The notes below the pieces were generated by a model. It ran no database searches and was not told the DNA's origin. It saw only the letters and a list, made by a program, of their open reading frames with translations. A DNA stretch of 64,000 nt from positions 480,001 through 544,000 of the forward strand of contig OY969699.1 of assembly GCA_963702025.1 (NCBI GenBank), in the 5' to 3' direction. The position numbers and the translations under genes were made by a program. This DNA comes from an uncultured bacterium (GTDB taxonomy: Bacteria; Babelota; Babeliae; Babelales; Vermiphilaceae). Below, piece by piece: positions 1 to 64,000 of the stretch (position 1 is the first letter of the stretch; each line of letters begins with the position of its first letter).

Positions 1-39
1 ACAGAGGATTAAAGGGGTTAAAAATTGCATATTTTTCAT
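1..39 (-). CDS. 5' end of a gene running off the window (MKNMQFLTPLILC...), probably a secreted protein
   Basis: ATG at 39-37 with GGAG SD upstream; upstream region is a diverged duplicate of that of the 917-1810 gene. Confidence 0.6.
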   Translation of the reverse strand, partial: MKNMQFLTPLILC

Positions 40-195
40 ATAAAAACTCCATTTTGTTTAAAGTAATACTATTCTATCTCTTATTTTATATAAAAAATTC
101 AAATTGTCAATAATGAATTAGGGTTAAAATTGGGAGGGGTTTAAAGGTGTTTTTGGTTCAAAAGTGGTGATTTTTACCCCTGCGGGGTAGCAGCA

Positions 196-764
196 AACGT
201 GGGAATGTTTTCGCAAAATTATTTTAAACTGGAGGGATTCTTGTGAACCCCTCCAGACCACCGCACACTAAAGGGGGAGCCCTTTAGAATCCCCTATGCG
301 CTAAACTCATCAACTCATCTCCCTTCGGGAGCTGCGTCGGTTCATACATATAGCGCAATCAGATCTAAACGTTTTATACATTAACTGTACGTAGAGCCCG
401 CAACGATCCCCTCGACTTCGCTCGGGACTAAAGGCAAGCCGGGGCGCGAAAGCGCCCGAGCGGGCTCAGTTATTTTTTCTCTTGATCTCAATTGTGCTAA
501 CTCAGGAAGTTTTTTAATAATGTTCTTTTGCTAGGGGTTTGGGGTCCCCCTCCAGCAAAAGCTATTTCCTTAGCATTCAAATGGTAGGGGTTAAATTCCA
601 ACCTAGGCGGTACCGAGCTCGAATAGGCGAAGCCTATGAGTGGCGAGAGGTTGCCATGTCCGCTGAAAGCGGCATGTGCAGCCGTGATGAGCGCCGTCGG
701 GATTCCTAAGGTGCCCCTTAGGTGAATGGGGGTGTGGGGGTATTTTCAAGAATACCACCACGTT
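196..764. repeat. Large structured non-coding element, copy 1 (MITE-like element or structured RNA/ssDNA)
   Basis: Near-identical to 1968-2572; bounded by inverted AACGTGG/CCACGTT; about 10 GC-rich hairpins; no credible ORF. Confidence 0.85.
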
Positions 765-905
765 TTATTGCTGTACAAGAGGGATTTCGTCTTCAACTGC
801 AGTAATAAATTGTTTATCAAGTTCTTGCGGAATTTGCATGGCATAGGTTGTTGCAATCAATGAGCTGATTGCGCAAAGTGTGATTATTGTTTTTATATTT
901 TTCAT
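765..905 (-). pseudogene. 46-aa truncated/chimeric secreted ankyrin-type ORF (MKNIKTIITLCAISSLIATTYAMQIPQELDKQFITAVEDEIPLVQQ)
   Basis: Manual translation; GGAGA SD; signal peptide ending YA-MQ; last 28 nt match the rnhB 3' region. Confidence 0.6.
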
Positions 906-916
906 AGTTTTCTCCA

Positions 917-1810
917 TTATGAAATTGAACAGTTTTGTTCATTATTTTTCTTATTGTTTTTTGTTACTTTAATCGTATGTTTTCCAGTTACAATTAATTC
1001 CGTGTCCTCTTCTTGTAATGCCCTCAGCGGTGATCGTTTTGTCAATTCATTCTTAATAACGGCTTTTATCGATGGATTAATAGTTCGATCCTTAAGTATT
1101 TCTAATGCCGCTTCATCTGTAACACTCTTGCAATGAAGATACGGGGCAAGCATGTCAAAAAGATCTTTATGCAATAATGCAAAGTATGTTTTGTCTGCTT
1201 GCAGTTCAGCAAGCAGTTTTTTTGATTTTTGCATTGTGGCGGATGAATGATCGCAATGATTCATAAATAATTGTATTAATGCCTCTTTATTTTTTACTGG
1301 AAAAAGTTCATTTTCATCCTTGCCACATGCTTTTTGGAATGCCGTAGCTCTCTTATAGCAATCATCATCCGCATATATCTTGTAGCAATGCTCCGCGTTA
1401 ACGTCCACGGCGGGGTGATCAAGCAGAAGCTTTACTATTTCTATGTTCTCAACTCGTGTCGCAGTCTCACCAAATGGTATAATCCGGAGCCAGTTGTTGG
1501 CAATTGCGCGATGAAGTGGTGTGCCATAAGAATCTTTTAAGTTTACATCAATGTGGGGATGAGCAAGTAAAAGTTTTATGATTTCTATGTTTTTGTTATA
1601 CACTGCCCAATGGATCGGGGTCCACTTGTCAACATCTTGTATGTTCACATTTATATCTTTATTTTGGAGCAGCGTGGCAACCTGCGCTGCATTATCTTGT
1701 TGTGCTGCTTGCAACAATTGTTGATTGAGATGCTCTATGGGCATTTCCATGCCCTGTGTTGTGCCGCCAAAGGCGAGCGCACAAGCGATCATTAGTATTT
1801 TACTTTTCAT
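917..1810 (-). CDS. Secreted ankyrin-repeat protein
   Basis: Signal peptide; WTPIHWA and GTPLHRA ankyrin repeats; start placed at MKSKIL after GGAG. Confidence 0.9.
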   Translation of the reverse strand: MKSKILMIACALAFGGTTQGMEMPIEHLNQQLLQAAQQDNAAQVATLLQNKDINVNIQDVDKWTPIHWAVYNKNIEIIKLLLAHPHIDVNLKDSYGTPLHRAIANNWLRIIPFGETATRVENIEIVKLLLDHPAVDVNAEHCYKIYADDDCYKRATAFQKACGKDENELFPVKNKEALIQLFMNHCDHSSATMQKSKKLLAELQADKTYFALLHKDLFDMLAPYLHCKSVTDEAALEILKDRTINPSIKAVIKNELTKRSPLRALQEEDTELIVTGKHTIKVTKNNKKNNEQNCSIS

Positions 1811-1967
1811 ATAAAACTCCATTTTGGGCTTAAAATAACATTGTTCTATCTCTTATTTTATATAGAAAGTGCAAATTGTCAATAATGAAAGAGGGTTAAA
1901 ATTGGGGGGGTTAAAGGTGTTTTTGGAATTAAAAGAGGGTGATTTTCCGCCTTGCAGGGTAGCAGCA

Positions 1968-2572
1968 AACGTGGGAATGTTTTCGCAAAATTATTTTAAA
2001 CTGGAGGGATTCTTGTGAACCCCTCCAGACCACCGCACACTAAAGGGGGAGCCCTTTAGAATCCCCTATGCGCTAAACTCATCAACTCATCTCCCTTCGG
2101 GAGCTGCGTCGGTTCATACATATAGCGCAATCAGATCTAAACGTTTTATACATTAACTGTACGTAGAGCCCGCAACGATCCCCTCGACTTCGCTCGGGAC
2201 TAAAGGCAAGCCGGGGCGCGAAAGCGCCCGAGCGGGCTCAGTTATTTTTTCTTGAAAACATTCTGTTTCTAACTTAGAAACTTTTTCATGAATATATAGA
2301 AAATAGATTGCCACACATTTTTTTAATAATGTTCTTTTGCTAGGGGTTTGGGGTCCCCTCCAGCAAAAGCTATTTCCTTAGCATTCAAATGGTAGGGGTT
2401 AAATTCCAACCTAGGCGGTACCGAGCTCGAATAGGCGAAGCCTATGAGTGGCGAGAGGTTGTCATGTCCGCTGAAAGCGGCATGTGCAGCCGTGATGAGC
2501 GCCGTCGGGATTCCTAAGATGCCCCTTAGGTGAATGGGGGTGTGGGGGTATTTTCAAGAATACCACCACGTT
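1968..2572. repeat. Large structured non-coding element, copy 2
   Basis: Left arm identical to copy 1; right arm has 3 differences; central AT-rich spacer differs in length and sequence. Confidence 0.85.
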
Positions 2573-2600
2573 GCTGGCCCTCGGCAGTAAAAAGTAACTG

Positions 2601-3368
2601 CTAGCCACAGAAAGTAATGTTTTCAAAGTGTATAACTTTGGGCATACTCTTCTCTTTTTCTTCAATGGTTTTGGCCAGCCATTTTTGTGCGTCCGGTTCC
2701 ATGGGAAGATAGGTGAGCCGTTTTAACAAGAGTAAAAGATATGCCGGTTCGGGAGGAAATGACATTTTTCCAAATTCAAAAGCACCCGGTTCAGTATCTA
2801 TAAAATAGGCAATGCCTTGCGCGGTGTTCACAATGTTTTTATCATGAACATCAAAATATCCTGTTTTTTGGATAATAATAACCAGTTGCTGTATCTGTTG
2901 TAAAGAAAAAGGAGCATTGGCAACAATAATTTTTGGTTCGACCGCATAGTCATTTGCTTGCTGATCAATATATGCTTTTTTTATCGGTATTTTTACTGCA
3001 TCGCAATGATATTCATCGGCGCATTGCTGAATCGCCAAAGCACCAATGAGGCGCGCTGCGCCATGCTTTTTAATAATATGTTCGGGAAGGGCAGAAGATT
3101 CATAGATATTTTTTGCCAGTTTTTTTACGGTGCCGTTATCAATGTTTTTTTGTAGAGCTTCTTTGTTAAAAAGATCATCAAGTGTTACAGCAACTTCCGG
3201 GCTCACGGTATGATTTTTTACTATTTCTTCCAACGAAATTTGGTCACTAAAAGTTGCATACCAGTATTTGCCATCATATTCTTGCTCCATTGCCTGGCTT
3301 TGGCCGGCAAAGAGAATGGCTAAGGATGCCAGCGAAATTTTGAGTATACTTTTAATTATTCTAACCAT
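2601..3368 (-). CDS. Secreted atypical protein-kinase-like protein (paralog 1)
   Basis: Signal peptide; GYFDVHDKN...YFIDTE resembles a kinase catalytic loop and Mg-binding Asp. Confidence 0.6.
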   Translation of the reverse strand: MVRIIKSILKISLASLAILFAGQSQAMEQEYDGKYWYATFSDQISLEEIVKNHTVSPEVAVTLDDLFNKEALQKNIDNGTVKKLAKNIYESSALPEHIIKKHGAARLIGALAIQQCADEYHCDAVKIPIKKAYIDQQANDYAVEPKIIVANAPFSLQQIQQLVIIIQKTGYFDVHDKNIVNTAQGIAYFIDTEPGAFEFGKMSFPPEPAYLLLLLKRLTYLPMEPDAQKWLAKTIEEKEKSMPKVIHFENITFCG

Positions 3369-3385
3369 TGTAGCATGCATATTTT

Positions 3386-4190
3386 TTAAATAATCATGCA
3401 ATTTAATGAACTATTCTGAGTTTTTTCTGTTGATGGTGACGGTTCAATTCTTGTTGATAATTGTGATTGTAATAATTTTTGTTGCCACTTGTTGATTTTT
3501 TTATCGAGCCATGAACATGCGTCTACCGTTAAAGAGCCATCGAGTCTTCTTAAAATGGTTAATGCATTTATAAGACTTTTTAGATGAAAAAATTTTGGAG
3601 GAAAAATTGGATTTTCAGAAAATGATCTTTGCTCAGTATCAATGATATAGGCAATGCCATCTGCAGTATTTAAAATATTTTTTACGGGACCAATCGGTGT
3701 ATCCGGTTTTTATGGTTATTTTATAAAATTGTTTTACTTGTATTTTTGAAAATGGTTCATCTACTGATTCAATTTTAGGAACAATGGTATACCAATTCCC
3801 CGAAGCATCTTGATATACTTTTTTAATCGATGTTTTTACTGCGTCGTAATGATTCTCATCTGCGCATTGTTGAATTGCTAAAGATCCAATAACACGATCG
3901 AAACCTATTTTTATGATAGTGTTTGCAGGTGTTAAAAGTTCATAAATTCCTCTTGGGGCTAATTGTTTAAGTTTGCCGGCTAAAAGATCTTGTTTATATG
4001 TTTCATTAATTTCTTTTTCAACTTCCGGACTTACTTTATGATTCTTTATTATCTCATCCAAAGGCATTTGGTTGCTAAAATTGGCATACCAATATTTGCC
4101 CTTTAGCTCCATTGCGTGGCTTTGGCCGGCACAGAGAATGGCGAATAATGCCAGCGAAATTTTGAGCATATTTTTAAATAGTTTAGACAT
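3386..4190 (-). pseudogene. Kinase-like paralog 2, frameshifted at an A6 run (3678-3683)
   Basis: Removing one A restores DWSRKNILNTADGIAYIIDTE, colinear with the paralogs, to a stop at 3386. Confidence 0.75.
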
Positions 4191-4206
4191 TGCAATCTCC
4201 ATTTAT

Positions 4207-4965
4207 TTATCTTTTTAACGTTGTATATATTAATAAAACAGCGGGCACTATTAAGCTAAGAATCTGAGTAGTATTTTTGAATAGCGCGGGATATTTTTTG
4301 CCTGGATTTTCTATGTTAAGAACATGAAGTATTTTTGATCCGTCGCAAATTTGATTATGCAATCCAAAAAGCTGTTCGATATCATAATATGCACATAAAA
4401 TAATCATTACTTGAATGAAAGGATTTTGATCCTTATTTAACAATGGTCTTTGAAAGCCATTTAGTAGGATATTTGAAAAAGCATTATTATTTGATGAGAT
4501 ATATTCATTGAGAATATTATTTGTTTTTAATAAGCAATAGCAGCTTGCTAATCCAAAAAGTGGCCCCATTAGAAGCGTAAGCACAAGCCGTGATGCGTAA
4601 TTTTTATCATATGTATATTTATTAATGCTGCCAATTTGAGTGGAAAAGCATGTGTCGCCTTTCATTGGAAAAGCCAAAGGATTCTTCCATGGCGCTTTTA
4701 GAGGAATATTGATTTTAATATCTTTTACATTTAATAAAAGTTTCGCGGTCAATGCGTGGCCACATTCATGGCTTAATGTACTCAAATAAGCGGTTGCGTA
4801 GATCTGTGCATAAGTTAAGCCGCTTTTGGCTAAAAAACCAAGAGCTTTTGATAGGGCTGTTGATTCTTTTTGCATTGCATAGCTTGGCATACCTATATTG
4901 CTCATCAAAAGGAGAAGCAAAGTCAAATACGGAACTTTTTGTAATTTTTTAATTATTTTAGACAT
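4207..4965 (-). CDS. Membrane zinc metalloprotease, M50-like
   Basis: HECGH motif in a hydrophobic helix; later MGP and CDG motifs. Confidence 0.7.
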   Translation of the reverse strand: MSKIIKKLQKVPYLTLLLLLMSNIGMPSYAMQKESTALSKALGFLAKSGLTYAQIYATAYLSTLSHECGHALTAKLLLNVKDIKINIPLKAPWKNPLAFPMKGDTCFSTQIGSINKYTYDKNYASRLVLTLLMGPLFGLASCYCLLKTNNILNEYISSNNNAFSNILLNGFQRPLLNKDQNPFIQVMIILCAYYDIEQLFGLHNQICDGSKILHVLNIENPGKKYPALFKNTTQILSLIVPAVLLIYTTLKR

Positions 4966-4977
4966 TGCACTCTTCAT

Positions 4978-5736
4978 TTATAATTTTGCCAGCATAAGTT
5001 TTTTCTCTTTAATTCTTTGCTCGAGCCATTTTCTTGCATCATTTTCCATAGACAGCCTAGACAGTCTCTTGAGATTGAATGAATGCGTACATGATGCAGT
5101 TTTGGTTTCCTTTGGATCAACTGTACAATAGTCAAAAGAACGTGGTTCGGTATCGAGGATGTAGGCAATTCTTTGTACCGAATTGACAATGTTTTCATTA
5201 TGACCATCGGCATAGCCAGTTTTTTCAATAACAATACAGAGCTGTTTGATTTGTTTAAGTGAAAACGGATCTGAGACGATAGAAACTTTTGGTTCGACCA
5301 CATACCCGATTCCTTGTTCATCAATGTATGCTTTTTTTATCGGTGTTTTTACTGCATCGCAATTAAATTCAGCTGCGCATTGCTGGATTGCTAAGGCGCC
5401 AATGATTCTATCAGCGCCATATTTAATGACAGTATTAGGAAGTCTGTAAGATTCGTATACCTTATTGTTATCGTACAACAATCTTTTCAAGCTGCCGTTT
5501 GCAATATTTTTTGTATAATTAGTTCCAGCAAAAAGATCATTGATTATCATTTCAACTTCCAGACTCACTTTATATTTTTTTAATATCTCTTCAAACGGCA
5601 TCTGTTTTCTAAAATTTGTATACCAGTATTTGCCAGCGCATTCTTGTTCCATTGGCTGGCTTTGGCCGGCAAAGAGAATGGCTAATGATGCCAGCGAAAT
5701 TAGTGCATTTTTAACTATTGGCATTGAAATCCTCAT
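4978..5736 (-). CDS. Secreted atypical protein-kinase-like protein (paralog 3)
   Basis: Same signal peptide; GYADGHNEN...YILDTE. Confidence 0.6.
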   Translation of the reverse strand: MRISMPIVKNALISLASLAILFAGQSQPMEQECAGKYWYTNFRKQMPFEEILKKYKVSLEVEMIINDLFAGTNYTKNIANGSLKRLLYDNNKVYESYRLPNTVIKYGADRIIGALAIQQCAAEFNCDAVKTPIKKAYIDEQGIGYVVEPKVSIVSDPFSLKQIKQLCIVIEKTGYADGHNENIVNSVQRIAYILDTEPRSFDYCTVDPKETKTASCTHSFNLKRLSRLSMENDARKWLEQRIKEKKLMLAKL

Positions 5737-5822
5737 TTTTTATACAAATTAGACTATTAGCTACATTCTTGAATTTAGCAGGAATTGGGGCCTTGTCAAT
5801 TTTTTTATTCCAATTTGTAAAT

Positions 5823-6611
5823 TTAATAGGCTGATGAACCTATAACGTGTTCAATCTTATCATGTGGCTCACTTGGTGCATCAGGGGCGGCCAGCAGATT
5901 TTGCTGGCCAAGAGGGATTTCGTCTTCAGTTTCAGAGGTTTGCAGGGATTCCAGGCGGGCAAGATAGGTGTCTCGATGAATAATCAAGTGTTGGCCGCTT
6001 TCGCGAATAATGCGTTTATGAGGGGGCGTGCTATACCCCTTGTGGGAGGCAAGCAAATAACCGGGAAATAGGGCGTCCATTCTGCGCATCATCGCATCGC
6101 GCGTTACTTTGGCCACAATTGAGGCGGCTGCAATAGTGCTTGATCGGCGCTCGCCAAAGGGAAAATAATGGACCGGAATATCGTTAAATGAGGTGTCTGC
6201 CAGGTTCAAGGGCATAGCATCGGTAATGATGGCGCTTGGCTTTTGAGGGGCGGTTGCCAGCAGGTGAACCAGTGCCTTTTTCATAGCGATTAGGGTGGCG
6301 TGCCAGACATTGCGAGAATCGATGGTGCGATGATGGACTATACCTATGCTGTATTGGCAGTTTTTCTGAATCCAGGTAAAGGCTTTAATCCGTTCCTCAG
6401 GGGTCATGAGCTTGGAATCTTTGAGCAATCGATGGGTTTTGCCGGGAGGCAAAATCACCGCAGCAGTGACAACAGGGCCTGCCAAACAGCCCCTGCCCAC
6501 TTCATCAAGCCCACAGATAAGTTGATTCTGCGCCCAGGCTTGTTCTTCAAAATAATTCTTATTGAAACGTTGGCGAACCTTAGTGATCCTGCCAGTTGTT
6601 TCTGAAATCAT
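5823..6611 (-). CDS. rnhB: Ribonuclease HII
   Basis: GLDEVGRGCLAGPV, DSK, AAASIVAKVTRD, HKGY motifs. Confidence 0.95.
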   Translation of the reverse strand: MISETTGRITKVRQRFNKNYFEEQAWAQNQLICGLDEVGRGCLAGPVVTAAVILPPGKTHRLLKDSKLMTPEERIKAFTWIQKNCQYSIGIVHHRTIDSRNVWHATLIAMKKALVHLLATAPQKPSAIITDAMPLNLADTSFNDIPVHYFPFGERRSSTIAAASIVAKVTRDAMMRRMDALFPGYLLASHKGYSTPPHKRIIRESGQHLIIHRDTYLARLESLQTSETEDEIPLGQQNLLAAPDAPSEPHDKIEHVIGSSAY

Positions 6612-6621
6612 ACTTTCCCAT

Positions 6622-6649
6622 TTGACAAGTCGAAATTAATGTGTACTAT
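6622..6649 (+). promoter_or_regulatory. sigma70-type promoter of the XRE/S24 regulator
   Basis: TTGACA-16 nt-TACTAT; palindrome TTAACTAGTTAA just downstream. Confidence 0.55.
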
Positions 6650-6711
6650 TAGTATTAATAGCAGTATTTAACTAGTTAATAATAATACTATGATAACAGG
6701 AGGAGCACAGT

Positions 6712-7389
6712 ATGTCATCAAGATCTACTGAACTACGCGTAAAAGAGCTTTTACGAGAAAAAGGGTGGACAACCAAAACGCTTGCTGAAAAAACAGGCAT
6801 GTCGGAAAGTTATCTAACCCATATTAAAAATGGTACTCGTCGTTGGAACGAAGATTCGTTAAGGAAACTTGCCAATGCATTTGAAATCAGTCCAATCGAT
6901 CTGTTTGCGCAACGTCGCAAAAGAACCGATAACATTGATAGCAATGTGAGTATGCCAGAAAAATCGGATGTCGAACTTAAGGTGCAAGTGGTGCCAGTAG
7001 TTGGCGACATTCCGTCAAACCCATCACCTTATAATAACCAATTAATGCAAATTACCACCGGTTATAAAGATATTTTTATCCCGGTTCTCAATACCACCGA
7101 TAATTCAATGTTCTCATTGTGCATTGATCACAACTTGATGGCCCCAACCTTTGTGAAGGGCGATTGTTTGATCATATCCCCAGAAACATGGGCACGCTCA
7201 GGTGATATTGCTGCTGTTGAATATGGCAACGATACCCCAATTCGTGGCATTGTTCAGGTTACCTACACTGATGATTTTATCGTTATTGAATCGGTAAACC
7301 ATAAATCTCCGCCAATAGCATTGGTTCGTGGCAAGGATCATTTTAGAATCATTGGTCGCGTTATTGAGCGCCATCAAAGACTCGCCTAA
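6712..7389 (+). CDS. XRE-family HTH regulator with degenerate S24 (LexA/CI-like) domain
   Basis: LAEKTGMSESYLTHIKNG HTH; VPVVG...MAPTFVKGD...IIGRVI S24-like C-terminus. Confidence 0.85.
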   Translation: MSSRSTELRVKELLREKGWTTKTLAEKTGMSESYLTHIKNGTRRWNEDSLRKLANAFEISPIDLFAQRRKRTDNIDSNVSMPEKSDVELKVQVVPVVGDIPSNPSPYNNQLMQITTGYKDIFIPVLNTTDNSMFSLCIDHNLMAPTFVKGDCLIISPETWARSGDIAAVEYGNDTPIRGIVQVTYTDDFIVIESVNHKSPPIALVRGKDHFRIIGRVIERHQRLA

Positions 7390-7392
7390 TCA

Positions 7393-7435
7393 CCATTCAT
7401 GGTGAGTGATTGCGATAGCAATCTTATCGAACCAT
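7393..7435 (+). repeat. REP-like palindromic repeat
   Basis: CCATTCATGGTGAG-hairpin-ATCGAACCAT; same family as 17935 and 27779. Confidence 0.8.
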
Positions 7436-7442
7436 AAAAATT

Positions 7443-7490
7443 AAAGTACCAGAAAGCTGGATTTTTCCAGTATTTCTGGTACTTTTTTTA
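7443..7490 (+). terminator. Rho-independent terminator
   Basis: AAAGTACCAGAAA...TTTCTGGTACTTT followed by a T-tract. Confidence 0.7.
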
Positions 7491-7566
7491 TATTAACTAA
7501 ATAAAACAGCATGGTGTTGTTTTATAGTGTAAAAACACTTCCATTTAGTTCCTAAAGGGCTTATGT

Positions 7567-7995
7567 ATGTCAAAACGTTACGAAGCATTAATGCTTACAG
7601 TTCCTGAAATTACTGCCGACGAAACCAAATCGATCGAGCAGCAATTTGATCGCGTTGTCGCTGATCATAAAGGTTCTATTATCTCATTTGAACGCTGGGG
7701 CAAATATCGCTTGGCGTATCCGGTTAAAAACAATGATTATGGTGTCTATTTCCTGGCACGCTTTGAAAGCGCTGCGCCACAAACCATCATTGAAGATGTA
7801 AAAAATCTACTCAACGTTAAGCTTCATGAAGTAATTATGCGTTCCATAATTGCCAAGATTGAAGATGGTCAATCGCTTGTTTATCAGCGCCCTCAATCTC
7901 TTGAAGAAGCGCCGGCGCGAGAAGTTGGCTCTTTCTTGAAAGAAAGCAAAGCTGACATGATGCATGATTCTGATGATATGGCCAACCAAGACTAA
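7567..7995 (+). CDS. rpsF: 30S ribosomal protein S6
   Basis: RYEALM...WGKYRLAYPV...GVY. Confidence 0.95.
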   Translation: MSKRYEALMLTVPEITADETKSIEQQFDRVVADHKGSIISFERWGKYRLAYPVKNNDYGVYFLARFESAAPQTIIEDVKNLLNVKLHEVIMRSIIAKIEDGQSLVYQRPQSLEEAPAREVGSFLKESKADMMHDSDDMANQD

Positions 7996-8004
7996 GGATA
8001 CCCC

Positions 8005-8292
8005 ATGACAAAGAAAATCAAACTTAAAATAAATGCCCGTTTACTCAAAAAAAGATTCCGCAAACAGGGCTTTGGCGGCAAAAAACATTGCAGATTTTGT
8101 AATACCAATGAACAATCTGTTTTGCTCGATTACAAAAATAGTACATTTTTAAAGAGTTTTTTAACCGAGCGTGGTAAAATTTTACCGGCACGAATTTCGG
8201 GTAATTGCAGCCTGCATCAGCGTGCGCTTGCTCGTGATATTAGAAAGTCTCGCGTAATGGCATTGTTGCCGTATTCAGCGGGTCATTTCTAG
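8005..8292 (+). CDS. rpsR: 30S ribosomal protein S18 (Zn-binding form)
   Basis: CRFC, DYKN, FLTERGKILPARISGNC..HQR. Confidence 0.95.
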   Translation: MTKKIKLKINARLLKKRFRKQGFGGKKHCRFCNTNEQSVLLDYKNSTFLKSFLTERGKILPARISGNCSLHQRALARDIRKSRVMALLPYSAGHF

Positions 8293-8327
8293 TCCTTCGC
8301 ATTTCATCCGAAAATTATTATAAATAA

Positions 8328-8357
8328 AGGCGGCAGGGTTCAAATCCTGCCGCTCTT
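8328..8357 (+). terminator. Terminator-like hairpin after rpsR
   Basis: GCGGCAGG/CCTGCCGC stem. Confidence 0.55.
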
Positions 8358-8360
8358 ATC

Positions 8361-8388
8361 TTGACAAATAGAATTTTTGTGTTAATTT
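8361..8388 (+). promoter_or_regulatory. sigma70-type promoter of typA
   Basis: TTGACA ... TG-T-TAATTT extended -10. Confidence 0.5.
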
Positions 8389-8424
8389 TAGATTATGAAA
8401 ATAAAATATATTAATTTAATTAAT

Positions 8425-8465
8425 CCGCGTCATCCTGAGGAATGCCGAAGGCATGTCACGAAGGG
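8425..8465 (+). repeat. REP-like palindromic repeat in the typA leader
   Basis: CGTCATCCTGAG-GA-ATGCC GAA GGCAT-GTCACGAAGGG. Confidence 0.75.
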
Positions 8466-8474
8466 GGAAAAGCC

Positions 8475-10271
8475 ATGAATACAGATCGTTCACATATTCG
8501 TAATATCGCTATTATAGCGCACGTTGACCACGGTAAAACTACCTTGGTTGACCAATTACTCAAGCAATCAGGAACCATCAAAGCTGAATCAGCTGAACGG
8601 GTGATGGATTCAAATGATCTTGAGCGTGAGCGTGGTATTACGATTTTGGCCAAAAATACCGGTGTTGCCTATAATGGGTATTCAATTAATATCGTTGATA
8701 CCCCGGGACACAGTGATTTTGGTGGTGAAGTTGAACGAACTCTGCAAATGGTTGAAGGCTTTTTATTATTGGTGGATGCAGCAGAAGGGGTATTGCCCGG
8801 TACGCGATTTGTGTTGCAAAAAGCGCTCGCATTAAATTTAAAGCCAATTGTTTTGATTAATAAAATTGATCGTAAAGATGCTGACATTGAAAGAACGGAG
8901 AGCGCAATCCAAGATCTCTTTTTAGATTTGGCGCTCAATGAAAATCAGCTTGAATTTCCCCATTTATATGGTTCGGGAAGAAGCGGTTATGTATCAACCG
9001 ATTCATCATCACGATCAGGCGACATGACGCCACTTTTTGAAGCGATTATTAAACATGTGCCGGCACCTGTGGCAAAAGCGGATCATTTACAATTTTTAGT
9101 TACCAATTTGGATCACTCTGATTTCTTAGGGCCCATTGCAATCGGCCGTATTTTTAGTGGCTCCATGAAAGTTGGTCAACAGGTTATTTGTTGCAAAGAT
9201 GATAAAGTAAGTTCGCCGATAAAAATTACCAAAATTTATACCTTTGTTGGACTCAATCGTGTTGAAACCGAAACAGTTAGTGTTGGTGACATTGTTGCCA
9301 TTACCGGATTTAATGAACCGGTTTCAATCGGAACCACTATTTGTGATGTTGGTCATCCGTTGCCTCATCCCTATGTGAAGGTTGATGAGCCAACCGTATC
9401 CATTTATTTCTCAGTGAACGATTCTCCCTTTAGCGGTAGAGATGGCACCTTCTTAACATCGCGCCATTTAAAGGATCGTTTGGAAAAAGAGCTCCGCACC
9501 AACGTTGCATTGCGTGTTGAGCCGACGGCCAGCCCCGAATCATTTAAGGTTTCTGGGCGTGGACAATTGCACTTGGGTGTTCTTGTTGAAAATATGCGCC
9601 GCGAAGGATTTGAATTACAACTTTCTGCGCCGGAAGTTATTTACAAAACAATTAATGGCGTAAAAAATGAACCGATTGAATACGTGCTGCTTGATATTCC
9701 ACAAGAATCGCAAGGCGTAGTCATGGAAAATATGGGACGTCGTAAAGCGCAAATGATCGGCATGCATATGTATGATGACGGGCGCATGCGTTTAGAATAC
9801 CATGTTCCGTCCCGTGCATTGCTCGGATTTAGAAGCCAATTCTTAACCGATACACGTGGTAACGGTATTGTAAACTTTAGTTTTCATGGCTATGAACCGT
9901 ATAAAGGTGATATTCAAACACGTAACAAAGGCGCTATCGTTTCTATGGAAGCAGGCAAAGCAACCGGTTTTGCGCTTGATAACCTGCAAGATCGCGGCAC
10001 GCTCTTTATTCGTCCAACCGATGAAGTGTATGAAGGCATGATCATTGGTGAATCGAGCCGTGATGATGATATGGATGTTAATCCGTGCAAAGAGAAGAAA
10101 TTAACCAATATGCGCGCATCAGGTTCTGATGAGGCTATTAAATTGGCCCCGGCAAAAACCATGGATCTTGAAATGTGCATGGAATGGATTCGCCCTGATG
10201 AGCTTATTGAAGTTACGCCGGAACACATTCGTTTGCGCAAGAAAACTTTGCGCGCCGCATTGCGAAAATAA
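8475..10271 (+). CDS. typA: Translational GTPase TypA/BipA
   Basis: IRNIAIIAHVDHGKTT, DTPGHSDFGGEVER, KKLTNMRASGSDE; start placed at MNTDR. Confidence 0.97.
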   Translation: MNTDRSHIRNIAIIAHVDHGKTTLVDQLLKQSGTIKAESAERVMDSNDLERERGITILAKNTGVAYNGYSINIVDTPGHSDFGGEVERTLQMVEGFLLLVDAAEGVLPGTRFVLQKALALNLKPIVLINKIDRKDADIERTESAIQDLFLDLALNENQLEFPHLYGSGRSGYVSTDSSSRSGDMTPLFEAIIKHVPAPVAKADHLQFLVTNLDHSDFLGPIAIGRIFSGSMKVGQQVICCKDDKVSSPIKITKIYTFVGLNRVETETVSVGDIVAITGFNEPVSIGTTICDVGHPLPHPYVKVDEPTVSIYFSVNDSPFSGRDGTFLTSRHLKDRLEKELRTNVALRVEPTASPESFKVSGRGQLHLGVLVENMRREGFELQLSAPEVIYKTINGVKNEPIEYVLLDIPQESQGVVMENMGRRKAQMIGMHMYDDGRMRLEYHVPSRALLGFRSQFLTDTRGNGIVNFSFHGYEPYKGDIQTRNKGAIVSMEAGKATGFALDNLQDRGTLFIRPTDEVYEGMIIGESSRDDDMDVNPCKEKKLTNMRASGSDEAIKLAPAKTMDLEMCMEWIRPDELIEVTPEHIRLRKKTLRAALRK

Positions 10272-10355
10272 TTAAAAAGATTAAATTAGTGCGTTCTCCA
10301 GAGATATTTTGGATTTTGTTAACACAGATGGTGTGAATTAATTCAATATCTAAAT

Positions 10356-10753
10356 CCGTTCGCCTCGATGGAGGCTCCGAAGGAGCCGAATGGAGAGGTA
10401 CAAAAAAGCTATGTTGCAATTTTATGTTTATATTCTTAAGTGTAGTGATGGCTCGTATTATACTGGTCATACCGATGATTTAGAAAAACGAATTGCAGAG
10501 CATAATGCAGGAACTTATATGTGTTATACCGTAACGAGGTTGCCAGTTTTTCTTGTATTTGTACAAGAATTTGCCTCAAGAGCTGAGGCATTAGAAGCGG
10601 AAAGAAAAATAAAAAAATGGGGAAAGAGAAAAAAAGATGCTTTGGTATATAAAGGGTGGGATGGAATCATTGCATTACGCAAAAGAAAATGAACCTCTCC
10701 ATTCGCTCTTTTCTCTCGCTGCGCTCGCTCAAGAGCTCCATCGAGGCGAACGG
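10356..10753. mobile_element. GIY-YIG nuclease cassette flanked by inverted REP-like repeats
   Basis: Inverted repeats at 10356-10399 and 10693-10753 share exact 18-nt and 13-nt arms; the whole cassette lies between direct copies of the typA 3' end. Confidence 0.7.
10411..10692 (+). CDS. Small GIY-YIG nuclease (UPF0213/YhbQ-like)
   Basis: FYVYILKCSDGSYYTGHTDDLEKRIAEHN...AERKIKKW...K. Confidence 0.9.
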   Translation: MLQFYVYILKCSDGSYYTGHTDDLEKRIAEHNAGTYMCYTVTRLPVFLVFVQEFASRAEALEAERKIKKWGKRKKDALVYKGWDGIIALRKRK

Positions 10754-10761
10754 GGGAATGG

Positions 10762-10809
10762 CATATTCGTTTACGCAAGAAAATTTTGCGCGCTGCATTG
10801 CGAAAATAA
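10762..10809 (+). repeat. Duplicate of the last 48 nt of typA
   Basis: 44/48 identical to 10224-10271. Confidence 0.9.
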
Positions 10810-10854
10810 AAATATAAGAGTTTAATAAAAATAATATGAGAAGGAACTTTTCTT

Positions 10855-11307
10855 ATGAAGTTACGATATATTATTAGTATAACTTTTTTAACACTAGCAG
10901 CCTCGAGTTTTTTAGTTATTAACAATTGTAATAGCACGACACAATCTGATTCTTATGCGCAAGCTCATTGCGTTTTTTGCAAGATTGTTGCCGGGCAAGA
11001 GCCGGCAAAAGTTATTGCGGAAAATGAGGATGTTTTGGTATTTCAATCTATTGCGCCCCGTTATCCTTCTCATTGGCTCATAATTCCTAAAAAGCATATT
11101 AAAGATCTTAAGTCTGCTCAACCGGATGATACTTTGGTGCTGGGGAAATTATTAAAAGCTGCCGGTGATTTGGGTAAGCAATTACAAGAACCAAAGGCAT
11201 TTAATATTCAAATTAACGAGGGTGCGCAAGCCGGCCAGACGGTATTTCATCTGCATCTTCATTTTCATTCACAAAGCAAATTAGCAACAAATAATCCAAA
11301 AATTTGA
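10855..11307 (+). CDS. HIT-family (HinT-like) nucleotide hydrolase with N-terminal signal/anchor
   Basis: CVFCKI, AGQTVFHLHLH. Confidence 0.9.
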   Translation: MKLRYIISITFLTLAASSFLVINNCNSTTQSDSYAQAHCVFCKIVAGQEPAKVIAENEDVLVFQSIAPRYPSHWLIIPKKHIKDLKSAQPDDTLVLGKLLKAAGDLGKQLQEPKAFNIQINEGAQAGQTVFHLHLHFHSQSKLATNNPKI

Positions 11308-11317
11308 AAGGTTTGGC

Positions 11318-11572
11318 ATGAATATGCGTAATTATGCACTCGCATTTAGTCTTTTGCTATTTCTTACGCCACAATCTGCTCTTAAAGCAGATCATCTTGA
11401 TCACTATTCCCATGCGCAATTAAAAGAAATTATTGAATTGCAGCGTTATGAAATCAAACAACTTAAAGACCAACTATTCTGGAACAAATATAAACATCGT
11501 ACGCAAGGAATTGGTTTTGGCGCATGCGCAGTAATTGGCGGCTATTATTTGAATAAGTTTTTCTTTAAATAA
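11318..11572 (+). CDS. Small secreted coiled-coil protein with C-terminal hydrophobic segment
   Basis: Signal peptide; operon spacing. Confidence 0.65.
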   Translation: MNMRNYALAFSLLLFLTPQSALKADHLDHYSHAQLKEIIELQRYEIKQLKDQLFWNKYKHRTQGIGFGACAVIGGYYLNKFFFK

Positions 11573-11594
11573 ATATTAATAAAGGGAGAAGATA

Positions 11595-11825
11595 ATGAAG
11601 CGTGTGATCATTGTGATGATTGGTTTTTTGTGTGCGCCGGTAGCATCTGCCTATCACAATTTTTCTAAAGAAGAACTTGTTGAGATGGTGGGCATTCTTT
11701 TGCAACAAAATACCAAACTAAAAAATGAACTAAAAAAAGCCAAGGTTGAATTAAACGAAGAACATGCAATTAATCGGTTGGAAAAAGAATTGCAAAAATT
11801 TAATAGAGATATTGATCTGAAATAA
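11595..11825 (+). CDS. Small secreted coiled-coil protein, weakly similar to the upstream ORF
   Basis: Signal peptide; GGGAG SD. Confidence 0.65.
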   Translation: MKRVIIVMIGFLCAPVASAYHNFSKEELVEMVGILLQQNTKLKNELKKAKVELNEEHAINRLEKELQKFNRDIDLK

Positions 11826-11828
11826 AAC

Positions 11829-12587
11829 GTGAAGAAATATAAAATTATAATCTCCTACGATGGCACCGATTATTTTGGGTGGCAGGTGCAAGCCGATAAA
11901 GTAACTATTGCCGGCACCTTGCAAGACAGCTTTAAATCTGTTTTTGGCAAGAATATTATCATTGCCGGTGCTTCGCGTACCGATGCAGGTGTGCATGCGC
12001 TCGGACAAACTGCCACCTTTAGTGTTGATTTAACCATTACTGCCCAGCAACTTCTTTTTGCCTGGCAAAATGTGCTCCCTGAATCCATCCTCATTGGCGA
12101 CATACAAGAAATACCGCTTGATTGGAACCCGCGCCACAATGTGCGCCAAAAAACATATAAATACCATTTTTTTACTAATCGCCCGTTGCCTTTTATTGCG
12201 CGCTATGGCTGGCATTATCGGCATCCGATTGACCAAGAGAAATTAAAAGCATGCTTTGCCGTTTTTATTGGCACCCATGATTTTAGATCTTTTTGTACCG
12301 GCGATGAATACGAAAATACGGTGCGCACGATCGATGAAATTTTTCTAGAATATGATGCAGCATGGCAGACATATGTGATCGTGGTAAAAGGGCCGGGGTT
12401 TTTGCGCTATATGATTCGTAGAATTGTTGGCGCTTGCTTAGAGGCTGCATCTCGTGATACAGTAACCATCGATGATTTACAAAAAGCGCTCGACCAAAAG
12501 AATCCGTTGCAATTATTGCCAACGGCACCGGCACAAGGATTAGTGTTGTATCAGATTGACTATTTTAAAGAAGAAAATGCATCATGA
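11829..12587 (+). CDS. truA: tRNA pseudouridine(38-40) synthase
   Basis: YDGTDYFGWQ, SRTDAGVHA, GTHDFRSF, FLRYMIR. Confidence 0.95.
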   Translation: MKKYKIIISYDGTDYFGWQVQADKVTIAGTLQDSFKSVFGKNIIIAGASRTDAGVHALGQTATFSVDLTITAQQLLFAWQNVLPESILIGDIQEIPLDWNPRHNVRQKTYKYHFFTNRPLPFIARYGWHYRHPIDQEKLKACFAVFIGTHDFRSFCTGDEYENTVRTIDEIFLEYDAAWQTYVIVVKGPGFLRYMIRRIVGACLEAASRDTVTIDDLQKALDQKNPLQLLPTAPAQGLVLYQIDYFKEENAS

Positions 12588-13141
12588 GAAAAAAAATTAT
12601 TAAAGCCGCGGCGGTTATTATTGGATTATCAACAGCAGCAGCTGTTATCTATTATCATTTGCCACAACCGGCAAATCAGTTTACCAATGACAAAGTATTG
12701 GTTTTTGATGACAAACGGGACACGCAGGCAATTTTGAACATTTTTAAAGATGATTGGTATTGGCTGGTTTCCAGTGATGATTATTCACCGGAATTTATGC
12801 TCAAAAACCGAGCCCCCAATAAAGATCCGCGCTATTTTGGTAAACTCAATATTCGCGTTTTATACGATCAAGATAATTTTGTTGGCTTTATTTGCTATTA
12901 CATGAAAAACTTTTTTATAGGCCAAATTTTATTTATTGACGTCAAAAAAGAGTTTCGGGGCAAAGGATTTGCTCAGCATTTGATGAAATATGCGATTGCC
13001 GACCTTAAAAAGCAAGGTGCTACGATGATCACTTTGGTCACCCGCACCAGTAATCTTGACGCGCAACGGGTCTATAAGAAACTTGGCTTTACAACGATGC
13101 TCGAAGAAGATGGATTCGTTTACTTTGAATTGCGGCCGTGA
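12584..13141 (+). CDS. GNAT acetyltransferase with N-terminal membrane anchor
   Basis: FRGKGFA, N..AQRVYKKLGF. Confidence 0.85.
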   Translation: MRKKIIKAAAVIIGLSTAAAVIYYHLPQPANQFTNDKVLVFDDKRDTQAILNIFKDDWYWLVSSDDYSPEFMLKNRAPNKDPRYFGKLNIRVLYDQDNFVGFICYYMKNFFIGQILFIDVKKEFRGKGFAQHLMKYAIADLKKQGATMITLVTRTSNLDAQRVYKKLGFTTMLEEDGFVYFELRP

Positions 13142-13340
13142 TTATTCTGCAGTGAGGCACGCAAGTCCCTTTATTTTTGAATGTTTAAACGCAACAACAA
13201 AGATAAGCAGTGAAAGAATTGCGTAGGTAATGCTCATTATTTAGCCAATACCAATTGATGATGCGTCAAATATGCTGGTGGTTACATATGTTCGCAATGC
13301 GCTCATAATATAGGTCATGGCAATACAGTTAGGCGATATA
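13142..13340 (-). pseudogene. Degraded C-terminal remnant of a membrane protein (ABC-2 permease-like)
   Basis: Manual translation MTYIMSALRTYVTTSIFDASSIGIG*IMSITYAILSLLIFVVAFKHSKIKGLACLTAE* with an internal stop. Confidence 0.4.
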
Positions 13341-13346
13341 AATAAA

Positions 13347-13372
13347 GAAGGGAAGGCAGATGCCTTCCCTTC
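13347..13372 (-). terminator. Terminator hairpin of the fibre gene
   Basis: GAAGGGAAGGCA/TGCCTTCCCTTC perfect stem. Confidence 0.7.
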
Positions 13373-13393
13373 GGTTAAAAGTTAATTACTAAT

Positions 13394-16300
13394 TTATCGT
13401 GCCATTTTTTCCAATACTCTCATAACCTTAGCCATTTTTTGCTCACATTCTTGTAAGCGCATTTCTTGGCTTTGGATTTGTTTGATTAAGACTGGAATGA
13501 AGGCCGTATAATCGACTGTTACTATTTCTCCCTTGCTATCCAAGCAGATCATCTCAGGATATACAGGAGCCACTTCTTCAGCAATCAAGCCGCAACGGGT
13601 TGCTTCGGTTTGATCATTGATATATTTGAAGGTGACCGGACGGAGCTCCATGAGTTTTTCAGCTTGACATGGCATTGGTTCAATATCTTTTTTCAAGCGA
13701 CGAGAAGAGTAACATATACCAAGTTGATTCGTCGCAGGATCTATGTACACAGCCGCTTGGTGCGCAATTTGTGCATTGCCTATACCGGCGATATAGCAAG
13801 CATTTTGGACGCAAGTAGATACATCTGGAAATTGGCAAGGTCCTGTGCAGTAGGTTGATCCGATTCTTATGGTGCGTGCTTCGCCCGCTACTCCCGGATC
13901 GCCAATATAGATATTCTCAGATTCACCGGCAGTAAGATTAAAACCGGCCAGATATCCTATAAGGATGTTACTGGTACCAGTAGTTAATGAAATTCCTGCG
14001 GTAGAACCTACTACCGTATTTTGGCCTGCGGCTCCTCCAAGGCGGTTAAAATTTTGCAATGCCCCATGGCCCACGGCAACGTTATCAGGGCTAACAGTGA
14101 GGCTGTTCAGTGCAAAGTCACCAATAGCGGTATTATTAAAGCCGGTTGTGCACTTTAAGAGCGCTTGATAACCAAATGCTTGGTTGGCAGTGGCTCCATT
14201 GGCTGCGGCCAGTGCTTGATAGCCAACTGCAGTTTGAGCTGTTCCGGTGGTTTCGCTGCTCAGCGCGCTCCATCCTACTGCCACGTTGCCGGTTCCGGTA
14301 GTGAGGTCCGAAGCCGCGTAAGCACCTACTGCGGTGTTTTCGCCGGCTGTGCTGGTTGCCAGAGCAGCGTATCCTACGGCTACGCTTCCAATTCCTACTG
14401 TATTAAGAGAGAGAGCGGTAGTACCGAGTGCGGTATTGTTACTGCCGGTGGTGTTAGAAAGAAGTGCGCTTTGGCCAAATGCAATGTTATTATCACCCGT
14501 TGTATTTGCGGCAAGTGATGAGACGCCCACTGCGCTATTGTAAGTTCCGGAAGAGTTTAAGGCTAATGAACTGTATCCTACTGCGGTATTATTATCACCC
14601 GAGGTGTTGGATGCTAACGCAAAGGCTCCCACGGCAACAAGAGATGTTCCGCTGGTATTGAGTAATCCGGCTTCATAACCAAGTGCGGTGTTACCGGAGG
14701 TTGCTGAAGCGGCTGATAATGCCTGGAATCCGACTGCGGTGTTGAAGCTGCCGGTGTTTGCGCCGAGTGCGCTTAGCCCAACTGCTACATTTTCTATTCC
14801 TGTTGTGTTGGCAGCAAGCGAACCTACCCCGACCGCTACATTGTCTGTTCCTGTTGTGTTGGCAGCATTAGCGCCTGATCCTACGGCAGTATTATTAGCC
14901 CCACTTGTATTCGCCAAGAGAGCATTGTATCCAAGTGCGGAATTATTAACACCAATCGTATTCGCTGCTAATGCAGTGTACCCAACTGCTGTGTTATTTG
15001 AGCCAGTAGTATTGTTTAATAATGCTGAGGTTCCTATTGCGGTAATAGCTGTTCCGGTTGTATTAGTACCTGCTGCTTGATAGCCGAATGCAGTGTTAGA
15101 GTCAACGGTGTTTGCAGTAAGGGCTCCATATCCACCGGCGGTGTTAAAGCTTCCGCCGCTGTTATCCAGGAGTGCATACATACCGATTGCGGTGTTTTCA
15201 AAACCTGTTGTATTGCGAGCAAGGGCACTGTAGCCAACGGCAGTATTGTCTGCAGAGGTATTTGCTGCTAATGCTGCACTACCCACAGCGGTATTGGCCC
15301 CGCCGTTACTTGCAGCTAACGCAAAGTTACCAACAGCGGTATTATCATTAGCGGTACCGTTTGCTGCGCCGGCATTTACGCCAACGGCGGTGTTACGGGT
15401 ACCTAAAGTGTTTCCCGTCAAGGCTTGCAATCCGACGGCAGTGTTATTATCGGCAGTACTAGTAGCAAGAGCGAGCGCGCCGATTGCCGTGTTATTTGAA
15501 TTGGCTACGTTTGCATTAAGAGCGCTGTAACCCACTGCTGTATTATGAAGACCTGGATCGGTATTTTCAGCCGCCAAAGAGCCAACTGCTACGTTGAATG
15601 ATGCTGTGGTGCCCGCAGCGTTCAAGGCTAAATAACCTACTGCGGTGTTATCGGTGCCCGATACGTTTGATCCGCCTGCGCCGTTACCCACCCATGTATT
15701 ATCTGAACCATTTGCTACCAATCCGCTACCAAATCCAACTTGTAAGTTAGTGCCGGCTGCATCAAGAACACGGATACAGGTAATCTCATAATCACCGTTA
15801 GTATTTATACCGGTTCCACATACGGTTAAGAAACCGCCGATGCTTACACCACCTCCAACAACCAATGCTCCTGTTGCGCATCCGGTTGGACTACAAATTG
15901 CAGGAAGCGTGGAAGGAATAATTAACGGTCCGGAAAAGCTTATGCCACCGCTTGCGCTGATACTGCCACAAACATTCAAGTTGCCACCAACACCGGCGCC
16001 GCCAGCTACAACCAATGCGCCGTTTGTGCAACCGGTACTTTGTGTGGTGCTACAAACGTTTAAGTTGCTGCCAATTGACGCGCCGCCATTTACTACTAAG
16101 GCGCCATTTCCACAGCCGGTGCTTGGAGCAGTACTGCAAACATTAAGATTTCCGCCGATTGCTGCGCCGCCATTTACCACTAAGGCACCGTTTGTGCAAC
16201 TGGTACTAGGAGCAGCACTGCAAATGTATGCCGTTTGAGCGCTTAACGGACCGCCAATATTAGCAGCGCCCGTTACGCAAATGTTACAAAAATTGGCATT

Positions 16301-16666
16301 TCCCACACCGGCGCATGGAACGCAAAAGACTCTTTTTTGATCATCTTGGAGAATCATAACCGGTGATTCTGAGTTTAATAATTCATGCAATTCATCAAGA
16401 ACTTCTGAGGACATGCTGATTGGTTGTTGTTCTTCTAGAATTGGAGCCGGCGCCTGTGCTTGCGCGGCTGCTTTGGCTAAAGCCTCTTGTTGTTCTATAT
16501 AGCCCACCAATTGCTCAAGGTTGGTGCCCACCGGCAAATGCTCGGAAATGGGAATTGCTAAAACCGGTTTTGGCTTAGCTTTATTAGATGAAGAGGGCTT
16601 TGCTTGTATCATCGGACAACCGATAATAAGCAAAAGACAATAAAGATTAGACATACGTAACTTCAC
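13394..16666 (-). CDS. Large secreted trimeric fibre/adhesin with NTAVGxxAL repeats and C-terminal intramolecular chaperone (peptidase S74) domain
   Basis: Signal peptide; Cys-containing GALVVNGG repeats; dozens of 14-aa repeats; SSRRLKKDI...LRPVTFKY...GLIAEEV then a coiled coil. Confidence 0.85.
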   Translation of the reverse strand: MKLRMSNLYCLLLIIGCPMIQAKPSSSNKAKPKPVLAIPISEHLPVGTNLEQLVGYIEQQEALAKAAAQAQAPAPILEEQQPISMSSEVLDELHELLNSESPVMILQDDQKRVFCVPCAGVGNANFCNICVTGAANIGGPLSAQTAYICSAAPSTSCTNGALVVNGGAAIGGNLNVCSTAPSTGCGNGALVVNGGASIGSNLNVCSTTQSTGCTNGALVVAGGAGVGGNLNVCGSISASGGISFSGPLIIPSTLPAICSPTGCATGALVVGGGVSIGGFLTVCGTGINTNGDYEITCIRVLDAAGTNLQVGFGSGLVANGSDNTWVGNGAGGSNVSGTDNTAVGYLALNAAGTTASFNVAVGSLAAENTDPGLHNTAVGYSALNANVANSNNTAIGALALATSTADNNTAVGLQALTGNTLGTRNTAVGVNAGAANGTANDNTAVGNFALAASNGGANTAVGSAALAANTSADNTAVGYSALARNTTGFENTAIGMYALLDNSGGSFNTAGGYGALTANTVDSNTAFGYQAAGTNTTGTAITAIGTSALLNNTTGSNNTAVGYTALAANTIGVNNSALGYNALLANTSGANNTAVGSGANAANTTGTDNVAVGVGSLAANTTGIENVAVGLSALGANTGSFNTAVGFQALSAASATSGNTALGYEAGLLNTSGTSLVAVGAFALASNTSGDNNTAVGYSSLALNSSGTYNSAVGVSSLAANTTGDNNIAFGQSALLSNTTGSNNTALGTTALSLNTVGIGSVAVGYAALATSTAGENTAVGAYAASDLTTGTGNVAVGWSALSSETTGTAQTAVGYQALAAANGATANQAFGYQALLKCTTGFNNTAIGDFALNSLTVSPDNVAVGHGALQNFNRLGGAAGQNTVVGSTAGISLTTGTSNILIGYLAGFNLTAGESENIYIGDPGVAGEARTIRIGSTYCTGPCQFPDVSTCVQNACYIAGIGNAQIAHQAAVYIDPATNQLGICYSSRRLKKDIEPMPCQAEKLMELRPVTFKYINDQTEATRCGLIAEEVAPVYPEMICLDSKGEIVTVDYTAFIPVLIKQIQSQEMRLQECEQKMAKVMRVLEKMAR

Positions 16667-16860
16667 AAGAACTCCTTTGATAAAAAGTTATACGATGCTA
16701 AAAATAACATTAGAAATTTTGTAAACAAAAAACAAGGTTTTTTTTACGTGCTATTTTAATAATAAAGGAGGGGGCAGGCGCAAACCCTTTTAAATAAAAG
16801 TTTTATCTTGTTTTTTCTTACTGTAGAAAAATTTAAGTTGAATAAGCAAGAGTTGTAGTT

Positions 16861-17826
16861 TCATTCTCTAACTATTAAAGATTCGCCATCAATGATGAGA
16901 CTAATTTCATCTATGATTGTTGCATTATCCTTAACCGTGCCATGGTGCGGCACTATCTCTATCCTATAATTGCCCAGTTTGGATGCAATAAAAGAAAAAT
17001 TGGAGTGGGTACGGATCAAACAATCAAAGTGTGTTAATGCAAAAAAATCATCCAAAACATAGAGAAAATCATAATTTTTTGTTGTGCGACAATCAAAAAC
17101 CATTCTTTCACACGCAACCGCTTGCCGGTATTTTTCTGCCAGTTGGGCAGGGTTACAATGATCGGTAAAAAGGTGTACATAAATTGCTTGATCTGGGAAC
17201 AGTGTTGATATTCTTTTTAGTTGATTAATATAAAACGAATCGGGTGCGAATAATAATGGATGTGCCGCAGTAAGCTTTTCCGGTGTCGTGCGACTATTGG
17301 GGACGTCCCAACTAGTTCCTTTGCGTACATGAACCGCTACTGTCAAATAGTTTTCGGGTAATTGAGGGAGATTTAATGGGGCTATGGGAGCAATCATTTT
17401 TTGCAAAAGAGATTTAAATGTCGGGTTTGTCCAATCAATGGTAAATAAATAAGGGAATTTTGTATTGCTGAAATCTACCATTGATTCGGGGAAATAAGGA
17501 ATTACATATAAATAACCGGCATAAGGATCAATAATACAATTGGGTGTGTATATAATAACTTTTTCAAACGTTCTTTCTAATTCAAGATCATAGGGAATTT
17601 CCAAAAGATGCATCATGAGTTGCTCGGAATAGCCAAATCGCTTATAAAGCAACGGAATATTATAGATATAAGAAATCCATTTTGCATGACAATAAGCAAG
17701 AAGATTATCTCCAAATCTTCCACCACTAAAAGTATAGGTGACGGCGCTGGGGATCCCGGATGAATCCGACACAAAAAACAGGCAAGTTATAATAATGATA
17801 ATAAATTCTTTTTTGTTACTTTTCAT
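16861..17826 (-). CDS. GT11-like (alpha-1,2-fucosyltransferase-like) glycosyltransferase with signal/anchor
   Basis: GGRFGDNL, VAVHVRKG, SNFS motifs. Confidence 0.7.
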   Translation of the reverse strand: MKSNKKEFIIIIITCLFFVSDSSGIPSAVTYTFSGGRFGDNLLAYCHAKWISYIYNIPLLYKRFGYSEQLMMHLLEIPYDLELERTFEKVIIYTPNCIIDPYAGYLYVIPYFPESMVDFSNTKFPYLFTIDWTNPTFKSLLQKMIAPIAPLNLPQLPENYLTVAVHVRKGTSWDVPNSRTTPEKLTAAHPLLFAPDSFYINQLKRISTLFPDQAIYVHLFTDHCNPAQLAEKYRQAVACERMVFDCRTTKNYDFLYVLDDFFALTHFDCLIRTHSNFSFIASKLGNYRIEIVPHHGTVKDNATIIDEISLIIDGESLIVRE

Positions 17827-17934
17827 GAATAATTCTCTTCCTTTTTTTGACTATATTTCGAATATACAGAAAAAAATGATATTGTCATTTTGATTAAGCA
17901 AAAATGAACCAATAAAAAAGGAGTTCGCCAGAAA

Positions 17935-17978
17935 CCGTTCGTGGTGAGTGCTGCGCGAAGCGCAGTGTATCGAACCAT
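17935..17978 (+). repeat. REP-like palindromic repeat
   Basis: CCGTTCGTGGTGAGTG-CTGCGC GAA GCGCAG-TGTATCGAACCAT. Confidence 0.85.
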
Positions 17979-18012
17979 TTTTTAAAAAGGCGAATAAGTT
18001 GATAGGAGAAGG

Positions 18013-18921
18013 ATGGAAAATGTGAACATGAGGTATCTATTATTCTGTATAATTTTATTTCCCATATCCTGCATATTTCATACGGCAAATGCTCAAATAT
18101 ATGATTGTTTTTTGTTTTACAATGAAATTGAAATACTCACTATTCGTTTAGATGAACTCTATGACCATGTGGATAAATTTGTCTTGATTGAGTTTGATGA
18201 GACGTTTCGCGGCGATCCAAAACCATTATATTATCAAGAAAATAAGCATTTATTTGAGAAGTTTGCCGACAAAATTATCCATGTGATTGTTGAGGGACAT
18301 TTTGAGCCTCAAAGTACGGTGCCGGTGTGGGCAGCAACGGAACGGGAAAATTATCAACGTAACCAAATTGCCAGAGGACTCAAGGATTGTGCCGATAAAG
18401 ATATTATTCTTATTTCTGACGTTGACGAAATTCTTCGCGTAACAACTATTAAGGAAATTAAAAATAATATTGATTTGGTTCCGGCCAACCAATTTAAATA
18501 TATAGTCTGTATGCTTAACTATTATGGTTATTATTTTAATCGCTTTAATGATAAACAAACGCCATGGTTTGGATGCTTAGCGGTGCATTATGAAGATTTA
18601 AAAAAATATTCCCCAACCCATTTTCGCAGAAATCGAAACAGGGCATTTGCTATTAAAAATGCCGGTTGGCATCTTAGTTATATGGGTGGGCATGAACGCG
18701 TTTTGAGTAAATTATCTGCCTTTGCCGATTTTTATCTCGATACACCGGAAAATAGAGATTGGCAAAAAGTGAGGAAAAAAATAGATGCTATGCCACTGGT
18801 GCCAATTGATGAGAGCTTCCCGCGTCTAATTTATGAGAATCAAAAGGAATATATAGAAAAAGGTTTTATAGATGTGCCGATTGCGGTAATGAGCCAAGAA
18901 GGAAAAAGATGGAGAATGTGA
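18013..18921 (+). CDS. GT17 (beta-1,4-GlcNAc transferase/MGAT3-like) paralog 1
   Basis: IYDCFLFYNE, SDVDEI, GWH; signal peptide. Confidence 0.85.
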   Translation: MENVNMRYLLFCIILFPISCIFHTANAQIYDCFLFYNEIEILTIRLDELYDHVDKFVLIEFDETFRGDPKPLYYQENKHLFEKFADKIIHVIVEGHFEPQSTVPVWAATERENYQRNQIARGLKDCADKDIILISDVDEILRVTTIKEIKNNIDLVPANQFKYIVCMLNYYGYYFNRFNDKQTPWFGCLAVHYEDLKKYSPTHFRRNRNRAFAIKNAGWHLSYMGGHERVLSKLSAFADFYLDTPENRDWQKVRKKIDAMPLVPIDESFPRLIYENQKEYIEKGFIDVPIAVMSQEGKRWRM

Positions 18922-19775
18922 ACATGAGGCATCTATTATTCTGTATAATTTTTGTGGGGACCATTTCTACTGCTCGAGCCAAAATATACGATTGTTTTTT
19001 GTTTTATAATGAGCTTGAAATACTCAATATCCGATTGCATGAACTCTATGATCATGTAGATAATTTTGTGCTGGTTGAATCGGAGGAAACTTTTCGCGGC
19101 AAGCCCAAACCGCTTTATTATCAAGAAAATAAGCATATGTTTGAAAAGTTTGCCGATAAAATTATACACATAATTGTTAAGGGTCATTATGAGTCTCAGA
19201 ATAAAGCAGCATGGGCGCCATATTGGGAAAGAAATTTTTTTCAGCGTGATCATATCATGAATGGACTTGTCGGTTGTCGGGACGAGGACATCATTATTAT
19301 GTCTGATGTAGATGAAATTTATAGGGCGCAAATGATTAAAGAGATCCAAAATAAAATTGATTCGGTGCCGGCCCATCAATTTAAATGTATTGTTTGTATG
19401 CTTGATTACTATGGCTATTATTTTAATCGCTTTGACGCAAAACAAACTCCCTGGCTTGGTGCATGCGCGGTCCATTATGAAAATTTAAAGAAATATTCTC
19501 CTAGCCACTTTCGTAAAATGAGAAATAGGGCACTCATGATTAATAATGCCGGCTGGCATTTTAGTTATATGGGCGGTTTTGAATATGTGGTCAATAAATT
19601 AGGAGCTATTTGTGCAGCTAATATTGATACGCCGGAAAATAGGGATCGGGAAAATATACAAAAAAAAATTGATGCATTAAAACTGGTGCCTATCGATGAA
19701 AGCTTTCCGCATGTTATTTTTGAAAATCAACAAGAATATATTGATAAGGGGTTTATTGATGTGCCAAAGAGATAA
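18909..19775 (+). CDS. GT17 paralog 2
   Basis: Same motifs. Confidence 0.85.
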   Translation: MENVNMRHLLFCIIFVGTISTARAKIYDCFLFYNELEILNIRLHELYDHVDNFVLVESEETFRGKPKPLYYQENKHMFEKFADKIIHIIVKGHYESQNKAAWAPYWERNFFQRDHIMNGLVGCRDEDIIIMSDVDEIYRAQMIKEIQNKIDSVPAHQFKCIVCMLDYYGYYFNRFDAKQTPWLGACAVHYENLKKYSPSHFRKMRNRALMINNAGWHFSYMGGFEYVVNKLGAICAANIDTPENRDRENIQKKIDALKLVPIDESFPHVIFENQQEYIDKGFIDVPKR

Positions 19776-20664
19776 ATACTTTTTGTTGTTACTATTATTT
19801 TCTTCAGTAGCTTACGCCAAAATATATGATTGTTTCTTGTTCTTTAATGAGTTTGAAATACTCAATATTCGGCTGCATGAACTGTATGATCATGTTGATA
19901 AATTTGTGTTGGTAGAATCCGAAGAGACATTTCGCGGAAATCCTAAGCAACTTTATTATCAAGAGAATAAACATTTATTCGAAAAGTTTGCTGATAAGAT
20001 TATTCATGTGGTAATTGATGGGCATTATGAAACCAAGACCCAGAATGAATATGGGAAGGCGTGGGAACGGGAGTATTTTCAGCGTGATCAAATTATGCGC
20101 GGGCTAACCGAGTGCCAAGACAATGATATTATCATCATATCAGATGTGGATGAAATTTTGCGCGCGGAAACTCTTAGTGAAATTGATCGGCTGATTCATT
20201 TATTCCCTAGCTCTACTGCTCCCTATAATAAATGTGTTGCCTGTCAGCAAACCTATTACAAATATTTTTTTAACCGCTATTGCCCGGAGGCATCGATAGG
20301 GACCACGTATGTAACATATCCAAAGGAAATGCCGTGGATTGGTCCGGTGGCGGTGAGTTATAAAGATTTAAGAACGTCCGCTGGTCCTCAGTACTTTAGA
20401 AGAATTAGGTTTTATAGACCGGTAAAGATTGAAAATGCCGGATGGCATTTTAGTTCTATGGGCGGGCATGAATCGGTGATAGAAAAGCTTGCTGCTTTTT
20501 CTCATTCTGAGCTGGATACTCCGGAGAACCGTGATAAGCAATTGAGAGAAAAAGAAATTGAATTGCTCCCGCTAGTGGAAATTGATCAGACATTTCCCCA
20601 CATTATTTATGAAAATCAACAAGAATATATCAATAAAGGTTTTATCGATATGCCAAAAAACTGA
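19759..20664 (+). CDS. GT17 paralog 3
   Basis: Same motifs; start placed at MCQRDKY. Confidence 0.85.
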   Translation: MCQRDKYFLLLLLFSSVAYAKIYDCFLFFNEFEILNIRLHELYDHVDKFVLVESEETFRGNPKQLYYQENKHLFEKFADKIIHVVIDGHYETKTQNEYGKAWEREYFQRDQIMRGLTECQDNDIIIISDVDEILRAETLSEIDRLIHLFPSSTAPYNKCVACQQTYYKYFFNRYCPEASIGTTYVTYPKEMPWIGPVAVSYKDLRTSAGPQYFRRIRFYRPVKIENAGWHFSSMGGHESVIEKLAAFSHSELDTPENRDKQLREKEIELLPLVEIDQTFPHIIYENQQEYINKGFIDMPKN

Positions 20665-20720
20665 GTACAAAAAAGATTTTTTACCATCAATTTTCCAGTT
20701 CTATAGAAAAGGAAATTAAA

Positions 20721-21584
20721 ATGTATGGCAAATATCTGCTGCTGTTAATGGTGCCATGTTACGTTCAACCAAAAATCTATGATTGTTTTTTGTTCTTTAA
20801 TGAGTTTGAACTATTAAAAATTCATTTACATGAGCATTACGAGTATGTTGATAAATTTGTACTGGTAGAATCAGAAGAAACCTTTCGCGGCAAGCCCAAA
20901 CCGCTTTATTATCAAGAGAATAAGCATTTATTCGAAAAATTTGCTGATAAAATTATTCATGTGATAATTGAAGACCACTTTGAATCGAATAATAAGAGAG
21001 ACTACTGGAAGGTATGGGAACGAGAATATTTTCAGCGTGATCAAATTATGCGTGGGCTCATCGAGTGCCAAGACAATGATATTATTATCATATCAGATGT
21101 GGATGAAATTTTGCGCGCAGAAACTTTTAGTGAAATTGGTCGGTTGATTCGCTTATTCCCGTGCTCTGCCCCCTATAAATGTGTCGCCTGTCAGCAAATC
21201 TATTACAAATATTTCTTTAATCGCTATTGCTCAAAAGAGATGCCGTGGATCGGTCCGGTTGCGGTGAGTTATAAAGATTTAAGAACGTACGCTGGTCCTC
21301 ATTATTTTAGAAAAATTAGATTTAGTAGACCGGTAAAGATTGAAAATGCCGGATGGCATTTTAGTTCTATGGGCGGGCATGAATCGGTGATAGAAAAGCT
21401 TGCTGCTTTTTCTCATTCTGAGCTGGATACTCCGGAGAACCGTGATAAGCAATTGAGAGAAAAAGAAATTGAATTGCTCCCGCTAGTGGAAATTGACCAG
21501 ACATTTCCTCACATTATTTATGAAAATCAACAATATTATAGTGAAAATGGATATATTGATACCTCCGGTAAAAAAAAGAGATAA
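20721..21584 (+). CDS. GT17 paralog 4
   Basis: Same motifs. Confidence 0.85.
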   Translation: MYGKYLLLLMVPCYVQPKIYDCFLFFNEFELLKIHLHEHYEYVDKFVLVESEETFRGKPKPLYYQENKHLFEKFADKIIHVIIEDHFESNNKRDYWKVWEREYFQRDQIMRGLIECQDNDIIIISDVDEILRAETFSEIGRLIRLFPCSAPYKCVACQQIYYKYFFNRYCSKEMPWIGPVAVSYKDLRTYAGPHYFRKIRFSRPVKIENAGWHFSSMGGHESVIEKLAAFSHSELDTPENRDKQLREKEIELLPLVEIDQTFPHIIYENQQYYSENGYIDTSGKKKR

Positions 21585-21587
21585 AAA

Positions 21588-22484
21588 ATGAATAAATTTA
21601 CACATATCTTATTGTTTTGTATTAAGCTTGTTTATTTTGTGGCGCATGAGGCTGACGCAAAAATTTATGATTGCTTTTTGTTTTATAACGAGATTGAAAT
21701 ACTCAATATTCGGCTGCATGAAATGTATGATCATGTCGACAAATTTGTTTTGGTAGAATCAGAAGAAACATTTCGTGGTAAGCCTAAACCGCTCTATTAT
21801 CAGGAAAATAAGCATCTTTTTGAAAAATTTGCAGATAAAATTATCCACGTGGTTGTTGAAGGACATTTTGAATCGGATAATAAAAGCGACTACTGGAAGG
21901 TGTGGGATCGGGAATATTTTCAACGTAATCAAATTATGAGGGGGTTAACTGATTGCGGGGATGATGATCTTATTATTATCTCAGATGTTGATGAGATTTT
22001 ACGCTCGAGCGCTATTCAAGAAATTTATGATATGATTCATTCCATTCCGGCGCATCTAAATTATAAATGGATTGTATGTGAACAAACCTATTACAAATAT
22101 TTTTTTAATCGGTATTATCCCAAGGAAATGCCCTGGATTGGCACCACTGCTGTTTTTTATAAGGATCTTAAGAACTATGCACCGCCCCAATATTTTAGAA
22201 GAATTAGACGAGGCAATCGGCCCTTTGTTGTAAAAAATGCGGGGTGGCACTTTAGTTATATGGGTGGATATAATAATGTGGTTAACAAATTGGCCGCTTT
22301 TTCTCATCAGGAATGGGATATTCCTGAAAATCGAGAGAGAAACAATATGAGAAAAGAGATAGAATCCTTGCCATTAGTGGTTATAGATGAAAGTTTTCCA
22401 CGTATTATTTATGAGAACAGGCAGGAATATATTGATAAAGGGTTTATTGATGCGATGTCTATGGATCCGGGGTCAGCATCATGA
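21588..22484 (+). CDS. GT17 paralog 5
   Basis: Same motifs. Confidence 0.85.
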   Translation: MNKFTHILLFCIKLVYFVAHEADAKIYDCFLFYNEIEILNIRLHEMYDHVDKFVLVESEETFRGKPKPLYYQENKHLFEKFADKIIHVVVEGHFESDNKSDYWKVWDREYFQRNQIMRGLTDCGDDDLIIISDVDEILRSSAIQEIYDMIHSIPAHLNYKWIVCEQTYYKYFFNRYYPKEMPWIGTTAVFYKDLKNYAPPQYFRRIRRGNRPFVVKNAGWHFSYMGGYNNVVNKLAAFSHQEWDIPENRERNNMRKEIESLPLVVIDESFPRIIYENRQEYIDKGFIDAMSMDPGSAS

Positions 22485-23326
22485 TAAATATGAAAAAAAT
22501 ATTATGTTTCAGTATTTTGGTATTAGCTTGTTTTGAGGTGGATGCAAAAATATACGATTGTTTTTTGTTTTATAACGAGCTTGAAATACTCACGATTCGA
22601 TTACATGAATTATATGATCACGTTGATAAATTTGTGCTGGTGGAAGCGGAAGAAACATTTCGCGGCAAACCAAAGCCGCTCTATTATCAAGAAAATAAAC
22701 ATCTTTTTGAGAGATTCGAAGATAAAATTATTCATGTAATTATTAAAGGCCACTATGAGCTTTCTTCAGGGGGGATGTTTGAGCGAGAGTTTTTTCAACG
22801 GAATCAGATTCTCAATGGGCTCACCGATTGCTCTGATAATGATATTATCATCATTTCGGATGTTGATGAGATTTTGCGTGCCAATGCTATTCGAGAAATT
22901 CAAAACATGATTGCTTCAGTTCCTGAAAAAACGCCAAAATGGATCTCTTGCATGCAAACCTGTTATTCTTACTTTTTTAACCGATACGATTTTCAACATA
23001 CTCCCTGGCGCGGTTCAATGGCCGCCCCTTATGAGGATATAAAAAAATATTCTCCTCAATTTTTCCGCAATATACGAGGAAACAGGCCATTGCTTGTTAA
23101 AAATGCCGGGTGGCATTTGACCTCCATGGGAGGGTTTGAACGGTTTCTTGATAAACTTTCTGCATTTTCCGCGATTTACTGGGATACGCCGGAATATAAT
23201 CAATGGGAAAATTTGAAAAAAAAGATTGAGGCAATGACTTTGGTGCCAATCGATGAAACATTTCCGCGTCTTATTTATGAAAATCAAGCAGAGTATATTG
23301 CAAAAGGGTTTATCGATACGGTATAA
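22481..23326 (+). CDS. GT17 paralog 6
   Basis: Same motifs. Confidence 0.85.
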   Translation: MINMKKILCFSILVLACFEVDAKIYDCFLFYNELEILTIRLHELYDHVDKFVLVEAEETFRGKPKPLYYQENKHLFERFEDKIIHVIIKGHYELSSGGMFEREFFQRNQILNGLTDCSDNDIIIISDVDEILRANAIREIQNMIASVPEKTPKWISCMQTCYSYFFNRYDFQHTPWRGSMAAPYEDIKKYSPQFFRNIRGNRPLLVKNAGWHLTSMGGFERFLDKLSAFSAIYWDTPEYNQWENLKKKIEAMTLVPIDETFPRLIYENQAEYIAKGFIDTV

Positions 23327-23328
23327 AA

Positions 23329-24843
23329 TTACCGTTTCATTTCGGATGGAATAGGAATACTCATCTGCTTTAAAATAAACGGGGCAACATCCGCAAGTCC
23401 GTGTAATTCATGAAGGCTATTTTGCTTGTTGAATGTTTCTTTGCTCACCCAGATAAATGGTACCGGGTTGGTGGTGTGTGCCGTGTGGGGTTGTCCGATT
23501 TTTTCGTCATACTTCAGCTCCGCATTACCATGGTCAGCGGTAATAAAAAGGGTGCCGTCCATTTGGGTAACTATTTGGTAATAGAGCTGTTCCAGCTGAT
23601 TGTCTAGGCATTCCACCGCTTTTATTGTTGCCGGGAGATTACCTGTGTGCCCAACCATGTCGGCATTGGCATAATTTACCAGATAAAAATCACACGGATC
23701 TTTTTTGAGTGAATGAATAAGCGCGTCAGTAATTTTTTGGGCGCACATTTCCGGGTTCTCGCTATATTTTTTGAGCGGCAATGAAGGAATGAGGATTCGC
23801 GTTTCACCGGCAAAAGGTTTTTCTCTGCCATCAGCAAAGAAATAAGTTACATGAGCATATTTTTCTGTTTCGGCAATGGAGAAAATAGTTTTGCCTGCAG
23901 CACTGAGCACTTCTTTGAGAGTATCGGCAACGGGTGTAAGAGCCAATAAAACGGGATTATTAAAGTCTTGTTCATAGCGTATCATGGATATAAAGAATTG
24001 AAGTGAAAGAGGAGCGATAGAGCACGGGGTCATGCTTGGTTTTACAAAGCATGCGGCCAGTTGGCGCGCCCTATCTTCTCTAAAATTGGTAAACACTACT
24101 GCATCATTGTCATTTATGGTGCACCCTGAATGTAAAAGGATAGGAGGTATAAATTCATCGGTTATATTTTCTGAATAATAATGGGCGAGCACTTCCTGCC
24201 ATGAGGCAAACCTTGGCTCTGTTTTATGGGTGAGCATGGTATAGGTGGCGCAAGTTCTTTCCCAATTATGATCCCTGTCTAATGCAAAATACCTGCCGGT
24301 TATTGAGCCAAGGCTAATGTTTTGGTGCATGCGCATATATTCTTGCAACCGGGTCAGATAGCGTGCGGCAGATTTGGGCGCAACATCTCTGCCATCCAAA
24401 ATAGCGTGAATTACCACTTTTTTTATTCGATGGATAATGGCGGCTTGTAGAAGGGCATAGATTATTTCTTCATGGCTTTGCACCCCCGCATCAGAAAGTA
24501 ACCCGATAACATGAAGTGTATTTTGAGTGGTTGCCAGATATGAAAAATGCTCAACAAGCAGCGGATTGGTAAAGAAATCACCTGATGCGATAGCGTTATG
24601 CAAAAGAAGGTAGGCAGAGGGGACAATGCGTCCTGCACCTAAAGTGCAGTGGCCTACTTCTGAATTGCCGATGGCTCCGGGGGGCAGGCCAACTGCACTG
24701 CCGGATGCCTGCAGCAAGGTATGAGGATAATGGGCAAGAAGATAATCGAGGGTCGGTTTTTTTGCCTGCGCAATAGCATTGTATTTTGTTTCGGGGCTGT
24801 AGCCAAAGCCATCAAGTATTACGAGTGCTGTCGGTTGCTTCAT
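23329..24843 (-). CDS. gpmI: 2,3-bisphosphoglycerate-independent phosphoglycerate mutase
   Basis: LVILDGFG, GNSEVGH, ETEKYAHVT, NADMVGHTG, ADHGNAE; start placed at MKQPTA. Confidence 0.95.
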   Translation of the reverse strand: MKQPTALVILDGFGYSPETKYNAIAQAKKPTLDYLLAHYPHTLLQASGSAVGLPPGAIGNSEVGHCTLGAGRIVPSAYLLLHNAIASGDFFTNPLLVEHFSYLATTQNTLHVIGLLSDAGVQSHEEIIYALLQAAIIHRIKKVVIHAILDGRDVAPKSAARYLTRLQEYMRMHQNISLGSITGRYFALDRDHNWERTCATYTMLTHKTEPRFASWQEVLAHYYSENITDEFIPPILLHSGCTINDNDAVVFTNFREDRARQLAACFVKPSMTPCSIAPLSLQFFISMIRYEQDFNNPVLLALTPVADTLKEVLSAAGKTIFSIAETEKYAHVTYFFADGREKPFAGETRILIPSLPLKKYSENPEMCAQKITDALIHSLKKDPCDFYLVNYANADMVGHTGNLPATIKAVECLDNQLEQLYYQIVTQMDGTLFITADHGNAELKYDEKIGQPHTAHTTNPVPFIWVSKETFNKQNSLHELHGLADVAPFILKQMSIPIPSEMKR

Positions 24844-24903
24844 GGGTTCCCTTTTTATTTTTAAGCTATAAAGTATTGCTTCTTCTTGTGAAGGGATGAC
24901 TTG

Positions 24904-24985
24904 CCTTAGCCTGGAGCGACGGCTGGAGATGAGTGGAAGGACGCCTTTAGTCCTGAGTTTAACGAAGGGTTTAGCGACGGCTGGG
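24904..24985. repeat. Nested/degenerate repeat cluster (mini-REP between AGCGACGGCTGG direct repeats)
   Basis: AGCGACGGCTGG at 24915 and 24973; GCCTTTAGTCCTGAG...CGAAGGG. Confidence 0.55.
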
Positions 24986-25089
24986 TTGCTAAGATGATCG
25001 GGAGCTGCTAAAGTGAGAGAATAAAGGTTCAAATTTATTTAATTGTCCATTCGATCTGCATACTGATATCACACCTTGTTACTTCTTAA

Positions 25090-25422
25090 ATGGTGAAATT
25101 GGGTTTTTTTATGAAAATAACTACTTTTGCAATCATTATATTAAGCGTTTTCTTTGGGGAGTCTTGCGCGCAACAGTTAAATGTGACAGATGTCAATTTT
25201 TTTGATGATCTTGAAAAGCAAGCGATGGAAGTACACCTCTTTGAGAACATAGTTCATAAACCGCCTCATCCTGTTATGGTATGGGCGCGCATACTTGGAT
25301 TACCCTTATTAAATGTTTATTTGAACACTACACAAAAAATAAAAGATTCATGGCAGTGGTTCTTTAATCGAATAGTAACCAAAAGACAGATTATTAATCA
25401 TGAAAAAGTTTCCCATTTCTGA
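25090..25422 (+). CDS. Hypothetical secreted protein
   Basis: Signal peptide; overlaps the rsmE start. Confidence 0.65.
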   Translation: MVKLGFFMKITTFAIIILSVFFGESCAQQLNVTDVNFFDDLEKQAMEVHLFENIVHKPPHPVMVWARILGLPLLNVYLNTTQKIKDSWQWFFNRIVTKRQIINHEKVSHF

Positions 25423-26152
25423 AAAACATCAGTTTGCCTTTTATGTGCCAAATCTTGATTCTTTTCTTCAAGGTGAAAAAAACCATATAGAGTTATTCGA
25501 TCCCGATCTTATTCACCGAATAATTACCGTATTACGCATAGAAAAGGGCCAGACTCTTATCTTATTTGATCAGCAAAATAATTGCGTTGCTCAATTAGCC
25601 GGAAACACTAAAAAGAGCATCACATTTTCTTTACTAAAAAAAAATAAAAATACTATTCTCAGACCCTCAATTACCATGATATTACCCTTGCTTAAAAGAG
25701 AGGCTTTTGAAGCTGCACTTTACTCTTTGGCAGAGCTGGGGATAAATAAAATCCAGCCGGTCATAACACGCAAAAGCCAACAGAATTGGAGCCAAAAAGA
25801 TGCGCAGCGGGCGCATAAAATAGTGGTATCCGCTGCTGAGCAATCCAAAAATTTCTCTTTTCCGGAAATCGTGCCTACGATCCCTTTTAATGAAGCGATA
25901 ACAACCCTTTACGATAACATCGATGCAAAAATATTTTGTGATCCGGCCGGAGAGCCTTTTTCTGAATTCCTTGCAGCTAATAAGCACTCTAACTCAATTA
26001 TTCTGTGCGTAGGCCCTGAAGGGGATCTATCCCTCGATGAAAAACAATTAGTACTAAGACATGCATTTGTCTTTTGTGCATTAACGCCTACAGTGTTGCG
26101 GGCATGCCAAGCAACTGCATTGGCTGCGGGTATTTTGCGAACGATGCTCTAA
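25400..26152 (+). CDS. rsmE: 16S rRNA m3U1498 methyltransferase
   Basis: H...VLR, AELGI, AAEQS, VGPEGD, VLR. Confidence 0.9.
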   Translation: MKKFPISEKHQFAFYVPNLDSFLQGEKNHIELFDPDLIHRIITVLRIEKGQTLILFDQQNNCVAQLAGNTKKSITFSLLKKNKNTILRPSITMILPLLKREAFEAALYSLAELGINKIQPVITRKSQQNWSQKDAQRAHKIVVSAAEQSKNFSFPEIVPTIPFNEAITTLYDNIDAKIFCDPAGEPFSEFLAANKHSNSIILCVGPEGDLSLDEKQLVLRHAFVFCALTPTVLRACQATALAAGILRTML

Positions 26153-26221
26153 TTATTGCCATAGCTCCTTCCTTTATCTTAAACTCTGAAATAGGGTGTG
26201 TTCTAAAAGAAGAGGGAATCT

Positions 26222-27067
26222 ATGAATCATTTTAAAAAAAATGATATTATTTTATTACTTGGTTTTTTACTAGTCTTTTCGTATGGCCTTAATTTATTGC
26301 ACGCGCGTACAAACACTGCATTAACAACCGTTGACGAAAAAAATATCATGTCGCAGGTGACCGAATATCTTATTGCGCGTGATGTGAGGAAAGTGGCAGA
26401 GATTATCAGTACAGCCCCGATCGCGCAACAACGGCAAGTTATTAGTTATTTGATAACCAGCAGTAAAAATGATTTGAGCCTGCAAGATAAAATCAGTTTG
26501 ATTCTTAATGCCGCTTTTAATACGCCTATTAAGGCAAATCGTGAAGAGCTTCTTAAAATGCTAGCAGCAAATAAAGTTGAAACTGATAGAGTTCCACCGA
26601 TTTATCTTATTTACAAAAAGCTTTTAGATCCTTTAATGCCGGCATTGTTTGATGTGCTCAAAGATAGAAATACCAAACGAAAATGGGTCTTTCAAGCAAT
26701 ATATTACGCAATAAATCAAAATGATGTTCATGTGCTTGCACGTCTGTTGAGCAACCAAAAGATGTTATTAACGCAGCAAGATTTTAATGCATTGCTAATT
26801 CATGCGATCGTCGCCACAAAAAATGGTGCGATCGTAACTCAATTGGTTGACAATGGCGCTAATCCCAATGCAGCGGCAAATGGCAAAACGCCATTAATTG
26901 AAGCGGTTCTTGCCAACAATCAAGAGGCGGTGCAAGCATTACTGGATAAAAAAGCAAACGTAAATTTGATTATCGATCCGGCTGTTGGATCCGCATTGCA
27001 AATTGCGGTAAAAAAAGGGTATACACCTATTGAACTTTTATTGCGCAAAAATGGCGCGCGAGAGTAA
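26222..27067 (+). CDS. Secreted ankyrin-repeat protein
   Basis: GKTPLIEA, SALQIA; signal peptide. Confidence 0.85.
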   Translation: MNHFKKNDIILLLGFLLVFSYGLNLLHARTNTALTTVDEKNIMSQVTEYLIARDVRKVAEIISTAPIAQQRQVISYLITSSKNDLSLQDKISLILNAAFNTPIKANREELLKMLAANKVETDRVPPIYLIYKKLLDPLMPALFDVLKDRNTKRKWVFQAIYYAINQNDVHVLARLLSNQKMLLTQQDFNALLIHAIVATKNGAIVTQLVDNGANPNAAANGKTPLIEAVLANNQEAVQALLDKKANVNLIIDPAVGSALQIAVKKGYTPIELLLRKNGARE

Positions 27068-27070
27068 TAA

Positions 27071-27727
27071 ATGTGCCTATTCTCTTTGTTATTTTATACC
27101 TCATTGGTAGCCATTTCTCCTTTAGAAAAGCAGATTATCGAAGAATATACTCCTACAAGAGAGCTGTGTAGGGCGATAATTAATAAGGATGTTTACATCC
27201 CGGGAAAAAATCAGATAGAAAGGGAGATGAGTTGTCTTCTTCTGGGATTCAGACCGATTGCTCTGATAACATTGCCCTTTTTTAATGCTCTTCTTGATGA
27301 TACTCAAACTGAAGACCAAGCCTTTAATGCTTTAAAAAAACTGTTAAAAGAAAAAATCGATGCGCAAAAAATCAGCACATTGCTTTTTGAAAATAATCAA
27401 ATTCTTCTTTTTTCTCCCCAAGGCAAAAATAATGCGATGCTTCTTGATAAGTCAGACAAAAATAAAAAATTAAATGAGTATTTGTTTGGATTTCTTTTAG
27501 GTTATCAGTTGAAAGATATCGATTTTTATTATGCTGTTAAAGAATTTCAAAATAAACATAACTGGCAAATGCCACCGAGTTACGAATTTTATTATTGGCC
27601 CGAAAAACTTAAAAAAGAGTTTGCTTACTTTGAAAAATATGAGTGGCCAAAGATGGAAAAATATAGGAAATATTTACAAGATAAAAGTGATGCTCAAAAG
27701 TGGCTACTGTTTGAGTCCCAAAAATAG
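27071..27727 (+). CDS. Hypothetical protein
   Basis: 218-aa ORF following the ankyrin gene. Confidence 0.65.
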   Translation: MCLFSLLFYTSLVAISPLEKQIIEEYTPTRELCRAIINKDVYIPGKNQIEREMSCLLLGFRPIALITLPFFNALLDDTQTEDQAFNALKKLLKEKIDAQKISTLLFENNQILLFSPQGKNNAMLLDKSDKNKKLNEYLFGFLLGYQLKDIDFYYAVKEFQNKHNWQMPPSYEFYYWPEKLKKEFAYFEKYEWPKMEKYRKYLQDKSDAQKWLLFESQK

Positions 27728-27778
27728 ATCTTAATGAACGCTAATTCGAGCTAAGAATTGTAAAAGTTAATCATAAAC

Positions 27779-27926
27779 CCGCTCGTGGTGAGTGATTGCG
27801 AAGCAATCGTATCGAACCATGCGGGTTTAATTTAAAATATATACATAAAAGCAATACATAATATTTTATGACTTTTTAGGCCGCATGGTTCGATACGCAG
27901 CCTGCGGCTGCACTCACCACGAGCGG
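27779..27926. repeat. Inverted REP doublet (REPIN-like)
   Basis: 27779-27824 and 27881-27926 have exact inverted 16-nt and 17-nt arms, different inner hairpins and a 56-nt AT-rich spacer. Confidence 0.9.
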
Positions 27927-27987
27927 CCTTTTTCAATTGTTTCTTTATTTTTTTAGCATGAGTTTGTATTAGTGCAGAGTCTAGCAA

Positions 27988-28653
27988 TCACTGAATGCGC
28001 ACTGATTTATAATAAAGCGGTTGTAATTGATACTGCACATTCTGTTTGTTGTGCCAATTCTCTAACCCAATTTTTGCAATATGGTTCAAGGAGACGGTTT
28101 CGGGATTGACCGGTAAGAATTGTGCCCGATTCCCAAAAGTGGCATTCAAAAATTGCTCATTACCCAGTATGCCATTGCCCAAAAAGAGAATCGGCCCTTG
28201 AGGAATTTTTTGTGAAATTTCAAGAAAACATGAGGCTGCGCTTGTGCACCCTGTTTCAATAAAGTTAGCCGTTTGAATACCAAAATAAAGATCATGCGCA
28301 AATGCATTTAAAAGAGCAACCTTATTCGGCGTTGGTTGGTTGGCATATTCTGATAAGAGTGCTTCAAGCGCATTGATGCCGATAACTGGTATTTTTTGGG
28401 TAAGCCCTAAACCATTTACGGTGGCGATAACAACGCGAAGTGTGGTAAATGGACCCGGTCCTTGATTGACTGCAATAAAAGAAAGATTATTGAATGGCAC
28501 TGAAGAATTTGCAAGAAGTTTTGCTAGCGCATTAATGCACTCTTTGCTTGCATCTTTTTTATCAATCTCTGTGGTTGCTATGGGTTTGCTTCCGTAAAAA
28601 ACGCCCATTTGTACATGAGTGTAGGTATTTTGTATAGCTAAAAAATAGGTCAT
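27988..28653 (-). CDS. tsaB: tRNA t6A biosynthesis protein TsaB
   Basis: GPGPFTTLRV; C-terminal P.Y. Confidence 0.9.
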   Translation of the reverse strand: MTYFLAIQNTYTHVQMGVFYGSKPIATTEIDKKDASKECINALAKLLANSSVPFNNLSFIAVNQGPGPFTTLRVVIATVNGLGLTQKIPVIGINALEALLSEYANQPTPNKVALLNAFAHDLYFGIQTANFIETGCTSAASCFLEISQKIPQGPILFLGNGILGNEQFLNATFGNRAQFLPVNPETVSLNHIAKIGLENWHNKQNVQYQLQPLYYKSVRIQ

Positions 28654-28656
28654 GAA

Positions 28657-28836
28657 TCAGCTTCTGTTTCGGCATTTTTGTTGTTGATAGAATATACTAA
28701 AATTATCAAATTCGATGGATTTATCTTTTTTGAGTACAATTTTACCACAATTGAGGCATTTCCATCCGTCAAAATTTAAAAAATGGTCAAAGAAGGACTG
28801 CAAAACCATCAGTCCCCCGCATTTTTTACACTTCAT
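28657..28836 (-). CDS. Small zinc-ribbon protein
   Basis: MKCKKCGG...WKCLNCG; AGGAG SD. Confidence 0.75.
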   Translation of the reverse strand: MKCKKCGGLMVLQSFFDHFLNFDGWKCLNCGKIVLKKDKSIEFDNFSIFYQQQKCRNRS

Positions 28837-29152
28837 GGGACCTACTCCTTTTTTTTGGGTTTTAAGCCGCATTTTCTTAACTATAGTACAACTTATTTCT
28901 TAGGCAAATTGGTACTTGGTTTGCGGGTGCTTCATTACCTTTTTTATTGTAATGCTTTTTAAAAAAAATACTAAAAATCACCGCTTTTTGTCAATAATAT
29001 TGAATTAACCACATTTATGCTTTTCTGTGCTGGAATCGTAATGTTTTGTTTTAAATAAGGCATACGTATGGCATATCGTTAAATTAATTGACAAATAGAC
29101 TTATAAGTTATTAATCTATTTAATAGATAGCTGTAAAAAAAAGGATAGTAGT

Positions 29153-30904
29153 ATGAAGCGTAAGATAGTTTGCCTTATTGTATTATCAACAGCCTTTCCC
29201 ATGGCCGCCATGAAACGAGGAGCGGAAGAACTTGAAGGGCAAAAGCCGGCTAAAGTGCAGGCTATTCAAGAGGGACAGGAATTGGAGTTTACTCCTGAAT
29301 GGCTCGATGTGGCACTTAAAGAGTTTGAAGAGGAAAAGAAGCAGAGAGAAGAGCAAGAGAAACAGAAAGAAAAAACTTCCAAAAAACGTCCTGCTCCAGA
29401 ATCTGAAGAGCAAAGACCACCTAAAGCTCAAACTCTGATCCAATCGAAGCTGACCATTCCCCCTCAACTTGAGTATTTGCCCAAAGATTTAAAAGTCTAT
29501 ATTCTTACATTCTTAACTACTGCACCGGGAGTTACAAAGTTAGATCGTTTAGAAGCAGCAGTAAAAAATATTCGCAATTTTATGACGTTAAATAAGGCAT
29601 TTAATAATTTCTTAAATGATCCTAAACTGAATGAATTTTTGGTCCGCGAGTTAGCAAAAAACTATATTGCTGATGATCCTGATAAGGTGATGGATGAAGA
29701 TTTAGAAGAAGCGGTTGTTGCGTTACGAACACCCGGAGCAGCCCAGTGGCTCATTGATGCCTCAGGTATCCTTAAATTGCCGGGCCAAGAACAACCGATC
29801 GAGCAATTTGCGGGAGTCGGTATGCCGCCCGGGGCGCCGATAATATCAATTAAGCCACAAGGGGAGCCATTAAACTCTCTTGAAAAAGCAATAATTAAAT
29901 ATTTCTTTATGGCTTATGAAGAGCGAGATTTGGAAAAAGTTCGCTTCTATTTAAAAACGATGCCGACATTGTTATGGGCGAAAAATCAAACGTATCTTAA
30001 TAATGCTATCGGAAGATCATTTTTACTCCATGCTATCATGCAACGTGATACGGAACTTATTGCCTTGGCCTACAACTCTCTTCATAAACTTCTGAATGAG
30101 AAAAAAATATCAGTACCGCCAAGTAGTATTCTTGAATTGTTTAGAATTAACGATGCACAGCAAAATGCGCTTGCTGCAGCGGCATATTCTGGCAACGTAC
30201 AACTCTTTGATTTTATTAACCACTGGATGAATATTGAAAGAAATTCCTTGATTGAACGTTTTAAGGGGCAGAAAGACAGAGAGCAAATAAATACGGCATT
30301 TAATGCTGTTCGTTTGATTAAAAGTTCCACCGATGAATTTAGCGGTGACAACGTATTAATTAATGCTGTTAAGTCTAATAATATGGCCATGGTTGATCGC
30401 CTTCTTGCCTTACCTGAAGGATCTCAATTGGTCAATGTATCGGCTCAACGTATTCGGTTAGATTTTCTGACTAATCAACAGACCGCTGTCCGAATATTCC
30501 CACTTCAAGCAGCTATTGCGGATAACAACTTTGCAATGATTAAAAGATTACTAAACGTTCCTGGTATTGATGTTAATGTGCAAAATGATCGTGGAGAAAC
30601 ACCGCTTTTTGCTGCAGTTAAAAATGCAAGTGCCTATGCAACTGATTTTGCAATTTTTAAACGAAGTGATGCTAAACAAGAATTAGAATCTTCCCTCGAA
30701 ATTGTCCGCTTGCTCTTAAAAAATCCAACTATCAAAGTAAATCTCGCTAATAAAGAGGGAAGAACACCTCTCTCTCTTGTGCAAGAGCTACCAAATCTTC
30801 CACCTCAGCCGGGAATCGTTCACTCGATACTCCCAGTACCTGAAACGGTGAGAATTACTAAAGAAGCCATTGCTCAGCTTCTCATAGAGCATGGAGCCAA
30901 ATGA
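29153..30904 (+). CDS. Secreted ankyrin protein with F-box-like motif and basic NLS-like patches
   Basis: GETPLFAA, GRTPL; LEYLPKDLKVYILTFL; KKRPAP. Confidence 0.8.
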   Translation: MKRKIVCLIVLSTAFPMAAMKRGAEELEGQKPAKVQAIQEGQELEFTPEWLDVALKEFEEEKKQREEQEKQKEKTSKKRPAPESEEQRPPKAQTLIQSKLTIPPQLEYLPKDLKVYILTFLTTAPGVTKLDRLEAAVKNIRNFMTLNKAFNNFLNDPKLNEFLVRELAKNYIADDPDKVMDEDLEEAVVALRTPGAAQWLIDASGILKLPGQEQPIEQFAGVGMPPGAPIISIKPQGEPLNSLEKAIIKYFFMAYEERDLEKVRFYLKTMPTLLWAKNQTYLNNAIGRSFLLHAIMQRDTELIALAYNSLHKLLNEKKISVPPSSILELFRINDAQQNALAAAAYSGNVQLFDFINHWMNIERNSLIERFKGQKDREQINTAFNAVRLIKSSTDEFSGDNVLINAVKSNNMAMVDRLLALPEGSQLVNVSAQRIRLDFLTNQQTAVRIFPLQAAIADNNFAMIKRLLNVPGIDVNVQNDRGETPLFAAVKNASAYATDFAIFKRSDAKQELESSLEIVRLLLKNPTIKVNLANKEGRTPLSLVQELPNLPPQPGIVHSILPVPETVRITKEAIAQLLIEHGAK

Positions 30905-30920
30905 AAAGAAAGAAAGGATT

Positions 30921-31331
30921 TTACTCTTCCCAGACAGGCCGACTATATTGAAGGTAACTTTCTAAGATAAATGCGGCAGCTATTGAGTGTGATTGGATCT
31001 TTTCCTCTTTTGTTTGGGCTTTTTTGAGTGCATCCGCACGCTTACTGCTCAAACGCTCATCCCATAAGAGGAATTTTTTTGTAGGGAACTCCTTTTCCAA
31101 TGTTTTTTTGGCCGCTTCCACTTTTTTAGTCTGGTTGCTCGACGTGCCCCGCATGGTTCGGGGATATCCAACAATAACGGTTTCTATTTTTTCTTTGTCA
31201 AAGAGCGTCTGCAAAAAAGATATAAGATTATCAGTTTCTACCGTCTGATGCGGGCGCGCAAACATCCCCAATGCATCCGAGAGTGCAGTGCCGGTCCAGG
31301 CGTCACCAATATCGAGGGCAAGTATTTTCAT
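30921..31331 (-). CDS. ruvX: YqgF/RuvX pre-16S rRNA nuclease
   Basis: ILALDIG...GTALSD, VGYP, WDERLSS, AAAFIL. Confidence 0.9.
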   Translation of the reverse strand: MKILALDIGDAWTGTALSDALGMFARPHQTVETDNLISFLQTLFDKEKIETVIVGYPRTMRGTSSNQTKKVEAAKKTLEKEFPTKKFLLWDERLSSKRADALKKAQTKEEKIQSHSIAAAFILESYLQYSRPVWEE

Positions 31332-31402
31332 AGAGTTCCCATTTTAAAATAGTATGAATTGAGTATACTCGAAAATCATACCAAATAACAAAAGGAATCC
31401 TT

Positions 31403-32737
31403 ATGAATCAATTATGCTCCGGTTTTCAATCGGTCCTCAATACCTGCATGGGTTGGCCACTTATTATCTATGTTCTTGGTGTTAGCGCCATCGTAACTAT
31501 TGCTTTATCATTTATTCAGCTTCGTTATTTTATCACTTCATGGAAATACACATTCTTCCCCTCCGAATCGGAAGAAAAATCGGAGATGACCCCGTTTCAA
31601 GCATTTATCAATACACTTAACGTAAGCACCGGCAATGGGAGCCTTGCGGGTATGGCAACCGCATTGTATTCCGGTGGTCCGGGTGCTGCACTGTGGATCA
31701 TTATTATTACTTTGATGCTCATGCCGGTTCGCTATTCAGAAGTTTATTTAAGCACCCATTTTGGAGCGCTTGCGCCTAAAAATACCACACTTGGTGGGCC
31801 GATGCTCTATTTGCGTCAATTGCCTGCGGGTGCATTGTTTGCCTTTTTATACGCGCTTTCCTGTACCTTTTTTGGGTTTATCGCCGGTAGCGCCATGCAA
31901 GCAAATTCGATTAGTTTGAGTATGGCAACCACCTGGCAAGTTCCTTTATTGGCGACCGCTGGCGTTTTATTTTTGTTTGTTTTTTACGCGATTAGTGGCG
32001 GCGCTGCACGTATTATAAAATTTTCTGAAGCAATTGTGCCAATCAAAGTTGGCCTCTTTTTTCTTTCGGCATTGGCAATTTTAGGTTGGCATTATCAGGC
32101 AATTATCCCTGCGTTAAAACTCATAGTGAGCAGCGGATTGAGCCTCAAAGCATTTGGCGGCGCAGCGCTTGGCTATACGATTCAACAAGCAATGAGATAT
32201 GGCATTTTGCGCTCGATCAACGCAACTGAATCGGGGCTCGGGACGGCGGCAATTCTTTTCGGTTCCACCGGTAGCAAACATCCGGTGCGTGATGGCATTA
32301 TGGCGATGGCAACCACATTGGTGAGCGCATTGGTCTGTTTTATTGTGGCACTGTGCATTGTGGCTAGCGGCGTATGGAATTCCGGGTTGACCAGTACGCC
32401 ATTAACCATCGCAGCATATACTACGGTTTTTGGTGCTGTGGGCGGCTGGATTGTCACGCTGTTATCCATCGCATTTGGCATTGGTGTTCTTGTCTCTTAT
32501 GCCTACATTACCAAGGCTGCGTGGGATTCTATTTTTGGTGCGCACACCGGCGTATTGTTTATTTTAGTGTATTGCGGATGTGCTTTTTTTGGCGCATGGA
32601 CCGAGCAGGTAACTTCCCTTTGGGCATTGGTTGATATCTCTTTGGCATGTATGGTAATTCTTAATTTATTAGGAATTGTTTATTTGCTTCCGGTATTGCG
32701 GCACGGTTTGCAATCATATAAAAATCTTCAAAAATAA
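31403..32737 (+). CDS. Alanine/glycine:cation symporter (AGCS family)
   Basis: TPFQAF, GGPGAALW, GGPMLY, ESGLG. Confidence 0.9.
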   Translation: MNQLCSGFQSVLNTCMGWPLIIYVLGVSAIVTIALSFIQLRYFITSWKYTFFPSESEEKSEMTPFQAFINTLNVSTGNGSLAGMATALYSGGPGAALWIIIITLMLMPVRYSEVYLSTHFGALAPKNTTLGGPMLYLRQLPAGALFAFLYALSCTFFGFIAGSAMQANSISLSMATTWQVPLLATAGVLFLFVFYAISGGAARIIKFSEAIVPIKVGLFFLSALAILGWHYQAIIPALKLIVSSGLSLKAFGGAALGYTIQQAMRYGILRSINATESGLGTAAILFGSTGSKHPVRDGIMAMATTLVSALVCFIVALCIVASGVWNSGLTSTPLTIAAYTTVFGAVGGWIVTLLSIAFGIGVLVSYAYITKAAWDSIFGAHTGVLFILVYCGCAFFGAWTEQVTSLWALVDISLACMVILNLLGIVYLLPVLRHGLQSYKNLQK

Positions 32738-32754
32738 ATGATAAGGAGTTTGTA

Positions 32755-33567
32755 ATGAAGATGCCATGCAAAGCGCATATCAAATACGGTATCTATGTGA
32801 TAGGACTTTTATTGGTTTATGCTCACGCGAGTTCAGTATCGACAATAGAAAGAAAATCTTTTTTGTGCTCCTACACCGGCAAAAAAATTTTTTTGCTTTC
32901 ATATCCGCGCTCCGGCAACACTTTAATGCGTTATTGTCTTGAGTTTTTAACTCAACGGGCAAGCTTTTACCGCTGGAGCTCACTGAACATGGATCGTCCT
33001 ATCGCTGATACGACTGGGTTCCCTATTGATACTACAAAACGTCCCATTGAAAAAGTTCATCGTAAGAGAGAAATGGTAGGATTCACAAATGAAGATTGCC
33101 TTATTTTTCTTCTCCGTGATCCTATAGAGACACTGGTAAGGGAAATAGGGAGCGATAACTTTCTGATGCTAATAAAAGGAGTGAAGCCGCCTGCGCCTAT
33201 ATTTTCTCATTATAGTCTCTATTTTGATAATTTAAAAATTTTTTCCGAATGGAAGGAGGAAAACAAGATATTAGTCTATTATGAAGATTTTTTACGGGAA
33301 CCGCGCAAAACTTTACAACGAGTTTTAACATTTCTGGGAGATTCAGATGAAAAGTTAGATGAGCTTATGGAACGATTTGACGAACACAAAAAAAGAGCTC
33401 TTGAGGTGTACAACATGTCTGAAAGCCAGGGGAAAGATTTACATTACCATGCTAAAAAATTAACGTTGGAAGAAAGAGAAGAAATACAAGGGTTTATACA
33501 GGAAAAATACAAGGATTTATGGCATTTATTTTTAGAAAGATATGATATAAGCAATAACGTTATATAG
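32755..33567 (+). CDS. PAPS-dependent sulfotransferase with signal peptide
   Basis: SYPRSGNT 5'-PSB loop, RDP, YEDF. Confidence 0.8.
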   Translation: MKMPCKAHIKYGIYVIGLLLVYAHASSVSTIERKSFLCSYTGKKIFLLSYPRSGNTLMRYCLEFLTQRASFYRWSSLNMDRPIADTTGFPIDTTKRPIEKVHRKREMVGFTNEDCLIFLLRDPIETLVREIGSDNFLMLIKGVKPPAPIFSHYSLYFDNLKIFSEWKEENKILVYYEDFLREPRKTLQRVLTFLGDSDEKLDELMERFDEHKKRALEVYNMSESQGKDLHYHAKKLTLEEREEIQGFIQEKYKDLWHLFLERYDISNNVI

Positions 33568-33605
33568 GTGGAAATCATGCCTGTTTTAATTCCCTAATAA
33601 AAAGG

Positions 33606-34142
33606 ATGACGATGATGAAAAAATATTGTTTATTAATGCTTATTTTATCTGCTTCCCCCTTGATTAGCATGGAGCCGGATGAACTGGCAATAAAAAAGAG
33701 AGAAGCTTTCAACTGTAGAAAGGAAATTTATCCGAGCGTTGCTCAAGCTGATACTAATGATGACAATGCGCTAATTGCCTATGATTACTTTCTAAAACTT
33801 TATCATAATGATGAGTCTAAGTTTCCTTTTAAAAGTTCTTATTTTTATCTCTATGATTGGGGTTCTTCCGATCCTGAAAGTGCCGTGATTATTCGACGGG
33901 CATATAGCACCGTGATTTCTAAAGCATTCTCGTTGCGCTCCAGCACTTTATCTGCCGGACAAATCGGTGATGAATGTCAACAAGCTCAATCAACCATTCT
34001 CACTGATCAGAAAGAAATGTCAGCAATCTTATTGGGCAATCAGGAAAAAATTTTATCGGTTGAGGATATAAAAACTAAGATTGCCGATCTTACCAACAAA
34101 ATAAAAAGTAAGAAGTTTGTGGCAATTAATTGGGATGAGTAA
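33606..34142 (+). CDS. Secreted hypothetical protein (AFSLRS family 1)
   Basis: Signal peptide; KAFSLRS...IGDE motif. Confidence 0.7.
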   Translation: MTMMKKYCLLMLILSASPLISMEPDELAIKKREAFNCRKEIYPSVAQADTNDDNALIAYDYFLKLYHNDESKFPFKSSYFYLYDWGSSDPESAVIIRRAYSTVISKAFSLRSSTLSAGQIGDECQQAQSTILTDQKEMSAILLGNQEKILSVEDIKTKIADLTNKIKSKKFVAINWDE

Positions 34143-34176
34143 GAAATTTTTCAAAATCGTTGATAATGAAGACATT

Positions 34177-34446
34177 TTATTTGAAAAGGTCCGAATGGGT
34201 TCCCATTGCATAGAGCAGTAGATGGGTATCTGACTTTTTATAAACTAGAAGCCAATTAGGCTCAATGTGACACTCCCAATATTCACTATATTTCCCCTTA
34301 AGCTTATGATTGCAATACTTGGCAGGAAGTGACTTCCCTTCGCGCAACAATTTAATAACAGTTTTGAGTTTATCCATATCCTTGCCGCGTTTGGCCATTT
34401 TTTTTGATTCACGATCAAAGCGGCCTGTTGTAGAGAAATCTATCAT
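34177..34446 (-). CDS. yafQ: YafQ/RelE-family mRNA interferase toxin
   Basis: NHKLKG...ECHIEPNWLLVY...GTHSDLF. Confidence 0.9.
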   Translation of the reverse strand: MIDFSTTGRFDRESKKMAKRGKDMDKLKTVIKLLREGKSLPAKYCNHKLKGKYSEYWECHIEPNWLLVYKKSDTHLLLYAMGTHSDLFK

Positions 34447-34716
34447 TTAAATGCCCAATTTTTTAAAAAGATCGTCAACATCTTTATATTTTTTAACGTC
34501 TTTTCCCGCATCGGCATCTTTAATTGTTTTTAACAGTTTTTTATTGGGAACATGGCTATACGGGCACTTTTCTTCCGGTTGCGATTTAAGTTGCTTATCA
34601 ATGTAATTAGCAAGCATTTCGCGCATGCTCATTCCTTTGCTTGCAGCAAGCGCCTTAAATTTTTTATGGATACTTTTCGGTACATCCAAAGTTATTCGAG
34701 ATACTTCAGTTTTCAT
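34447..34716 (-). CDS. RHH-type (DinJ/RelB-like) antitoxin
   Basis: RITLDVP...GMSMRE; PN...DVDDLFKKL tail; directly upstream of the toxin. Confidence 0.85.
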   Translation of the reverse strand: MKTEVSRITLDVPKSIHKKFKALAASKGMSMREMLANYIDKQLKSQPEEKCPYSHVPNKKLLKTIKDADAGKDVKKYKDVDDLFKKLGI

Positions 34717-34747
34717 ATTGTTCCTTATATTTAATCTTTATAGATAA

Positions 34748-34780
34748 ATACATTATAAACACAGAAATGTGTAAATGTAT
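34748..34780. promoter_or_regulatory. Probable TA autorepression operator
   Basis: ATACATT..ACACA-GAAA-TGTGT.AATGTAT inverted repeat upstream of the antitoxin. Confidence 0.55.
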
Positions 34781-34944
34781 ATATATTAATAGAACTACTT
34801 GGCAGTATATATATTGTAATTTAAATAAGCATTGGCATAATAAGAATTACTTCTTTCGTTGGTAAAATGAATCTGCTATTTTCACTTTAGACGTTTTTTG
34901 AAAATAAGAAGATTTGTTATTATCGCCGATGAAAATAAGAGAAA

Positions 34945-35628
34945 TTGTCATTAACGTGGTTGCAAATTATTATGAAAAAAATGAAAAATGTTCTCATGAT
35001 GCTCGTAGGCGTCTCTCTTTTTGCGTCAGGTATGGAAAAGACAGCGAGCAATAAAAAGAGAAAAATACACCATGCTGTAGAACGTGAGGAAAATAATAAT
35101 GCGCAGGAAAAAGCTCCTGGCGCTTTGGTTACAAGTAGCATGCTCGTAGTGCCCCATGAGGTAGCGCAATATTATTTTGAAGAATTAAAAAATGCTGAGG
35201 TTGATTTACGCACTATTGTGGTGCCCTTTGAGTGTTATAAAAAAAAGGAGAATCGCGATAAAGTTAACTATCAATTTAGTATGGATACATTAAAATTCGA
35301 CTACTTTTTAACCTATGCGCGTCGGCATAGCTATGATCCGTCTAGTTGTGATGAAAATTTTTATGCGCAGCTAATTACACGGTATAGTGAAGAAATTGTA
35401 AAAAAAGCATTTTCTTTGCGCAGTCCGCGATTGCCATTATCAGCTATTGGTGTGGAGCTTAATAAAGCGATTGCCCATGTAAACAAAGATCTTTCTTTGC
35501 TTGCCTTTATTGCGACTGGCCAACCCGAGAACACTCTAACCAAGGGCGGATGGAAAAAACACTGGACTAATGCATGTGCTGCTGTTTTTAACAGTTTTGT
35601 GACGGATCATATTGCGCCGGAACTATAA
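34945..35628 (+). CDS. Secreted hypothetical protein (AFSLRS family 2)
   Basis: Signal peptide; KKRK patch; KAFSLRS...IGVE. Confidence 0.7.
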   Translation: MSLTWLQIIMKKMKNVLMMLVGVSLFASGMEKTASNKKRKIHHAVEREENNNAQEKAPGALVTSSMLVVPHEVAQYYFEELKNAEVDLRTIVVPFECYKKKENRDKVNYQFSMDTLKFDYFLTYARRHSYDPSSCDENFYAQLITRYSEEIVKKAFSLRSPRLPLSAIGVELNKAIAHVNKDLSLLAFIATGQPENTLTKGGWKKHWTNACAAVFNSFVTDHIAPEL

Positions 35629-35729
35629 AAAATCTGTCTCCTCAAACTGCTAAATTCCTTTATACTAAAAAACAAATTATTTAGATTATAACCGAGTATA
35701 CAATCTGTGCATAACAAAACGGAGCATGT

Positions 35730-36194
35730 ATGAAATTATATATTGCAAGTGTGCTGTTATCTTTTACTTTCTTTGCGCAGAGCATGCAGTTGAATGTTTC
35801 TGCTGCGCAAGCCAATCCGCATGGCCTCTCATTACAAATCAAATATTTTAATGCACTCATTAGAAATAATATAGGCCATAAAGTTTTCAGCTATGCTTCT
35901 TTTCATCATGAAGATAAGCATTCACAATTGGTGAAAAAATATATGGAAGTGGTGACCAACCAAGCTTTTCTACAACGGTCCGCAACTTTGCGTTGCGATG
36001 AGATTGGCGATGAGTTGGAGCATGCGGTTGGCACGGTCGAGGCGAATCCTGAGCAATTTTTTCTTGAAGAACAGATAACTGCTAATCAATGGAAAGAACG
36101 ATGGGCCGCCGTTAAAGAAGATTTAACTGCGCGCTACAACCAACAACAAGGAAATAGTGTTGAATTGGGTTTGGCGGATCATGCGATACAATGA
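35730..36194 (+). CDS. Secreted hypothetical protein (AFSLRS family 3)
   Basis: Signal peptide; QAFLQRS...IGDE. Confidence 0.7.
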   Translation: MKLYIASVLLSFTFFAQSMQLNVSAAQANPHGLSLQIKYFNALIRNNIGHKVFSYASFHHEDKHSQLVKKYMEVVTNQAFLQRSATLRCDEIGDELEHAVGTVEANPEQFFLEEQITANQWKERWAAVKEDLTARYNQQQGNSVELGLADHAIQ

Positions 36195-36243
36195 AGAAAT
36201 TTAGTGAGATTTACTACAAATTATAAAACCGTGTAATAGGATT

Positions 36244-37683
36244 ATGAGTACATTATCATTACCCAAAATTTGGCCGGTTACCTGCCATACCGATTATGTT
36301 GGCAAGAATTCTACCTTTGTAGCCATTAAGGGCCAAAAGTATAACGGTGCAGATTTTATACCGCTTTCACTCAAAAAGGGTGCAACCACCATAATTGCTG
36401 AATATGATACGGATATTAGTCAAGAAATCATTGACGTGATTAAAACTGCTGACGCAAAGCTAGAATTTGTTCCCAATGCGCGCCGAACGCTAGCATTACG
36501 TGCGGCAGATGCCTGGCATAATCCGGCTGATAAGCTTAAAATTATTGGTATAACGGGCACCAAAGGCAAGACCACCACCTCATGGCTTTTGCATCATTTG
36601 TTGCAGAGTGGCGGGCATAAAACAGCACTGCTGAGCACTGCGGGCAATAAAATAGGCAATCAAGAATTTGCTACCGAATTAACTACGCAACATCCTGATT
36701 ATTTGCATGCATTTTTTCATGCATGTACCATTACGGGAATGGAATATGTGGTGATGGAAGTTGCCGCGCAAGCAGTCTCATTGCACCGAACTGCCGGTTT
36801 GCACTTTGATGGTATAATTTTTACCAATTTTGCCCAAGCCCACGGGGAATTTTATGCAACGGTGCAGGATTATTTTAATGCTAAGTGTGCACTTTTTAGC
36901 CAGGCGAAATTAAATGTTCCCTTTGTTATTAACGCGGATGATGAAACAGGGCGCAATTTGCTTGAGCAATTTAAAGATGCAACCGCATGCAGTACCAAAA
37001 ATCCGTTTGCCCATGTTTACTTTATGCCGCATCAAATAACCACTCATGGCATTACCGGATTAATGCAAGGCATTGGGGAAAGTATTACCATTAATTGCCC
37101 CGCGCTTATTGGTACTTTTAATGCGGCCAATATTGTGGCGGCCGTAAGTATGGCATGGCGACTTGGCATTGAACAAAATGCGATTGCCGGTGCATTACAG
37201 AGTTTTGCTGGTGTGCCCGGTCGGCTTGAAAAGCATAGTGCGCCTAATGGAGCGGTGGTATTTATTGATTATGCGCACAACCCACTTTCATTCCAATCGG
37301 TGTTGCCATTATTGCGTTCGTTAACTGATCATTTAATTGTAGTTGCCGGTGCGGGAGGCGATCGTGATAAAGCTATGCGGCCGATCATGGGGCAGTTGAT
37401 GAGTGAGTATGCGGATCAGGTTTTTATCACCTCAGATAATCCGCGCTCAGAAAATCCTGCCGATATTATTGCCGCCATGTATGCGGGAATAGCCCCGGAA
37501 AAAAAGGGCGCGATGGTTTGCGAACTTGATCGCGAAAAAGCTATTCAAAAAGCATATGCATGCTCGCACAAAGGGACAGTGATTGCCCTGCTTGGCAAAG
37601 GGCCGGATGAATACCAGATTGTCGGCGCCACAAAATTTCCCTTTAGTGAACGGCAGATTGTGCAAAGGTTGCCCAACCCCTAA
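36244..37683 (+). CDS. murE: UDP-MurNAc-tripeptide synthetase (meso-DAP-type DNPR motif)
   Basis: GITGTKGKTT, VPGRLE, DYAHNP, GGDRD, SDNPRSE. Confidence 0.92.
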   Translation: MSTLSLPKIWPVTCHTDYVGKNSTFVAIKGQKYNGADFIPLSLKKGATTIIAEYDTDISQEIIDVIKTADAKLEFVPNARRTLALRAADAWHNPADKLKIIGITGTKGKTTTSWLLHHLLQSGGHKTALLSTAGNKIGNQEFATELTTQHPDYLHAFFHACTITGMEYVVMEVAAQAVSLHRTAGLHFDGIIFTNFAQAHGEFYATVQDYFNAKCALFSQAKLNVPFVINADDETGRNLLEQFKDATACSTKNPFAHVYFMPHQITTHGITGLMQGIGESITINCPALIGTFNAANIVAAVSMAWRLGIEQNAIAGALQSFAGVPGRLEKHSAPNGAVVFIDYAHNPLSFQSVLPLLRSLTDHLIVVAGAGGDRDKAMRPIMGQLMSEYADQVFITSDNPRSENPADIIAAMYAGIAPEKKGAMVCELDREKAIQKAYACSHKGTVIALLGKGPDEYQIVGATKFPFSERQIVQRLPNP

Positions 37684-37737
37684 TTTTTTTCTAGCCTCAA
37701 AACAGGAATTACTATTCTTTTAAATAAAGGAGTACCC

Positions 37738-38238
37738 ATGAAGGTAGTAGGAATTCTTGGTTTGATTTTTGCCGTGGTGCCCATTGAGGCTATGCAGAAA
37801 TCAGTATCAGCACCGCTCGTTGTTGTAGCGCAAAAAGTGGAAAATGAATCCCATTTATATAGCTGTAAATGTTTTTGCAGGATGTGCGTGAAAACGGCAA
37901 CCCAAAGACTGCAAGACTTAATTGAGCAGGTAAACTATATTAGTCATTCGCAAAAATTAAGAAAGCAGAGCGTTGAAGTAAACGTGCCTACGTATGAAGC
38001 TCTTATTTTGCTCCAATCGATGAGAAAGGATGTGAAAACGCTTAAGGGCTCTCTTAAAGAAATTAAAATGCCAAAGACAAAAAGATTTCCTTCTTATGTG
38101 ACAAAAAACCCGAATAATATACTTGCTGATCGCAAAACGCCCCCTTTGGCTCAAAGCACTAATGAGGAGGAGGAGTTTGCCACCCTCACCAATCCGGACC
38201 AGATTCAGTTACGTTACTTCGACCCATTTGCTTCTTAA
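37738..38238 (+). CDS. Secreted hypothetical protein with CxCxCxxC motif
   Basis: Signal peptide ending EA-MQ; CKCFCRMC. Confidence 0.65.
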   Translation: MKVVGILGLIFAVVPIEAMQKSVSAPLVVVAQKVENESHLYSCKCFCRMCVKTATQRLQDLIEQVNYISHSQKLRKQSVEVNVPTYEALILLQSMRKDVKTLKGSLKEIKMPKTKRFPSYVTKNPNNILADRKTPPLAQSTNEEEEFATLTNPDQIQLRYFDPFAS

Positions 38239-38343
38239 TTGGAAAAAGGCTCCATTTTTGACAAAAAACAGAGGAATAGTAGACTAAAAATCTGTTCTAC
38301 TATTGTTAATAATTGTTTTTAACCTGTTTTTTGGGGTTTATTA

Positions 38344-40317
38344 ATGGATATATTCCAGTTTTTTATTATTTGTTTGGCAACTTCATTGCTTGGATTGGCT
38401 GTTGTAGCTATCTTGCTGTTTAAAATACGCAGCATTAGTGTTGATAATCTCAAAGCGCAAGAGATAGCCGCTGCCATTAGGGGCGGGGCAATGACCTTTT
38501 TGCGCGAAGAATATCAGATTATCGCACTCGTTGTGGCAGTTGTGGCCTTGGCGTTGGGCCTTTTGGTGAGCGTTACCAGCGCATGCTGCTTTATTTTCGG
38601 TGCATTTCTTTCTATGGCCTGTGGCTATATTGGTATGAATGCAGCGACTGATGCGAACGTGAGAACTACGATGGCAGCTAAAAATGATGGCGAGCAAGCC
38701 GCTTTTTCTATCGCTTTCTTTGGGGGTGGTGTTATGGGTTTTGCTGTTGCGGCATTTGGACTCATTGGTCTTGGCCTTTTATTTTATCTGTTTGTTGATC
38801 GCCCTGATTTTATGATCTTAATTACGAGCTTTGGTATCGGGGCCAGCTTGGTGGCCTTCTTTGCTCGCGTGGGCGGTGGTATTTATACCAAATCTGCCGA
38901 CGTTGGTGCTGACCTGGTAGGAAAAATTGAAGCAGGAATTCCTGAAGATGATCCTCGTAATCCGGCCGTTATTGCCGATAACGTGGGTGATTGTGTGGGT
39001 GATACTGCTGGCATGGGCGCTGACATCTATGAATCATATGTTGGCGCGATGATTGCCTCAATCATTTTAGGAATTGAAACTTATGGCATGAACCTGGCAT
39101 ATATTACCTTTCCCGTGGCGCTTGCTGCCCTTGGTATGATCGGTTCTGTTATTGGTTTAGCATCTAACTTGATACTTCGTCTTGAACCGGCCGCAATGTT
39201 ACGTGTTGCAAATTATATCGCAATAGGATTTTTATTAGTCTCTTCGTATGCTTACCTTATGGTTACGGGTATTGAGCAAAACTTATTTATTGCCGTGGCT
39301 TTAGGATGCCTTGCTGGGATAATCGTGGGGTTGATTACCGAGTATTACACCGGTGGCTCGCCGGTAGTTAAAACTGCTGAAAGTGCGCGTTCGGGTGCCG
39401 CAACCAATATTATCTATGGGTTATCGGTAGGAATGGAATCTGTTGTAGCGCCGGTAATTTTGCTTTCATTTATCGTCTTACTTGCCAGTTATTACGGTGG
39501 CGGATTATTTGGTGTTTCTTTATCCGGTGTTGCGATGTTGGCAACAGTTGGTATTAGTATGACCGTTGATGCCTACGGCCCGATTGCCGATAATGCCGGC
39601 GGTATTTCTGAAATGGCAGGTTTTGGCGAATCAGTAAGAAGAATTACCGATAAACTTGATGCGCTTGGCAATACAACAGCGGCGATGGGCAAAGGCTTTG
39701 CTATCGGCTCAGCATTGCTAACCGCATTGGCAATGTTTGCGGCCTATTCTAAGGCGGCTCATTTAGATGGCCTTAATGTGGTGGATCCGCTCATTTTGGT
39801 AGGCGTATTTATCGGTGCAACCTTACCATTTTTAATTAGCGCACTTACCATGCGTTCAGTTGGTGATGCGGCATTGAAGATGGTGATGGAAGTGCGCAGA
39901 CAATTTAAAGAAATTCCGGGCCTTATGGAAGGTACGGCAAAGCCTGATTATAATCGCTGTATTGCTATAAGCACTAAAGCGGCATTGCAGCAAATGATTG
40001 TGCCGGGATTAATCACTGTTATTACGCCGATTGTGGTACGTTTTTGCTTAGGCAAGGCGGCCCTTGGCGGGCTCCTTGTTGGTGCCACCGTGGTTGGCGT
40101 ATTGCTTGCCTTGATGATGGCAAACGGCGGCGGAGCATGGGATAATGCAAAAAAATATATTGAAGCGGGCCATTTTGGTGGCAAAGGCTCCCCAACTCAT
40201 AAAGCTGCGGTTGTTGGCGATACGGTGGGCGACCCATTCAAAGATACTTCCGGTCCAACCTTAAATATTTTGATCAAATTAATGTCGGTGATTTCATTGT
40301 TGTTAGTGTTGATTTAA
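38344..40317 (+). CDS. hppA: Membrane H+/Na+-translocating pyrophosphatase, K+-dependent type
   Basis: [33 protein letters not shown] (Ala) signature. Confidence 0.95.
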
Positions 40318-40338
40318 TACTAAAGTATGAATATAATT

Positions 40339-40365
40339 AGGCGACTTTCGGGTCGCCTTTTTCTT
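40339..40365 (+). terminator. hppA terminator
   Basis: AGGCGAC-TTTCGG-GTCGCCT plus T-tract. Confidence 0.8.
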
Positions 40366-40392
40366 TAACTTCTTTTTACAATAAGGATCATT

Positions 40393-40818
40393 ATGAAGAT
40401 AAAACCATTTTATTTGGTCTGCCTCTTTTCTCCAACGTTATTGGTAAGCATGCATATTCAGTTGCTCTTTCCATTAAAAAATGGCGCAAAAATTGCAGAG
40501 GGTCCTTTTTTTACTACCTGCTATAACCTCGACAAGCTTCGCAAAGAAAAATATTCACATTTTGAAGAATTAGTTGCAAAGGCGCGTAATGATCAGTATG
40601 AAATAAAAAACAATGAAGTAAAATCGAACTTACTTACGCAAAAGTTTCTGGTGGATGAAAAGGGAAACATAGACGAAGGTTGTCGCAATATTATTCTATC
40701 TGGTGTTAAAGACAAAGATAATCGGTTAATGCTGTATGATCCAACAACAATGTGTGATCCGAGTGTGGGGGATTCACGGGGGATGTTTGATGGCGAATCC
40801 GTTCCTGCTGACAAATAA
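40393..40818 (+). CDS. Secreted hypothetical protein
   Basis: Signal peptide; AAGGA SD. Confidence 0.65.
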   Translation: MKIKPFYLVCLFSPTLLVSMHIQLLFPLKNGAKIAEGPFFTTCYNLDKLRKEKYSHFEELVAKARNDQYEIKNNEVKSNLLTQKFLVDEKGNIDEGCRNIILSGVKDKDNRLMLYDPTTMCDPSVGDSRGMFDGESVPADK

Positions 40819-40844
40819 TAATATTCATTGTTCGAATATTTTTG

Positions 40845-40870
40845 AGGCGACTTGCGGGTCGCCTTATTTT
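40845..40870 (+). terminator. Duplicate of the hppA terminator
   Basis: 20/21 nt identical to 40339-40359. Confidence 0.75.
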
Positions 40871-41009
40871 ATTATTTCTTAATAAGTGAAAAAAATACAT
40901 ATTTAATTTTGTTTTTAAATTTTTATTAGAAATTACTTGCGAAATAAATTTTGCTCATGTTATCCTACTAATGACTAAAAAAGAGGGGTAGTAAATTAGG
41001 GGAAGCAGA

Positions 41010-42308
41010 ATGAACAAAGGGACACAAAGCAACAAAAAGTATATTTTTACGTTGGCCAGAGTAATTTTTCTTATCTTTGTTGCCTTGGTCTTGCCCCGCT
41101 TTTTCTTAGTTGAGCAAAATGCAACAATTGCACCACTTAATCATGAAATTTTCAAACTCGGTATTGAATCATTAACCGATGAGTTTCTCTCAAGCCTTAG
41201 CCCACAAAGTAGCGCTGATTATACGGTTGGCCTGGTCACCAACCATACCGCTCTGGATCAAAAAGGTAATCGCACCGCAGAAATACTGTTATCCAAAGGC
41301 TTACGGGTTCAAAAGATCTTTATTCCCGAAGATGACTTTTTTGCCTATAAAAAAAATTTTAATGCCGATTTAACCGATGACAAAACAGAAATTCCTCTGG
41401 CGATGCTTGCGCATATCGATTCATTAAAAAAGTCTCGGGAGTATAATTTTAATGATGTTGACGTTCTGTTTTTTGATATGCAAGATTCGGGAATCAATCC
41501 GAGTGTGGCGATGACAACCTTGTTGAAAACATTACAAAGTGCGGCAAAACAAAATAAAACAATGGTGGTTTTGGATCGCCCAAATCTTTTAGGGTGTTCC
41601 ATGGAAGGTATCATTAATGACGGTGCCAATGATAGAGACGAACAGATTCCGGTGCCCATGCGGCATGGTATGACCTGCGGTGAACTTGCCCGCTATTTTA
41701 ATACAACATTATTAGCCAGTCCGGCTCGCCTGTTTGTGGTGCCTATGCAAAATTATACCCGTGATCTTTTTAGCCACGCCTCCACCGCTGCCCATGCATC
41801 ATTATTAACCAATATTGACGCGTATTATGGTGCCAGCTTTTTACCGGTATTGGGCGCGGTAAAACCATTTGATATTGGCCTGGGGACTGATTTAGCATTT
41901 TCCTGTTTGTTTTTACCCGAATCCGAAGGCGTTTCAAAGCAAAAATGGTTTGAACTACGAGCATTGCTCAAAGAACAGGGGATCGAAACATCATGGCACC
42001 GGTATTATAACCCAAAAAAGAGATGCTACTATTCTGGGTTGCGATTTTTGGTGAGAAATGTTGACCAATTTTCTCCTTTTAATACTGTGGTGACCGTTGT
42101 GCATTTTTTTAAAGATGCCGGTGTCCCATTATCCTTCTTGCCAGAATTTGATCATATATTTGGGGGAAAGAAAATGAGAAGTTTCTTGGAAGGTAAATGT
42201 GCGCGGCATGATTTAGAATATGCGGTGAATAAAGGGTTAAAAACATTCTTTAATAAGGCTCATTCTTCCCTTATTTATAAGCCGGCGCCAAAAGTGGTTC
42301 TGTTATGA
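41010..42308 (+). CDS. NamZ/DUF1343-like protein, degenerate, membrane-anchored
   Basis: VGLVTNHT, DRPN, RHGMT.GELA; APEHG replaced by IPEDD. Confidence 0.8.
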   Translation: MNKGTQSNKKYIFTLARVIFLIFVALVLPRFFLVEQNATIAPLNHEIFKLGIESLTDEFLSSLSPQSSADYTVGLVTNHTALDQKGNRTAEILLSKGLRVQKIFIPEDDFFAYKKNFNADLTDDKTEIPLAMLAHIDSLKKSREYNFNDVDVLFFDMQDSGINPSVAMTTLLKTLQSAAKQNKTMVVLDRPNLLGCSMEGIINDGANDRDEQIPVPMRHGMTCGELARYFNTTLLASPARLFVVPMQNYTRDLFSHASTAAHASLLTNIDAYYGASFLPVLGAVKPFDIGLGTDLAFSCLFLPESEGVSKQKWFELRALLKEQGIETSWHRYYNPKKRCYYSGLRFLVRNVDQFSPFNTVVTVVHFFKDAGVPLSFLPEFDHIFGGKKMRSFLEGKCARHDLEYAVNKGLKTFFNKAHSSLIYKPAPKVVLL

Positions 42309-43513
42309 TGATTTTTTATTGTCTTCTCATCATTTTTCCATTAATGATTAACGCTGAATTTAAACTTGGCATTGAAAATATTCCTGATTCACTCATTAAA
42401 GAATATAAAGATAAGAAATTACGAGTAGGGCTCGTTACCAATCAAACCGGTTTAGATCAACAGGGAAATCGCAGCGTTGATATCCTATTAAAAAAGGGAT
42501 TTGAAGTAATTTATATTTTTGCTCCCGAACATGGTTTTAATGGAAAACTAGAAGCAGCAAAACCGGTAAATGATGAGCGGGATGCTAAAATACAGATCCC
42601 GATTATTAGTTTGTATGCGGGTGGTGACAAATCAAAAAAAATTGATCCCAATCTTCTTAAAGATTTGGATGCCATATTTGTTGATATTCAAGATTCGGGA
42701 ATGCGCCATTATACCTATATTGGATCATTATATGAAGTGCTCAAAGCTGCGGGTCTTGAAGGTAAAAGGGTGGTGGTCTTTGATAGGCAAAATCCACTGG
42801 GTAAAACTATGGAAGGTCCATTGGTTGATCCGCATCTAATTTCATTTATATCTATTGCGCCAATTCCGTTGCGGCATGGCATGACAATGGGAGAGTTGGC
42901 TGAATATTTTAATGAGTACGTGTTAGATAAAAAAGCATCACTTAAAGTGGTGCATATGAAAGATTATGATCGGAGTATTGGCCTTACCACCTTTAATGCG
43001 CCACTTTCTCCCAATATTGCATGCAAAGATTCTTGCTTGGGCTACTCATTTTTGGGTTTATTGGGCGAAGTGAAGCCGTTTGACGTTGGTGTTGGCACCT
43101 CTCATGCTTTTCAAGTGATCACTGTGCCCGAATCTTTACCTATTTTGCCAACAGTTTGGCAAAAGCTCTCTGCTGAACTTCAAAAATTGGGCATCGCTTC
43201 AACGCCTCATCGGTATTTTAATGAGCGAAAAAAGGAACATTATCACGGGTTACGATTAAATATTACCGATATTAATCAAGTGAATGCGTTTCATGCATTT
43301 TTAGTGACCGTTGCATTGCTCAAAAAAGTGGGAGTGAGTTTAGATTTTGCCGTTAATTTTGATAAAGCGGCCGGAAGCAATAAGGTGCGGCTATTTTTGC
43401 TGGGGCTAGTGAATTATCATGAACTGATAGAAGAAATAAAACACGGCCTGCAGACTTTTGTGCAAAAGGCGCAGACCGTGTTTAAATATTTCCCGCATCC
43501 GGAAATTATGTGA
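42305..43513 (+). CDS. Exo-beta-N-acetylmuramidase NamZ/DUF1343 family
   Basis: FAPEHG, DIQDSGMRHYTY, RHGMTMGELA, SPNI. Confidence 0.88.
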   Translation: MMIFYCLLIIFPLMINAEFKLGIENIPDSLIKEYKDKKLRVGLVTNQTGLDQQGNRSVDILLKKGFEVIYIFAPEHGFNGKLEAAKPVNDERDAKIQIPIISLYAGGDKSKKIDPNLLKDLDAIFVDIQDSGMRHYTYIGSLYEVLKAAGLEGKRVVVFDRQNPLGKTMEGPLVDPHLISFISIAPIPLRHGMTMGELAEYFNEYVLDKKASLKVVHMKDYDRSIGLTTFNAPLSPNIACKDSCLGYSFLGLLGEVKPFDVGVGTSHAFQVITVPESLPILPTVWQKLSAELQKLGIASTPHRYFNERKKEHYHGLRLNITDINQVNAFHAFLVTVALLKKVGVSLDFAVNFDKAAGSNKVRLFLLGLVNYHELIEEIKHGLQTFVQKAQTVFKYFPHPEIM

Positions 43514-44125
43514 TCATTGTATAATAAGCGGCTCCAAATCTTTTCCGGTTACTTCACGTTCAAATTGCCTCGCTCTATAGTGTATAACTGAACCGGCAAT
43601 AATATATTCCACCTCCGCTTCACTTATCTCTTTATTTTCAAGCAGAGTTTGCTTAACGCTTGTATTGCCGACTGAAATTTGTTTTTTTTCAATCAAATAA
43701 TTAAGCATTAAATTAATATATTTAGCGCCATAACAATTCCACGCAACCGGCTCATGAGTGTTTTCTTTTAAATTAGCCAAAGCATCCTTAAAATCAGGTT
43801 GCTGCCAAACGTAATCTTGTAGCTCTTCGATTTTTTTCATGATTTCTTCTTTTTCCAATTCTTTTTTTACCAGGTCTTTTTCATATTCAGCACAAAAGCG
43901 ATAGGCGGCAAGTAAATTATTATCGTGATGATTTTCTAATTGTTCGCCAATTTTTACTATCTTTTTTTTGTTCGCAATGAACTCATCCAATGCTTTTCCA
44001 TCAAGTTGTATGCGCACTTTGCGTGCTTGGTGAAACTCATTAATAGTCATTTCATGGCCACTATTTTGCGCCATTGAGATGATGGCCAATGGCAGTAAAG
44101 AAATTAATCCAAGTGCTAATTTCAT
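43514..44125 (-). CDS. Secreted hypothetical protein
   Basis: Signal peptide after AAGGAG SD. Confidence 0.65.
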   Translation of the reverse strand: MKLALGLISLLPLAIISMAQNSGHEMTINEFHQARKVRIQLDGKALDEFIANKKKIVKIGEQLENHHDNNLLAAYRFCAEYEKDLVKKELEKEEIMKKIEELQDYVWQQPDFKDALANLKENTHEPVAWNCYGAKYINLMLNYLIEKKQISVGNTSVKQTLLENKEISEAEVEYIIAGSVIHYRARQFEREVTGKDLEPLIIQ

Positions 44126-44135
44126 TTTTTGCTCC

Positions 44136-44768
44136 TTACTTAAACCACGCGCGAACGGTGTCCACTGCATCCGTTAGAAAATCTTTTACCGATTGGTATG
44201 CTCTGCTAAAAAAATCTTGCACTTGGCTGTTACAGGCGACTGGTTTTTCTTCCGCTTTTTCAACTTGTTGAGTTGCTTGGGCCGATTCTTTTGATGGTTG
44301 CACTGTTTCTTGAGCTGATTCTTTTGCCGCTATGGCTGTCGTGGCCTCTTTTGAAACTTGTGGTGGTGCTTGGGCGGGTTCGCCTGCCATTTTTACAATA
44401 TCACTGCGCAGTGTTTCGGAATACCCTACTTGTTTATCGATTAATTTGCCATTTTTGAAAAACAAGATTGTGGGTAATTGGTTTGCGCCGTATCGTTGGG
44501 CAAGCGTTGGATTCATATCAACATCAAGTGTTGCAAAAGTAATATTGTTTAATGATGCATCGTTTGATAACGATCTAAAAGGGCCTTCAGATTGAACACA
44601 GTAAATGCACCATTTTGCCCCCGCTTTAACTACCGCTAAATTAGGTTTTTTTAAGATTTCTGATTCAAATTGACCCTCATTGGTGATGGTTATGGTGCTG
44701 CATTGGGTGGCGGCATAAAAAGAGAGGGCAAGCATAAGTGTATTTTTGGTTATGCTTATATTTTTCAT
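44136..44768 (-). CDS. Secreted thioredoxin-domain protein
   Basis: WCIYC, LPT; signal peptide. Confidence 0.85.
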   Translation of the reverse strand: MKNISITKNTLMLALSFYAATQCSTITITNEGQFESEILKKPNLAVVKAGAKWCIYCVQSEGPFRSLSNDASLNNITFATLDVDMNPTLAQRYGANQLPTILFFKNGKLIDKQVGYSETLRSDIVKMAGEPAQAPPQVSKEATTAIAAKESAQETVQPSKESAQATQQVEKAEEKPVACNSQVQDFFSRAYQSVKDFLTDAVDTVRAWFK

Positions 44769-44811
44769 AGGATTTCCTTTTTTTTGAAATGGTTGAAATC
44801 GACTTTTCAAA

Positions 44812-44896
44812 ATGCTTCGACTCAGCCTTCGCTAAAGCTTCGGCGGGCAGGCTGGGCGTTTACTCCTGAGTTCTCCGAAGGCTCAGCACGAACGGA
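44812..44896 (-). repeat. REP-like repeat with nested inserts
   Basis: Minus strand CCGTTCGTGCTGAG...GTCGAAGCAT enclosing extra hairpins. Confidence 0.7.
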
Positions 44897-45308
44897 ACTA
44901 AATCTGTGAGTGAGGAGAATCAAGTCGAATTATATGGGCGTCATCATCAAAATAAATTATTAAGTATCCTAACATAATAAATGGACATCCTGTCAATAGG
45001 CATAAAATTGCTGATAGTTTTTTTTGATGGTTAAAAAATAGGTAGAGGATATACCGATAAAAATCATGTGTGTCAAAAATTTTTGATTTTTTTTGTTGTA
45101 ACCGGATGACTAACAAGAAGTTCCCTTTTTATTTGCAATATGAAAATAATAGTTTGCTTTCTCAAATAAAAAATGAAGAATATATAGATTCAAAAAAAAA
45201 TAAAAAAATGATTGATTCTACAAGATCAAACCGTTACATTATGAGATAAGTATTTATAATAGCTTTTTCATATAGAAATCATTTTTATATTTTAAGAAGT
45301 CAATTTGT

Positions 45309-45387
45309 GTGCGCATGGACGGTATAACCACCGTGAGCTCTTCAAGAGCTAGCCAACATTCGTAAAGGCCATTCGCACCATTTTTTT
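45309..45387 (+). promoter_or_regulatory. Candidate structured leader of nrdA
   Basis: Multi-branch fold followed by a T-tract, in an otherwise AT-rich spacer. Confidence 0.4.
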
Positions 45388-45417
45388 CCGCAAAATAAGA
45401 ATGATTGAGAATCTCGG

Positions 45418-48009
45418 GTGGAAAACGAAAGGGTTGCCATGGAAGCTCAAAGGAACACTATGCGTCAAATGTACGGTACGTTTGATCAAATTAATAGCAA
45501 AGAGTTTAACGAAAAGGTTGATCGTATATCGCGGGTAAAATCGCCTGACGGTACATTTTTATCATTTAATATTAATAAATTGCGCGCTGCTATTGAGTGG
45601 GCCATTACTGGACACGAAAAAGATGCATCGGCCGATGTTATTTTGCACGAAGTTATTAATACTATATTTGATGGCGTATCAGCAGTAGAAATTGCCGATG
45701 CGTTGATCATGGCATCCTCATCTTATATTGAATTTGATCCGGCATATAATTATGTTGCCGCTCAATTATCACTTAAAAAATTGTTCAAAGAAGTAACTGG
45801 TGTGAGTATACGGTCCCACGCATACGAGCATTTATACCGAAAATCATTTATTGCCAGCATCAAAGATGGTGTTGAGGCCGGTGTTCTTGATAAGAGATTG
45901 CTGGAATTTGATCTTGAGCAACTGGCAGCACATTTGCATTTGGAGCGTGATGCATTATTTGAGTATATGGGTCTTAAAACGCTCAATGAACGTTATTTTA
46001 ATAAAATTGAAACACGTCGCATGGAGCTGCCGCAAGCATTTTGGATGCGAGTGGCTATGGGCATTTCATTAAACGAACCAAATAAAAATGAGGCGGCAGT
46101 ATCTTTCTATAATCTTATTTCTACCATGCGCTATGTGCCCAGCACGCCGACTCTTTTCCATTCAGGTTTGCTCAGACCGCAATTAAGCTCTTGCTTTTTA
46201 TCAACCGTTGAAGATGATTTGAAGCATATTTTTAAAGTCTATCTTGATAATGCGCTTCTTTCTAAATTCTCCGGCGGCGTTGCCAATGATTGGAGCAATT
46301 TGCGTGCCACTGGCGCCATGATTAAAACAATCAATACCGAAAGTCTTGGTGTTATTCCATTTTTAAAAATTGCTAATGATGTAACAGCGGCAATCAACCG
46401 CAGTGGCAGACGTCGCGGCGCCACCTGTGTCTATTTAGAAATCTGGCATATGGATTATGAAGACTTTTTAGACTTACGACGCAATACCGGTGATGAACGT
46501 CGCCGTGCGCATGAAATCAATACCGCAAGCTGGATACCTGATCTTTTTATGAAACGGTTGCTGAATGATGAAAAATGGACATTCTTTTCGCCCGAAGAGG
46601 CGCCTGATCTGCATCATTTATATGGAAAAAAGTTTGAAGAACGGTATGTGCACTATGAACAAATGGCAGCACGAGGTGAAATTAAACTGTTCAAAGTGAT
46701 ACAAGCAAGCGTGCTTTGGCGAAAAATGCTCAGTCGTCTTTTTGAAACGGGTCATCCATGGATCACTTTTAAAGACGCAGGCAATATTCGATCGCCACAA
46801 GATCATGCGGGCGTGGTTCACTCTTCTAATCTGTGCACCGAAATTTTCCTAAATACTTCAGCTGATGAAACAGCGGTATGTAATTTAGGATCAGTTAATT
46901 TAGCAGAACATATTACCGCTGATGGCAAGTTGGACGAGGAAAAAATCGGGCAGACGGTATCTCTTGCAGTTCGCATGCTTGATAACGTTATTGATATTAA
47001 CTACTATCCAACCGTTGAAGCAAAAAATTCAAATTTGCGCCATCGCCCTATTGGGCTTGGTATTATGGGATTGCAGGATGCATTATATAAGCTCAATGTT
47101 CATTTTGCCACGTCGCAAGCGCTTGAAGTTTCCGATTATATTATGGAAACGGTTGCTTATTATGCAATTCTTGCCTCATCACAATTGGCAAAAGAGCGTG
47201 GGGCCTACCAATCATTCAAAGGTTCAAAGTGGGATAGAAATATTTTCCCTCAAGATACCATTGCTTTGCTTGAGCAAGAACGGGGTATGGAGATTCCTAT
47301 CTATAAATTAGGAAAGCTCGATTGGTCCCCGGTACGCCGCAGTGTGCAAGAATATGGCATGAGAAATTCTAATTGCATGGCGATTGCGCCAACGGCAACC
47401 ATTTCTAATATTGTCGGTTGTTTTCCGTGCATAGAGCCGATTTACAAAAACTTATATGTCAAAGCAAATATGAGCGGTGAATTTACCATCGTTAATAAAT
47501 ATTTGATTGAAGATCTTAAATCTCTGGGTCTTTGGAATCATGAAATGCTTCAGCTGCTTAAATATTATGATGGCAGTGTTCAGATGATTGAACAGGTTCC
47601 GGCACATTTGCGTGAAAAATATAAAGAAGTCTTTGAAATTGACGCTGAATGGCTTATTGAGATGACTGCTGCTCGCGGTAAATGGATAGACCAGAGCCAA
47701 TCACACAATGTCTTTATGCGCGGCGTTTCGGGTAAAAAACTGAATGATATTTATATTAAAGCGTGGCGCTTGGGGCTCAAGAGCACCTATTATTTAAGAT
47801 CGTTGGGCGCATCACAGATTGAGAAATCAACACTTGATGCCAAAAAGTTCGGCTATACTCAAAAACGTGAATATGGCACCATTGATTCGAATGCATCCGA
47901 AGTGGCGCAAGAGATGAGCGTTGTTGCCGATACGGCAGATGAAATAGAGTTGATGCCGGCTACTGCTTGTAGTATTTCATCCGATCCGGATTGTGAAGTG
48001 TGTCAATAG
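45418..48009 (+). CDS. nrdA: Ribonucleotide reductase class I alpha subunit with ATP-cone
   Basis: PSTPT, QLSSC, SNLCTEI, CNLGS, APTATIS, TYYLR, C-terminal Cys pair. Confidence 0.97.
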   Translation: MENERVAMEAQRNTMRQMYGTFDQINSKEFNEKVDRISRVKSPDGTFLSFNINKLRAAIEWAITGHEKDASADVILHEVINTIFDGVSAVEIADALIMASSSYIEFDPAYNYVAAQLSLKKLFKEVTGVSIRSHAYEHLYRKSFIASIKDGVEAGVLDKRLLEFDLEQLAAHLHLERDALFEYMGLKTLNERYFNKIETRRMELPQAFWMRVAMGISLNEPNKNEAAVSFYNLISTMRYVPSTPTLFHSGLLRPQLSSCFLSTVEDDLKHIFKVYLDNALLSKFSGGVANDWSNLRATGAMIKTINTESLGVIPFLKIANDVTAAINRSGRRRGATCVYLEIWHMDYEDFLDLRRNTGDERRRAHEINTASWIPDLFMKRLLNDEKWTFFSPEEAPDLHHLYGKKFEERYVHYEQMAARGEIKLFKVIQASVLWRKMLSRLFETGHPWITFKDAGNIRSPQDHAGVVHSSNLCTEIFLNTSADETAVCNLGSVNLAEHITADGKLDEEKIGQTVSLAVRMLDNVIDINYYPTVEAKNSNLRHRPIGLGIMGLQDALYKLNVHFATSQALEVSDYIMETVAYYAILASSQLAKERGAYQSFKGSKWDRNIFPQDTIALLEQERGMEIPIYKLGKLDWSPVRRSVQEYGMRNSNCMAIAPTATISNIVGCFPCIEPIYKNLYVKANMSGEFTIVNKYLIEDLKSLGLWNHEMLQLLKYYDGSVQMIEQVPAHLREKYKEVFEIDAEWLIEMTAARGKWIDQSQSHNVFMRGVSGKKLNDIYIKAWRLGLKSTYYLRSLGASQIEKSTLDAKKFGYTQKREYGTIDSNASEVAQEMSVVADTADEIELMPATACSISSDPDCEVCQ

Positions 48010-48139
48010 TTCGAGACGCCACTGCGTGCTCCTCACTATGAAATGGAAAGAATTAATATTATTTAAATAAATATTCGATAAATCAGGATGATGGATTTCC
48101 ATCTCATCCTGAGGAGCGCTAAAAGCGCGTCTCGAAGGA
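48007..48139. repeat. Outward-facing REP doublet between nrdA and nrdB
   Basis: 48007-48049 (minus) and 48096-48139 (plus): TTTCCATyTCA-N3-TGAGGAG-hairpin-CGTCTCGAA-N3'. Confidence 0.8.
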
Positions 48140-48152
48140 TAAAGGAACAATT

Positions 48153-49157
48153 ATGGCAAAAAAAGGCCTCTTAAATAATTCAACCGTAGATCCTAATAAA
48201 ATTCTTCCTATGACCTATTTATGGGCGCGCCAACATTATAAAGATGGCGTTGCCAATAATTGGACCCCGGAAGAAGTTTCCATGCAACGTGACGTTGAGC
48301 ATTGGAAATCGCCGACGGTGTTAAGCGAAACCGAACGGCGTATGATTATTTATAATTTAGGGTTCTTTTCTACCGCAGAATCATTAACGGCAAATAATCT
48401 GGTATTGGCTGTTTACAAACATGTCACCAATCCTGAATGTCGCCAATATCTATTGCGCCAGGCTTTTGAGGAGGCAATACATACCGATACATTTATTTAT
48501 TGTTGTGATTCATTGGGCCTCAACCCTGATGATATTTATAATATGTATCAGACCATTCCTTCAATTAAGGAAAAAGATGATTTTGTTATTCAATTAACCA
48601 CTTCATTATTTGATCCATCATTTGCGCCCATTGGTGTTCCTAATATTCAGCAATTCTTGCATGATTTAATTGGTTATTATGTGATCATGGAAGGAATTTT
48701 CTTTTATGCCGGTTTTGCTATGATGCTCGCATTAAAACGGCAAGGTAAAATGATTGGCATTGGTGAGCAGTTTGAATATATTATGCGCGATGAGAGCCTT
48801 CATTTGGCTTTTGGGTGCGATTTAATCAACACCATTAAGGCTGAAAATCCGCAGGTATGGACACCGGAATTTCAAGAAGATATTGTTGAGCTGATTAAGC
48901 ACGCGGTAACGCTTGAAAAGAAATACGCTATTGATGCGTGCCCGCAGGGCGTTCTTGGCATTAATCCGGAACAGTTTTGTGAGTATGTTGAGTATATTGC
49001 CGATCGACGCTTGGAGCGGATCGATTTACCAAAAGTATACGGCACCATAAATCCATTCCCTTGGATGTCACAAGCGGTGGATTTGAATAAAGAGAAGAAT
49101 TTCTTTGAAACACGGGTAACCGAATACCAATCGGCCGGTTCATTGGAATGGGAATAA
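48153..49157 (+). CDS. nrdB: Ribonucleotide reductase beta subunit, class Ic (R2c, Mn/Fe)
   Basis: FFSTAES (Glu ligand), EEAIHTDTF (Phe at the radical-Tyr position), EGIFFY, RDESLH, NFFETRVTEY. Confidence 0.93.
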   Translation: MAKKGLLNNSTVDPNKILPMTYLWARQHYKDGVANNWTPEEVSMQRDVEHWKSPTVLSETERRMIIYNLGFFSTAESLTANNLVLAVYKHVTNPECRQYLLRQAFEEAIHTDTFIYCCDSLGLNPDDIYNMYQTIPSIKEKDDFVIQLTTSLFDPSFAPIGVPNIQQFLHDLIGYYVIMEGIFFYAGFAMMLALKRQGKMIGIGEQFEYIMRDESLHLAFGCDLINTIKAENPQVWTPEFQEDIVELIKHAVTLEKKYAIDACPQGVLGINPEQFCEYVEYIADRRLERIDLPKVYGTINPFPWMSQAVDLNKEKNFFETRVTEYQSAGSLEWE

Positions 49158-49182
49158 TTATTCTATTCTTCGATGGAATAAA

Positions 49183-49211
49183 AAAAGGGCAGCTTCTAAT
49201 GGCTGCCCTTT
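49183..49211. terminator. Bidirectional terminator
   Basis: AAAGGGCAGC/GCTGCCCTTT between convergent genes. Confidence 0.75.
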
Positions 49212-49228
49212 AGTCTTGTTTAAAAAAT

Positions 49229-49513
49229 TTACTTTTTATTATACCATTCCACGAGTGGGTTGATTACGGCATCTTTATATTGCCGTGCTGCAATGATGGA
49301 AACTGCTAAGCCTGCGATGGCTACATGTGGTCTATGTTTACAAAAATCAATAACAGTTTTACTATTTTGAATTGCCTGAATTATTAGTTCGCCGCCAATT
49401 AATGTAGTTACGGCACCAATTATGAGAGCTTTATCTTTTTGATCAAATGCTTTTGCCGGATTGATAGGGCAGAGTAAAAAAGCGCCGGTAAGTAGTAGAG
49501 TAATTTTTTTCAT
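49229..49513 (-). CDS. Small secreted/membrane protein
   Basis: Signal peptide plus hydrophobic segments. Confidence 0.6.
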   Translation of the reverse strand: MKKITLLLTGAFLLCPINPAKAFDQKDKALIIGAVTTLIGGELIIQAIQNSKTVIDFCKHRPHVAIAGLAVSIIAARQYKDAVINPLVEWYNKK

Positions 49514-49592
49514 AAAATTCCTTATATAAATGTAAATAGTTAGTTTATCGTTATTATGATACCGTTATTTATAAAAAGATAAACCAACTATT

Positions 49593-50357
49593 TTACTTAC
49601 CGCACACCGCTGGGCTTTCAAAAGCGACACCTAGCGAAATGAGATCCTGCTCAAGTTGTGCGGGATTTTTAAAATGAATACTGATAATCCCGGGAACTTT
49701 TTTTGCTCCTTCAGCATTTTCTAATTTATCATCGGTAAAGATGATATGGGTAAATTTGCCCGGAAATTGTTTGTTAATATAGGTAATTAAATTCTGATAA
49801 TATTCTGGTGATGGTTTTTGAAAAAAGGTGCCATCAGCTTTTTTATTGAGTTCATTTGTTGCAACAAAAAAGAAATTTCTAGAAAATTGCCCGGGCAAGG
49901 TTTTATTATCGACCAACCCCAAATAGGTGCTGGTGGTCATATTTGATGCCGCAACTATGCTATACCCATTTTTAGTTAATTTATTAATAATCAGCTTCGT
50001 GCCCTCAATTTGTGGTGCAGAGATTACTGCTTTCTGGAAGGCGAGCGCCTTCTCTTTTAACGCGGGGTATTCTTCAATTGTTTTAGTAATAATGGGAGAA
50101 GCATCGGAAAGATGGTATTTTTTCGCTGTTTCATCAATTGCTTGTGCCAATTCAGGATTCTCTTTAAGAATTTTTTTATATCCCGGTTCTCTGCCGGTCA
50201 GAACTACCTCATCAATATCAAAGGCAAAAATTGTTTTGGCCGGATCAAGATGAGCAATCGATGGGGTGAATATAATCGGTTGAAATTGCGGCTGTTCCAT
50301 GCCCATAACTGGCAGTGCGATGGCAAAAAGCAGACTTAATAATACTTTTCTAAACAT
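49593..50357 (-). CDS. Secreted HAD-superfamily phosphatase
   Basis: FDIDEV, SN, KP, FTDDKLEN. Confidence 0.8.
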   Translation of the reverse strand: MFRKVLLSLLFAIALPVMGMEQPQFQPIIFTPSIAHLDPAKTIFAFDIDEVVLTGREPGYKKILKENPELAQAIDETAKKYHLSDASPIITKTIEEYPALKEKALAFQKAVISAPQIEGTKLIINKLTKNGYSIVAASNMTTSTYLGLVDNKTLPGQFSRNFFFVATNELNKKADGTFFQKPSPEYYQNLITYINKQFPGKFTHIIFTDDKLENAEGAKKVPGIISIHFKNPAQLEQDLISLGVAFESPAVCGK

Positions 50358-50585
50358 ACATTACTCCACATAACATTATAAAAAATATATTAATTTCATA
50401 ATATCAAATAGTAAAATAATTTGTCAAGTTTCGCTGATTGCATTTTAACAATTAGTAGAAAGTTTCGATCATATTTTAGTCGTTAAAAAGCATGAGGAAT
50501 TAACCAAAAAATGCAGTTTATTGATTTTCATGTTTGTAATTTTTTAAAGTAACGATAGGGTTAGGAATTTTAAAAAGGGATACGT

Positions 50586-51527
50586 ATGAAAAAATTGATA
50601 TTGTTTGTTGCGGTATTCACTCTTTCTTCATTACAGGGTATGGAATTACAGCCAGCCGCATTTAAATCAAGTGTGTCAAGTCCAAACGCCTTAGAAAGTG
50701 GTAATGCGCAGAAAGAAAAAAATCGTGAGTCGATACAAAGTAATAATCCGCCGCTTAAACAAGAGCAGATTGCACTGGTAGAACAACAAAGTGGCAATAA
50801 GCACGAGTTTATTATTGTGCATTCTATAAAAGAGCTTGAAGAATTAGAAAAAGAGAATGAACAAAATAATAAATTGGCAGTAAATGATTCGCAAAAAAAA
50901 CGTTTGTCGGTTATTGTAATGTCGAATCTTGATATGGATCAAATTGCAAAATCTGAACAAAAATTGGATGCAATTTCTGAAAACCCCAGCGAAGAAGAAT
51001 TCATTGCATTTGCAGATTTTTTTCAACAATTTACCCATCGCAATGTGGCTCGAGTGCAAAAACCATTTGCTCAAAAAATAAAGGAGATACACCAAACGCC
51101 ACCCGATTCGCCAAAAATGTCTTCCGCGGAGTTAAGGAAATTAAAAGACGCGTATCTTGTATTTCAGCAAGTCTATAAGCAACAGCAGTCGACCAGTCGC
51201 GAGATAGAAACAGCACGGAATGATCAAGAAGTAAAAAGAAATAATCCTATTAATAACGATAATAAAAAAGCTCTCATTAACAAAGCGCGTACACCCAACA
51301 AACCCGATGAATGGCTTACCAATCATCCGCAGCTCAGGGAATGCGTTTCAGTATTAGAAGATGTTGCTGGCCAATTAATAGATCAGGAGCTTGAGACCAC
51401 TACTAATGATCTTGCCGCATCGAAAACAACGCAAAAAAAGACAGTTTGGGGTGGCATTGGCGCTACGTTACTCACCAGTGGCGTTACCGCATTAATTACT
51501 TGGTTAGGCACCAAAAAGAGCTGTTAA
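50586..51527 (+). CDS. Secreted hypothetical protein with C-terminal TM helix
   Basis: Signal peptide QG-ME; C-terminal hydrophobic helix. Confidence 0.7.
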   Translation: MKKLILFVAVFTLSSLQGMELQPAAFKSSVSSPNALESGNAQKEKNRESIQSNNPPLKQEQIALVEQQSGNKHEFIIVHSIKELEELEKENEQNNKLAVNDSQKKRLSVIVMSNLDMDQIAKSEQKLDAISENPSEEEFIAFADFFQQFTHRNVARVQKPFAQKIKEIHQTPPDSPKMSSAELRKLKDAYLVFQQVYKQQQSTSREIETARNDQEVKRNNPINNDNKKALINKARTPNKPDEWLTNHPQLRECVSVLEDVAGQLIDQELETTTNDLAASKTTQKKTVWGGIGATLLTSGVTALITWLGTKKSC

Positions 51528-51941
51528 TTACAGATCAAAAGTTTCAATAATGATCTGCTTAAGTTGGTGCTTATTGTGATGGCCGGGAAAGCGGGCAATA
51601 GGTTGTCCATCAACAAATAATATGATGGTGGGAAGACTGCGAATATTAAATTCATGAGAAAGATCCCAATGCTTTTCAGTATCCACCTTCACAAATAAAA
51701 TGTCGGCCAATTCTCTGTCTTGCGCCAGGGCATCAAACACTTTATGCATCGCAAGGCAGGGATGGCACCAATCAGCGTAAAAATCAACTACGGCAAGATC
51801 ATACCGCGTTACCATTTCGTGGAAGTTTTTGGCGTTGCCGGGCGTGTAAAGTTGACCTCTGGTGATGATCTGACCGGTAGAAAATGCCAAAGTGGTAGCG
51901 GTAAGTACAAGAATAAAAAAAAGATTTCGTAGAGCGCTCAT
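51528..51941 (-). CDS. Thioredoxin with signal peptide
   Basis: DFYADWCHPC, SLPT. Confidence 0.88.
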   Translation of the reverse strand: MSALRNLFFILVLTATTLAFSTGQIITRGQLYTPGNAKNFHEMVTRYDLAVVDFYADWCHPCLAMHKVFDALAQDRELADILFVKVDTEKHWDLSHEFNIRSLPTIILFVDGQPIARFPGHHNKHQLKQIIIETFDL

Positions 51942-52038
51942 TACGTTCTCCTCGATTAACGATTCTTGTAGATACTAACTATTTATTAGTATGAAGGGGA
52001 AGAAAATTTCATTTGATTTAGCATGAACTGAGAAAAAG

Positions 52039-52992
52039 TTATCTTTTTATATAACTTTTTTTATTCTTAATTGCTTCAGCAAGAATAGCCGACGATGGTT
52101 GACATTGCGCGAGAATTGCGCGCCCTTTGGCAGCGAGCGCTTTGTTGTAGGGCAGATTATATTTTTCATAAAAAGCATGAACCGTATTTAAATAGATATC
52201 AGCGTCAATATCTTCTAATAAATAAGCATGTTCGCCATGATCCAATAAAATAAGATAGACATGCTCATGCCCGGTTTCAATAAGTTTTTGATAAATAGAG
52301 GCACTATTGGCAGCCGGGATCAATGCATCTTTGAATGAAGCAATGATTAAAATTGGTAAATCTTTGGCAATTTTATCTACTACCATAATGGGGCTGATGC
52401 CATTCGGATCGAATCTTCCAAAGAGTACATTTGGTGATGTATAAACTAATGATGGCACAAATCGGAGCCAGAACTGATTGCAATGCGTATCCAATGTGTT
52501 GATAACCGAATCAAATGGTGACTCAACAACTGCGGCAACCACGTTTGTTGGTTGTTTGGTACCCAAGAAGGTCAAGATGGTGGATGCGCCGCGTGACATA
52601 CCCATTAATATTGTTTTATAATTCGTAATTTTTCCATTGGCATAAGCAAGTGTTGCTATCTCATTTTCCTGCCCCAAACTCGTCTTGCTGGGATCAAAGC
52701 CATATTGGGCATCCGGATAATTAAAGGTATGTAGCGGTTGTTGTATGATCCATAAGCGTGCATCATTCTCATCTTCAAAGGTCCAAAAATGGTGGAGGCC
52801 AGCCGTTTTTTTGCCTGCCAATCTTAAGGTGTCATCACTAATTAATTCAGATGGCTTGCGAATATTTTCATAATAATAGGCCAATGAGGAATTTGCATAC
52901 AGCCCATGGGAAAACAAATAGACTATATCATTACAATATACTGGAGAGCCAAAATAGCCAAGGATGCACCAAATGAGAATGCTTTTTTTCAT
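52039..52992 (-). CDS. Secreted alpha/beta hydrolase
   Basis: SHG, GMSRG, D..IP, GEH. Confidence 0.8.
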   Translation of the reverse strand: MKKSILIWCILGYFGSPVYCNDIVYLFSHGLYANSSLAYYYENIRKPSELISDDTLRLAGKKTAGLHHFWTFEDENDARLWIIQQPLHTFNYPDAQYGFDPSKTSLGQENEIATLAYANGKITNYKTILMGMSRGASTILTFLGTKQPTNVVAAVVESPFDSVINTLDTHCNQFWLRFVPSLVYTSPNVLFGRFDPNGISPIMVVDKIAKDLPILIIASFKDALIPAANSASIYQKLIETGHEHVYLILLDHGEHAYLLEDIDADIYLNTVHAFYEKYNLPYNKALAAKGRAILAQCQPSSAILAEAIKNKKSYIKR

Positions 52993-53768
52993 AGAATCAT
53001 TTCCTTTTTCAAATCAATGGTAAATGATACAGTTTTGCCGCTTTCTATTTCAAGTAAATCAAGTTCAAAAATTGGTTGATACGATTTATAACTCACAAAG
53101 ATAAGCTTTTGCGCAATGCTGCCCGGCTTGATTGTTATCGGTGCCGTAAGCGATTTTTCCAAAAGATCTTTATCGATGAGTTGGTTAGTGGAGCGCGCGC
53201 TTGTTCCTTGATGGTAGCTGAGTGCCGGTGATCCTATTGCAAGAAATCCTGCAAGCCCTAGAGATGCATAACCGGCTTTAACTGCAGCGGGTATTGCGCC
53301 GATAGCGCCGAGAATAGTTAAATAGGCTGCGCCCAGAAATGCTACGGTAGTGCCAAGGGCGCCCAATACTAAAGGCGTTAAAATGCGGCGCGCAGTATGG
53401 GAATATAATCGCGAGGCAACAACGCCGGGATTCAATATTTTTAAAGAGATATGGGCAGGATCAAGAATAACCGCCCCTTTGCCATTATTTTCTATTTGAA
53501 TATATATAGGGCAAATTGCTTTGCGTTTACGCACAAGGCGCCCGCCACGACCATCAAAAAACTGATCAGCTTCTTTTTTTGTTATTTGTTTGACACTGAG
53601 GTTGATGCCATTTTTGTTTGAGTTAAGACTTTTATTGGGCTGGGTTTCATAGAGACTTTTTGGGGCGTAACTTGGTTGTTTACAACCTGGCAGCACTGCT
53701 AAGAGGCAGATTGCCGGCAGCAGAAATATGGTGGAAACAGATGAATAACGCATAACCCCTCCCTGCAA
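52989..53768 (-). CDS. Putative lipoprotein with central hydrophobic hairpin
   Basis: LPGC lipobox. Confidence 0.65.
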   Translation of the reverse strand: MQGGVMRYSSVSTIFLLPAICLLAVLPGCKQPSYAPKSLYETQPNKSLNSNKNGINLSVKQITKKEADQFFDGRGGRLVRKRKAICPIYIQIENNGKGAVILDPAHISLKILNPGVVASRLYSHTARRILTPLVLGALGTTVAFLGAAYLTILGAIGAIPAAVKAGYASLGLAGFLAIGSPALSYHQGTSARSTNQLIDKDLLEKSLTAPITIKPGSIAQKLIFVSYKSYQPIFELDLLEIESGKTVSFTIDLKKEMIL

Positions 53769-53976
53769 ATAGCAAAACGATCAGCAGGTTTTTAGACAAC
53801 TTTATGATACATTTTATTTTACTTTACCTGATACGATTGTCAATTTAAAATATTAAAATCTAATCAATTAGAAAATTTATATTCTTGCAAAATAGTATTC
53901 AAATAGTAACGTTTAATGAAACTATGGTATTCTCTGTAGTATCATTATATGTTCTGTAAATAAAAAAGAGTTTTCT

Positions 53977-55290
53977 ATGGATTTTCTATCTTTTTCATTT
54001 GAGCATGCAATTGTTTCTAATCAAGACCTCCAAAAGATGGCAGGTGTCTTGTTACCGGCAATAAAAAAATTAAAGGCGGCTCGTACTCAAAAAGATTTTA
54101 AACATTCGGACGAATCTATAAATCTTCCTTTTGATGTGCAGGGGCTACAAAGAGTGCGTCAATTGGCCGAGGAAAAAAAGGGCTTAAACATCACCGCATT
54201 GTTTGTAGTGGGAATTGGCGGATCAAATTTGGGCTCGCAAGCAGTCTATCAAGCACTTTTTGGCAGGGAGTGTTATGTTCAGTATCCGCTTTATTTTGCT
54301 GACACCGTTGATGCGGATCTAATTGCCCGTTTGCTCGAGCTCATGCGCACATTGCTGGACAATAAAAAACGGGTGTTGGTGTGCGTTATTACCAAGTCAG
54401 GAACCACCACTGAAACGATTGCCAACTACGAATGTTTTTTAAGCGTGTTACAACACTATTATCCTGAACGCTGGCAAGACTTTGTTGTTGCCATCACTGA
54501 TGAAAATTCCAAGTTGTGGCATCTTGCGCTAAAAGAAAAAATAAGTGTGCTTGCTGTGCCGGCTCTTGTTGGCGGGCGCTATAGCGTGTTGAGTGCTGTT
54601 GGTCTTTTTCCACTTGCGTGTGCCGGAATAGATATAGAAAAATTTTTTGCCGGAGCACGCGAAGCGGTGCAAAATTGCCTTGGCGAGGATATTATGACTA
54701 ATCCCGCAGCACACAGTGCTACAATTATTGCGCATTTTTATAAAAAGGGCATTGCGATACATGATCTGTTTCTTTTTAGTGTTGATCTGGAAGGAATAGG
54801 AAAATGGTATCGGCAATTGATGGGAGAAAGTATTGGCAAGGAGTTTGATATCCATGGGAATAAAAAATATATTGGCATAACCCCAACCGTATCACTGGGA
54901 AGTACTGATTTGCATTCGGTAGGGCAACTGTATCTTGGTGGCCCTAAAGACAAATTGACAACTATGGTACAGGTAAAAAAATTGAATCGCACCGTCACCG
55001 TTCCGCACATGCAAGCGTATGAGTCTCTTGTGCCGCATATTCAAGGCAAACAGTTGCAAACCATAATGGAAGCTATAATTGTTGGTGTGCAACGGGCCTA
55101 TCAAAAGGCAGACAGACCGTTTATGATGGTAACGTTACCGGAAAAAAATGCTTTTTATATTGGACAGTTTTTGCAATGTAAAATGATAGAAATGATGTAT
55201 ATTGGCGCACTGCTCGAAGTGAATCCCTTCGACCAGCCGCAGGTTGAATTATATAAACAAGAGACACGAGAGATTTTGGCTTATGAATGA
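53977..55290 (+). CDS. pgi: Glucose-6-phosphate isomerase
   Basis: GIGGS, KSGTTTE, VGGRYS, GESIGK, DLHSVGQ, FDQPQVE. Confidence 0.95.
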   Translation: MDFLSFSFEHAIVSNQDLQKMAGVLLPAIKKLKAARTQKDFKHSDESINLPFDVQGLQRVRQLAEEKKGLNITALFVVGIGGSNLGSQAVYQALFGRECYVQYPLYFADTVDADLIARLLELMRTLLDNKKRVLVCVITKSGTTTETIANYECFLSVLQHYYPERWQDFVVAITDENSKLWHLALKEKISVLAVPALVGGRYSVLSAVGLFPLACAGIDIEKFFAGAREAVQNCLGEDIMTNPAAHSATIIAHFYKKGIAIHDLFLFSVDLEGIGKWYRQLMGESIGKEFDIHGNKKYIGITPTVSLGSTDLHSVGQLYLGGPKDKLTTMVQVKKLNRTVTVPHMQAYESLVPHIQGKQLQTIMEAIIVGVQRAYQKADRPFMMVTLPEKNAFYIGQFLQCKMIEMMYIGALLEVNPFDQPQVELYKQETREILAYE

Positions 55291-56671
55291 TTGTGCAATT
55301 ATTGTTTTGGGAGCAAGTGGTGATCTAAGCAAACGTAAAATTATGCCGGCGCTGTATCACCTGTTTGCGCAGAATAAATTAGGAAATTCTGTTATCATTG
55401 GTGCGGCACTGGATGATATTACCGCGCAGCAATTACTTGAACGCGCAAAGCCGTTTATAAAAAAAATTGATCAAAGTGTATGGCAGCAGTTTGCGCAGCG
55501 GGTGAGTTATCGTCCAATAGATTTTCACCATGAATCTGATTTTAGTGCACTTGCAAAAGAATTGGAAAAAATAGAAAAGAAAGCGGGATTGGCGGGCAAT
55601 AGGATTGTGTATTGCGCTACGGCTCCTTATTTTTACTGTATGATTACGCAATATGTGGCAACTTCTGGGTTAATTCAAAAAGGTAAGCAACAAAAAATTG
55701 TGTATGAAAAACCGTTTGGCCATGATCTGCAATCTGCACATGAGATTAACCAATGCATAGCGCGGCACTTTGATGAATCTCAAATTTTTCGTATTGACCA
55801 TTATCTCACCAAAGAACTCGTTGGCAATATTGCCTTGGTGCGATTCACTAATATCGTTTTTGAGCCATTATGGAACAATCGGTATATTGATCAAGTGCAA
55901 ATTGTGTTTGATGAAGAGCTGTGCTTGGATGGACGCGGAGCATTTTATGATAAATATGGTGCGCTTGCTGATGTGGTCCAAAATCATATGATGCAGTTGG
56001 TAGCACTAATTGGTATGGAAGCACCCGAAAGATTGACCGGTGATTTTATTCGCGCCGAGCGTGCAAAAGTGTTGCAGAAAGTGAAGGTGATAGATGCCGT
56101 GTTGGGGCAATACCAAGGGTATACCAAAGAAAAAGATGTTGGTTCGCATTCAAAAACAGAAACATTTGCGCAGGTATATTTGCGCATTGATAATCCGCGC
56201 TGGTCCGGTGTGCCATTTTATTTAAAAACGGGTAAATGTCTTGATAAAAAAGAGACTGCTATTTATATCAAATTTAAAAAAGTTGATTGTTTGCTTACTA
56301 ATGCATGCCCGAGCGAACCCAATTATTTAATGATTGCGATCAGTCCCACTCCGCTATTTGCGCTCATGCTCAATGAAAAAAAACCGGGCAAATCGGATGA
56401 GGTGATGCCGGTTCAAATGAGATTCGCGCATCAAGCCACGCAAGAAAATCCCGAAGCATACGAAACACTTTTTGAAGAAATTATTAAAGGCGAACAATCA
56501 GTTTCGGTGCGTTTTGATGAGATCGAATACGCATGGAAAATTGTTGATGCAATTCGCGCGCTCAAACCCGATCTTTTTATCTATGAAAAACGCTCAACGG
56601 GGCCAAAAGAAGCGGAACAAAAATTTGATAAAAAACATGGCATGCGGTGGACAAATTTGCCAAAGATGTAA
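55283..56671 (+). CDS. zwf: Glucose-6-phosphate 1-dehydrogenase
   Basis: GASGDL, EKPFG, RIDHYLTK, DVVQNH. Confidence 0.95.
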   Translation: MNDCAIIVLGASGDLSKRKIMPALYHLFAQNKLGNSVIIGAALDDITAQQLLERAKPFIKKIDQSVWQQFAQRVSYRPIDFHHESDFSALAKELEKIEKKAGLAGNRIVYCATAPYFYCMITQYVATSGLIQKGKQQKIVYEKPFGHDLQSAHEINQCIARHFDESQIFRIDHYLTKELVGNIALVRFTNIVFEPLWNNRYIDQVQIVFDEELCLDGRGAFYDKYGALADVVQNHMMQLVALIGMEAPERLTGDFIRAERAKVLQKVKVIDAVLGQYQGYTKEKDVGSHSKTETFAQVYLRIDNPRWSGVPFYLKTGKCLDKKETAIYIKFKKVDCLLTNACPSEPNYLMIAISPTPLFALMLNEKKPGKSDEVMPVQMRFAHQATQENPEAYETLFEEIIKGEQSVSVRFDEIEYAWKIVDAIRALKPDLFIYEKRSTGPKEAEQKFDKKHGMRWTNLPKM

Positions 56672-56685
56672 TGCAAGGAGAGATT

Positions 56686-57594
56686 ATGAAATTAGCGGTT
56701 ATTGGTTTGGGCCGCATGGGCGCAGCAATTGCACATCGGGTGAGAAATGCTGGCTACTGTGTGCTCGGATATGATCCGGATCTTCATGCGCAAAAAGAGG
56801 TGGCGCAGTTTGGCGTAGAGATTTATCAGACGGTTGATGAACTTGCCAAAGAAGCGGATGTGGTGTGGCTCATGGTGCCTGCAGGAAAAATTGTTGATCA
56901 AGCTATTGCGCATCTTACCACCACTTTAAAACGGGGTAGCATAATCATTGATGGTGGCAATTGTCTTTTTACCGATTCTATACGCCGCGCCAAAGAATTA
57001 AGTGTGCGCGGATTTTCTTATCTTGATTGCGGCACATCCGGTGGCATTCATGGCCAAAAAAATGGCTTTTGTTTGATGGTTGGCGGCGAGTTTGCCGCCT
57101 ATCAAAAAGTTGAACCGTTGTTGAAAGTTATCGCAGCACCGCATGGCTATGGCTATATGGGCCCATCGGGCGCGGGGCATTATGTCAAGATGATTCACAA
57201 TGGTATTGAATACGGATTGCTTGAAGCATATGCGGAAGGATTTCATCTCCTGCGCGATGGCACATATAAAGAATTGGATTTAGAAAAAATTGCAAATGTG
57301 TGGTTGCATGGCAGCGTGATCCGTTCCTGGCTGCTAGAACTGGCCTATGATGTTTTTAAACAGGACCAACATTTGGGCAGCATTGATGGTAAAATACAAG
57401 AGGGCGGCACCGGATTGTGGACGGTAGAAAATGCACATAAAAACAATGTTCCGGTTCCAGTGATAGAAAAATCTCTTGAAGTGCGCAAAGAATCACGCGA
57501 GACCGGTGGCAATTTTGCTACCAAACTTATCCAGATGCTGCGCAATCAATTTGGCGGGCATAAAGTTGAGATTAAAAGAGAAAATGAATTATGA
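56686..57594 (+). CDS. gnd: 6-phosphogluconate dehydrogenase (short form)
   Basis: GLGRMG, MVPAG, DGGN, GTSGG, KMIHNGIEY, RNQFGGH. Confidence 0.95.
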   Translation: MKLAVIGLGRMGAAIAHRVRNAGYCVLGYDPDLHAQKEVAQFGVEIYQTVDELAKEADVVWLMVPAGKIVDQAIAHLTTTLKRGSIIIDGGNCLFTDSIRRAKELSVRGFSYLDCGTSGGIHGQKNGFCLMVGGEFAAYQKVEPLLKVIAAPHGYGYMGPSGAGHYVKMIHNGIEYGLLEAYAEGFHLLRDGTYKELDLEKIANVWLHGSVIRSWLLELAYDVFKQDQHLGSIDGKIQEGGTGLWTVENAHKNNVPVPVIEKSLEVRKESRETGGNFATKLIQMLRNQFGGHKVEIKRENEL

Positions 57595-57650
57595 AAATTT
57601 ATGATATTAGTTGCTCCATTATAATAAATACGAGGACTCAAAATGATTAA
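57591..57650 (+). pseudogene. Relic 5' end of the cyclase gene (19-aa mini-ORF MKIYDISCSII...)
   Basis: 26/31 nt identical to 58204-58234; ATGA overlap with the gnd stop. Confidence 0.65.
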
Positions 57651-58194
57651 ACATACTTTTTTGATCTTTATTTGTTCTATTAATACAGTAACTGCTGCTA
57701 TTTCTATTCAGAAGCCTGAGGTTGCAGATCTTGCAAAAGTAAAAGAATTAATGCGAATTGTTTGGTTTGAGACCTATACCAAATTTTATTCTCCAAAAGT
57801 CGTTGAGCAAGTTACTGAGGCTCAGACTATTGAATATTTACAATATCAATTGGAAGATGAAAGCCATCATTTTTTAGTAGCAAAAAAGAATGACCAAATT
57901 GTTGGTGTAATTACCAGTCAGCGGCAATCGCCTGAAGTTGCCAAAGTTATTCGATTATATATTCATCCTGATCATCGATCATTAGGTATAGGAGCAATGC
58001 TTTTAAAAGCCACTATGGAATATTTTGAAGATGTAAAAGAAATCAATATTCCTGTGAAAGAAAAAAATGAACGGGCGATTGCCTTTTACTCGCGGCATGG
58101 ATTCCAGCAGGTAGCCAAAGAAAATCATGACCTTTTTGATGAAACAGCAGTAAATGTAATTTTGCAAAAAAAAATTAGAACCGAAAATCATTAG
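57643..58194 (+). CDS. GNAT acetyltransferase with signal-peptide-like N-terminus
   Basis: RLYIHPDHRSLGIG, NERAIAFYSRHGF. Confidence 0.88.
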   Translation: MIKHTFLIFICSINTVTAAISIQKPEVADLAKVKELMRIVWFETYTKFYSPKVVEQVTEAQTIEYLQYQLEDESHHFLVAKKNDQIVGVITSQRQSPEVAKVIRLYIHPDHRSLGIGAMLLKATMEYFEDVKEINIPVKEKNERAIAFYSRHGFQQVAKENHDLFDETAVNVILQKKIRTENH

Positions 58195-58203
58195 GATTCT
58201 ACC

Positions 58204-58830
58204 TTGAAAATTTATGATATCAGTTGGCCGATTAGCACAGCAACAACCGGCTATAAAGATAGAAAAGTGCTGAGTTTAGAATCAACAAGATCATTTGAGA
58301 AAGATGGTTTTCGTGAAACAAAAATAACTATTGATTCCCATACTGGCACGCATATTGATGCGCCTGCCCATTTTTTACGTGATGGCAAAACCATTGATCA
58401 GCTTGATTTATCTTCAGTTGTTGGGCCCTGTATTGTTATTGATATGTCGGTGGTATCTGATGGCATCACTCGTGATCATTTAGAAAATCTACAAATCAAT
58501 CCCGGCGATATTGTGCTGTTCAAAACGGTTAATAGCGTTACGCAAGCGACCGATAAATTTACGCCCCATTTTATTTATTTGCAATTTTCCGGGGCGCAGT
58601 ATTTGGTTGAACGCAAGGTGCGGGCCGTTGGGATTGATTATTTGGGCATTGAGCGGAGCCAGCCGGATCATTTGACGCATCATGAATTATTTACCCATAA
58701 TATTACCATTATTGAAGGTCTGCGTTTGCAAGCAGTAAAACCGGGAAAATACTTTCTGTGCTGTTTGCCGCTCAATATCCTTGGCATTGATGCAGCGCCG
58801 GCCCGAGCAGTGCTCATTGAGGGTATTTAG
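58204..58830 (+). CDS. Cyclase-family (kynurenine formamidase-like) metal hydrolase
   Basis: HTGTHIDAPAH, GIDYL, IIEGL, APARA. Confidence 0.9.
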   Translation: MKIYDISWPISTATTGYKDRKVLSLESTRSFEKDGFRETKITIDSHTGTHIDAPAHFLRDGKTIDQLDLSSVVGPCIVIDMSVVSDGITRDHLENLQINPGDIVLFKTVNSVTQATDKFTPHFIYLQFSGAQYLVERKVRAVGIDYLGIERSQPDHLTHHELFTHNITIIEGLRLQAVKPGKYFLCCLPLNILGIDAAPARAVLIEGI

Positions 58831-58848
58831 CACTCTGTGAAGATTGCA

Positions 58849-59976
58849 TCAGCCAAGATCCATTTCTAAGAGTTGAATATAGGAGCGGAACTGAAATAGT
58901 TTGTTGCGCTTTCTTTGTCCCATTTCATGTAAGATGCCTTTATTTACCAAATACATGATCATGGCATTTGCGGCGTTGTAACTTTTGTTTAACTGTGCCA
59001 GTTCTTTGGCATTAATAACGGGATATTGAAAGACTATTGATAGTGCATTTACGCGTTGTTCGTAAAGACGGGGAGATGGCTGATCTGCCAAGAGCTCTTC
59101 CTTTATTTGTTTTTCTAGCATTTCTATTGAATGGGCACGTTGATAGGCATCTTTGCTGCTCGCAATTATTCCTTCCAGGTAATAATGAATCCATCCCTCA
59201 AAGTCTTCCACTGTGCGCACTGCATCTAGCCGCCGGTAGTATTCTTGATGGTGCTTTTTAAAGAAATACGATGGATAGAGAATTGGTGAATATAATAATG
59301 TACTGTCAATTAACATCAAGATGATTAAAAGGCGACCAATTCGTCCATTACCGTCAAGAAATGGATGAATGGTTTCAAATTGAACATGGGCGAGGCCGGC
59401 TTTAATTAGCAGTGGCAATGAGTCATCCGTATTAATGTATTTTTCTAGATCTGCAATAAGATCGGGAACTAAATTTGCCGGTGGCGGCACTAAATTCTCT
59501 ACCCGTACCGGTTGCTTGCGATAATTACCGGGATTGGCCCGTTCTCCTTCCCCACCACTCATAAGCGCTTCATGTGCACTCATAATAATGCGAGCAGTAA
59601 GAGGTACTCCTTGTTTTTGCATAAGCGTTAAGGCAGTTTCTAGCGCTTTAGTATAATTGAGTACTAACTGAGTTTCTTTACTGGGCTTGGCGCCTTCTTC
59701 CATTGGCTGGGTAAACACTTCAATAATAGTGGTATGTATTCCTTCAATGGCCGATGAAAGAAGAGCTTCTTTAATTACATAGGCCTTTAGAAATCTTTGC
59801 GTATTAGGAATTCGTCGTGACATTTCATTCAGTTTTGCCAATTCTTGCATTGCATGACCGTATAAAGCGGTGAGTTCTGGGCTAAATTGGAATAGGGGAT
59901 TATGAGGGGGTAAGGGATCAGGGATAAAAAAATCTAAATGACCCAATTTTTGATAATGACCTGTTACGCGTTTCAT
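58849..59976 (-). CDS. Fic-family AMPylase with N-terminal inhibitory helix and C-terminal HTH
   Basis: HPFLDGNGRIGR; SSAIEG. Confidence 0.9.
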   Translation of the reverse strand: MKRVTGHYQKLGHLDFFIPDPLPPHNPLFQFSPELTALYGHAMQELAKLNEMSRRIPNTQRFLKAYVIKEALLSSAIEGIHTTIIEVFTQPMEEGAKPSKETQLVLNYTKALETALTLMQKQGVPLTARIIMSAHEALMSGGEGERANPGNYRKQPVRVENLVPPPANLVPDLIADLEKYINTDDSLPLLIKAGLAHVQFETIHPFLDGNGRIGRLLIILMLIDSTLLYSPILYPSYFFKKHHQEYYRRLDAVRTVEDFEGWIHYYLEGIIASSKDAYQRAHSIEMLEKQIKEELLADQPSPRLYEQRVNALSIVFQYPVINAKELAQLNKSYNAANAMIMYLVNKGILHEMGQRKRNKLFQFRSYIQLLEMDLG

Positions 59977-59982
59977 ATGTTC

Positions 59983-60067
59983 CTTATTTCAAAAATAGTA
60001 ATAAATATGAAATAAGAATAGCGAAAGTATATTCTTATTTCATGAATAGTCTGAAATATGAAATAAG
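59983..60067. promoter_or_regulatory. Tandem palindromic operators upstream of fic
   Basis: CTTATTTCA-N16-TGAAATAAG twice, 51 bp apart. Confidence 0.7.
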
Positions 60068-60280
60068 AAGATTTGCTCGGAATAAGGTGGAATTTCACAT
60101 CAGGAGTTGCTTTCGGCTATTTTTACTGAATTTTCCTCACATAATCTCACATGATCTCACATTGGCGATTAGGAGAAAAATGGATCTCGTTTGAAGCAGG
60201 GTGATGAAAGGGCTAAGTTCGAGGAAGGCAAAGCAACACGTTATAAGCTTATTAAATAATGCATTAGCTTCTCAATATCA

Positions 60281-61662
60281 TTATGGCAGTAGTTCATCGT
60301 CAGATGAATGTTTTTCTACTCGTTGTTTTTTATTCGAGATTTTTAAATCTGTTTTTTTGTTGTTTTGCATAGCTATATGTTTTTTTATGCACGCCGAAAT
60401 ATTAAAATTATTGTGTTCGAGAGCAATTTCCAAAGCGGTTTTACCGCGATAATTGCGTACCGTATAATCGCCTCCCGCTTCAAGAATTTTTCTGGTAATA
60501 GTTGAGTTATCGGCTAATGCTTGGCAGCCAGCATTAAGACGGTTGTTGTTTCTTTATCCATTTCATTGACTGTGGCTCCATGCTTTAAAAGAGCTTCGAC
60601 AATTCCTGAAGATCCAACTTCTACGGCACAATGTAATGCAGGCATTCCCCATTCATTTTTTATGGTGCTGCTCATGCCATGGGCAAGCAGTTCATTAACT
60701 ATCTTTAGATTGAAATTTCTTATTGCGTTAAAAAGCAACGTTCGGGCATATCCTTCTGCCATAGTTGCATCTTTAGGCATGCCATTAAGGCCTTCATTAT
60801 ATATTCTAAATAACAACAATAATGCTTTTTCATTATATTTGTTGTGTTCAGTTAATTTTTCTAAATAGATTAATGCTTGCGAAGAATTCTTGTAATCAAA
60901 AAGATATATCTGAGCCATTAAGCAATCACTGTTATCGGATGTATTAAAATCAGGGTTAGTATTTTTCCACCAGTTTTTGGCATTTGGTGTATCGAGGAGA
61001 CGTGCGGCGCCTAAAAGAGTTGCCTGCCTATCTTCCTGATATAATGGAAAATGAGCGGCAAGATAATGAATTGTTTTAAAATTGTCTTCAAGATTGCCTT
61101 GATCAATTTCTTTTTGCAACCACTGTACTATTTCCGGTATGGTGGTTGGTTTATGTGTAATAGCGGTGGGTCGCCCCAAAAGAATTAGTTTTGCACGGTT
61201 GAGTGATGTTTTTCTTTGGGTGAGCTCAATAATAAGTTTATAAACATCCAACGGTAAAAGTGTAAAATAGGTAGATCCGAAATCTAATGATTCTATCTCT
61301 TTTGGAATCGATAGGCATTTGCTGCTCTGCAATAACCAATCCAACGCTCCTCGTGTGGCAAGAATTTCTGCAACTTTTGCTCTGTCATCGCCGTTAGTTT
61401 GGTTGTAGAGTTTTTGTGTAAGAATTGTTATGAGGGTTTCGGTAGTGCCTGGATGATTAATTGATCTATTGAGTTTCTTATTAGTAAGTGCAAGTGAACG
61501 TATATCTTTACACACTTTATGAAGACCGGAATCTTGCGACATAAGATCTAAAGAGTGCTCATTAGTGATAAAATTTTTTAGTTGTTCTTCTATGCTCATG
61601 CCAAAAGCCATAGTATTTGCCAAAGCAAAGATAAGTAAACTATATTTTATGACAATTTTCAT
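60281..61662 (-). pseudogene. Secreted F-box-like/Sel1/ankyrin protein with a frameshift near 60520
   Basis: ORF stops mid-ankyrin; the alternate frame continues ALADNSTITRKILEAGGDYTVRNYRGKTALEIA to a stop at 60281. Confidence 0.75.
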
Positions 61663-61675
61663 GTATTTCTCTTTT

Positions 61676-62560
61676 TTATAATTTGCTCATTGGTTTTTGT
61701 TGAGCAAGAAATGGCGCGAAGAGCTCGGGTAGATCAAGAATATTTTGTTCCGCATATTCCCGCACATTTAGTTCACTTGCGCCGATAGTATTCACCGTTG
61801 AAAATGTATAGATATCTTCTAATACATTAGCTTTAAAATTGGTGCTTTTATGAACTTCCGTAAAATTTAGAACTGTTTTAATTATTTCTGAAATTCCCTC
61901 TAAATGGCCAGCTCCCGCGCAAAAAATAAAAACCTTATTTTTGCTATTAATTAATGCAGAATAAAAATCACAAAACATATTAACATCAAACAAATTGATT
62001 TCGGGAAGTATTTGATTTAAAGGATATGGAACAGATTCATATTTTTTACTGTAATAGCGGTTAATTGCTTCATTTGCGTAGTGAGCAAAGGTTTTATTTT
62101 TTTTATACAGAGGGCATGATTTTATTTTTTTTATGATTTCATTGCAAATACCATTATGGTAAAGATTGTTACTTTTTGAAAATTGCCGAAACTCGCTATT
62201 TGTTACTCCAACGTTGTTTATAAATAAAATGCCATATAAATTTGTTAGTGGACTTTTATCATTAGTATTTGCCGCTTTTATTTGAGTTGAAATGGGAGAA
62301 TCGAATTGCCCCGGATTATCGATATCCTCAACAAAACAATGTGCCTGTAATCGTTGTGCGATTTGCACAACCTCTGATTGTTGGGTTTGAGCTTGTTGGA
62401 TGGTTCCTGCATAATGTGCATCGCCCACCAAAATAGCGGCAACATCTTTTTTTAACAATATTTTATTATGGAAAAATACCGCATCCATGGTGCTGCAGGC
62501 AAATAATGAAATTGCTATGGTAAAAAATAGTGATAATTTTTTAAACATTATGCCCTCCAA
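61676..62560 (-). CDS. Secreted hypothetical protein, possibly TraB/ChaN/EreA-like fold
   Basis: LVGDAH...E...AGAGH pattern (weak). Confidence 0.55.
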   Translation of the reverse strand: MEGIMFKKLSLFFTIAISLFACSTMDAVFFHNKILLKKDVAAILVGDAHYAGTIQQAQTQQSEVVQIAQRLQAHCFVEDIDNPGQFDSPISTQIKAANTNDKSPLTNLYGILFINNVGVTNSEFRQFSKSNNLYHNGICNEIIKKIKSCPLYKKNKTFAHYANEAINRYYSKKYESVPYPLNQILPEINLFDVNMFCDFYSALINSKNKVFIFCAGAGHLEGISEIIKTVLNFTEVHKSTNFKANVLEDIYTFSTVNTIGASELNVREYAEQNILDLPELFAPFLAQQKPMSKL

Positions 62561-62610
62561 TCAAGAAAGATAAAGCGGGTATGTTACTACCCGCCTTAGT
62601 TAAAAGTGAA

Positions 62611-62820
62611 TTACGCTTGGTTAAATACGCGGTCCATAATTTTAACCGGGAATTGCGCTACTTGCGACATTCCTTTAAATGTAGCTGATGCTGCATCGAA
62701 AGGGAAAGAAGCTGCTTGCAAGAGCAATGGCTTTTGAGCCGGTTTGCTTTGCTTTGCATCAACTAATGTGCAAACTACCGCAATTACTGCTGCGCTGAGT
62801 AAAAGTGATTTAAAATTCAT
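62611..62820 (-). CDS. Small secreted protein
   Basis: GGAGG SD, signal peptide, downstream hairpin near 62573-62596. Confidence 0.6.
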   Translation of the reverse strand: MNFKSLLLSAAVIAVVCTLVDAKQSKPAQKPLLLQAASFPFDAASATFKGMSQVAQFPVKIMDRVFNQA

Positions 62821-62988
62821 AGAGTAAACCTCCATTATTGGTTATTAGTACTACAACTGTCTTTAATATAGCTTCAAATTTGACATGATCAGGTTCAAAA
62901 TTCAAGCTATAATTTCATAATAGCAAATATTTATTAAATGTAAAGGGGCCAATTTTAAACCTGAAAAAGGCTAAATACCCCTCTTAAG

Positions 62989-63572
62989 TCAAAAATTACG
63001 CAATATATAGCTGGCCCTCGCCTCATATTCAGCCTGGGCTTTTGCTACTGTCTCAGGTTTGGTGTGTGGCTTTAAACAGCGAGCAATGTTCAGGTTGTCA
63101 TGCTCACAGGCAACTTCATAGGGTGTTTTGCCATTCTTATTGCGGGAATTGGCATTAGCGCCGGCTGCCAGAAGCTTTTTAGTACGTTGGGATCATCAAA
63201 GCTTCTTGAAGCAGCCAATGTTAAAGGCGTTTCATATTTAATATCATAGTAAAGCTGTTCGGGATTCTGCCAATAATTAGGACTGACCCTTGCTTTTAAA
63301 AGTTCCTCAACAATGCTTGCATATCCTTTCTCTATGGCTATGGCCAAGGGGGTTTTGGCAAGGAAGTTGACATCAGGATCAATCTTTGCCTCAATACACT
63401 CCTTGATTTTTTTTAAATCTGCATTTTCTGCTGCGCGCCAGACATCAACCGGATCAAGAGGTTTTATTACGGCATTGCGCTTTTCTTTATCCTTATTTCC
63501 ATCGAAATTTTTTGATATCTCCATACCAAAAGCGGGCGTGCAGAGCAGTAATAATAGATATTTTCTGTTCAT
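62989..63572 (-). pseudogene. Secreted ankyrin protein with a frameshift at an A5 run (63176-63180)
   Basis: Adding one A restores KKLLAAGANANSRNKNGKTPYEVA. Confidence 0.75.
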
Positions 63573-63581
63573 ATTTATTCC

Positions 63582-63884
63582 TTATACGCTAAAACCAAAT
63601 CCAGCTCCGCCTGTTCCGAATGAAAATCCAAAACGAGGTCGTTCTACCGGTACCTCATACACAACCGGAGCAACGGGTGCGCAACAATAGCTGCACGGCG
63701 CCGCATAATAGTAGGGCCGATACACAACAGGCGCATATGCCGGTCTGCCAACGCTAAAGCCGAAGCTTACGCGCGGGCCACCATGATGGTGTCGGCGAAA
63801 ATGCGGTCGTGCGCTCATTACTGAGCCGGTTAATCCAAGAGCCATAAGGCCGGTCACAAGATATTTAACACAAATAGTATTCAT
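63582..63884 (-). CDS. Small secreted Gly/Pro/Tyr-rich protein
   Basis: GGAGG SD, signal peptide, repeated FGFS. Confidence 0.7.
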   Translation of the reverse strand: MNTICVKYLVTGLMALGLTGSVMSARPHFRRHHHGGPRVSFGFSVGRPAYAPVVYRPYYYAAPCSYCCAPVAPVVYEVPVERPRFGFSFGTGGAGFGFSV

Positions 63885-64000
63885 AAGATTTCCTCCAAAT
63901 AATTAATTAACATTAAACTAATTTTTCTTTTTTAAATGTTTTTTTATACGTTTCAATAAATTTTACGCAATTTCTCGCCTTATTAAAAAGAGCATGAGAA

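Follow-up and report, generated by a model that had tools for sequence, protein, structure and literature searches.

A GIY-YIG nuclease gene between outward-tagged hairpins at a duplicated typA end: possible import by one-sided homologous recombination

How does a single small nuclease gene, bracketed by inverted hairpin repeats, come to lie between two copies of the end of typA, and what has the nuclease to do with the hairpins? The question is raised by a locus in the genome of an uncultured member of the Vermiphilaceae, a single contig of 1.596 Mb that is 95% complete; the stretch analysed, referred to here as the window, covers 64,000 nt of it. An initial annotation of this DNA had proposed that a GIY-YIG nuclease, and not an HUH tyrosine transposase, is the partner of a REP-like repeat family, and that the cassette had arrived with its own target end. 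The argument turns on the following features, numbered from the first letter of the window.

The cassette at the end of typA

8442..10271, plus strand: typA/bipA GTPase gene, an intact ORF of 609 aa with GTP_EFTU, EFG_C and BipA_C domains; the insertion target
10224..10271, plus strand: direct-repeat copy 1, the working typA 3' end (repeat search, codon comparison); probably the incoming donor allele
10272..10355, no strand: 84 nt of non-repeat DNA inside the insert (sequence, genome blastn); a putative donor flank
10356..10398, plus strand: left repeat, with tag CCGTTCG, 4-bp stem CCTC/GAGG, predicted tandem G.A and inner hairpin GGCTCC-GAA-GGAGCC
10411..10692, plus strand: GIY-YIG nuclease gene, UPF0213-like, 93 aa, single domain (PF01541; matches to PDB 1zg2 and 1ywl)
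10694..10753, minus strand: right repeat, with tag and stem as in the left repeat and a longer inner hairpin
10754..10761, minus strand: 8 nt between the right tag and copy 2, on the 5' side of the tag; the nuclease is predicted to have made the junction where they end, 10761/10762, with the cut position taken by analogy from SsnA (PMC11893778)
10762..10809, plus strand: direct-repeat copy 2, the orphan typA 3' end (repeat search); probably the resident allele

The layout described in the initial annotation stands. The last 48 nt of typA form a direct repeat (44/48 identical, spacing 538) around an insert of 538 bp, in which the GIY-YIG gene lies between inverted repeats whose outer arms (10356-10373 and 10736-10753) are complementary at 18/18 positions and whose inner arms (10387-10402 and 10690-10705) are complementary at 15/16, while the inner hairpins themselves are unlike each other. 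The insert is clearly asymmetric: 84 nt of unrelated DNA, with no second copy in the genome by blastn, lie between copy 1 and the left repeat, against 8 nt on the other side between repeat and copy 2, where the typA junction is 9 nt from the CG of the right tag. A HIT-domain gene follows the orphan typA end at 10855, and HIT likewise follows typA in congener G002. As had been claimed, three of the four differences between the typA copies are synonymous (CAC/CAT, TTG/TTA and GCC/GCT), and the fourth, ACT/ATT, exchanges Thr for Ile; all four run from G/C to A/T in the orphan copy.

The encoded protein has PF01541 as its sole domain, with an E value of 3.8e-18 for a 100-aa form read from an upstream ATG at 10390, inside the repeat; GGAGAGG at the 3' end of the left repeat may double as the ribosome site of the gene. 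No NCBIfam family was assigned to the protein, and sequence matches in the structure database include PDB 1zg2 (E 3e-16) and 1ywl (E 1.5e-15). The catalytic-type residues Y7, Y17, R27, H31 and E64 are intact, and they are at least 99% conserved in 196 homologues. Scanning the locus for promoters and terminators gave chance-level matches only, and Rfam scans of the cassette and of the repeats at 16 loci gave nothing near the gathering score, the one abiF match (at L134) lying about 2.2 kb from the gene and outside the repeat.

Some further features of the neighbourhood deserve mention in their own right. The nuclease gene and the orphan typA end share a reading frame, with 23 open codons between the TGA of the former and the start of the latter, and read-through would yield a fusion ending in the typA tail; this is probably chance, because all three frames occur at other loci. 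The interval between typA and truA (11318-11825 in the window, and congener loci L387 and L393-L397) holds variable small ORFs that are signal-peptide-like and His-rich. On the minus strand, a 1090-aa ORF at 13394-16666 carries many short Gly/Ala/Asn/Thr repeats and is adhesin- or tail-fibre-like by appearance.

The repeat family and its partner gene

Read by eye, a member of the repeat family has C-CGYTCR followed by a 4-bp stem, and between the two complementary halves of that stem lies a variable inner hairpin with GA on either side; the invariant GA/GA points to a tandem G.A. Pairing of the stem was tested in 194 copies, kin included, that were found by their anchors only, with pairing not required; it reached 0.80-0.91 per position, where shuffles gave 0.44-0.60, and T-A, C-G and G-C variants all occurred. 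By energy folding, under a model that ignores G.A pairs, single repeats do not stand out (z -0.5 to -1.8). The pattern has 134 copies in the genome, compared with 1-7 in five shuffles, and a C precedes the tag at position -1 in 130 of the 134, making the tag CCGYTCR. The copies fall into 101 clusters (70 singles and 31 multi-copy), and 115/134 lie outside ORFs of at least 150 aa, although such ORFs make up 82% of the genome. The window's own CGAT subtype is a minor one, with nine relaxed matches in the genome, two of them in the cassette; it is present at 5 of the 12 closest homologues, three of ten subtype calls having proved false by inspection.

Comparing how much 5' flank near-identical copies have in common did not delimit the element sharply, in part because some doublets are themselves carried within other inverted repeats flanked by TA. 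Gene-less doublets of this kind (G000:C1 593800-593970, 845050-845210, 1051310-1051480 and 207600-207850) lie inside two other short terminal-inverted-repeat families, several of them TA-flanked and MITE-like with the hairpins as cargo, and the paralogue cassette at 1201772 has flanks common to one of these families. A separate observation concerns the 19/134 copies inside ORFs of at least 150 aa (G000:C1 308977-309933, 385090-385263 and 561939-561987, among them), some apparently in frame, though some of these ORFs may be spurious; we take them to be reminiscent of Rickettsia palindromic elements.

Homologues of the nuclease occur in 89/251 genomes of the phylum, with one to five matches each, and outside it in Chloroflexota, Alpha-, Beta- and Gammaproteobacteria, Planctomycetota, Nitrospirota and others. 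An order-wide search gained no new loci, no relative was found on viral contigs with this query, and the 28 plasmid records matched are all below 60% identity. Among the 164 unique homologue loci, 155 besides the window had 300-nt flanks (84 + 71), and the repeat lay within 300 nt of 133 of these (67/84 + 66/71), in many phyla, as opposed to 9/291 distal control windows (5/161 + 4/130); these rates are not blind, because the pattern was drawn from part of the same loci. Repeats converge on the gene from both sides at 49/84 and 39/71 homologue loci, and 79/108 loci have an identical 7-nt stem key at both ends. The proposal that the GIY-YIG gene is the partner of the repeat family is thus borne out (133/155 vs 9/291), and no Y1/RAYT-type transposase was found: PF01797, the Y1 transposase family, has no match in this 95%-complete genome, and the control search detected it in 6/14 genomes. 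Whether the nuclease is an autonomous partner, as the initial annotation had it, is more doubtful, since duplications are rare at gene-less repeat clusters (1/101) and the window's own subtype is a minor one.

Four further GIY-YIG matches occur in the same genome, three of them flanked by other repeat subtypes; two of these three are broken (G000:C1:1332224-1332513 and 164824-165042), one by a frameshift and one by loss of its N-terminus, and both have kept their repeats. At L171 (G109:C1:1631208-1636370), two nuclease genes lie 890 nt apart amid tandem repeat units. Finally, in sphingomonad loci (L073, L099, L102, L106 and others) the GIY-YIG frame runs stop-free into a downstream ORF, a possible fusion, and that ORF may be a TrmJ-type RNA methyltransferase, to judge from its translated motif.

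Duplicated target ends and the route of arrival

Empty typA sites do exist in relatives, as the initial annotation would have it. Forty relatives were searched, 37 had a typA match and 29 loci were retrieved; none of the 29 has a GIY-YIG match at typA, and none has a second typA-end copy downstream (at least 36/48), the best non-self score being 26 among the nine rows listed (seven congeners, L012 and self). The stretch between typA and truA varies among congeners. As for the alleles, most congeners agree with the orphan copy at the His and Ile codons, and the closest relative agrees with the working copy at 3/4 sites, leaving the polarity mixed. In congener G007, a repeat-flanked homologous cassette adjoins typA on its other flank, in the interval that separates it from rpsR (L387:2717-3010).

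Comparable duplications were sought at related cassettes as two copies of at least 20 nt, at least 85% identical and within 500 nt. Raw hits were found at 12/83 + 9/43 loci of the order, of which 10/21 were removed by eye as repeat units or AT-rich sequence, several of the removed hits duplicating a repeat plus its flank. The curated set comprises duplications of 20-82 nt around 11/126 cassettes (L033, L042, L044, L161, L164, L168, L184, L187, L347, L350 and L357), and the other 115/126 have no clean long duplication. Controls, themselves uncurated, gave 3/240 at shifted positions and 5/191 at other small ORFs; looser settings gave duplications at 1/101 gene-less repeat clusters and 5/626 repeat-free gaps. 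At mixed-phylum loci (n=69) there were three raw duplications, all repeat-related, and SRM-type loci, uncurated, had exact duplications of 20-24 nt in 4/52. The duplicated targets are unrelated to one another and include gene ends, gene starts and spacers. Since duplications of varied length bracket cassettes at unrelated sequences, typA is no dedicated att site, and the claim that the cassette brought its own target end survives in the sense of a donor flank and fails in the sense of a dedicated attachment site.

Where the duplications join the cassettes is informative as well. In a set of 14 (the 11 loci, the window, L064 and L170), seven, the window included, have a junction 5-12 nt to the 5' side of a tag, where a cut like that of Ssn would be expected, and the other seven do not; against an assumed 8% chance per locus, this gives P 4e-5.

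The reading that we favour, with a probability of about 0.5, is that the 538-bp insert is a nuclease-hairpin cassette whose clade is distinct from that of the published Ssn systems, and that it probably arrived together with a donor typA end by one-sided homologous recombination, after a predicted ssDNA cut 5' of the tag had freed its far end. The tags face outward on opposite strands, and gene and repeat occur together across phyla. By analogy with SsnA, the folded repeat would be bound on one strand only and cut 5' of the tag, so that on either strand the cut would fall outside the cassette, and the resulting fragment would have the cassette at its 5' end and host-like DNA as its 3' arm. At this locus, the minus strand would have been cut about 8 nt outside the right repeat, the 3' arm (the 84-nt flank, then typA) would have paired with the resident typA, and the cut end would have been attached to the resident gene 48 nt ahead of its stop codon, through ligation to a displaced flap or, in the form of a small circle, by a single crossover. 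The expected outcome is a donor typA allele working on the left and a resident end orphaned on the right; new sites might be reached by using resident repeat copies as the homology arm. ComEC and DprA are both present in the genome. The same enzyme would also restrict incoming DNA that bears the repeat, as SsnA does in Neisseria. The cut site in this proposal is borrowed from another clade; SsnA cuts its substrate some 3 nt upstream of the motif, nearer than the 5-12 nt junctions seen here (PMC11893778). One-sided, or homology-facilitated illegitimate, integration is reported generally to leave deletions, and circularised linear DNA that integrates by single crossover to leave duplications of variable size (PMC3240628).

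Import of a donor allele should be visible in the differences between the copies, given that one allele, once duplicated and left to age where it is, would accumulate changes in its orphan copy at every codon position. Coding differences are synonymous in 3/4 cases at typA, 5/5 at L350, 0/1 at L044 and 1/1 at L347, where the tally is ambiguous, the duplication overlapping two genes; L164, whose ORF starts inside a repeat, and L170, whose copies differ by indels, were left out. The total of 9/11 has P 0.0008 against neutral decay of the orphan and P 0.022 against decay plus drift of the working copy, values that overstate the significance because the loci are kin. L064 has the pattern of decay (1/4 synonymous), and its inclusion gives 10/15, with P 0.005, or 0.11 under the lenient null; typA alone, at 3/4, is not significant (P 0.09-0.27). 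The duplication at L350 is the end of grpE, and a congener's empty grpE site agrees with the orphan at 3 of the 5 differing positions, as expected if the orphan is the resident allele. With this match and the 9/11 synonymous differences, the pooled evidence favours the earlier suggestion that both copies derive from working alleles.

The main rival is a transposon-like insertion without homology, in which staggered breaks would be filled in to give a long target-site duplication whose copies then drift. It accommodates the six of the 11 duplications that are 100% identical, which fit plain target duplication equally well, and also the unrelated targets, the neutral decay at L064 and the four typA changes that all run from G/C to A/T in the orphan; tag-adjacent junctions are compatible with it too. 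We nevertheless judge it unlikely, in view of the synonymous excess (9/11), of grpE, with 5/5 synonymous and the orphan nearer the outgroup, of duplication lengths that vary from 20 to 82 nt, and of the rarity of duplications at gene-less repeat clusters (1/101); to our knowledge, moreover, the GIY-YIG domain has no strand-transfer chemistry. The absence of a tag-adjacent junction from half of the duplications, together with the fact that hairpins alone can stall replication and focus illegitimate joints, would suit a different reading, namely that of a resident nuclease whose role is to restrict ssDNA bearing the repeat, in a cassette that was moved passively by ordinary gene transfer, with a junction that the nuclease did not make. 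The sphingomonad homologues in frame with a methyltransferase-like ORF look domesticated, and SsnA lowers the integration of motif-bearing DNA in Neisseria (PMC11893778). Against this stand the clustering of junctions at 5-12 nt 5' of the tag (7/14) and a distribution that is patchy, multi-copy and locus-variable (89/251 genomes, one to five matches), which together make passive carriage quite improbable.

Restoration of a gene through duplication of its end is the classic signature of att sites, and the 48-nt repeat could on that ground be the attL/attR of an island that an integrase brought to typA and that deletion later reduced to the cassette. This is very unlikely: the insert has no remnant of an integrase, the two tyrosine recombinases of the genome lie more than 390 kb away, no island or duplicate occurs at typA in 29 relatives, and the same layout is found at grpE and other unrelated gene ends. 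An assembly artefact joining the typA alleles of two strains would explain why the copies are two diverged alleles, and in the contigs of four runs from one study neither junction is bridged, the right one being bridged by no public contig. It is scarcely credible, as the junction sequence belongs to neither the filled nor the empty allele unless it is real, equal geometry is found at 11 other loci, and contigs of two other samples match the left repeat and the start of the gene without differences.

Tentatively, and as a possibility that we hold to be open to considerable doubt, these cassettes could be transposase-free selfish elements of about 400 bp. A 93-residue ssDNA nuclease would cut just outside its own outward-tagged hairpins, so that the intact cassette would lie at the ligatable 5' end of every incoming strand, with sequence for homologous pairing at the 3' end; its installation by host recombination would then duplicate 20-80 nt and spare the target gene. 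This would amount to homing through natural transformation, by a clade and repeat family found in many phyla.

Relation to known systems

The closest described relatives are the Ssn systems (Chenal et al. 2025, PMC11893778), in which cd10448 GIY-YIG proteins with flanking SRM hairpins cut ssDNA a few bases upstream of the motif. The initial annotation had left open whether its pairing was already described: the pairing of nuclease and hairpin in general, along with an IS-like layout (IS200) and the REP/RAYT analogy, is discussed in that paper, and what is separate here is the branch. Like SsnA of Neisseria meningitidis (~94 aa), the window's gene is a single-domain GIY-YIG gene flanked by its own oriented hairpins, which are also dispersed in the genome, with catalytic Tyr/Tyr/Glu at matching positions (Y6, Y17 and E64 in Ssn; Y7, Y17 and E64 here). 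In contrast, it belongs to a separate clade, placement of the window protein inside the SRM group being rejected (p-AU 0.011), and its repeat has a CGYTCR tag, a 4-bp stem, a predicted tandem G.A and a variable inner hairpin. With the same layout and residues in a separate clade, the cassette is regarded as Ssn-like and is not filed as a member.

The SRM-type loci used for this comparison were a proxy set: among 120 metagenome loci in which an NTS half-motif precedes a YVYI codon run, 80 have a GIY-YIG ORF, and none is an experimentally tested SsnA. The SRM pattern is absent from the cassette and matches 0/155 homologue flanks, whereas the same pattern detects NTS and the full SRM upstream of 52/80 SRM-type loci; conversely, the window's repeat motif occurs at 0/80 of these. 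A tree of 31 rows separates an SRM group (100/99, with a long stem branch) from a CGTTCG group (90/84) and a YazA group (92/86), and a single origin for the two groups with repeats is not rejected; the split recurs in a quick tree of 84 rows. The main text of PMC11893778 reports no target duplications and no evidence of mobility, and 12 of its 14 supplements contain no UPF0213, cd10456, CCGTTCG, TCGAAGG, Dependentiae or direct repeat. In the literature outside subscription journals, that paper was the only relevant description found, and no paper held two of the six repeat motifs.

By sequence, the window protein is closer to YazA-type proteins of UPF0213 (47% identity, 76 bits) than to SRM-type ones (36%, 51 bits). 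YazA-type genes differ in their fixed methyltransferase-rsmI context, form a group of their own and have repeats at 0/10 outgroup loci (E. coli yhbQ, with no tblastn match at E 0.01, was left out as an outgroup); context, repeats and the separate clade set the window's gene apart from this housekeeping type. Membership in an integrase island was likewise rejected, there being no linked integrase and no fixed target across the family.

REP/REPIN-RAYT systems, or REPtrons, resemble the family in their tagged extragenic hairpins, present as singles and doublets, with one enzyme gene between inverted copies, and differ in that their enzyme is an HUH tyrosine transposase and not a GIY-YIG nuclease. 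The REP tag families described are GTAG and CGTC (Di Nocera 2013, PMC3733652); the window's tag is neither, and 'CGTTC' does not occur in the main text of that paper. Homology-facilitated illegitimate recombination, as described in PMC3240628, shares the combination of homology at one end and an illegitimate joint at the other, and differs in being a host process, usually accompanied by deletions, with no element there supplying its own cut end.

Whether nuclease-hairpin units are mobile, and by what route the repeats spread, was left unanswered in the Ssn paper (PMC11893778); the typA locus and its relatives offer a concrete, testable answer, with a predicted cut position that can be read from genome junctions. 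A donor allele that works beside a resident allele that is orphaned would be the mark separating recombination-driven import from transposition. Moreover, beside Ssn, the family points to a second clade of candidate site-specific ssDNA nucleases, one that is very widespread, has a recognition hairpin of its own and may be of use for tool development.
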